64,000 nucleotides of DNA, from contig NC_047017.1 in assembly GCF_902652985.1 (NCBI RefSeq), positions 27,652,001 through 27,716,000 on the forward strand, written 5' to 3'. Origin of the DNA: Pecten maximus (lineage: Eukaryota). Below the pieces are notes generated by a model. It was not told the origin of the DNA and made no database searches. It worked only from the letters and a program-made list of their open reading frames with translations. Both the position numbers and the translations under genes were made by a program. Positions 1-64,000 of the stretch are shown one piece after another. Every line of letters starts with the position of its first letter. Positions within the stretch are counted from its first letter, which is position 1.

Positions 1-11400: not shown

Positions 11401-14400
11401 GTAGGTAGTTACCCACTACACCTAACCGGCGGTAGGTAGTTACTCAATACACCTAACCGGCGGTAGGTAGTTACCCACTACACCGAACCGGGGGTAGGTA
11501 GTTACCCACTACACCGAACCGGCGGTGTTACCCACTACACCTAACCGGCGGTAGGTAGTTACCCACTACACCGAACCGGCGGTGTTACCCACTACACCTC
11601 ACCGGCGGTAGGTAGTTACCCACTACACCTCACCGGCGGTAGGTAGTTACTCACTACACCTAACCGGCGGTAGGTAATTACCCATTACACCTAACCGGCG
11701 GTAGGTAGCTACCCATTACACCTAACCGGCGGTAGGTAGTTACCCACTACACCGAACCGGGGGTAGGTAGTTACCCACTACACCTAGCCGGGGGTAGGTA
11801 GTTACCCACTACACCTAGCCGGGTGTAGATAATTACCCACTACACCGAACCGGCGGTAGGTAGTTACCCACTACACCTCACCGGCGGTAGGTAGTTACTC
11901 ACTACACCTAACCGGCGGTAGGTAATTACCCATTACACCTAACCGGCGGTAGGTAGCTACCCATTACACCTAACCGGCGGTAGGTAGTTACCCACTACAC
12001 CGAACCGGGGGTAGGTAGTTACCCACTACACCTAGCCGGGGGTAGGTAGTTACCCACTACACCTAGCCGGGGGTAGGTAGCTACTCACTACACCTAACCG
12101 GCGGTAGGTAATTACCCACTACACCTCACCGGCGGTGTTACCCACTACACCTCACCGGCGGTAGGTAGTTACCCACTACACCGAACCGGCGGTTGGTAGT
12201 CACCCTCTACACCGAACCGGGGGTAGGTAGTTACCCACTACACCTAACCGGGTGTAAGTAATTACCCACTACACCTAACCGGGGGTAGGTAGTTACCCAC
12301 TACACCTTACCGGCGGTAGGTAGTTACCCACTACACCTAACCGGCGGTAGGTAGTCACCCACTACACCGAACCGGGGGTAGGTAGTTACCCACTACACCT
12401 AACCGGGTGTAGGTAGTTACCCACTACACCTAACCGGGGGTAGGTAGTTACCTACTACACCTAACCGGGGGTAGGTAGTTACCCACTACACCTTACCGGC
12501 GGTAGGTAGTTACCCACTACACCGAACCGGGGGTAGGTAGTTACCCACTACACCTAACCGGCGGTAGGTAGTTACCCACTACACCGAACCGGGGGTAGGT
12601 AGTTACCCACTACACCGAACCGGCGGTGTTACCCACTACACCTAACCGGCGGTAGGTAGTTACCCACTACACCGAACCGGCGGTGTTACCCACTACACCT
12701 CACCGGCGGTAGGTAGTTACCCACTACACCTCACCGGCGGTAGGTAGTTACTCACTACACCTAACCGGCGGTAGGTAATTACCCATTACACCTAACCGGC
12801 GGTAGGTAGCTACCCATTACACCTTACCGGCGGTAGGTAGTTACCCACTACACGGAACCGGGGGTAGGTAGTTACCCACTACACCTAACCGGCGGTAGGT
12901 AGTTACCCACTACACCGAACCGGGGTAGGTAGTTACCCACTACACCGAACCGGGGGTAGGTAGTTACCCACTACACCGAACCGGCGGTGTTACCCACTAC
13001 ACCTAACCGGCGGTAGGTAGTTACCCACTACACCGAACCGGTGGTGTTACCCACTACACCGAACCGGCGGTAGGTAGTTACCCACTACACCTCACCGGCG
13101 GTAGGTAGTTATTCACTACACCTAACCGGGTGTAGGTAGTTACCCACTACACCTAACCGGGGGTAGGTAGTTACCCACTACACCTAACCGGGGGTAGGTA
13201 GTTACCCACTACACCTTACCGGCGGTAGGTAGTTACCCACTACACCGAACCGGGGGTAGGTAGTTACCCACTACACCTAACCGGCGGTAGGTAGTTACCC
13301 ACTACACCGAACCGGGGGTAGGTAGTTACCCACTACACCGAACCGGCGATGTTACCCACTACACCTAACCGGCGGTAGGTAGTTACCCACTACACCGAAC
13401 CGGCGGTGTTACCCACTACACCTCACCGGCGGTAGGTAGTTACCCACTACACCTCACCGGCGGTAGGTAGTTACTCACTACACCTAACCGGCGGTAGGTA
13501 ATTACCCATTACACCTTACCGGCGGTAGGTAGTTACCCACTACACCGAACCGGGGGTAGGTAGTTACCCACTACACCTAACCGGCGGTAGGTAGTTACCC
13601 ACTACACCGAACCGGGGGTAGGTAGTTACCCACTACACCTTACCGGCGGTGTTACCCACTACACCGAACCGGCGGTAGGTAGTCACCCTCTACACCGAAC
13701 CGGGGGTAGGTAGTTACCCACTACACCTAACCGGGTGTAGGTAATTACCCACTACACCTAACCGGGGGTAGGTAGTTACTCACTACACCTTACCGGCGGT
13801 AGGTAGTTACCCACTACACCTAACCGGCGGTAGGTAGTCACCCACTACACCTAACCGGCGGTAGGTAGTCACCCACTACACCGAACCGGGGGTAGGTAGT
13901 TACCCACTACACCTAACCGGGTGTAGGTAGTTACCCACTACACCTAACCGGGGGTAGGTAGTTACCTACTACACCTAACCGGGGGTAGGTAGTTACCCAC
14001 TACACCTTACCGGCGGTAGGTAGTTACCCACTACACCGAACCGGGGGTAGGTAGTTACCCACTACACCTAACCGGCGGTAGGTAGTTACCCACTACACCG
14101 AACCGGGGGTAGGTAGTTACCCACTACACCGAACCGGCGGTGTTACCCACTACACCTAACCGGCGGTAGGTAGTTACCCACTACACCGAACCGGCGGTGT
14201 TACCCACTACACCTCACCGGCGGTAGGTAGTTACCCACTACACCTCACCGGCGGTAGGTAGTTACTCACTACACCTAACCGGCGGTAGGTAATTACCCAT
14301 TACACCTAACCGGCGGTAGGTAGCTACCCATTACACCTTACCGGCGGTAGGTAGTTACCCACTACACGGAACCGGGGGTAGGTAGTTACCCACTACACCT

Positions 14401-17400
14401 AACCGGCGGTAGGTAGTTACCCACTACACCGAACCGGGGGTAGGTAGTTACCCACTACACCGAACCGGGGGTAGGTAGTTACCCACTACACCGAACCGGC
14501 GGTGTTACCCACTACACCTAACCGGCGGTAGGTAGTTACCCACTACACCGAACCGGTGGTGTTACCCACTACACCGAACCGGCGGTAGGTAGTTACCCAC
14601 TACACCTCACCGGCGGTAGGTAGTTATTCACTACACCTAACCGGGTGTAGGTAGTTACCCACTACACCTAACCGGGGGTAGGTAGTTACCCACTACACCT
14701 AACCGGGGGTAGGTAGTTACCCACTACACCTTACCGGCGGTAGGTAGTTACCCACTACACCGAACCGGGGGTAGGTAGTTACCCACTACACCTAACCGGC
14801 GGTAGGTAGTTACCCACTACACCGAACCGGGGGTAGGTAGTTACCCACTACACCGAACCGGCGATGTTACCCACTACACCTAACCGGCGGTAGGTAGTTA
14901 CCCACTACACCGAACCGGCGGTGTTACCCACTACACCTCACCGGCGGTAGGTAGTTACCCACTACACCTCACCGGCGGTAGGTAGTTACTCACTACACCT
15001 AACCGGCGGTAGGTAATTACCCATTACACCTTACCGGCGGTAGGTAGTTACCCACTACACCGAACCGGGGGTAGGTAGTTACCCACTACACCTAACCGGC
15101 GGTAGGTAGTTACCCACTACACCGAACCGGGGGTAGGTAGTTACCCACTACACCTTACCGGCGGTGTTACCCACTACACCGAACCGGCGGTAGGTAGTCA
15201 CCCTCTACACCGAACCGGGGGTAGGTAGTTACCCACTACACCTAACCGGGTGTAGGTAATTACCCACTACACCTAACCGGGGGTAGGTAGTTACTCACTA
15301 CACCTTACCGGCGGTAGGTAGTTACCCACTACACCTAACCGGCGGTAGGTAGTCACCCACTACACCGAACCGGGGGTAGGTAGTTACCCACTACACCTAA
15401 CCGGGTGTAGGTAGTTACCCACTACACCTAACCGGGGGTAGGTAGTTACCCACTACACCTAACCGGGGGTAGGTAGTTACCCACTACACCTTACCGGCGG
15501 TAGGTAGTTACCCACTACACCGAACCGGGGGTAGGTAGTTACCCACTACACCTAACCGGCGGTAGGTAGTTACCCACTACACCGAACCGGGGGTAGGTAG
15601 TTACCCACTACACCGAACCGGCGGTGTTACCCACTACACCTAACCGGCGGTAGGTAGATACCCACTACACCGAACCGGCGGTGTTACCCACTACACCGAA
15701 CCGGCGGTAGGTAGTTACCCACTACACCTCACCGGCGGTAGGTAGTTACTCACTACACCTAACCGGCGGTAGGTAATTACCCATTACACCTAACCGGCGG
15801 TAGATAGCTACCCATTACACCTTACCGGCGGTAGGTAGTTACCCACTACACCGAACCGGGGGTAGGTAGTTACCCACTACACCTAACTGGCGGTAGGTAG
15901 TTACCCACTACACCTAACCGGCGGTAGGTAGTTACCCAATACACCTAACCGGCGGTAGGTAGTTACCCACTACACCGAACCGGGGGTAGGTAGTTACCCG
16001 CTACACCGAACCGGCGGTGTTACCCACTACACCTAACCGGCGGTAGGTAGTTACCCACTACACCGAACCGGCGGTGTTACCCACTACACCGAACCGGCGG
16101 TAGGTAGTTACCCACTACACCTAACCGGGGGTAGGTAGTTACCCACTACACCTAACCGGGGGTAGGTAGTTACCCACTACACCTAACCGGCGGTAGGTAG
16201 TTACCCAATACACCTAACCGGCGGTAGGTAGTTACCCACTACACCGAACCGGGGGTAGGTAGTTACCCACTACACCTAACCGGCGGTAGGTAGTTACCCA
16301 CTACACCGAACCGGCGGTGTTACCCACTACACCGAACCGGCGGTAGGTAGTTACCCACTACACCGAACCGGCGGTGTTACCCACTACACCGAACCGGCGG
16401 TAGGTAGTTACCCACTACACCTAACCGGGGGTAGGTAGTTACCCACTACACCTAACCGGGGGTAGGTAGTTACCCACTACACCTTACCGGCGGTAGGTAG
16501 TTACCCACTACACCGAACCGGGGGTAGGTAGTTACCCACTACACCTAACCGGCGGTAGGTAGTTACCCACTACACCGAACCGGGGGTAGGTAGTTACCCA
16601 CTACACCGAACCGGCGGTGTTACCCACTACACCTAACCGGCGGTAGGTAGTTACCCACTACACCGAACCGGCGGTGTTACCCACTACACCGAACCGGCGG
16701 TAGGTAGTTACCCACTACACCTCACCGGCGGTAGGTAGTTACTCACTACACCTAACCGGCGGTAGGTAATTACCCATTACACCTAACTGGCGGTAGATAG
16801 CTACCCATTACACCTTACCGGCGGTAGGTAGTTACCCACTACACCGAACCGGGGGTAGGTAGTTACCCACTACACCTAACCGGCGGTAGGTAGTTACCCA
16901 ATACACCTAACCGGCGGTAGGTAGTTACCCACTACACCGAACCGGGGGTAGGTAGTTACCCGCTACACCGAACCGGCGGTGTTACCCACTACACCTAACC
17001 GGCGGTAGGTAGTTACCCACTACACCGAACCGGCGGTGTTACCCACTACACCGAACCGGCGGTAGGTAGTTACCCACTACACCTCACCGGCGGTAGGTAG
17101 TTACTCACTACACCTAACCGGCGGTAGGTAATTACCCATTACACCTAACCGGCGGTAGGTAGCTACCCATTACACCTAACCGGCGGTAGGTAGTTACCCA
17201 CTACACCGAACCGGGGGTAGGTAGTTACCCACTACACCTAGCCGGGGGTAGGTAGTTACCCACTACACCTAGCCGGGTGTAGGTAATTACCCACTACACC
17301 TCACCGGCGGTAGGTAGTTACCCACTACACCTCACCGGCGGTAGGTAGTTACCCACTACACCTCACCGGCGGTGTTACCCACTACACCGAACCGGCGGTA

Positions 17401-18200
17401 GGTAGTTACCCACTACACCTCACCGGCGGTAGGTAGTTACTCACTACACCTAACCGGCGGTAGGTAATTACCCATTACACCTAACCGGCGGTAGGTAGCT
17501 ACCCATTACACCTAACCGGCGGTAGGTAGTTACCCACTACACCGAACCGGGGGTAGGTAGTTACCCACTACACCTAGCCGGGGGTAGGTAGTTACCCACT
17601 ACACCTCACCGGCGGTAGGTAGTTACCCACTACACCTCACCGGCGGTAGGTAGTTACTCACTACACCTAACCGGCGGTAGGTAATTACCCATTACACCTA
17701 ACCGGCGGTGTTACCCACTACACCTCACCGGCGGTAGGTAGTTACTCACTACACCTAACCGGCGGTAGGTAATTACCCATTACACCTAACCGGCGGTAGG
17801 TAGCTACCCATTACACCTAACCGGCGGTAGGTAGTTACCCACTACACCTAACCGGGGGTAGGTAGTTACCCACTACACCGAACCGGCGGTGTTACCCACT
17901 ACACCGAACCGGCGGTAGGTAGTTACTCACTACACCGAACCGGGGGTAGGTAGTTACCCACTACACCTAGCCGGGGGTAGGTAGTTACCCACTACACCTA
18001 GCCGGGTGTAGGTAGTTACCCACTACACCGAACCGGGGGTAGGTAGTTACCCACTACACCTAGCCGGGGGTAGGTAGCTACTCACTACACCTAACCGGGG
18101 GTAGGTAGCTACCCATTACACCTTACCGGCGGTAGGTAGTTACTCACTACACCGAACCGGGGGTAGGTAGTTACCCACTACACCTAACCGGAGGTAGGTA
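8419..18200. repeat. 9.8-kb 31-bp minisatellite with higher-order structure
   Basis: Unit accggcggtaggtagttacccactacaccta, with a 26-bp deletion variant (accggcggtgttaccc...); more than 300 copies. Confidence 0.99.
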
Positions 18201-20530
18201 CCGCGTACCCACCGCCAACATGGTCGAAGCTGATCCAGGTAAAAAAAAATCAATGTCTCTTTTCTCATACTTAACGACTTTGGTACTTATTTTGCTATAA
18301 ACTTCTATGGATAAGTGAAACCGGCTACCCCAAAAACATCTTCGCTAGCCATTAGAAGCCTTGCTCAAAAATGACGATGCCGTAGGTAACTGAAAAATAA
18401 ACTGTGAAACTGGATGCTTTTCGCTAATCACGGTGCGGCTCGTAACTGATCATGACTGGGTAGATGTGTACATATTATAGAAGCTAAAAGCATACGAGAC
18501 CTTTATTTATGTGTTAGGACTGTGGTGTGGCTACAGATTATGCTGGATCAATTGTCAAACATGGGAAATCTTTGTTCCCAGTGAAAATATCCAATATTTT
18601 CTATTTTTCCTAGATTGCCCAAGTTGTGAAATTGTGTTATTTCAAATTTGTACATTAAAGTGCAGTGTAAGTGATAAGTTGAAAAGGCTTTTCCACGGAT
18701 ACGCGCCTTCTCAGCGTACCGGAGTAGGTCGAAAATACGCTATATTTGGAAGTAAACAGACAATCACGTGACAGAATGATATCCCTTATGCAAAATGCAT
18801 GTTCCCAATCCAACCGATGAAATTACACGTGCACTGTTTTATTTCGATTTAAACATATGTATCATTGAACTTTTAACAAAGGATTAGGCACAAACATAAC
18901 TTGTTTACGCCTTCTCACAAAACACATTTACATACAGAGGACTGGTATTACTGTAATACAGTGAAAACATGCATTTTTCTACAATAATACAATATTTAGT
19001 ACAATGTACTACCAAAATCTGTTGCTGGATGTAATAATAGCTTTTTACATATCTACAGACATTTGAATTTAGGTTCACGTTAGGAGCAAGGTTTCCAAAT
19101 TGAATTCAACATTTAATGAGTAAAAATTTTGGATGGGAATATCCCTTTTTATCACGGTTTACTATGTATACAAAAACATGAATCATTCATGATGTACTTG
19201 TCACTGCCAAAGAGCATTATAAACAGCGGCAGAATCTAGTATAATAGCATTTCCTTCTGTAGTTTTCTGAAGAACTGTCCAAAAATAGGGGTAGCAATAA
19301 AGTTAGATATTGTGTTTTCTTTAATACATAATGTTCTACATATATGCAGGATTGTAATATCGGACGTGTGCACGTGCAAATGCAGGACATGGTTTCGGGA
19401 GATCTCGATTTTCCATTTTTGATGTACAAACATGTACATGTTTACACAGGAGCATGACACGTTCCTATTATCCAGAATGACAATGATAAGTTATCTAGGG
19501 GTCGGACCATGAGGTGTGTCTTTTCTCATTCTTGGCCATATATATACACAGGTTATGACTCCGGATTTCAGCGATACCTGTATACGTACAAACAGTATAT
19601 GTAGATCATTCGGTTTAAAAAGTAACTTGGTAAATAGTTCTTTATTTTTTAACATACACGTACTCTTTTTATCATTTGCTTAAAATGCACATGTTTTACG
19701 AATGTAAAACAAAAAACTTCACTGTGAATAGAAATGAAAACCTGGGGTTTGGTCTCCAAAATTGCACAAAGCAAGTGCTTGTGATTTCAGTGTCAGTAAA
19801 ACGTTGCACTGTACTGCTTTACTTCCTTCTTGCGATTAGTAAGAATCGGAAAAAAGAATTATGGGTATAATTTTCTCACGTGATGGTCTGAGTACGCTGA
19901 AAGCTCTCTTCGGCTCCGAACGATCACGTGACATTCCGTTATGATACGAGTGAGAACCAATAAAATATCATAAGCCTTTCATCATGAATATTGTGCTGTC
20001 GTGGAAGAAAAAAATGCTGAAAAGGCGTACTAAAATCAGTTTGAGAATGAAAAAACAAATGTAACTGAAACAATGTCCAATAATCTTGCTCCGAAGGAAC
20101 CCCTATAGACAGACGATATGTTAGTCAATTTGAACAGGTTATTTAGATGCGTCGACTGGCTAAATCGATCAGAACGTTTTTTTATGTCCATCGACGAAAA
20201 CAGCCTTAACACAAATATATACCATCAATGATTCCAACGCAGCCAATTTTGTATACAGTTACCTCTTTTCAATTCAGTTACTTACCTATAATTTCAGTTA
20301 CCTACTTTCGCTTTCAAAACATGTTTTCAGTGACCTAGACGACATGCCCAAATTTACACCACTCGTCATTTCACCTGTTATAGACCGCCACCCTTACAGC
20401 TTTACGCCACATTTCCAAACTGCCTTAAACTATGCATGAACACGTGTTCTTAAATATGAAAACAGACATGTTTTTGCTTTCCTGGATCGGCGTCGGCCAT
20501 GTCGTGGGTTCTACAGCTACCTATACTGTA
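18195..20530. mobile_element. Diverged inverted-arm structure (probable old DNA transposon or foldback element)
   Basis: acatggtcgaagctgatccaggtaaa (18219) matches the reverse complement of 20476-20501; gtaggtaactgaaa (18382) matches the reverse complement of 20292-20305. Confidence 0.5.
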
Positions 20531-22389
20531 CTGCACGGTGGACAAATCAATTAATGGTAAAACTCTCTTCAGTTCTTACAGTAATTTGTCAGCCTCTACC
20601 AGCCGTGACGATTGCCGACAGAATCCTTGTTATACGTTTCCAAACTCTCGTACTTACGTTTATGGTATCCAATGTTTCAGAGAGATAACAGTCGCTTTTA
20701 GGAACTTTACCATCCGTCACCAGGAAGTCAAAAACCCTGATAACATTCAATGAACCTTACCTGTTTACGTCAGTTTTTTAGACTTCCGCGCAGATCGGCT
20801 TCCTGAATATATTACATGTACCTATTATTTGCTCTGTGTATTGTATAACACTTGGGTATACTTAGTATATGAATGTGAAGCGCCTTGGAGTAATTTTGCA
20901 CTAGATAGTGACCTATATAAGTACTAGTATTTATCATTATACAGTCCCATGTACAAGTATACGAAAAGCCAAAGTGAAAGTTGCTCCAATTTGATAATGT
21001 TATCTTTTTGTAAAAACAAAAAAGAACGTAGATTATAAAATTTTGTCCCGTGAAACCTGTGTGAAATAAACATATTACAAGGAAAGCAAAGCAGCACTCA
21101 ACAGGAGATATCACGAAACGTTTATCAAATCATTTAGATTGTTGGCTTGTTTACTGATGTAAAGATATTACAAATTACTACAACGGGGGTAGAATGCCGA
21201 TCGGGTTTCAGAGCACAATATGATTCTGTTAAGGGATATTTATCGGGACCCTTGATCTTATAGACCGTAATAGGTTACTCACAATTATTAACGTATATAA
21301 ATTGCTCTAATGCCACCTATAATAAATGGTTGTTTAAACTACAAATAATAATCAACCCCTCACAGTCGGTGTCCTCAGGATTCGACCCCCCGACCTTTAA
21401 CGTCCATCTTGTGTACGATCTAACTTTGGTTTCAAAAAACTCAACGACAAATATGTATACTGATGACATATGAGGCACCATTTAACTATTTATAATTGTT
21501 TATATCAAGTATTCATTTTTATATGTAGATAAAATCATGATTATGATCAAATAAAATGAATAAACAGTAAAACGGCAACTGATTACTGCTTATTTTCATT
21601 TTCACTAAACCAGCATCTTTTTCGTAAAAATCTTGTGGATTCACCTCGATGTACATGTGGTTTTATGATAGAAGACAATTTACATTATTCATTCAATTGT
21701 ATTAATCACAATCGTATCAGACAACAATATTTATCAAATGTAATATTCATTTCTGTGCAGAACTTTATTTGCAACAGTAATTTTTTTTAATAATGTCAGC
21801 ATCTTTAGTTTTCAAACACCACTGAGGTTACATCAAAGTTTCCAGAATTGAAAGTATCAAATATGTAATCAACTGAAGTATTTTGTTGAGAAGTTAATTT
21901 GTCCATCTCATTATTGTGTGTAAATGTCCATGATTTAACGCCGTAATCGGTTTTTAGGAAAGGAATTAGTATAAGCTTTTAGCTTGTTTTCCAATCCTAT
22001 ATGTATACATGTATATTTGATTTGTATTGTGAATATACTTGAATGTTAATAAAAAAATATTGTTTAAACTAATAGAAAATGGATGTTTGAAATAAAAAAA
22101 AATTGTCTGGTATTAATAAAAATCGTAAGCATTTTCCGATATAAAAAATAATTCAATCAAAAATTATTTTCAGATGTAAAAAAGTGAATACGTAAATAGT
22201 AAACCAGTCCCTCGTAATAACACAGCTGTTCACACAAAATGCGAACCAACAATAATCAATAGAAAGCATAAATTCCGTCTTAGTCAGGATGCTAGATTAA
22301 TTCAGAATATTGTGTGATGAAAACAAAATTTGTGATAACACAGAAATAAACTCTGTTTCTGTTAAACCTGTAAATATAGACAAACGGCT

Positions 22390-22552
22390 ATCTGTCTTCA
22401 GATAAGACACACTGAACAGATATCGACACACTGAACAACTATCTGTCTTCAGATAAGACAGACTGAATAACTTTGTCTTAAGATTAGACAGACTGAATAA
22501 CTATGACTTAAGATTAGACAGACTGAATATATATCTGTCTTCAGATTAGACA
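22390..22552. repeat. Short ~29-30-bp tandem repeat with internal hairpin
   Basis: tgtcttcagataagacagactgaataacta-like units, ~5 copies. Confidence 0.8.
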
Positions 22553-23790
22553 AACTTTTTCTACAAATTATGTTAAATGAATGTGGATTTATATATAATT
22601 CGAATTCCCAGTAGACACTCTCATTTCACGGTTATTATACAATTTTTCTGAAACCTAGTTTCAGATGTGTACTTGCGTTTATTCTATGTGTGTACCTGTC
22701 TTAATGAGTTACAACCCCCCCCCCCCCCACCCACACACACACACACTTTTTTTCTTCTTTTTTCTTTTACATATAAAGTTTGTCCAGAGTAATAGTTCTC
22801 TCAATTATATCTAATTGCTTACGCCTAAACGATTACATGTATATCTAGAGACATATATATTGGGTTTGTTCTCTCGATACTTTTCAGTATAGGCTAAAAT
22901 GTCGCCGTCAAGCTTATAGAATTATGTAATGCATAGAATCCAAAAATAGTTAAGTTGTCATTTTATCATTTTCATGTAGGAACTCGACACGTTAGTCAGT
23001 GCAAACACAACAGATAAGCGCTGTGAATAGATAGGTCGCTACCTTCGGGTAAACATGACAAGGACAACAAAAAACACCTGATTTGACGTGGTATCTTTAT
23101 TTATGTACAAGTACACACAAGTTTGTTTACTCCGATACATTACCAAAACAATATGTCTCTGTAACGAAGTTCACACAAAGTTACCCAATATATTACTACA
23201 ACAAAAAATACTTTAACGAAAATATAGACGTCCCTGCGAAAACTGAGGTAAAATTGTTGCTGTTGGATGAATATTCTCTCCGAAATGCTATAAGTAGTCA
23301 GTCATTACCAATTCAAGGACACCATCTTCCCATGTACCTTGTATCAATGTATTTTGATCACAATCATTGTCATTACTATATCCATATATTTCACCAGTTT
23401 AATGAACAGAAGAATGTTTTTGAAAACCCTTTATCCACATGCACAAATAGAAGAAATTAACTTATTTAGGCTGTCAACACTTCACGCATGTGGACTAAAT
23501 GTGATGAGGCGAATATGAAAACAACAGTGTGATCGTCCAGTAGAAAACATGAGAATCCTTGGATTAGAAACAAGGCATCATATACTTAACAAAAAAAATC
23601 CATGAAATTCACAATAATGGAGATTGTCTAGATCTGTATTTTACTGTCCAAAATACAGCGCCTAACACAAGTATATTTACATCGGCCCAATAATTACCAG
23701 TATATATACACAACACTGTACAAATTAGTGTCTGATTTAGTCACCGAGTATCATAGCACATTCTGTGATATTAATTTGTGTAGTGTAGTA

Positions 23791-24175
23791 TCACAACCCC
23801 GTCAGCTGGGGTCGGGACGAAAAGGGCGTAGAGCAGGCTGGATAGAATGGCATGGGGTTGTAATGGTCGGCGAATACGCAACTAGGTGGCGCTTGGTTGG
23901 TACTCATCTGGTATGTAGTGGTGGAGGGGATCATCTGATGACCTTCACTCATCAGTTGGGAAAACATCATTGCGCGCGGTGACAGTGGCGATGATGCGGG
24001 TGGTGACTGGGGCGGCGAGTGTCCTCCTGGGGTGGGGTACTGGGAGTATGCATAGAACGCTGTTTCCGGTATAGCGGAACAGTGACTTCCGTTTGGCGAT
24101 GGCGGCTGAACATGGGCATGATGGACATCCACTTGTTGGTCAAATATGGCGTGTGGCGACGGTAGATAACTGAGA
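23791..24175 (-). CDS. Divergent PRD-class homeobox protein, last coding exon (Pro/Ser/Tyr-rich tail)
   Basis: TTTTTTTCAG acceptor; phase 2 joins in frame with ORF 23791..24132, ending ...PFSSRPQLTGL*; candidate AATAAA at ~23097-23102. Confidence 0.88.
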
Positions 24176-24339
24176 CTGAAAAAAAGACCAAATATAAATT
24201 TATAATCAGATTCTCGTTTTTGCGAATGGAAATGTAAATAAAAGCTTTCTGCGCAATAATTCCTTTGTCCTTAATTTCAAAAAAAGCAACACAGTAAGTT
24301 AACTGAAGGCCGGAAATAGCTGAGGTTGGCATGTAGGCT

Positions 24340-24745
24340 TTCTAAACCGAACTGACGAAAGTTGATATATAGACTGGAAATGACTCAAGTTGACATATAA
24401 TCCGGAACTCTTTTAAGTTGTTTATAGACCGGATATGACTCAAAATGACATAATATTCCGGTACTGATTAAAGTTGATATTTAAACCGGAAATGACTTCA
24501 GTTGATGTATATGCCGGAACTGATTTAAATAGACCGGGAGTGACTCATATTTACATACAAATCGCGACCGACAGGATAAGAGCTGACTAAGGAATGGTAA
24601 ATTTTACATATAATCGGGACCCACAGGATAAGAACTGACTCGATCTGGTATGGTGAAGTTTACTTGTAGACCGCGACCGACTGGATAGGAGCTGACTTAG
24701 GTATGGTAAATTTTACATAACAGACCGGGAAAGATAAAGCTGACC
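24340..24745. repeat. Degenerate ~29-40-bp tandem repeat
   Basis: Recurrent accggaactgac...aagttgatatatag units in homeobox intron 3. Confidence 0.65.
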
Positions 24746-24939
24746 TTCTGCTAAGTTTTGTTTGAAATGGAAATTATGAGGGAACTATAATATATATGAC
24801 CCTGAACTTTCAATAAACGAATATGCCTTTGAAGTAAAATTTGTCGACAGCAGAGAACTGAAAGTGACGTTTTAAATCAGTATTACAAGTAGTTTATGGT
24901 CATCTCTTCCCATCAAACATGAGTTTTAAAGTGATCATA

Positions 24940-25470
24940 TAAAATGATCAAAGGAGATTACTCTCTCGCCTAAACATAAAAATGATCAAAGGGAGATTAC
25001 TCTCTCCCATTAAAATAAAATGATCAAAGGGAGATAACTCTCTCGCCTAAACATAAAAATGATCAAAGAGAGATTGCTATCTCCCCTAAACATAAAAATG
25101 ATCAAAGGGAGATTACTCTCTCCAATAGAAATAAAATGATCAAAGGGATATAACTCTCTCGACTAACCATAAAAATGATCAAAGGGAGATTAATCTCTCG
25201 CCTAAACATTAAAATGATCAAAGGGAGATTACTCTCTCCAATTAAAATAAAATGATCAAAGGGAGATAACTCTCTCAAATTAACATAGAGCATTATCAAA
25301 GGGAGATTATTCTCTCCGCAAAACATAAAAATGATCGAAGATTATTATCTACGTCTAAATGAAAATGATCGAAGGGAGATTATTCTCTGCTCCAAATATA
25401 AAAATGATCGAAGAAAAATCAAATACTCTTACACCAAACATAAAAATGGTCAACGGGTGGTTACTCTCTG
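24940..25470. repeat. 38-39-bp minisatellite
   Basis: aaaatgatcaaagggagattactctctcgcctaaacat units. Confidence 0.9.
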
Positions 25471-25568
25471 AACTACAATATCTGAAAGACACAATCGGCA
25501 AGAACAGGAGACAGTATAACGTGCCCCTCTTATAATTTGACATTCGATGAACTAGTCTAAGTACTTAC

Positions 25569-25783
25569 TTGGAGGACGGTTGTCGGTGCCACGAGATATC
25601 TCGCCTCCGACTGGGTGAGTATGAAGGCGCCGACAGCACGTGGCGCTGGGAAACAAACTTGGGCTGGACGATACTACAGGAAGTGGAAGCTGTATCCTGG
25701 TTAAAGATCTGCTTCCTCATCCATGTCACGTGACTGTCCTTGGACTGACGCTTGAACTTGGAACGCCTGTTCTGGAACCATAT
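25569..25783 (-). CDS. Divergent PRD-class homeobox protein, coding exon 3 (recognition helix)
   Basis: 215 nt, begins IWFQNRRSKFKRQS (Q50); preceded by an intron at homeobox codon 46/47, typical of the PRD class; ends phase 2 at GTAAGT. Confidence 0.93.
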
Positions 25784-26106
25784 CTACAAATATGCCAAAT
25801 AAAAAATATTTATGCATGCTCCACATAAAACTAAAACCAATGATTGAATTGAAAAGGCCATCTTATACAAGATGACAATTTATTAAAGAAACATGAAAAA
25901 TATTATCATCAGAAATATTTTGAAAAGCTCATCATAAGATGGCTAATTCCGCATCAGTATTAGAACAAAATACAAATTGTATGACAATTTACATCCTTAG
26001 GTGTGTATTCGACAGAATTACGCCAAAAAGTATAGATAGAATGACACCGAAATAGAACAAAATACGAATTGAATGATAATTTACATCATGAGTAGATATT
26101 AGCATG

Positions 26107-28198
26107 CAGAGACATATATACAGAGAGATAAGTAACATCGCTATTTCCCCGTACACGTAGTGGCTCCCTTTATTCGTGACCACTCAAGCATATCCCTTAT
26201 CGAGAGCGTCATGTCTCCTATCAAACCAAGCGAGCGCAGGTAAATCGGGCTTTGCGCATGTGTGTATCGATGTATTGGAACTTATTCGACATGTTCTGGT
26301 TAAGCCGCCATTACGTCAGACCAAAACATCGTCATTTTAAATACACACAGAAAGCACATCGTTTTATTTTGGCCACTACAAAAGTTACCACATTAACCAA
26401 AAACTATCAAACTTATGGGATATAGTCTTATTGATCATGCACATTGTTGTCATTTATCCGTATTTTCGAAAATCCATTGGGTCCTATTCGACATGTCCAA
26501 GTTTATAATTAGCCGCCATTACGTCAGACCAAAACATCGTCAAATTTAAACGAACACAAAAAACACATCGTTTTATTTTGGCCACTACAAAAGTTACCAC
26601 ATTAACCAAAAACTATCATACTTATGGAATGTGGTCTTGATTATCATGCACATTGTTGTCATCTATCCGTATTCTCTATTTGCCCTTGTGTTTACATAGT
26701 GGCCCCTGACCTTCCCACAATCCTTTGCGGTCGCTCGGTTCAGTCTTCACTAGACGCCATATTGGAGAAAACTTGAAAACCAGACACATAATTATCGATA
26801 ATTTCTATTTGAAATCATCACCAAGATCCAATTATGTGCTTTAATTTTATTAATATCAAAGTGCAGAAGTGTCATCAATATGAAATATATCACAATTTGC
26901 TGTCCAAGTGTTTGTATTTTGAGTATGAAAGTCAAGCACAACGCAGGAAAGATCGGCGGGAATCTCCAATTTTCGAAAAGTCCCTATGGGGTTTTCGAGA
27001 ATACGGATAAATGACAACAATGTGCATGATAATCAAGACCACATTCCATAAGTATGATAGTTTTTGGTTAATGTGGTAACTTTTGTAGTGGCCTAGATAA
27101 AACAATGTGCTTTTTGTGTGCGTTTAAAATTGACGATGTTTTGGTCGGACGTAATGGCTGCTTAATTACAAAACTTGGACATGTCGAATAGGACCCAATG
27201 GATTTTAGAAAATACGGATAAATGGCAACAATGTGCATGATCAATAAGACTATATCCCATAAGTATGATAGTTTTTGGTTAATGTGGTAACTTTTGTAGT
27301 GGCCTAAATAAAACGATGTGCTTTTTGTGTGCGTTTAAAATTGACGATGTTTTGGTCTGACGTAATGGCGGCTTAATTACAAACTTGGACATGTCGAATA
27401 GGACCCAATGGATTTTAGAAAATACGGATAAATGACAACAATATGCATGAGCAATAAGACTATATCCCATAAGTTTGATAGTTTTTGGTTAATGTGGTAA
27501 CTTTTGTAGTGGCCAAAATAAAACGATGTGCTTTTTGTGTGCGTTTAAAATTGACGATGTTTTGGTCTGACGTAATGGCGGCTATTTACAAACTTGGACA
27601 TGTCGAATAGGACCTAATGGATTTTAGAAAAAACGGATAAATGGCAACAATGTGCATGATCAATAAGACTATATCCCATAAGTATGATAGTTTTTGGTTA
27701 ATGTGGTAACTTTTGTAGTGGCCTAAATAAAACGATGTGCTTTTTGTGTTCGTTTAAAATTGACGATGTTTTGGTCTGACGTAATGGCGGCTTAATTACA
27801 AACTTGGACATGTCGAATAGGACCCAATGGATTTTCGAAAATACGGATAAATGACAACAATATGCATGATCAATAAGACTATATCCCATAAGTTTGATAG
27901 TTTTTGGTTAATGTGGTAACTTTTGTAGTGGCCAAAATAAAACGATGTGCTTTCTGTGTGTATCTAAAATGACGATGTTTTGGTCTGACGTAATGGCGGA
28001 TTAACCAGAACATGTCGAATAAGTTCCAATACTACGATACACACATGCGCATAGCCCGATTTACCTGCGCTCGCGTGTGTTTGATAGGAGACAGGACGCT
28101 CTCGATAAGGGATATGCTTGAGTGGTCACGAATAAAGGGAGCCACTATGTGTACGGGGAAATAGCGATGTTACTAATCTCTCTGTTTATATGTCTCTG
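26107..28198. mobile_element. Foldback-type non-autonomous DNA element with long inverted arms made of ~210-bp tandem units
   Basis: Termini cagagacatatatacagagagat... and ...atctctctgtttatatgtctctg; left arm ~26107-26675 is the reverse complement of the right arm; ~300-bp central spacer; flanked by ATG on both sides. Confidence 0.9.
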
Positions 28199-28609
28199 AT
28201 GAACATAATCAAATTAATCACTGGCCACGTAGTGCTAAGAAATGTATATTAGTACATAGTAATAAAGATTAATTCTCCCGGAGTGAGAAAGCTACAGAAA
28301 TGCAAACACTCGGATCAATATTGAACTTTTTGTTTGCGGGCAATATTACGATGAAATCTCCTCCTGTATGTCGTGGTCTCTAAACCACAGAAGGAACGAA
28401 ACATATCCCTGTTTATCATAGATTTACATGGCACCAATTACTGTTCTTTTTGCATTCGACGTCCCATGTATACACGCATAATTGTAGGTCAAATATCAAC
28501 ATAATGACTGTATATCTAGAATTTCCAGTCTCCCTTCGGACATATCGGGATGATTTCAGTAAAACTTCATAAAATTTTCTTGATATGATAATGATAGAAA
28601 CAATGTAGC

Positions 28610-29615
28610 ACAAGTGGCCAATGGACAGTAACGGTCACCTCAGCTCTGAAAAGAAACCCCGAGAAAACCTTGTAATTTATTTCTTGAGTATTGCATTATT
28701 TGTTGATGAAATATACAGGCAATACAGTAGTACGATCAAGAGCATCTATCATATAGCATTGATTTTGAAAATAAAAAAGGATAAAAAAAGAAAGAAAAAA
28801 AGGGGGACCTCCGTAGGATTCGAACTCGCGTCGTGATAAAAATGTATTGAAAGACTAACCCATTAGCCCACTCGGGTATGGTAACCTTTTATAAAATAGG
28901 TGAATATTAGATATATAAAATTGTTACAGCCGTGACTCCCGACCGTGTATTATTGGCACGAGCGTGGGTTATTGGAAAATAATACATGGATTTAAACCAA
29001 TCAAAACTGACGTTGCATAGCAAACATGGTAGAATTCGTTATAAACTATGGTTAAGTTTACCCTCTCCCAAGAGATAAACACGAGCCCGATGGTCATGAA
29101 ACTCTTTGTTAACCAACGTACAAGTTGTATCTGGCCCCGCCCATCAGCCCCGGGGTCCAATCAATGTAAATATGTGCATACTATCAAACTGACTTGTCAA
29201 AAGTTTTTGGATTAATTCAAACAGAAATTCAACAAACGATAAACATGAACATTATTTCCCTATATGTATTAAATATCATCTTCTCTAAAGGGGCAAACGT
29301 GAGACTACAGGGTCGTGGAATTCACAATTTTGGGAACCCAACTATTAGCCATTCCATTTGCTCTCCTGTGAAATGGATTTGATGCTACTTAAAAACTTTT
29401 TTGTGTGTCTTGAGAAGAAGTCTTAAGTCGATTTGTCCCGTTTTTACCCCGCCCCTCAAGCCCAAGGTTGTGGGGATCTTTGGCCATGGAAGTTTGGGAT
29501 GGGTTTTTTTTTGCGAAGTTCAAATGAAACTTGTTTTTGAGAAGAAGTTGAAAATTAAAATTGTTTACGGATGCAAGGGTGACAATTACGGACAAAAGGT
29601 GATTAGAATTTGACT
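28610..29615 (+). mobile_element. Non-autonomous DNA element related to the 6100-7640 family
   Basis: caagtggccaatggacagtaacggtcacct start; gagaagaagttgaaaa...tttacggatg...gacaaaaggtgattagaa end. Confidence 0.55.
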
Positions 29616-29816
29616 GCCCTGTTAGGGACATTCATACCTTACTTAAGACGGATACAGAAATACGTTTTCGAAATCCAAAGGTTCCGTATAGCACCCAAAC
29701 GTTGCATTATACGGCATATGATTCAAGATTCAATCATTTTTACCACAAAATTTGTTGTGTAAATTCTTAAAGATATTGCATTATGGGTAATAGTGTCCTG
29801 TCAACTTAAAGCTTAC

Positions 29817-29918
29817 CGACACACGGTCGAGGCTGACGTCTAGCACTAAAGCCAGGTCCTCCATAGTAGCCGTGTCCGGATAGTGGGAAACCCCGAACTC
29901 CCTCTCCAGGCGTTCCAG
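29817..29918 (-). CDS. Divergent PRD-class homeobox protein, coding exon 2 (homeodomain positions 13-46)
   Basis: 102 nt, phase 0/0, LERLEREFGVSHYPDTATMEDLALVLDVSLDRVS (L13, L16, F20, Y25-P26-D27, L34-A35); CAG acceptor and GTAAGC donor. Confidence 0.92.
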
Positions 29919-30025
29919 CTGTTGATAAAAACAATGGCCGTCAGTAACTACTGCGATGCAAGTTGTACCAACTAATCTTGTTGGCCCGGATGGAAGAAGA
30001 TAGCATTAAGTGAAATACTAGTGTA

Positions 30026-30860
30026 AAACGGCATTTTCTACCTCCCTACAGTGATATAAAACGACATTATCTACCTCCCTACAGTGATATAAAACGACAT
30101 TACCTACCTCCCTACAGCGATATAAAACGACATTATCTACCTCCCTACAGTGATATAAAACGACATTACCTACCTCTATACAGTGATATAAAACGACATT
30201 ATCTACCTCTATACAGTGATATAAAACGACATGATCTACCTCTATACAGTGATATAAAACGACATTATCTACCTCTCTACAGTGATATAAAACGACATTA
30301 TCTACCTCCCTCCAGTGATATAAAATGACATTATCTACCTACCTACAATGATATAAAACGACATTGTCTACCTCCCTACAGTGATATAACGACATTATCT
30401 ACCTCCCTACAATGATATAAAACGACATTATCTACCTCCCTACAGTGATATAAAACGACATTATCTACCTCCCTACAGTGATATAAAACGACATTATCTA
30501 CCTCCCTACAGTGATACAGCTGTATAACGACATTATCTACCTCCCTGCAGTGATATAAAACGACATTATCTACCTACCGACAATGATATAAAACGGCATT
30601 ATCTACCTCCCTGCAGTGATATAAAACGGCATTACCTACCTCCCTAGTCCCTACAGTGATATAAAACGACATTATCTACCTCTCTACAGTGATATAAAAC
30701 GATATTATCTACCTCCCTTCAGTGATATAAAACGACATTATCTACCTCCCTACAGTGATATAAAACGACATTATCTACCTCCCTACTTTGATATAAAACG
30801 ACATTATCTACCTCCCTTCAGTAATATTAAACGACATTATCTACCACACTACAGTGATAA
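30026..30860. repeat. 33-bp minisatellite (~25 copies)
   Basis: Unit tgatataaaacgacattatctacctccctacag in homeobox intron 1. Confidence 0.97.
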
Positions 30861-31053
30861 CGTCGGTATCTATGTTACTATTTTATGTTTTGACCTTTTT
30901 CTTGCGCAGATTTAGATTTTTTTTATGTAATTTCTCCTTATAATTAGTTTCCACTGCTATCAATAATATGACGTCCACCTGTATATACTGTATACATATG
31001 ATAAGGTCTTGTCGCGTCATTCAGTTATATCCTACATGTTTTTCATGACTGAC

Positions 31054-31122
31054 CTGTTCCGGAGTATATTTGATGCGGTTCCTCTGTGAACACTTCCTGT
31101 CGGACGGAGCTCCCATGGTCAT
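31054..31122 (-). CDS. Divergent PRD-class homeobox protein, coding exon 1 (homeodomain positions 1-12)
   Basis: TTGTAG acceptor at 31125; ATG at 31122; MTMGAPSDRKCSQRNRIKYTPEQ; donor CAG|GTCAGT. An additional upstream coding exon cannot be excluded. Confidence 0.85.
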
Positions 31123-31876
31123 TTCTACAATTATAAAATGATTAAATTAATTCAAAATTCGAACGTTAAATTATCTGACCAATTTTTATTAATTTAATTG
31201 CTGTATTAAACACTGTCCATGTCCAAAAAAATACCAAGCTATTTCATGAATCGTATTAGCAGCCCATTACGTACCAGAACTTAATATATAATAACTGATT
31301 AAAGTACGTGTATTGCTATTTATATCATATACGTGTCAGACGGCAGCTCGCGGCCACGTTTATCCCATTACACCCAGATCTTCAGCTAGATCAATTAGAG
31401 ATCGGTAGACCTACGAGTGGAAAAAGGGCAAGTACGGGACAACAGAAAATTACTGCAAGCAGTGGCTCTATACGGAAATTATGCTGATGTGCCAGGAGTG
31501 TTGTGTGGTTGTATCACGACAGGACATTGCACTGTTAATTAAACAGTAATGATTGGAATCGTTCCTTATATGTTAATTGGTTCACAGAGACAATGAGCTT
31601 TGCCGTTCTGGGGTTTATAGTTATTCGAGACGACAGGTTTCCACCATGACAGTAAAAAAAAGTTCATACTTCCGTGGGAGGGCCTGGAGCATGTGGCGGG
31701 CCAAATAAAGTAATTGAAGAAGATGGGATTGCTTACATTTAAGATCAAAAGAATGAATAGGGTGATGATACAATAAGAAGATGGCTATAAAGAAAGGAAA
31801 GTGGAGGGAGATAAATGTCATAATACAGGGTGAGAGATAGAGGTAAGTGGGGATGTGGAATGGGTTGGGAGGTAAC

Positions 31877-33320
31877 TCAAGACGGGAAGGAGGGGGAAGA
31901 GAGGACAATCAAGACGGGAAGGAGGGGAAGAGAGGACAAACAAGACGGGAAGGAGGAGAAGAGAGGACAATCAAGACGGGAAGGAGGGAGAAGAGAGGAC
32001 AAACAAGACGGGAAGGAGGGGAAGAGAGGACAAATCAAGACGGGAAGGAGGAGAAGAGAGGACAATCAAGACGGGAAGGAGGAGAAGAGAGGACAAACAA
32101 GACGGGAAGGAGGGGAAGAGAGGACAAACAAGACGGGAAGGAGGGGAAGAGAGGACAAACAAGACGGGAAGGAGGAGAAGAGAGGACAATCAAGACGGGA
32201 AGGAGGGGAAGAGAGGACAAACAAGACGGGAAGGAGGGGAAGAGAGGACAAACAAGACGGGAAGGAGGAGAAGAGAGGACAATCAAGACGGGAAGGAGGA
32301 GAAGAGAGGACAAACAAGACAGGAAGGAGGAGAAGAGAGGACAATCAAGACGGGAAGGAGGGGAAGAGAGGACAAACAAGACGGGAAGGAGGAGAAGAGA
32401 GGACAATCAAGACGGGAAGGAGGGGAAGAGAGGAGCACAATGAAGACGGGAGGAAGGGGAAGAGAGGACAATCAAGACGGGAAGGAGGAGAAGAGAGGAC
32501 AAACAAGACGGGAAGGAGGAGAAAAGAGGACAATCAAGACGGGAAGGAGGGGAAGAGAGGAGCACAATGAAGACGGGAGGAAGGGGAAGAGAGGACAATC
32601 AAGACGGGAAGGAGGAGAAGAGAGGACAAACAAGACGGGAAGGAGGAGAAAAGAGGACAATCAAGACGGGAAGGAGGGGAAGAGAGGACAAACAAGACAG
32701 GAAGGAGGAGAAGAGAGGACAATCAAGACGGGAAGGAGGAGAAGAGAGGACAAACAAGACGGGAAGGAGGAGAAGAGAGGACAATCAAGATGGGAAGGAG
32801 GGGAAGAGAGGAGCACAATGAAGACGGGAGGAAGGGGAAGAGAGGACAAACAAGACGGAGGAAGGGGAAAAGAGGAGCACAATGAAGACGGGAGGGGATG
32901 AAGAGAGGACAAACAAGACAGGAAGGATGGGAAGAGAGGAGAACAAACAAGACGAGAGGGAGAAGATGAGGGGAGGACAAACAAGACGGGAGAGAGGGGA
33001 AGAGAGGAGCATAATGAAGACGGGAGGGGGATGAAGAGATGACAAACAAGAATGGAGAGAGTAGAAGAGAGGAGGACAAATAGGACGAGAGGGAGGGGAA
33101 AAGAAGAGGACAAACAAGACGGGAGAGAGGGAAAAGAGGAGGACAATGAAGATGGGAGGGAGAAGAAGAGAGGAAGACATTCAAGACAGGAGGGAGGTGA
33201 AGAGAGGATAAATAAGACGAGAGGAAGAGAGGGGGACAATGGAGACAGGAGGGGGGACAAACAAGATGGGGGAAAGAAGAGAACAATGAGGACGGGAAGG
33301 AGAAGAAGAGAGGGGATCAA
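31877..33320. repeat. Purine-rich 31-bp minisatellite
   Basis: Unit caagacgggaaggagg(g/a)gaagagaggacaa(a/t), decaying to the right. Confidence 0.95.
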
Positions 33321-33702
33321 TCATAACAGGAGGGAAGGGGCAATCGAGAGTTTAATGTGTGATGGGAGACCGGAGTCAATCAATGGGTTGTGTGAGAGAG
33401 GAGCATATCACTGTCCACTGTAATATCATGGTTACTGTTTTTCGAGTTACAATTAAACATATACAATGACATTATTATTTAACGTACAGATATAAATTTC
33501 AATTGAACGTCAAATGAGCGATTGGTGGGATGTAGTCAGTTGTACGTAGTAGTCGAAGACTAATAAATGACGGTGAGTTTTGTGAGCCCTAAAGAGGAGA
33601 TAGTAGGAGAGAAAGAGAGACATATGGCGTAGTACGGTTACGATCTAGTTTGACATAATGTCTTAATGGGTATTAAATTCAGACAACAGTCTAATCCGTA
33701 TT

Positions 33703-34253
33703 AACTAAGTACTGATTAATGACCAACTAAGTACTGATTAACGACCAACTAAGTACTGATTAACGACCAACTAAATACTGATTAACGACCAACTAAGTAC
33801 TGATTAACGACCAACTAAGTACTGATTAACGACAAACTAAGTACTGATTAACGACCAACTAAGTACTGATTAACGACCAACTAAATACTGATTAACGACC
33901 AACTAAGTACTGATTAACGACCAACTAAGTACTGATTAACGACCAACTAAGTACTGATTAACGACCAACTAAGTACTGATTAACGACCAACTAAATACTG
34001 ATTAACGACCAACTAAGTACTGATTAACGACCAACTAAGTACTGATTAACGACCAACTAAGTACTGATTAACGACCAACTAAGTACTGATTAACGACCAA
34101 CTAAATACTGATTAACGACCAACTAAGTACTGATTAACGACCAACTAAATACTGATTAACGACCAACTAAGTACTGATTAACGACCAACTAAGTACTGAT
34201 TAACGACCAACTAAGTACTGATTAACGACCAACTAAGTACTGATTAACGACCA
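33703..34253. repeat. 22-bp minisatellite (~25 copies)
   Basis: Unit gaccaactaagtactgattaac. Confidence 0.97.
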
Positions 34254-34269
34254 TAAAAGTATGCTGCCA

Positions 34270-34620
34270 AATTAGTGTCGATCAATGTCTTCAATTATTA
34301 CCTATATATAGTTCTGGTTAACAAATCAGTGTTAATCAATGTCTTCAATTATTACCTATATATAGTTCTGGTTAACAAATCAGTGTTAATCAATGTCTTC
34401 AATTATTACCTATATATAGTTCTGGTTAACAAATCAGTGTTAATCAATGTCTTCAATTATTACCTATATATAGTTCTGGTTAACAAATTAGTGTTGACCA
34501 ATGTCTTCAATTATTACCTATATATAGTTCTGGTTAACAAATCAGTGTTAATCAATGTCTTCAATTATTACCTATGATTATGGTTAGCAAATTAGTGTTG
34601 ACAATGTGTTCAATTATTAC
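34270..34620. repeat. 54-bp tandem repeat (~6 copies)
   Basis: Unit ttaatcaatgtcttcaattattacctatatatagttctggttaacaaatcagtg. Confidence 0.95.
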
Positions 34621-35017
34621 TTTTAATTCAGGTTAACGTCACTCACTGCCCATTTCATCATTAACAGATGACCTTAAACTTATTAAAATCGCCGAGAGCA
34701 TATCTAGTGTTCAATAGACGAAATCAAAGAACAATGTAATTTCATTACTTTACACGTCTTACATTAACTGGCCGTTCAAACCCTAGGGTGTATGGTATAT
34801 CTACGACCTAGCTGTCCTATATAGGGTGGGTCGAGTTATTTTACAGTCGACACACACATCTTAAGAAAATACGTAGATATATATTGTATAATTATGTAAG
34901 GTTTAAAAATAGACAACTGCAAAAACTAGAATAGTTTTGATTTTCTAAAATTAAACTAAATCATATCTTAAAGCCAATTATTGAATTAAGGTAGCTATCG
35001 ATTTTGGTGACTGGGAA

Positions 35018-37885
35018 CTGGGTACATGGGAAGTTGGTAAACTTTTGGTACATCCCCTTAATTGGGAAGGTAGTAGACTTTTGGTACATCCCCGTAATGG
35101 GGAAGTGGTAGACTTTGGGTACATCCCCGTAATGGGGAAGTGGTAGACTTTGGGTACATCCCCGTAATGGGGAAGTGGTAGACTTTGGGTACATCCCTAT
35201 AATGGGGAGGTGGTAGACTTTGAGTACATATGTACATCCCCATAATGGGGAGGTGGTAGACTTTGGGTACATCCCCATAATGGGGAAGTGGTAGACTTTG
35301 GGTACATCCCTATAATGGGGAGGTGGTAGACTTTGAGTACATATGTACATCCCCATAATGGGGAGGTGGTAGACTTTGAGTACATATGTACATCCCCATA
35401 ATGGGGAGGTGGTAGACTTTGGGTACATCCCCATAATGGGGAAGTGGTAGACTTTGGGTACATCCCCATAATGGGGAAGTGGTAAACTTTGGGTACATCC
35501 CCGTAATGAGAATTAAAGCTGGTAGACTTTGGGTACATCCCCGTAATGGGGAGGTGGTAAACTTCGAGTACATCCCCATAATGGGGAAGTGGTAAACTGT
35601 TGGTACATCCCCGTAATTTGGAGGTACAATGTAGTAGACTTTTGGTACATCCCCTTAATTGGGAAGGTAGTAGACTTTTGGTACATCCCCGTAATGGGGA
35701 AGTAGTAGACTTTGGGTACATCCCCGTAATGGGGAGGTGATGTTTTTATGGGAGATAGTTTGCATCTAGGGAAATGTGATTTTAAGATCAAATAGGTATA
35801 GCTTCCTTATACATGTACATGCAGTTAGATTCAGGTAAGGTATACTGTTTATTGGTGTCTGGTTTATCTTGCAATTTGTTCAGGGGTTATGATCCATGTT
35901 TATTGTATCAGGCTGTAACATCATGTTAGGTCTCCATCTTATCATTAACTGTTATGTGTAGGATATATACTAGATCACTGGTATGTACATAGATACAGAC
36001 ACAACGTGTGAAAATTACTGAAATAATTGTAATGTACACAAGATACAAGAATTTTTATTTAACGTCGCATATTTAAACCAGTGAACATTAGCGCTGTAGC
36101 GCTATTCTTGCGACAAACATTAGATAAATAACAAGTATAAACTAGTACTCCAGATAATGAATGGAATATTGCTAGTTAGAGATGCATGTAAGCATACAGT
36201 GGTAAACATGGTAACAAACAGCTAATAATAAGAATATAGGCAATACCCATCACAGAGGGCATATAAAGTAATGGAACCAAAGGAGTTACAACAAGTCTAC
36301 AAGATACACCAAACAAGGGCCTCATAACCCGTATTAAGTGTAAATTACCACCGAAAAAATATAGTGTTTAACACAAAGTGGGTTTAAATGTTTGTACATA
36401 AGAGACTGTACTGTGGTGATCACTTTTCGAGTGGGAATACGTATGTATTGTTTACATCTCAGCCAGTATATAAGTTAAAATTATAATCCTCCGAATGGTA
36501 TGGAGGCAAACAACGCGTGAAATTTCACGTAATGAGTATAGTGGTTAATTACTATTCGAGTACATCCCCATAATGGGGAAGTGGTAAACTGTTGGTACAT
36601 CCCCGTAATGGAGAAGTGGTAAACTTTGGGTACATCCCCATAATGGGGAAGTGGTAAACTGTTGGTACATCCCCGTAATGGAGAAGTGGTAGACTTTGGG
36701 TACATCCCCGTAATGGGGAGGTGGTAGACTTTGGGTACATCCCCGTGATGGGGAAGTGGTAAACTTTGGGTACATCCCCGTGATGGGGAAGTGGTAGACT
36801 TTGGGTACATCCCCGTAATGAGGAGGTGGTAAACTTCAGGTACATCCCCGTAATTTGGAGGTAGTAGACTTTTGGTACATCCCCGTAATGGGGAAGTGGT
36901 AAACTTTGGGTACATCCCCGTAATGAGGAGGTGGTAAACTTCAGGTACATCCCCGTAATTTGGAGGTAGTAGACTTTTGGTACATCCCCGTAATGGGGAA
37001 GTGGTAAACTTTTGGTACATCCCCGTAATTTGGAGGTAGTAGACTTTTGGTACATCCCCGTAATGGGGAAGTGGTAGACTTTGGGTACATCCCCGTAATG
37101 GGGAAGTGGTAGGCTTCGGGTACATCCCCGTAATGAGAATTAAAGCTGGTAGACTTTGGGTACATCCCCGTAATGGGGAGGTGATGTTTTTATGGGAGAT
37201 ATTTTGCATCTAGGGAAATGTGATTTTAAGATCAAATAGATATAGCTTCCTTATACATGTACATGCAGTTAGATTCAGGTAAGGTATACTGTTTATTGGT
37301 GTCTGGTTTATCTTGTTATTTGTTCAGGGGTTATGATCCATGTTTATTGTATCAGGCTGTAACATCATGTTAGGTCTCCATCTTATCATTAACTGTTATA
37401 TGTAGGATATATACTAGATCACTGGCATGTACATAGATACAGACACAACGTGTGAAAATTACTGAAATAATTGTAATGTACACAAGATACAAGAATTTTT
37501 TATTTAACGTCGCATATTTAAACCAGTGAACATTAGCGCTGTAGCGATATTCTTGCGACAAACATGAGATAAAATAACAAGTATAAACATAATACTAAGA
37601 AATGAATGATATACATGTAGCATACAGGAGTCACAGAAGTAACAAACAGCTAAAATAAGAATATAGCAATACACAATTCACAGAGGGCATATGAAAGTAA
37701 TGGAACAAACGAGTTACAAGCAAGCATACAAGATACAACAAACAAAGCCTCATAAACACGTATTAAGTAGTTAATTACCACAGAAAAAGTATAGTGTTTA
37801 AACAACAAGTTGTTTAAATTTTGTACATAAGAGACTGTACTGTGGTGATAAATTTTCAAGTGGAATACGTATTTGTATTGTCTAT
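35018..37885. repeat. ~1.44-kb tandem segmental duplication, each copy headed by a 35-bp hairpin minisatellite
   Basis: Arrays of gggtacatccccgtaatggggaagtggtagacttt at ~35018-35740 and ~36557-37183, each followed by the same ~700 bp of unique sequence. Confidence 0.93.
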
Positions 37886-38124
37886 ATTAGAAAACCTCTC
37901 AAAAAGTATACAAACAAATAAAAAAAATATATTAAGTTTATTAATATTCATAATCATATACCGATATGTGTATCTGGAGGCAAAAACACAAACACGTGGC
38001 AAGAATATTACACGTAATTATATGTCTCGTCTGTCCCGCTTTATCAGTGATGTCTAATAAATATTTCACAATTTCCCCCACAATGTGATATGTATAAGAA
38101 TTGGAGTTACATTAAAGTAAAATG

Positions 38125-38440
38125 TTGACGACGCCGCCGCCCACGAAAACTAAATTGACAACGCCACCCACTGAACACTAACTTTACGACGACGCCGCCC
38201 AGGGAAAACTAACTTGACGACACCGCCCACGGAATACTAACTTGACGACGCCGCCCACGGAATACTAACTTGACGACGCCGCTCGTGGAAAACTAACTTG
38301 ACGCCGCCGCCCAGAGAAAACTAACATGACGCCGCCGCCCAGGGAAAACTAACTTGACGGCGCCGCCCAGGGAAAACTAACTTGACGGCGCCGCCCACGG
38401 AATACTAACTTGACGACGATGCCGCCCACGGAAAATTAAC
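38125..38440. repeat. 28-bp GC-rich tandem repeat, probably inside a HINE/MITE-like element
   Basis: gacgccgcccagggaaaactaactt units followed by an imperfect gtctcg...agacgaaaa hairpin. Confidence 0.85.
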
Positions 38441-40629
38441 TCGATAGTCTCGTTGTATGGCTTCGTAACAGACAAGACGAAAATATGCTGCGTATCATAA
38501 CTTATATGTGACTAAGTTTAAATATTTTCATGGTATAAATAATGTACATGTAGCCTATATAAAAGCGGACGGATATAATATGTGATGTACAATATGTGTT
38601 TATGAGTAATCATCGATCGCCGGGACTTTTGTTTAGATTAAGGGTTAAAATTGGGTGTATATAATTATATTTGCTTGCATAAAAGTGTAGTACGATACAT
38701 TACTCTTGTAGTTAAATACATTAGTTGGTTGGTGGACATTGTTTAATAAATTATTTGGTGGACATTGTTTAATAAATCAGTTGGTGGACATTGTTTAATA
38801 ATTGGTTGGTTGATGGACATTGTTTAATTAATCGGTTGGTTGGCATGGTTTGATAAATTTGTTGGGTGATGAAAACTGTTTAAAAAATTGGGTGGCTGAT
38901 GAGCATGGTCTAAGCAATTGGTTGGTTTATTAATTGCTTGGTTGGCATACAAAATTTGTATACGGGAACAAGAGAGAAACAAGAAAATAAAGTATAAAGG
39001 TAACATTATTATTTAAAATCAGAAGATGATAATCATGATGTGAATTGACCTCAAGGTATACATGATTACTAGTTATCTAATATACAAAGATTTCTAATGT
39101 ATAGTGAACTTTTGAAGTTCAGCAAGTTTTCATAGATCAGACATATTATATTGCAGAATCAGAAAGAACTATATTTGATACAAAATTTCGTTAAGTAAAG
39201 CCGGTACAATTGTAAGTATATTATATCGATATCTGTACATATATTTTATATTCATACGCGTTTCCAGAATAATTAGATTTTTAGGGTTTGGAGGAACGCT
39301 ATGCGAAAATAAGGCTGAAAGAAAATTCCGTATTATGCTGACTTGCTTTCACGATTAAACACATGTTTCTTCCGTCTAATTATTCAAAATAAAAAAAAAA
39401 AAAGCGAAATTTTAACTCACCTATCAGTGGTGTAATATATTCCTGGAAACACAGACAAATTTCCTCTGACAACTTGGCAGTATGGTGGTTTCACGAGAAA
39501 TGGTACGATGTTATGACTGCATTCAGGGTTTCCACATTCTACGTTCCTGTAATTAATTTCACAAAAACAACTCCATTCCGCTGTAAAAGGGCGTTCCTTT
39601 TGATGTTAAGCGCGTGTGTACTTAGCTGTTCCGACTGTACCGGCTTCCTTACAGGGTGGGACGGGTACGGGAGTGATAACTATTAACACACAAGCTCAGG
39701 AAACATACCTTAAAAACAACAGGATCGAGGTCACAAGTCATTAACGAGATACCTGTATAGAGATACATCTGAGGGCACCGCCCTATCTACCCCGCCCCTC
39801 CCACGTGTTGTTTTAGGGAACGCGTACTAATCCAACCGGTGGATTATCTCAGGTCTTTGATGTTACCAATTAACTAGACCCATTAAACATCACCAAACTT
39901 ACCAAAACAAAACTCACAGATAGCGATAATACAATAACGTATTATCTTAATCTATAATACGCGTTTCCGAATATTTTGTATAAAATATATGCGACGAAAC
40001 TATCTCACCACCGATGATTTTACATTTATTTCATTAGTATTTCTTTATTTCCTCCAAATTGAAGAGCTACAAAAATCATAATTTATTATTATGTGTGTGT
40101 AAATACATCAGAGATGAGTTAATAAATCTTGAAGTAGTTTAGTAACAGAAAATCATGAGGAATTTGTCTATAGCCTTAAAAAACGCCGCTCCTGACACCA
40201 AATATGGAAAAAAAAGTAATTAGTTCGCATTGATACTGTACGTACATTATCGCTCATGCAGTAGCAACATTTTGTCAATAATGATTGCTCTATGCAGTAC
40301 AAAGCTTACATAATCATATGGGGATAAATCTATAGGGAAGAAGTACATCAATTTAAAAATTATCATCAGACGAAGAGTGTAAAAACACACTAGATTCAAC
40401 TTCATAAGCCTTACTTATAAGACACCATAGATCGTCTCTAAGATTTTCAGTTTTTTTTATACAAAGAAGTACTATATATGTGTTATACGGTCATTTTGTA
40501 AAATACCGCAAAATTGACACAACTCAATAATATGTGTTGATCTAAGCAGAGACATGTATACCTGATATACACGTCTCTGGTCTAAGTCATAATCGAACTA
40601 CATTTGTACATATATATTGTTTATCTTGT

Positions 40630-41750
40630 TTAGATGATGCTGTCTATAAAATATGTGGAGAAATTACATCTTAATGAGCAAAAACCTTGTAAAATCGGAG
40701 TCGTTAATAATTATAAACAATTGACTTCCATAATGAACCACTTGGAAAATCTGTATCTGCAATACACTGCATAACTACCTAAACAAATCATACTTGAGCA
40801 GTATTTTCACAATATCAGGAATAAAACCATTTTGGCAGGACTCATTAAAAAGATACATCAATATAGCATAATTTCACGACAAAGACGTCCGAGATACTCA
40901 AGTTTTCTTATATCAGATGTAACCTTCTATTGAGGTCCAAACAACCAGTAAGGAGTTAGCCATATCAGTATTAATGTTTAATCCTTGAATGGATTTTTAC
41001 GATAAAATTTTGAGCGCGCTCTAATTTGATTAACTCAGTTATGGTCAGTCGGCATGGTTCACACCCGAAAAAGGGCGGACAGGAAAATTATAGCCTTAAT
41101 CACCTTTACAACTGTTAAAGGATTAAGGGTCGGAGGATGAGCACCATTTCGAACAAGATCAACTTAAAATTAAAAACACAGCAAGGTGCATGATGTTTTC
41201 AACAATTGGTGATGCTTTACAAATCATTTTCCAAGACTTAGCTTTTGTAAATTGTAACCATATCTTGTAAACCAACACTTGTGTTACTGATCAAACAGAT
41301 GTCATCCGCTTGTGTGAGGATATTGATATTGGTATCAATTACTAAAGCTCATTTTCCCGGCGATTCGACATCATTTATTAAATCTTTGATAAGGACCCCA
41401 TTGTAAGGATCCTCTCTTCATAAGACAGATGATGACTGGTGACCCTTAATGACGATATAACTTAAAAACCAGTATACATATTTTTTAATATAGCCCCTTA
41501 AATCTCATTTTGTACAGTTTGAGAAGCAACCCTTCAATATCAAAAGCTTTCTTGGCAAGTTGCTATCTAAAAATGCAACGAAAGATTCAGAGTCATTTTC
41601 TACATTATATCTCACACATTCCTGTAAATTAAAGGAAGTGCATAAACTTTATATGCAAATTTTTATTTCAGCCGATTGCTGTCTGTTTGGAAACGTTTCT
41701 GAATCTGGTAAAAAGTCAGGTATTTGATATTACCGATAAATTGGGCAATA
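40630..41750 (-). mobile_element. Decayed LINE reverse transcriptase fragment
   Basis: Minus-strand AFLD...KKAFD (frameshifted, ~41540-41580) and INILTQADDICLISNTSVGLQDMV (~41255-41335); boundaries approximate. Confidence 0.7.
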
Positions 41751-42200
41751 AAGACCCATTATTACGGAAGCGTATATAGGACATTTCCTCTCGTGTCATA
41801 TACACGCTTCCGTACATTATACATCACTGAACTTACCAAAACAAAACCAACACACAGATAGCGACACTATTCTAATTTATAATGCGAGCTTCCGAATATT
41901 TTGTATAAAATATACACGACGAGACTATCACGCCAACGGTCATCCATTCGCTCCCTCGTTCTGACTTACGAAATTGTACAGGGGGGATACCATCAATGTT
42001 TTAATTAGTATGTTTACCTTAGAAGGTTGATAGTCCTACTGCCAGAACTAATTATTTTAAATATTCGTTTGTGTACACGTTCAAATATTAGAAATGCCCG
42101 TAGTGTTGCTATTTCAAGCGAAATTACATGTACCTTCCGGATTTTTTCTTAAACCAATAATGATTTGGTACTTATTCTGTGATATACCTACTGTTAATAA

Positions 42201-42850
42201 AACAAGAGGCCCACGGAACTTAACGGCCATCTGACTCTAAAGACCCTTGTACTTTTGTAGTATGCATACTCAGTAGCAAGTATGATGGCACTGTTGGCCG
42301 TGGCAGGCTTAGCAGCCATCTTGGATTTCGGACTGAGCCCAAAAAATAACAACAGGACCATCTCAAGATCATTTCAGGTACACTTTGTTTAAGTTAGATC
42401 TGAATCCCATAGGTGGAACTTGAAAAGAAGTTTGAAATAGATGTTGTTCAGGAAAACTATGATTGCGCAACCATGTTACAAAATGGCTGTCGTGACTTCC
42501 ATGTCAAAGTTTTTAAGAAACTGAAAAAAATAGCAACACAATGTTGGCTCCCCTTCCTTAATATCCTCACGAATTACTAGCTCATTGACACCAGTGGAGC
42601 TGGAGAAGAAGTTTAAAGTGTTGTTTTTTTTTTCAAAATAGGTGCCATGGCGGCCATGTTGAATTTCAAATTGACCCGAAAAATAACAACACTTGGTCAG
42701 AACCATCTAAGGATCATTTCAGGTAAATTAGAGCTGAATCCCACTGGTGGAACTTGAGAAGAAGTTTGAAATAGGTGTTGTTCAGGAAAACCATGATTGT
42801 GCAAACTTGTTACAAAATCGTCGCCGTGGCTGCTATGCCAAAGTTTTTAA
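42201..42850 (+). mobile_element. Truncated copy of the 6100-7640 non-autonomous element, followed by a SINE-like fragment (~42890-42990)
   Basis: aacaagaggcccacggaacttaacggccatctgactctaaagaccctt start and the same internal repeat units. Confidence 0.8.
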
Positions 42851-43490
42851 GCGGTACAACATAGTAACACAAACGACGAAGGAAGACAAGTTTATGACTC
42901 GTACCCTGACCGGCCTCGAACTCACGATCTAAGACACCCGATCGCCTAGCCAGAAATACCGACAGCTTATACATGTACCACTGCGCCGTATCCACGTGTA
43001 TTTTAAGAAGTATAAATACAACACTTATATTAACCTAGATTTTCGTTGATATCTTTATATATGTTGATGCGGTGCCATATTGTAAGTTAGGCAAATAGAA
43101 CACATACTTATTATTGAATGATATAGGTTCTTTAGCCATACGCACACTTGTAAATAGCCTTCAATTTTATTACAAATATCACATGACCAACTTGTTCTCT
43201 AAATTCGAGTTCTGGTTAAACTGTCTTCTCTGTCTTAAAATTTGTCCATTTCCTGTGTATAGAAATATATCACAATGAAAATGACGTTTGATAAACTTAG
43301 ATACATATAAGCTGAGTAACGGGCCCGTCTGTGCTGCGACACTTTTACCTATTATTCAGTGAGGTAGACATCAACTACTACAAGGAAGCCCCGTCTACGA
43401 TTGTTGTAATGCCTGACCATTTTTTCATCAACGTTCCTTAACTTACAATTTCCATTGGGAAGCATTATTGCATTTAAGGGAAAACTGGGA

Positions 43491-46400
43491 CCGGTTATAT
43501 GTCTGATGTAATACCTGGTTATATGTCTGATGTAATACCCGGTTATATGTCTGATGTAATACCTGGTTATATGTCTGATGTAATACCTGGTTATATGTCC
43601 GATATAACACCTGGTTATATGACTGATGTAATACCTGGTTATATGTCTGATGTAATACCTGGTTATATGTCTGATATAACACCTGGTTATATGTCTGATG
43701 TAATACCTGGTTATATGTCTGATGTAATACCTGGTTATATGTCTGATGTAACACCTGGTTATATGTCTGATGTAATATCTGGTTATATGTCTGATGTAAT
43801 ACCTGATTATATGTCTGATGTAATACCTGATTATATGTCTGATGTAATACCTGGTTATATGTCTGATGTAATACCTGGTTATATGTCTGATGTAATACCT
43901 GGTTATATGTCTGATGTAATACCTGGTTATATGTCTGATGTAATACCTGGTTATATGTCTGATGTAATACCTGGTTATATGTCTGATGTAATACCTGGTT
44001 ATATGTCTGATGTAATACCTGGTTATATGTCTGATGTAATACCTGATTATATGTCTGATGTAATACCTGGTTATATGTCTGATGTAATACCTGGTTATAT
44101 GTCTGATGTAATACCTGGTTATATGTCTGATGTAATACCTGGTTATATGTCTGATGTAATACCTGGTTATATGTCTGATGTAATACCTGGTTATATGTCT
44201 GATGTAACACCTGGTTATATGTCTGATGTAATACCTGGTTATACGTCTGATGTAATACCTGGTTATACGTCTGATGTAATACCTGGTTATATGTCTGATG
44301 TAATACCTGGTTATATGTCTGATGTAATACCTGGTTATATGCCTGATGTAATACCTGGTTATACGTCTGATGTAACACCTGGTTATATGACTGATGTAAT
44401 ACCTGGTTATATGTCTGATGTAATACCTGGTTATATGCCTGATGTAATACCTGGTTATATGACTGAAGTAATACCTGGTTACATGTCTGATGTAACACCT
44501 GGTTATATGTCTGATGTAATACCTGGTTATACGTCTGATGTAATACCTGGTTATACGTCTGATGTAATACCTGGTTATATGTCTGATGTAATACCTGGTT
44601 ATATGTCTGATGTAATACCTGGTTATATGTCTGATGTAATACCTGGTTATATGTCTGATATAACACCTGGTTATATGTCTGATATAATACATGGTTATAT
44701 GTCTGATGTAATACCCGGTTATATGTCTGATGTAACACCTGGTTATATGCCTGATGTAATACCTGGTTATATGACTGAAGTAATACCTGGTTATATGTCT
44801 GATGTAATACCTGGTTATACGTCTGATGTAACACCTGGTTATATGTCTGATGTAATACCTGGTTATACGTCTGATGTAATACCTGGTTATATGTCTGATG
44901 TAATACCTGGTTATATGTCTGATGTAATACCTGGTTATATGTCTGATGTAATACCTGGTTATATGTCTGATGTAATACCTGGTTATATGTCTGATGTAAT
45001 ACCTGGTTATACATCTGATGTAATACCTGGTTATACGTCTGATGTAATACCTGGTTATATGTCTGATGTAATACCTGGTTATACGTCTGATGTAATACCT
45101 GGTTATATGTCTGATGTAATACCTGGTTATATGTCTGATGTAATACCTGGTTATATGTCTGATGTAATACCTGGTTATATGTCTGATGTAATACCTGGTT
45201 ATACGTCTGATGTAATACCTGGTTATACGTCTGATGTAATACCTGGTTATACGTCTGATGTAATACCTGGTTATATGTCTGATGTAATACCTGGTTATAT
45301 GTCTGATGTAATACCTGGTTATACGTCTGATGTAATACCTGGTTATATGTCTGATGTAATACCTGGTTATACGTCTGATGTAATACCTGGTTATATGTCT
45401 GATGTAATACCTGGTTATATGTCTGATGTAATACCTGGTTATATGTCTGATGTAATACCTGGTTATATGTCTGATGTAATACCTGGTTATATGTCTGATG
45501 TAATACCTGGTTATACGTCTGATGTAATACCTGGTTATATGTCTGATGTAATACCTGGTTATATGTCTGATATAACACCTGGTTATATGACTGATGTAAT
45601 ACCTGGTTATATGTCTGATGTAATACCCGGTTATATGTCTGATGTAATACCTGATTATATGTCTGATGTAACACCTGGTTATATGTCTGATGTAACACCT
45701 GGTTATATGTCTGATGTAATACCTGATTATATGTCTGATGTAATACCTGGTTATATGTATGATGTAATACCTGGTTATATGTCTGATGTAATACCTGGTT
45801 ATACAACTGATGTAATACCTGGTTATATGTCTGATGTAATATCTGATTATATGTCTGATGTAATACCTGGTTATATGACTGATGTAACACCTGGTTATAT
45901 GTCTGATATAACACCTGGTTATATGTCTGATGTAATACATGGTTATATGTCTGATGTAATACCTGGTTATATGTCTGATGTAACACCTGGTTATATGTCT
46001 GATGTAATACATGGTTATATGTCTGATGTAATACCTGGTTATATGTCTGATGTAATACCTGGTTATATGTCTGATATAACACCTGGTTATATGTCTGATG
46101 TAATACCTGGTTATATGTCTGATGTAACACCTGGTTATATGTCTGATATAACACCTGGTTATATGTCTGATGTAATACCTGGTTATATGTCTGATGTAAT
46201 ACATGGTTATATGTCTGAAGTAATACCTGGTTATATGTCTGATGTAATACCTGGTTATATGTCTGATGTAATACCTGGTTATATGTCTGATGTAATACCT
46301 GGTTATATGTCTGATGTAATACCTGGTTATATGTCTGATGTAATACCTGGTTATATGTCTGATGTAATACCTGGTTATATGTCTGATGTAATATCTGGTT

Positions 46401-46658
46401 ATATGTCTGATGTAATACCTGATTATATGACTGATGTAATATCTGATGTAATACCTGGTTATACGTCTGATGTAATACCTGGTTACATGTCTGATGTAAT
46501 ATCTGGTTATATGTCTGATGTAATACCTGGTTATACAACTGATGTAATACCCGGTTATATGCCTGATGTAATACCTGGTTATACAACTGATGTAATACCC
46601 GGTTATATGCCTGATGTAATACCTGATTATATGACTGATGTAATATCTGATGTAATAC
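43491..46658. repeat. 24-bp minisatellite (~130 copies)
   Basis: Unit ggttatatgtctgatgtaatacct; source of three spurious ORFs longer than 1000 aa. Confidence 0.98.
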
Positions 46659-47058
46659 TTGGGGAAATAAAACTCTAACATAGGATGTCTCCTCATTCTA
46701 AGACCTGGAATTGTTATCTTGTTGTTTCAGTGAAGATGTAAATGCAAAACAAATGTTGACAATGTGACTGAAGCCTAATTTAAAACATACATCTGTAATT
46801 CTGTTTAGCTCCCATACACAGTAACAACAATACAGATATTTACATGCTAGGAATGGTCAATAAACTCAGTTGTAAGAATTACAAATGTTTAATGTACAGA
46901 GTAACAGTTCTAGCACCACATATTTAACAGAGATCTCGTGTCCATACATGAGCAGTCCATTAAGCCTTCTCCAACAAACTTTATACACAACTAATTTATT
47001 GTATTCCGAGTGATATGTAGTTTCAGGTTGGTGCTGTAATACAGCTCCAAGGCCTCTA

Positions 47059-47237
47059 AGGTCACAGTCTGACGTGAGAAGGTCACAGTCTGACGTGAGA
47101 AGGTCACAGTCTGACGTGAGAAGGTCACAGTCTCATGTGAGGTCACAGTCTCATGTGAGGTCACAGTCTGACGTGAGAAGGTCACAGTCTCATGTGAGGT
47201 CACAGTCTCATGTGAGAAGGTCACAGTCTCATGTGAG
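47059..47237. repeat. 19/21-bp tandem repeat overlapping the PIGF stop codon
   Basis: ggtcacagtct(cat/gac)gtgag(aa) units, ~9 copies. Confidence 0.93.
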
Positions 47238-47345
47238 TTTAAATTTCCTAGATTTGTGATGATGTAGATAAAGGTGAGTAATTCCAACACCAAGTCCCAG
47301 TAAATAGCCAGCCAGGTTTCCAAGTACACATGTTATTGGCCACAC
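47229..47345 (-). CDS. PIGF: PIG-F, exon 5 (terminal)
   Basis: VWPITCVLGNLAGYLLGLGVGITHLYLHHHKSRKFKLT*; total 228 aa; AATAAA on the minus strand near 46996. Confidence 0.95.
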   Translation of the reverse strand: MWPITCVLGNLAGYLLGLGVGITHLYLHHHKSRKFKLT

Positions 47346-47761
47346 CTGTAACATACAAATCTCACCAGTAGTTATAATGACTAACACACAGCTTACAGGT
47401 AGACAGTTTTAGATAAAAAATAAATAGAACCCTTGGCAGGAACTTATCACTAAATGTGGTTGATTTTAACCGACTTGAACTTCTAATTAATATAATTCAG
47501 TTGATTTTTAGTTTGATAATGCCCAAATATGGTTGATGATGTCATAGCAATCTGGGAACAGAATGGACTAAAAGCTACAAGTGAAACCTTATCACCCTCC
47601 CCCTGCTGATTAACAGATTAAAACACCTACAGTCTCAAAATCTACAGTGCTGATCCCACAAATAATTCTGTTCTCAAAAGCATCTGATAAACACTGATTT
47701 ATTTATTTTACCTGTACAATAATACAAATCTTAAAAAATAAATTGCTCCTTTTGACCTTAC

Positions 47762-47870
47762 CTGCCAGGGTCTGTCCCAATCCAGAGGGATGGGCAAGGC
47801 TCCCAGCCATGCACCAATGACACTTCCAACTGACGAAATATATAGGATCGACTCAGCACCTAGGTCTGGA
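47762..47870 (-). CDS. PIGF: PIG-F, exon 4
   Basis: 109 nt, ending [18 protein letters not shown], the PIG-F/Gpi11 signature. Confidence 0.97.
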
Positions 47871-48137
47871 CTGTAACAAATATGTTTTCCATTTTCAGAG
47901 TGTACATTGTTTATACAGTAAAATCATTTTTATCATTTTAGACATAATATTTTGTTTTGATGCTCAGATGTTTATTGTGTAAATTCTTGTTTCAAACAGA
48001 TTGAAAAAAAAACCCTTACTAATATCTTATTATTTCTATTCTTTGTTTTTGGAGATATAACTCTTTGTTTAAATTACCATTATATATGTAATAGTCATTT
48101 CAATTACAAATATGTAGACAACACCGTGGACATTTAC

Positions 48138-48254
48138 CTATTTTGAGGGTACACTCTAACCCAGGCTGAGAAGTGTATACCTAGCACACACAGACTGGGT
48201 AGCACAGTGGTAGCACTCAACAGCAGGGCAAAGTGGAACGTCTCAGCCACAGAA
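48138..48254 (-). CDS. PIGF: PIG-F, exon 3
   Basis: 117 nt, phase 2/2, SVAETFHFALLLSATTVLPSLCVLGIHFSAWVRVYPQN. Confidence 0.93.
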
Positions 48255-48496
48255 CTGTAACATCACAAGATTTCAGTCAACATCTCCGCTACAGTTCATC
48301 CAGTCATGTCATCCCATGTCTTTACATACACTATAAGTACGCTATTCACAGATACAATTGGACACTATGTAAAATGTGACCATGACTTGCCAATGTAGTG
48401 GTCTGTAGTTGAGTGGCTGATTAGTTATCATAGAATGATCTATTGTGAGGCAGACAAATAAAATGAATTCATGACAGAACAGAAACCGAATCTTAC

Positions 48497-48588
48497 TTTA
48501 TAAATGGAGCACCAAACAGGACAGCTACACAGTGGAAGGTGACAGGTCCGATGATAAGGACACTACACACCTTCAATACACTTCTCAC
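48497..48588 (-). CDS. PIGF: PIG-F, exon 2
   Basis: 92 nt, VRSVLKVCSVLIIGPVTFHCVAVLFGAPFI (conserved LFGAP motif). Confidence 0.93.
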
Positions 48589-48736
48589 CTGAAATATAAC
48601 ATTGTAGCTAAATACATATTAGACTTTTAAGGAGATAATGATATTTATGGTTTATTTGTAGTTATGAAATAAAATACCACACTAAAATTACCCTGTTATA
48701 CCGCCAATTATTTAAAGTAATAATGTAATACTAGCA

Positions 48737-49430
48737 CCTTGTTACACTCTCATTTAATGAGGGTTCTGCTGTACAACCTTGTTATACTCTCATTTAATGA
48801 GAGTTCTGCTGTACAACCTTGTTATACTCTCATTTAATGAGAGTTCTGCTGTACAACCTTGTTATACTCTCATTTAATGTGAGTTCTGCTGTACAACCTT
48901 GTTATACTCTTATTTATAGAGTTCTGCTGTACAACTTTGTTACACTCTCATTTATAGAGTTCCGCCGTTAACCTTGTNNNNNNNNNNNNNNNNNNNNNNN
49001 NNNNNNNNNNNNNNNNNNNNNNNNNNNNNNNNNNNNNNNNNNNNNNNNNNNNNNNNNNNNNNNNNNNNNNNNNNNNNNNNNNNNNNNNNNNNNNNNNNNN
49101 NNNNNNNNNNNNNNNNNNNNNNNNNNNNNNNNNNNNNNNNNNNNNNNNNNNNNNNNNNNNNNNNNNNNNNNNNNNNNNNNNTAGAGTTCTGCTGAGTTCT
49201 GCTGTACAACATTGTTATTCTCTCATTTATAGAGTTCTGCTGTACAACGTTATTATTCTCTCATTTATAAAGTTCCACTGTACAACCTTGCTATACATGT
49301 ACTCTCATTTATAGAGGTATGCTGTAAACCTTGTTACATTCTCATATAATGAGAGTCTTGTTGTACAAAACTGTTACACTCTTATTTTATGAGAGGTCTG
49401 CTTTACAATCTTGGCAAACTCTCATTTCTC
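48737..49430. repeat. ~40-bp minisatellite spanning an assembly gap
   Basis: gagttctgctgtacaaccttgttatactctcatttaatga on both sides of the N run at 48978-49181. Confidence 0.9.
48978..49181. other. Assembly gap (N run)
   Basis: Run of N characters. Confidence 1.
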
Positions 49431-49497
49431 AGAGTATTGACACACTCCTTTGTTACAAATGTAGAAGGACATTTATACAGTGTTATAGGGTCACCTA

Positions 49498-50215
49498 ATG
49501 AGTGACCAGGGAGTAATGAGTGTCCAGGGAGATATTTTTCACGCCCAGGAATTCGTTAATGAAGATTTTTTGATAATTTTTTCTGTAACGTACATATTAT
49601 CCCATTATCTACCACCATGCAAAATCTCACTTCGATCGGACCAGTGCATATTATGAAAATGCACCGATGAAGTTGCAGTGCAGCGTGCACTCGGAGTGTC
49701 CCGGGCGTATTTTTCATTTAGTATTATGCACTCGTCTGATCGAAGTGAAATTTTGCATGATGTTAGATAAAGGTATAATCTGTATGTTACAGAAAAAAAT
49801 ATCAAAACATCTTCATTAACGGCTTCCTGGGCGTGTAAAATACGCCCTGGACACTCAAATGCATGCTATAATGCACATTCAATGGTGCATTTCTGTATTA
49901 TAAAATCATTCGATCGAAGTGAAATTTTGCATGGTGTTAGATAATGATGTCATTAATATGTTACAGAAAAAAATATCAAAAAATCTTCATTAACGAATTC
50001 CTGGGCGTGCAAAATGTCCCTCGACACCCGAGTGCACGCTGCACTGCAACTTCAGAGGTGCATTTCCGTATTATACAATCATTCGATCGAAATGAAATTT
50101 TGCATGGTGTTAGATAATGGTCACATAAGTATGTTACAGAAAAAATAATCAAAAACTCTTCAATAACGAATTCCTGGGCGTGCAAAATGTCCCTGGACAC
50201 TCCCTGGTCACTCAT
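49498..50215. mobile_element. Foldback/MITE-like element with inverted arms of ~180-bp units
   Basis: atgagtgaccagggag...gtgtccaggga versus tccctggacactccctggtcactcat; one forward and about three inverted internal units. Confidence 0.85.
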
Positions 50216-50493
50216 ATGTATATTCATAAAAACAGAGTGATGTATGCTCTTACAGAAATAACCCTAATAGCAATTTCAAGTTGCAAGTTAAATCACAAAT
50301 ATAAGTTATACAGCATTTTCTACCATTTAAATGTGTCGGGGGTTGAACACGCGTACAATTTTTAGCTCACGGGTTCGAATCACGGTCTGGCCGTGCATTT
50401 TTCTACTTCTCTTACACCATAAGGGTGTGTGGAAGGGCAAACGCATATCGTTGACAATCATACAATCATAGAATATGCACCAAGTATACTTAC

Positions 50494-50745
50494 TTTAAAT
50501 GTGGCAGATTTAGTCTGTGCGTACTTAGGAACTACGACTGCATTCACTACGATTTGAAATGACGTTAAGATAACAATCAGCGATTTTACAGCAGTAAGGC
50601 ACTCATTTACAATGTCAATGGGTAAATTTGTGTTCACTGGAACATAAACAATCAAAGTTATTACTATTATTAGTACCAAATGCGTTCGGACAAGTAAATT
50701 AACAGTGTCTTTGTTTGGAAGCCGCAAATTCATGGGCGCAGACAT
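50494..50745 (-). CDS. PIGF: Phosphatidylinositol-glycan biosynthesis class F protein, exon 1
   Basis: ATG at 50745, 84 codons with hydrophobic segments, donor GTAAGT at 50493. Confidence 0.85.
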
Positions 50746-50900
50746 CTTGAATTTGTGTTTTCTCCCTCCGCACGAAAAAGAGCGATGTAATCGACACTTT
50801 TTTTGTTTACGGAAAAGGCCGAAAGTTCCCGATAAGTATTAGACAATGCATACGTCACTTCCGGACCTAAGTCAAGTCAAAACAAATCCATGTGAAATCG
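50746..50900. promoter_or_regulatory. Probable bidirectional promoter shared by PIGF and FBXO48
   Basis: Divergent genes less than 300 bp apart; overlapping ACGTCA and ETS-like ACTTCCGG motifs at 50852-50864. Confidence 0.6.
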
Positions 50901-51323
50901 TCATGATCCAGCTTGCATCTCCTTCACATTTTTGTCTGAACAACTCTACACAGCTATATAGTTCAGAGGGTTATATTGCATGCCGGAGCCATTTTCCATG
51001 TGCATGATTGCCAGAAATACATCGTAACACATTATTCCAAGGTAAGACTATAAACTGCCACGCCCCCATTTTGACAGCTGACGGGAAAATCCACAATGTT
51101 GACGTTTGCAGTATAATTAGAATAATTATTGCGTCGATTGGACTTATATCATTACTTTCATATTTGCCTATGGAATAGTATGCTTATTGGATTTAAACCC
51201 CGTCGAAATAATATCTGAGACATGTATACTTGTTATATTTCTGAAAAAAAAATCTTTCCAAATAGTGCTCATTTGGGGAATGGTGATGTGAGAGTGACAT
51301 CAAGTCCGTCTTCAGATGACAGA

Positions 51324-51521
51324 ATGAGGGACCTTCCTCCTGAGCTACTGTTACAGATCTTCCAACACCTGAATGCAGTCGATCTGTGTAGTGTGGGGAC
51401 AGTGTGTAGTCACTGGAGTTACGTCAGCACATCAGACATTCTGTGGAGGAGGCTGTGTGATACTCTGGAGATGAAGTTGGATCTAGTGCGCAACGACCGA
51501 GCACTTGGATACTCCTGGAAG
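51324..51521 (+). CDS. FBXO48: F-box only protein 48, F-box exon (start codon uncertain; exon begins at 51266)
   Basis: MRDLPPELLLQIFQHLNAVDLCSVGTVCSHW...LWRRLC...GYSWK, an F-box followed by the FBXO48-like GYSW; donor AAG|GTAAGG. Confidence 0.88.
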
Positions 51522-52448
51522 GTAAGGATTTTCAAAGTCGGCAAACTTAAATAACATACACTGATCTGAGTGACAAGACAATATATACAGGTATGTATGA
51601 GGTATGTATAGCCGCAAACATTGTGTTCACAATGAAGAGTACAAAGTGTTTGTAGAACTATCAGATCGCAGAACTATCAGATCGCCTTACATACAAAGTT
51701 TACATCCGAAGACTGTTAAGGAAGAGTAATATAATCTAACATGGGTCTATTCTGTGGACAAGGATATATCTCAACTCATAAGACTTTGGTCAGTATGCAC
51801 GAGGCTTGTCGAGTGCTGGCCAGCAAAACTCTTACACGAATGATGATGTTGAGTTACTGTGAGCAGCATCATATAGCACATGCCAGCTGTCTTAACTAAC
51901 CTGTGTGAGATTGATGTATCTTTTCCCTAGCAACCGCCGGATATCCATGTGAAGTATATGTGAGAATATTTGATTCTACATCTTGGTATTGAGAAGATTT
52001 TGAAATTTCAGTCAGTTTGACCCATTTTGAATTTTTGACCCTACCCACCAGCTGTATAAAATCAAACTGCCGTCCCACTAACAATTCTGACCAAGTTTGA
52101 ACTATTTCCATTGACTGTTAAACAAAGGATGCTCAAAAATGTTACTATAGTAAAGTTGACCCCTTCCTTGGGGGAAACAGGAAACCCCAGGGTTATGGTG
52201 AGATTACAATTTTGGTAAAGCACCATAAGACCATTTCACCTATAAAGAGTATTAATTTAGATCTTACAAAATCTAGGTCTGGAGAAAAAGACTTCAGAGT
52301 TTTCAGTCAATTTGACCCCTTTTCGTCCTGCCCCTCAGGAACTTTTTTCTGCAAAATTTCAAATAGGTTTACAGGTTTTTCTTAAGAAATTATGTAGTAT
52401 ATGTTGAAGTTGCTATATTTATTTTAACAAACATCATTTGTCTTTTAG

Positions 52449-52610
52449 GAAGTGTATAAGATGAACCATGGTAGTCGAGGCATAAGGCGACTGTGGTTGA
52501 GAGGGTGTCACAGCAACTTCAGTTCCTACCAACAACTGCCAAAGAAAATCATGTGTACCATGGATGCAGAAGGATGGGGACAGATCTTCCAAATGGAGTT
52601 AGAGAGATAA
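52449..52610 (+). CDS. FBXO48: F-box only protein 48, terminal exon
   Basis: EVYKMNHGSRGIRRLWLRGCHSNFSSYQQLPKKIMCTMDAEGWGQIFQMELER* resembles the FBXO48 C-terminus (W-L-x-G-x-x-S-N...LP..IM..MDA..WG.I...ELER). Confidence 0.9.
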   Translation, partial: EVYKMNHGSRGIRRLWLRGCHSNFSSYQQLPKKIMCTMDAEGWGQIFQMELER

Positions 52611-53002
52611 TTGGGGTCCTTATCCAGATATTATTATTTAGTTGTGCTCTTTTGAGTTTTGGTATTTATAGCAGATTTTCAGTTTTAAATTTTATTTTGT
52701 TGTTGGATTTTACAATTTTTTATATTTGGATATTTTTTAACAACCTTTAACAAGGTCATTAATTATAATGAATATTTGTTATGAACCTATATATAGCTAC
52801 ATTATATGTATCTAAAGGGAATGTACAATATGTATCAGTTATGTACCTTTTATCTGGTTTCAGTCGTTATTTTTACTGCTAATATATTCATCACTAGATA
52901 TGTTAACCTTAATTTATAGTGCAGTTCTATTATTTTACCATATAAATACTATAATGACCACGAAATCTAGTCAGAAATGTAACTGTGAATATGAAAATGA
53001 TG

Positions 53003-53519
53003 ATGTTTGCCTTTGCAAGTGTGCTGTGTGAGAGTGGCTGGTGTTTGCCTCTGTGAGTGTGCCATGTGAAGGGTGGCTGGTGTTTGCCTCTGTGAGTGTG
53101 CCATGTGAAGGGTGGCTGGTGTTTGCCTCTGTAAGTGTGCCATGTGAAGGGTGGCTGGTGTTTGCCTCTGTGAGTGTGCCATGTGAAGGGTGGCTGGTGT
53201 TTGCCTCTGTGAGTGTGCCATGTGAAGGGTGGCTGGTGTTTGCCTCTGTGAGTGTGCCGTGTGAAGGGTGGCTGGTGTTTGCCTCTGTGAGTGTGCCATG
53301 TGAAGGGTGGCTGGTGTTTTCCTCTGTGAGTGTGCCATGTGAAGGGTGGCTGGTGTTTGCCTCTGTAAGTGTGCCATGTGAAGGGTGGCTGGTGTTTGCC
53401 TCTGTGAGTGTGCCGTGTGAAGGGTGGCTGGTGTTTGCCTCTGTGAGTGTGCCATGTGAAGGGTGGCTGGTGTTTGCCTCTGTAAGTGTGCTGTGTGAAG
53501 GGTGGCTGGTGTTTGCCTG
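53003..53519. repeat. 39-bp minisatellite (~13 copies)
   Basis: Unit gtgtttgcctctgtgagtgtgccatgtgaagggtggctg. Confidence 0.97.
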
Positions 53520-54472
53520 TATCTTGTAAGGAACAATGTTTGTCTGTATGAATGGCATGTTATCTTACCGGAAAATTTCATAATTACAAAATCTGAGTGG
53601 AATGAAATACCGACACATTGAAAAATCTTTATGTAGCTTAAAATGATCCAGGTGTTTTTATTGTGAACACATTGTAAAATCTGGTTTTTGCTTAAAATTG
53701 ACCATTATTTCTAATTCATAAAATCTATTGCAAGTTTAGGATGGATAAAAACGCTTAAGTATTTGGTATATGTAAGGACTGGAGAGTTGTTAGTGCTTTA
53801 TGTGTCTGTATGCTGTAAAAGGAGGGACAGTGTCCAATGGAAGTGATTTTAAACTCAGTATTATATACAAGTAACAAATATTTGATGCTCATCAATGGCT
53901 GTGTCTTACTTGTATATATGAGTCATTTGTAAATAAAGGAACAGTAGATATTTATGCATGGTGTTTATTTATTTCTTCTATTTGGTTTAAATGTGAATTC
54001 ATTCAAGGTTTCATCTGAATTTGAATAAGCCAACAATGAGGAAATGTTTTAGCTATAGTAACAATTATTCCAACCTTACATGAAACTGAAAAAAAAGATT
54101 ATTTATGAAATGTACTGACAGAGGTGGCTGGTATAGTGAAGATATGGGATGTGAAAGACAGATGGACAAATGGACATACAGATGTAGAGAATGATACATT
54201 TCACACGATCACCGAGGGTGGTGGAGGTTGGCATAATTTAAAACAGAACTTTTCATTAAAAGAGAAAAAAAAAAAAGATTTATTAAAAAACGTTAGAATC
54301 AATAACAACAGCAATCACAAGAAAATAAACAGTACGTCAAAATGGTGATGATGAGGTTGTCAGTATGGTAACATTACTGTCCACATAACAAAATGGAGAC
54401 CATGAGGGTGTAAGTTTGGTAACATTACTGTCCACTCAACAAAATGGAGACCATGAGGGTGAAAGTTTAGTC

Positions 54473-57400
54473 CCTGGTCTCGTCATGATAACTAACGTCA
54501 ACTGTATCTCTGGTCTCGTCATGATAACTAACATCAACTGTATCTTTGCTCTCGTCACAATAATTAACATCAACTGTATCTCTGTTCTCGTCACGATAAC
54601 TAACATCAACTGTATCTCTATTCTTGTCACGATAACTAACATCAACTGTATCTCTATTCTTGTCACGATAACTAACATCAACTGTATCTCTATTCTCGTC
54701 ACGATAATTAACGTCACTTGTATCTCTGGTCTCGTCACGATAATTAACGTCACTTGTATCTCTGGTCTCGTCATGATAACTAACATCAACTGTATCTCTA
54801 GTCTCGTCACGATAACTAACATCAACTGTATCTCTATTCTTGTCACGATAACTAACATCAACTGTATCTCTATTCTTGTCACGATAACTAACGTCAACTG
54901 TATCTCTATTCTTGTCACGACATCAACTGTATCTCTGGTCTCGTCACGATAATTAACGTCACTTGTATCTCTGGTCTCGTCATGATAACTAACATCAACT
55001 GTATCTCTAGTCTCGTCACGATAACTAACATCAACTGTATCTCTATTCTTGTCACGATAACTAACATCAACTGTATCTCTATTCTTGTCACGATAACTAA
55101 CATCAACTGTATCTCTATTCTTGTCACGACATCAACTGTATCTCTGGTCTCGTCACGATAATTAACGTCACTTGTATCTCTGGTCTCGTCACAATAACTA
55201 ACATCAACTGTATCTCTAGTCTCGTCACGATAACTAACATCAACTGTATCTCTATTCTTGTCACGATAACTAACATCAACTGTATCTCTATTCTTGTCAC
55301 GATAACTAACGTCAACTGTATCTCTGGTCTCGTCACGATAATTAACGTCACTTGTATCTCTGGTCTTGTCACGATAAATAACATCAACTGTATCTCTATT
55401 CTTGTCACGATAACTAACATCAACTGTATCTCTGGTCTCGTCACGATAACTAACATCAACTGTATCTCTGGTCTCGTCACGATAACTAACGTCAACTGTA
55501 TCTCTGGTCTCGTCACGATAACTAACATCAACTGTATCTCTATTCTTGTCACGATAACTAACGTCAACTGTATCTCTATTCTTGTCACGATAACTAACGT
55601 CAACTGTATCTCTGGTCTCGTCACGATAACTAACATCAACTGTATCTCTGGTCTCGTCACGATAACTAGCGTCAACTGTATCTCTATTCTTGTCACGATA
55701 ACTAACGTCAACTGTATCTCTGGTCTCGTCACGATAACTAACATCAACTGTATCTCTGGTCTCGTCACGATAACTAGCGTCAACTGTATCTCTGTTCTTG
55801 TCACGATAACTAACGTCAACTGTATCTCTGGTCTCGTCACGATAACTAACATCAACTGTATCTCTGGTCTCGTCACGATAACTAACATCAACTGTATCTC
55901 TATTCTTGTCACGATAACTAACGTCAACTGTATCTCTATTCTTGTCACGATAACTAACGTCAACTGTATCTCTGGTCTCGTCACGATAACTAACATCAAC
56001 TGTATCTCTGGTCTCGTCACGATAACTAACATCAACTGTATCTCTGGTCTCGTCACGATAACTAGCGTCAACTGTATCTCTAGTCTCGTCACGATAACTA
56101 ACATCAACTGTATCTCTGGTCTCGTCACGATAACTAACGTCAACTGTATCTCTGGTCTCGTCACAATAACTAACATCAACTGTATCTCTATTCTTGTCAC
56201 GATAACTAACATCAACTGTATCTCTGTTCTCGTCACGATAACTAACATCAACTGTATCTCTGATCTCGTCACGATAACTAACGTCAACTGTATCTCTAGT
56301 CTCGTCACAATAACTAGCGTCAACTGTATCTCTAGTCTCGTCACGATAACTAGCGTCAACTGTATCTCTAGTCTCGTCACGATAACTAACATCAACTGTA
56401 TCTCTATTCTCGTCATGATAACTAACGTCAACTGTATCTCTATTCTCGTCACGATAACTAACATCAACTATATCTCTGGTCTCGTCACGATAACTAACAT
56501 CAACTGTATCTCTAGTCTCGTCACGATAACTAACATCAACTGTATCTCTGGTCTCGTCACGATAACTAGCGTCAATTGTATCTCTAGTCTCGTCACGATA
56601 ACTAACATCAACTGTATCTCTAATCTTGTCACGATAACTAACGTCAACTGTATCTCTAGTCTCGTCACGATAACTAACGTCAACTGTATCTCTAGTGTCG
56701 TCACGATAACTAACGTCAACTGTATCTCTGGTCTCGTCACGATAACTAACATCAACTGTATCTCTATTCTTGTCACGATAACTAACGTCAACTGTATCTC
56801 TGTTCTCGTCACGATAACTAACATCAACTGTATCTCTGGTCTCGTCACGATAATTAACATCAACTGTATCTCTATTCTTGTCACAATAACTAACGTCAAC
56901 TGTATCTCTGTTCTCGTCACGATAACTAACATCAACTGTATCTCTGTTCTCGTCACGATAACTAACATCAACTGTATCTCTGGTCTCGTCACAATAACTA
57001 ACATCAACTGTATCTCTGATCTCGTCACGATAACTAGCGTCAACTGTATCTCTGGTCTCGTCACAATAACTAACATCAACTGTATCTCTATTCTTGTCAT
57101 GATAACTAAAGTCAACTGTATCTCTATTCTCGTCACGATAACTAACATCAACTGTATCTCTGGTCTCGTCACGATAACTAACATCAACTGTATCTCTATT
57201 CTTGTCACAATAACTAACATCAACTGTATCTCTGATCTCGTCACGATAACTAACATCAACTGTATCTCTATTCTTGTCACAATAACTAACATCAACTGTA
57301 TCTCTATTCTTGTCACGATAACTAACGTCAACTGTATCTCTGGTCTCGTCAGGATAACTAATGTCAACTGTATGTCTGCTCTCGTTACGACAACTAGTGT
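54473..57400. repeat. 36-bp minisatellite (~80 copies)
   Basis: Unit tctctggtctcgtcacgataactaacatcaactgta. Confidence 0.98.
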
Positions 57401-57721
57401 CAAGTGTACAATTAATTTCTGGTTTATTTAACATTCATATATCAAAGAAGAAATGGTTTTGAATCCCACATTAAGTTACACAAGTTACATACACACCTAT
57501 AGTTATTCATACATACAGGATACTGTTCTCAGGATGATAACTATCATATCTAATAACCATAAATATATTCAAACATACAACCCCTCACTCGGATTCACTC
57601 AGAAAATAATGGTGATTCTTACACTCCAGTACATCAAAGTTTACATTCAATCTGAAGATCATTTCATGATCCATTAGCTACACACAGAAAAGAGAAGTCC
57701 AAGGCTAGAGATTGCTAGGTG

Positions 57722-57860
57722 TCAGCTGCCCTTGGACTGGTTTGTGTAAGGAAGTAAGTCTTTGGCGGGAAATCCGTGTATCACCAGTAGTATAACCACC
57801 ATGGCAATGAATGGAGCCATCAACAACCACTGTAGGTCCTCCATCACAAGGGTGTTAAAT
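57722..57860 (-). CDS. DEX1-like (defective in exine formation 1 / FG-GAP repeat) membrane protein, terminal exon with transmembrane helix
   Basis: FNTLVMEDLQWLLMAPFIAMVVILLVIHGFPAKDLLPYTNQSKGS*; resembles the L-x-W-L-L-x-x-P-x-x-x-M C-terminal TM segment of plant DEX1; phase-2 join. Confidence 0.85.
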
Positions 57861-57874
57861 CTGGGGAGACAATA

Positions 57875-58668
57875 GCACAACATCAGGTATACAACACAAC
57901 ATCAGCTATACAACACAACATCAGGTATACAACACAACATCAGGTATACAACACAACATCAGGTATACAACACAACATCAGGTATACAACACAACATCAG
58001 GTATATAACACAACATCAGGTATATAACACAACATCAGGTATACAACACAACATCAGCTATATAACACAACATCAGGTATATAACACAACATCAGGTATA
58101 CAACACAACATCAGGTATACACCACAACATCAGGTATACAACACAACATCAGGTATACAACACAACATCAGGTATATAACACAACATCAGGTATACAACA
58201 CAACATCAGGTATACAACACAACATCAGCTATACAACACAACATCAGGTATACAACACAACATCAGGTATATAACACAACATCAGCTATACAACACAACA
58301 TCAGGTATACAACACAACATCAGGTATACAACACAACATCAGGTATACAACACAACATCAGGTATATAACACAACATCAGGTATACAACACAACATCAGG
58401 TATACAACACAACATCAGCTATACAACACAACATCAGGTATACAACACAACATCAGGTATATAACACAACATCAGCTATACAACACAACATCAGCTATAC
58501 AACACAACATCAGGTATATAACACAACATCAGCTATACAACACAACATCAGCTATACAACACAACATCAGCTATACAACACAACATCAGCTATACAACAC
58601 AACATCAGCTATACAACACATCAGCTATACAACACAACATCAGCTATACAACACAACATCAGCTATAT
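57875..58668. repeat. 19-bp minisatellite (~41 copies)
   Basis: Unit caacacaacatcag(g/c)tata, starting ~12 bp from the last-exon acceptor. Confidence 0.97.
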
Positions 58669-58699
58669 ATCAGACAGGAAAATAATTACTTATATCAGA

Positions 58700-59600
58700 G
58701 TAACAGTGACACAACCTGGAAACATTGACACACCAGGGTAAGATTGACAAACAAAGGGGTAACAGTGACACATGGGGGTAACATTGATATATTGGGGTAA
58801 CACTGACAAATATAGGGGTAACATTGATACATCAGGGTAAGATTGAAACATCAGGGTAACAATGACACACATAGGGGTGACACTGACAAATAAGGGGTAA
58901 CATTGATACATCAGGGTAAGATTGACAAACAAAGGGGTAACAGTGACAAATATAGGGGTAACATTGATACATCAGGGTAAGATTGAAAGATCAGGGTAAC
59001 ATTGACACATAAGGGTTAACATTGACACACAAGGTTAACAATGTTACACACCAGGGTAATATCAACACACCAGGGTAACATTGACACATCAGGGTAACAT
59101 GGACACATCAGGGTAACATTGACACATCAGGGTAACATGGACACATCAGGGTAACATGGACACATCAGGGTAACATTGATAAACATAGGGGTAACATGGT
59201 CACATCATGGTAACATGGACACATCAGGGTAACATTGATAAACATAGGGGTAACATTGACAAACATCAGGGTAACATTGACATACATAAGAAACATTAAG
59301 ACACATCATGGTAACATTGACACACATCAACACACATCTGGGTAACACTGATACAAGTTTGGGTAACACTGATACAAGTTTGGGTAACACTGATACAAGT
59401 TTGGGTAACACGAATACAAGTTTGGGTTACACTGATACAAGTTTGGGTAACACTGATACAAGTTTGGGTAACACTGATACAAGTTTGGGTAACACTGATA
59501 CAAGTTTGGGTAACACTGATACACTGATACAAGTTTGGGTTACACTGATACAAGTTTGGGTTACACTGATACAAGTTTGGGTAACACTGACTCATCAGGG
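58700..59600. repeat. 19-21-bp gggtaaca-core minisatellites
   Basis: gggtaacattgacacatca grading into gggtaacactgatacaagttt. Confidence 0.9.
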
Positions 59601-59837
59601 TAAAATTGTCACACATTGTTCTACCTTCATGGGTAAGATGCTTCACTTATGCAAAATGAATCTATTAGAACCAGGTTTATTAACTAAAACAACATCATCT
59701 TATACTCAATAACATAAATTATAGAATGATTAATGATCATTTTGTCAGAAATTTAATTCATAATCACTATTTTCTGACATGTCAAACTAGATCTATACTA
59801 ATGCATTATTTTGTAGTGAACTTGGATACATGAATAC

Positions 59838-59995
59838 CTTAATGGATAGGAATCCTGGAAAATTTGACCATGCTGATTGGTCATCATCACTGTCACATGA
59901 CCAAGCCTTGGCTCCTCCCATACAGGAACAATCACACTGTATTCTCCAGGTAGGTTATATTCATCAGAAAACAGTAAGTTACTGCCATAATATAT
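59838..59995 (-). CDS. DEX1-like protein, exon
   Basis: 158 nt, IYYGSNLLFSDEYNLPGEYSVIVPVWEEPRLGHVTVMMTNQHGQIFQDSYPLR; TTCAG acceptor and GTATTC donor. Confidence 0.85.
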
Positions 59996-60596
59996 CTGAA
60001 ATTATCACAAATAATTACATATTACATCTAAATTTTTTTAATAAATTACATAAAAGATAGACGGACAACACCATACAATAATATTCCCTTTGACGAGTGT
60101 ATCAAAATGTAGGTCAGAGTGACCTAAGTGAACACATGCCCCAAGTATGAAGTTCCAGTCACAAGAAGTGTAAAAGACAAAGCCTTGTCAAGATAAAGTA
60201 CTGAAAGATGTTAGGTCAAAGGTCAAACGTCAAAATGTAAGTCAAAGTGAGATATACTTTTGATACAAAATATCACACACTGCCTCATCTAGGTGAACCC
60301 ATGACTCCAGTATGGAGTTCTAGTGACAAACATTTAGGAAATGGAACCTGGAAAATGTTTTCTTTGATGTAAGCCAAAAAGTTTAAATGTATACCCAGGT
60401 GACTCCAAGCAATGATGCCCGAAGTATGAAATAGCTATATGTGCGGGGGGGGATAGAGCCCAGACAAGTACCGAAGGACAGAAGGATGGAAGGACAGAAG
60501 GATGGAAGGACAGAAGGATGGAAGGACAGAAGGATGGAAGGACAGAAGGATGGAAGGACACAACATGTTACTATAGTCTCCCTGGTGGACTAGTTC

Positions 60597-60750
60597 CAGG
60601 TGTAACCTGGCAGCGACTTAAGTAATTTTGTGATTATTCCGGAAATGCTGGCAATAGCTAGTTCCCCATCTGGAACTTGGGGGACTTTTTTTATGTCAGC
60701 ATGTCAGGAATTATCACAAAATTACTTAAATTAATGCCAAATTAAACCTG
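60597..60750. mobile_element. Small MITE with ~60-bp imperfect terminal inverted repeats
   Basis: caggtgtaacctggca..ttaagtaattttgtgat versus atcacaaaattacttaa..tgccaaattaaacctg; no clear target-site duplication. Confidence 0.65.
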
Positions 60751-60977
60751 AAAATATCTTTAAATCAGCTGAAATATAAAGAATTTGAAATAAAAAAACA
60801 ACATTACTCATACCACAATTAAAACATACCAGGGAAGTCCACATTTCTAATACAACATGCTGTAAATCATGTAACGCTGTCTTGATATAGTTAAACAGTG
60901 TAGGGCTATTACATAGGTAGAAACATATACATGTAGATCGATATATGAGAAACTATAAGAGGGCTATATATATTTAC

Positions 60978-61097
60978 CTTAATTTTGTAGACGTTGTTTG
61001 TGTTGCCTGTTGGGTCGATTATTTCAAATTGTACAGTGAATTTTCCGCCAGTTACCTCCCCTTCTGACTTGGTAAACCAGGTAACGTATACGCCAAG
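60978..61097 (-). CDS. DEX1-like protein, exon
   Basis: 120 nt, LGVYVTWFTKSEGEVTGGKFTVQFEIIDPTGNTNNVYKIK. Confidence 0.85.
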
Positions 61098-61568
61098 CTG
61101 TGGACAGTAACATCAGTAAATCAGTGTGTTTTTTATATCAACTGTACCATAAAACTTTGTAAATTCTCACTTGTCAATAATGTTTATATGTTTCTGCCTT
61201 TGCCACCTTAAATGTAGGGGAGGTGGAGAGATATTTGTACAAAATTCAATACACTGCATTTCACAATTCATTCAAGATTAACATTTTGTATGATTAAAAC
61301 AATAAACAGACAGGTAGAGAAAGACAACATACAAATATTCTGTGGCCTGAACTTTTTCTTATCTAGAGTAGTACTTCATAGGAAAATATTTTAATCTTGA
61401 ACACTGAAAGAAACAAATTGACCTGACTCGTACTACAAAGAAACAAATTGACCTGACTCGTACTACAAAGAAATAAATTGACCTGACTCGTACTACAAAG
61501 AAACAAACAGATCTGACTCGGACTACAAATCGAGTCCTGTATAAACGAGCATACATACTTAAACTTAC

Positions 61569-61868
61569 CTTATTTTGTGCAAAAGAAAAGTCATTTGGTG
61601 TTTTAACATTGGACGGCAGAGATAGTAGGTGAGTTTCTCGTGTTTTTTCCTCATCTATTCCAGCAAAAGGATCCTCCACTTCAATCTCTGAACCAAGACA
61701 TAAAATAGTCCCGTCGTTGGTGGCAATCAGAAGCTCTACCCCTTCAGCTTTGTCTACCAGATTATGTGATAATATCTGCACCAATGATGATTCCCCAAGG
61801 GGATAATGAGTCTTGCACTCAAGTGAGGTTGATATGATATGTAACGACCCATCATCTGTTAGGTATAC
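61569..61868 (-). CDS. DEX1-like protein, exon
   Basis: 300 nt, VYLTDDGSLHII...HNLVDKAEGVELLIATNDGTILCLG...FSFAQNK (FG-GAP-like beta-propeller blade). Confidence 0.88.
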
Positions 61869-62009
61869 CTAAAACAATAGTTATATCACTGGTCAACAGT
61901 AGAATATCATACCTGTATATCAAATGTTAATTGTAAAATGCAAGTTAGACAGAGCTTCAGGCAGATGGTAAACAGTAGGTGCTGGACTCCCCTAATCACT
62001 GTAATGTCT

Positions 62010-63690
62010 ATTAAGATTAGGACAGTAATATATATTTGGATTAGGACAGTAATATCTATTTGGATTAGGACAGTAATGTCTATTTGGATTAGGACAGTAA
62101 TATCTATTTGGATTAGGACAGTAATATCTATTTGGATTAGGATAGTAATATCTATTTGGATTAGGACAGTAATATCTATTTGGATTAGGACAGTAATATC
62201 TATTTGGATCAGGACAGTAATATCTATTTGGATTAGGACAGTAATATCTTTTTGGATTAGGACAGTAATGTCTATTTGGATTAGGACAGTAATGTCTATT
62301 TGGATTAGGACAGTAATATCTATTTGGATTAGGACAGTAATATCTATTTGGATTAGGACAGTAATATCTATTTGGATTAGGACAGTAATGTCTATTTGGA
62401 TTAGGACAGTAATATCTATTTGGATTAGGACAGTAATATCTATTTGGATTAGGACAGTAATGTCTTTTTGGATTAGGACAGTAATGTCTATTTAGCTTAG
62501 GACAGTAATGTCTATTTGGATTAGGACAGTAATATCTATTTAGATTAGGACAGTAATGTCTATTTGGATTAGGACAGTAATATCATTTGGATTAGGACAG
62601 TAATATCTATTTGGATTAGGACAGTAATATCTATTTGGATTAGGACAGTAATATCTATTTGGATTAGGACAGTAATGTCTTTTTGGGTTAGAAGGGTGAT
62701 ATCTATTTGGTAAGTTAGGACAGTGTAATAATGCTTTGATAAGTTAGGACAGGGAAATTATGTTTTAATAAGTTAGGACGATAAAGTAATGTTTTGATAA
62801 GTTAGGATGGGATTGTAATGCTTTGTAGAAGTTAGGACAGGGTAATAATGTTTTGAGAAGCTGGGACAGGGTGGTAATGTTTTGAGAAGTTAGGACAGGG
62901 TAATAATGTTTTGATAAGTTAGGACAGGGTAGTAATGTTTTGATAAGTTAGGACCGAATAGTAATGTTTTGTAGAAGTTAGGACGGGATAGTGATGTTTT
63001 GTAGAAGTTAGGATGGGATAGTGATGTTTTGTAGAAGTTAGGATGGGATAGTGATGTTTTTGTAGAAGTTAGGATGGGATAGTGATGTTTTTAAGAAGTT
63101 AGGATGGGATAGTGATGTTTTGTAGAAGTTAGGATGGGATAGTGATGTTTTTGTAGAAGTTAGGACGGGATAGTGATGTTTTTGTAGAAGTTAGGACGGG
63201 ATAGTGATGTTTTGTAGAAGTTAGGACGGGATAGTGATGTTTTGTAAAAGTTAGGACGGGATAGTGATGTTTTGTAGAAGTTAGGACGGGATAGTGATGT
63301 TTTGTAGAAGTTAGGACGGGATAGTGATGTTTTGTAGAAGTTAGGACGGGATAGTGATGTTTTTAAGAAGTTAGGACGGGATAGTGATGTTTTTGTAGAA
63401 GTTAGGACGGGATAGTGATGTTTTTGTAGAAGTTAGGACGGGATAGTGATGTTTTTGTAGAAGTTAGGACGGGATAGTGATGTTTTGTAGAAGTTAGGAT
63501 GGGATAGTGATGTTTTTGTAGAAGTTAGGACGGGATAGTGATGTTTTTGTAGAAGTTAGGACGGGATAGTGATGTTTTTGTAGAAGTTAGGACGGGATAG
63601 TGATGTTTTTGTAGAAGTTAGGACTGGGTAATAATGTTTTGAGAACTTAGGACAAGGTAATAATGTTTTGAGAACTTAGGACAAGTTTTG
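62010..63690. repeat. 24-bp array grading into a 30/31-bp array (shared ttaggac core)
   Basis: ttggattaggacagtaatatctat changing to gtagaagttaggacgggatagtgatgtttt; fills nearly the whole intron. Confidence 0.96.
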
Positions 63691-63701
63691 TGTATCTTTA
63701 C

Positions 63702-63828
63702 CAAGTCTGGTGCAATAATCCTTGTTGACAGTTTTGCTATGAGCACATCAGCCTTTAATTTCCGTCCTGTCCTGATTGGCCAGCCTGATAAAATGGATCC
63801 ATTCTTCCCATCCAAAGCAAAAATATTT
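63702..63828 (-). CDS. DEX1-like protein, exon (gene continues off the right edge; next donor at 63996)
   Basis: 127 nt, NIFALDGKNGSILSGWPIRTGRKLKADVLIAKLSTRIIAPDL (ALDGK.G....GWP propeller motif). Confidence 0.85.
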
Positions 63829-64000
63829 CTGAAAGTATAAGACAAATACAAAAATCAACATAATAACAGTGTTATACACATAGAGAACTACTTTTAACCA
63901 AACCCTCAACTCTTTATTTCTATTTAGTTTCAGTGTTTGGGAAAATGTCATCCCTCTTTATCTGTGGAGATTTAATAGGTGAGCTTAAAAACTTACTTGG

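What the first reader, a model, noticed from the sequence alone, without database searches (positions are those of the whole stretch)
23791..31122. Hidden divergent PRD-class Q50 homeobox gene not assignable by eye to a named family
Seen: the spliced homeodomain is SQRNRIKYTPEQLERLEREFGVSHYPDTATMEDLALVLDVSLDRVSIWFQNRRSKFKRQS, with introns after homeodomain codons 12 and 46, only 11 residues upstream, and a Pro/Ser/Tyr-rich tail ending QLTGL. Established: P26-D27, Q50 and the 46/47 intron are PRD-class traits. Unusual: the normally conserved R31 is Met, helix 2 is acidic and hydrophobic (TATMEDLALVL), positions 6-8 are IKY, and no paired domain, octapeptide or OAR motif is visible. Inference: a lineage-specific (mollusc/spiralian) PRD gene like the novel clades known from bivalve genomes, possibly an early-embryo regulator. 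The post-homeodomain segment SHVTWMRKQIF may be a clade-diagnostic motif.
Basis: partly seen in the sequence, partly recalled or inferred. Interest (0 to 1): 0.72.

Follow-up and report, generated by a model that had tools for sequence, protein, structure and literature searches.

The report
Old homeobox family hidden in scallop
This is a real, spliced scallop gene-regulator of an already listed but poorly defined group (PRD Clade V), and a short signature behind its DNA-binding domain also occurs in priapulid and acorn worms, so the group is likely an ancient animal gene family and not a mollusc or spiralian invention.

Summary
The gene is real. Four exons with GT-AG introns give 256 aa, identical to an NCBI Pecten maximus model misnamed 'PROP1-like'. 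RNA contigs join all three introns at the predicted bases. It belongs to PRD Clade V of Paps 2015 (oyster PRD4/PRD5 group): two Lottia hits and one Capitella hit match the published Clade V homeodomains letter for letter. The odd residues are clade traits: 0 of 30 mollusc homologues keep R31 or E42. New here: the motif also occurs in annelids, a nemertean, Priapulus and two hemichordates, far above chance, and homeodomain-only trees group these genes (98/89 in one tree, 98/73 in another). So the clade is likely an old bilaterian family, not a spiralian novelty; a 2018 paper raised this from weaker evidence. Likely mechanism: a monomeric Q50 TAAT binder that cannot form the usual paired-like P3 dimer, whose recognition helix is predicted to run on into a cofactor-docking segment. 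Stage of expression and partner are untested.

The parts
31054..31122 (-). Coding exon 1: start codon, 11-residue leader, homeodomain residues 1-12
   Evidence: joint 29918/31054 in RNA contig of X1
29817..29918 (-). Exon 2: homeodomain residues 13-46 (P26, M31, L42, D43)
   Evidence: joints on both sides in X1
25569..25783 (-). Exon 3: homeodomain residues 47-60 (Q50, N51, S54), the HVTWMRKQIF helix extension and the HVLS motif
   Evidence: joints 25783/29817 and 24175/25569
25703..25741 (-). Family signature: 13 residues directly after the homeodomain, invariant W-M-R; predicted continuation of helix 3
   Evidence: 30 of 30 mollusc homologues; AlphaFold2 helix to residue 84, pLDDT 65-76 there
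23791..24175 (-). Exon 4 coding part: SNL(H/S)Y motif at its start, Pro/Ser-rich low-complexity tail, stop codon
   Evidence: low pLDDT
23088..23790 (-). 3' untranslated region (at least this far)
   Evidence: one 1114-nt contig of X1 covers 23088-24175 and joins exon 3
26107..28198 (.). Passenger in intron 2: foldback-like repeat with long inverted arms, about 210-nt internal units, ATG on both flanks; not part of the gene's function as far as shown

Best explanation
This is an intact, spliced PRD-class Q50 homeobox gene, the scallop member of PRD Clade V, which likely descends from an old bilaterian family and likely works as a monomeric TAAT-binding transcription factor whose predicted helix-3 extension would dock a cofactor. 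Shown: exon structure, splicing, grouping with published Clade V genes, the conserved W-M-R signature and two further short motifs, presence of the signature in Priapulus and hemichordate proteins. Inferred from established homeodomain rules: DNA binding through R5, I47, Q50, N51, R53; no cooperative P3 dimer because E42 is replaced and position 43 is acidic. Inferred, untested: the R31/E42 pair was swapped for a hydrophobic pair; the extension binds a partner protein; loss of the N-terminal eh1-like word in spiralians moved the protein from Groucho-type repression towards activation through the Pro/Ser-rich tail; a role in eggs or cleavage stages.
For: Gene and splicing. Thirty mollusc proteins score E<=5e-38 against the family profile, the next 3e-27. 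P0016, P0017 (Lottia) and P0196 (Capitella ELU00705) carry the homeodomains listed as PRD-V A2, A1 and Ct PRD-V B in PMC6118893 supplement and as Clade V in PMC5322547 Supp. Fig. 7 (compared by eye). Hand count against the printed Cgi_PRD4 homeodomain: 41 of 60 identical; best canonical scallop PRD homeodomain 50%. Homeodomain-only trees, motif left out: 82 rows, clade of molluscs, annelids, Lineus, rotifer-like proteins and Priapulus 99/82 starred, hemichordates as sister 98/73; 42 rows without long branches, the same with hemichordates 98/89 starred. A 13-column matrix trained on the 30 mollusc proteins scores the hemichordate segments 30-32 bits, Lineus 29.5, Priapulus 24, annelids 15-32; the best of the other 330 of 342 segments scores 4.4; expected by chance among the 27,252 profile hits about 1e-6 (hemichordates) and 1e-4 (Priapulus). 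Priapulus also has the second motif, found in 30 of 30 family members and 0 of 172 other homeodomain proteins. E42 is a critical rule for P3 cooperativity, and A43D/A43E variants reduce it (PMC13530268 passages and Table 1); 0 of 30 have E42, 30 of 30 have D/E43, 30 of 30 have Q50 and N51. Fold matches ALX4, CRX, PRRX, Aristaless.
Against: Sixty columns are weak: bootstraps had not settled, and AU tests on a quick tree rejected nothing, not the hemichordates outside the clade (p 0.53), not a spiralian-only clade (p 0.77), not even the window gene with Prop (p 0.14). The non-mollusc genes were retrieved with a profile that held the motif, so their selection was not blind (the chance estimate corrects for the number of hits only). 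Hemichordates lack the second and third motifs, keep R31 and E42, and are 47-48% identical in the homeodomain, no more than canonical families. Priapulus has L for the W. Rotifer-like members group by homeodomain but lack the motif. No echinoderm, amphioxus, cephalopod or brachiopod member was identified, which needs many losses or reflects limited searches (150 of 27,252 hits listed; 46 candidates). The extension is only moderately confident and weakly amphipathic (moment 0.24-0.28). Stage and tissue of the RNA runs are not known; the one scallop gene found may stand for both oyster PRD4 (early) and PRD5 (late).
Confidence: 0.62

Rival explanations
1. Clade V is a protostome or spiralian family as published; the hemichordate genes are a separate lineage that only resembles it.
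For: Hemichordate sister position not starred (98/73); AU test cannot reject their exclusion; they lack motifs 2 and 3; no echinoderm or chordate member found.
Against: 13-residue match in exact register at 30-32 bits in two hemichordate families; starred grouping; Priapulus alone already breaks 'spiralian only'.
Confidence: 0.2
2. The helix extension is structural or DNA-contacting (it lengthens and stiffens helix 3, or adds backbone contacts that make up for the lost R31), not a cofactor dock.
For: AlphaFold2 draws one unbroken helix; the segment carries R and K; low hydrophobic moment; R31 lost in 30 of 30.
Against: The invariant residues are W and M, 7-8 residues past the homeodomain end and predicted to be exposed; hemichordates keep both R31 and the motif; C-terminal extensions serve as partner interfaces in Ubx (UbdA) and MATalpha2 (PMC4901127 passages).
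Confidence: 0.25
3. W-M-R/K is a displaced hexapeptide-like word that binds the pocket of TALE homeodomains (Pbx or the spiralian TALE genes co-expressed with PRD4 in early oyster embryos).
For: Likeness to the YPWM core; oyster PRD4 and most novel TALE genes share the egg-to-blastula window.
Against: Hexapeptides lie upstream of the homeodomain; here the word is downstream and predicted helical; several annelid and Priapulus copies replace the W. This is one special case of the cofactor-dock reading.
Confidence: 0.15
4. The family arose by duplication of Drgx.
For: Scallop Drgx has the same phase-0 intron between codons 12 and 13; it is the only one of the other scallop PRD-type loci examined seen to have it.
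Against: 47% identity, no grouping; Phox, Otx and Rax fit as sister just as well; genes with this intron are under-detected by the exon-wise search, so its rarity is not established.
Confidence: 0.2

Closest known systems
PRD Clade V (Paps et al. 2015, PMC5322547; Barton-Owen et al. 2018, PMC6118893): Cgi_PRD4, Cgi_PRD5, Lottia PRD-V A1/A2/B, Capitella PRD-V A/B
   Same: Same clade: groups with the Lottia and Capitella members, 41 of 60 identical to Cgi_PRD4, same helix-3 end, same loss of R31 and E42.
   Different: The papers define it by homeodomain trees only, without monophyletic support in 2015 and with a long-branch warning in 2018; in the text I read they name no motif for it and sample no priapulid or hemichordate PRD genes. 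One copy found in scallop against tandem copies in limpets and oysters.
Canonical Q50 paired-like factors (ALX4, PRRX, PHOX2, Aristaless)
   Same: Fold (rmsd about 1 A over the domain), P26, Q50, N51, 46/47 intron.
   Different: No E42, acidic 43, so predicted not to form P3 dimers; no OAR; S54 instead of A54; long predicted helix-3 extension.
Lopx (Barton-Owen 2018)
   Same: A divergent lophotrochozoan homeobox family recognised by a motif outside the homeodomain and often mislabelled 'ceh-37'.
   Different: Different gene: scallop Lopx lies elsewhere on the same contig (L076) and is 33% identical.
Ubx/AbdA UbdA motif (works-like comparison)
   Same: Short conserved segment continuing from helix 3 that can offer a cofactor interface.
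   Different: ANTP class, unrelated sequence; binding is shown for UbdA, only inferred here.
Mammalian fast-evolving PRD genes of early embryos (DUX, DPRX, LEUTX, NOBOX)
   Same: Divergent PRD homeodomains; top sequence hits in the PDB are DUX4 and Atlas look-alikes are DPRX and NOBOX clusters at 0.82-0.86, leads only.
   Different: DUXA does not group with the family; NOBOX, DPRX and LEUTX were not in my trees.

Membership tests
PRD class, paired-like (Q50) | Homeodomain with P26 and PRD-type sequence | tested here: met
   PRD side of the tree against ANTP outgroup 100/94
PRD class, paired-like (Q50) | Intron between homeodomain codons 46 and 47 | tested here: met
   trait per PMC2211742 passages
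PRD class, paired-like (Q50) | E42, needed for cooperative P3 dimers in many members | tested here: not met
   L42, D43; 0 of 30 homologues have E42; rule. Not a class-defining trait
PRD Clade V | Groups with the named Clade V homeodomains in a tree | tested here: met
   with Lottia A1/A2/B1 and Capitella B, 99/82, 98/94
PRD Clade V | No paired or other large companion domain | tested here: met
PRD Clade V | One-to-one orthology to oyster PRD4 rather than PRD5 | tested here: inconclusive
   65% to Ostrea PRD4-type, 53% to PRD5-type (labels by eye); unresolved fork
PRD Clade V | Egg-to-blastula expression as oyster PRD4 | not testable with these tools
   runs are coded contigs without stage
PRD Clade V | Restricted to Lophotrochozoa (as first published) | tested here: not met
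   Priapulus and hemichordate relatives
PRD Clade V | Conserved synteny with other members | not testable with these tools
   no other animal genome available to the tools
Prop (NCBI label) | High homeodomain identity and grouping with Prop | tested here: not met
   39% to scallop Prop L055, a separate locus; the AU test alone did not reject the pairing (p 0.14)
Lopx | Lopx homeodomain | tested here: not met
   33% to scallop Lopx L076
Drgx | Intron at homeodomain 12/13 | tested here: met
Drgx | Homeodomain groups with Drgx | tested here: not met
   47% identity; apart
Pax (paired domain, S50) | Paired domain and S50 | tested here: not met
Nobox | Groups with vertebrate NOBOX | not tested
   no NOBOX sequence came back from any call; resemblance is recalled, plus an Atlas lead at 0.82

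The most novel reading that the evidence does not exclude
PRD Clade V is an unnamed homeobox family of the last common bilaterian ancestor, recognisable by a W-M-R helix extension. It kept an eh1 repressor word in hemichordates and Priapulus, lost it and the R31/E42 pair in protostome or spiralian lines, expanded in tandem in molluscs, and was lost from the model animals (vertebrates, insects, nematodes). One of the 'new' genes behind the oyster egg-timer argument would then be old.
Probability: 0.65. Interest if true: 0.6.

Novelty: new member of a known kind. Interest (0 to 1): 0.45.

Why it matters
The gene itself is an expected orthologue. The value lies in the family: Clade V had no statistical support and no named marker, and databases label its members as Pax6, Otx, Dlx, Rx or Prop. 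The signature gives a simple diagnostic and turns the clade into a testable gene family. If the priapulid and hemichordate genes are true members, the bilaterian ancestor had one more homeobox family than model animals show, and a gene counted as a lophotrochozoan novelty recruited to early development must be re-dated. It also offers a natural paired-like protein that gave up P3 dimer binding and gained a conserved helix extension.

Tried and rejected
Lopx was my first guess; rejected. AU tests for the parent family were uninformative: the quick free search was beaten by several constrained trees and nothing was rejected. Homodimer prediction for residues 9-90 gave 'no answer' (score 0.00, controls not folded); it says nothing either way. 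No TALE complex was modelled. Protein Atlas gave only generic homeodomain clusters under 0.9. The search with the Saccoglossus domain returned, besides the two hemichordate proteins, only Prrx- and Isx-type proteins without the motif (26 of 28 hits). Paralogue searches in the scallop genome found only this locus (best candidates only, so a lower bound). Ten listed runs with share 0.00 and the small-share run X13 are no evidence of absence. Only 4 of 24 runs were laid, so splicing rests on X1 and X5. The weak motif scores of Vent-like proteins (3-4 bits) are chance level. Recalled DPP3 words found nothing in the window; the Pfam search placed the gene's matches just outside it. No earlier scan finding matched. 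The hemichordate genome paper's held supplements gave no hit for the Saccoglossus gene; its homeobox table may not be among them.
Full report
Observation. Exons 31122-31054, 29918-29817, 25783-25569 and 24175-23791 have GT-AG borders and give one open frame of 256 codons, with introns after homeodomain codons 12 and 46 and a third in the tail. The product equals P0001, NCBI XP_033735101.1, 'homeobox protein prophet of Pit-1-like' of Pecten maximus. Of 24 listed runs, 14 hold part of the last exon, in 7 studies. Of 4 runs laid, X1 (on record as RNA) joins all three introns at the predicted bases, X5 joins the third, X3 and X4 join none. Contigs give no stage, tissue or level.

What it is. A search with exon 3 returned 21 proteins, all molluscan; the profile search gave 30 mollusc proteins at E<=5e-38 and then a drop to 3e-27. 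Their database names are scattered (Pax6, Rx, Otx, Dlx, Prop, ceh-37). Two Lottia hits and a Capitella hit carry, by eye letter for letter, the homeodomains listed as PRD Clade V in the supplements of PMC6118893 and PMC5322547. The scallop domain shares 41 of 60 residues with the printed Cgi_PRD4 (hand count) and at most 50% with canonical scallop PRD genes. The true scallop Prop, Lopx, Drgx and PRD Clades I-IV and VI are other loci (named by eye). Only this locus answered paralogue searches. Paps 2015 lists Clade V as lophotrochozoan, 'without monophyletic support', with PRD4 expressed from egg to blastula and PRD5 after the trochophore.

The odd residues are clade traits. Among the 30 mollusc proteins none has R31 or E42, all have D or E at 43, all have P26, Q50, N51 and K55, 29 have S54, and 29 have K7-Y8 (one is truncated there). 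W-M-R stands 7-9 residues after the domain in 30 of 30; H-(V/L)-L-(S/T) follows in 30 of 30 and in 0 of 172 other homeodomain proteins; a third word of SNLHY type is in 26 of 30 by a loose pattern. The QLTGL end is scallop-specific.

Range of the family. An HMMER search of 1.84 billion representatives (27,252 hits at E<=0.001, best 150 listed) brought in oyster PRD5-type and limpet PRD-V B proteins, annelids (Capitella, Lamellibrachia, Dimorphilus), the nemertean Lineus, Priapulus caudatus, Saccoglossus kowalevskii and Ptychodera flava (names; 19 of the new hits looked up, some remain unnamed). A matrix of the 13 post-domain columns, trained on molluscs only, scored 12 of 342 other segments at 15-35 bits (all from these animals or unnamed annelid-like hits) and the rest at most 4.4; chance expectation over 27,252 hits is about 1e-6 for the hemichordates and 1e-4 for Priapulus. 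Trees on the 60 homeodomain columns alone agree: 82 rows put Priapulus in a starred clade with the spiralian genes (99/82) and the hemichordates next to it (98/73); 42 rows, leaving out the flagged long branches and redundant rows, star the whole group (98/89; it includes one unnamed rotifer-like row without the motif). Against this, bootstraps had not settled and AU tests on a quick tree rejected no alternative. The Priapulus and hemichordate proteins have a long N-terminus with an eh1-like word, and the hemichordates keep R31 and E42; the spiralian members checked start within about 30 residues of the domain (Adineta excepted) and lack the word. PMC6118893 already raised a bilaterian origin for Clades I, IV, V and VI from amphioxus Aprd genes, with a long-branch warning. 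I found no paper that names the motif or the priapulid and hemichordate members (searches; supplement searches; the library lacks most subscription journals, and one Paps supplement file was not searchable).

How it likely works. AlphaFold2 with 31 sequences gives a confident three-helix domain, helix 3 running unbroken to residue 84 (pLDDT 76 then 65 over the extension) and a disordered tail; Foldseek matches ALX4, CRX, PRRX and Aristaless. R5, I47, Q50, N51 and R53 predict binding to TAAT-core sites (established knowledge, not tested). By the rules of PMC13530268, E42 is critical for P3 dimers and acidic residues at 43 reduce them, so the protein would bind as a monomer or with another partner. 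That R31 and E42 form a salt bridge is recalled; their joint replacement by mostly hydrophobic residues looks compensatory. An invariant W-M on a helix beyond the DNA-binding surface most simply marks a partner interface, as UbdA does in Ubx; a structural or DNA-contact role and TALE binding are the rivals. Loss of eh1 plus a Pro/Ser-rich tail suggests activation. I put about 0.8 on monomeric TAAT binding, 0.55 on a cofactor dock and 0.45 on an early-embryo role in scallop.

Origin. Scallop Drgx shares the 12/13 intron, but sequence and trees do not single it out. Predicted proteins of Lineus, Mytilus and the published Patella row break off at position 12/13, which hints that the intron is old in the clade (inference). 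NOBOX was not tested.

Papers seen. PMC6118893: passages, section 12, supplement parts 19, 24, 25 and term searches. PMC5322547: passages, section 12, hits in supplement file 2; its expression figure not seen. PMC13530268: abstract, outline, passages with Table 1. PMC2211742, PMC4901127, PMC4729200: passages only, plus an empty supplement search for the last.

Verdict. Real gene, new member of a known but ill-defined clade; interest 0.45, carried by the diagnostic motif and the likely bilaterian age of the family (probability 0.65).

Noticed in passing
L056 (G000:C10:20.43 Mb) against P0266-P0287: Scallop PRD Clade IV gene has the same nine residues after the homeodomain (KLGNFGGLQ) as amphibian ISX and groups with it (94/96), so PRD Clade IV is likely the Isx family, listed as a vertebrate orphan in PMC2211742.
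   Followed up: partly
L074 (G000:C1:44035222-44036105): Scallop Drgx has a phase-0 intron between homeodomain codons 12 and 13, as the window gene does.
   Followed up: partly
window 26107-28198: Foldback-like element in intron 2: inverted arms 91-97% alike, about 210-nt tandem units, ATG on both flanks as a possible 3-bp target duplication; high contig depth shows many copies elsewhere.
   Followed up: partly
window about 28650-29035: Second high-copy repeat in intron 2 with a tRNA-like stretch by eye, possibly a SINE; ARAGORN calls no tRNA there.
   Followed up: no
window 47815, 51219-51554, 4483-4554; G000:C3:27641685-27650006: Neighbours: a PIGF-like exon (recalled motif), an F-box exon, a tRNA-Asp; DPP3 (Peptidase_M49) exons lie just beyond the window's start.
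   Followed up: partly
window 25688: One X1 contig has an in-frame 3-nt insertion in exon 3, likely an allele.
   Followed up: no
L075 (G000:C7:977339-977476): Another divergent PRD-like homeobox exon in the scallop that I could not assign; long branch.
   Followed up: no
P0005, P0011, P0183, P0257-P0259; P0016, P0017; P0012, P0129, P0169: Close locus tags or equal contig lengths point to tandem clusters of Clade V genes in Patella, Lottia and Ostrea, against one copy found in scallop.
   Followed up: no
PMC6118893 supplement, PRD alignment: The row labelled Sl_PRD-V_A is identical to Pv_PRD-V_B and its first 11 residues look like intron read-through; probably a mislabelled Patella sequence.
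   Followed up: no
P0198, P0200, P0204, P0218, P0238, P0033, P0209: Rotifer and unnamed rotifer-like proteins group with the family by homeodomain (100/93 among themselves) but have lost the W-M-R extension.
   Followed up: partly
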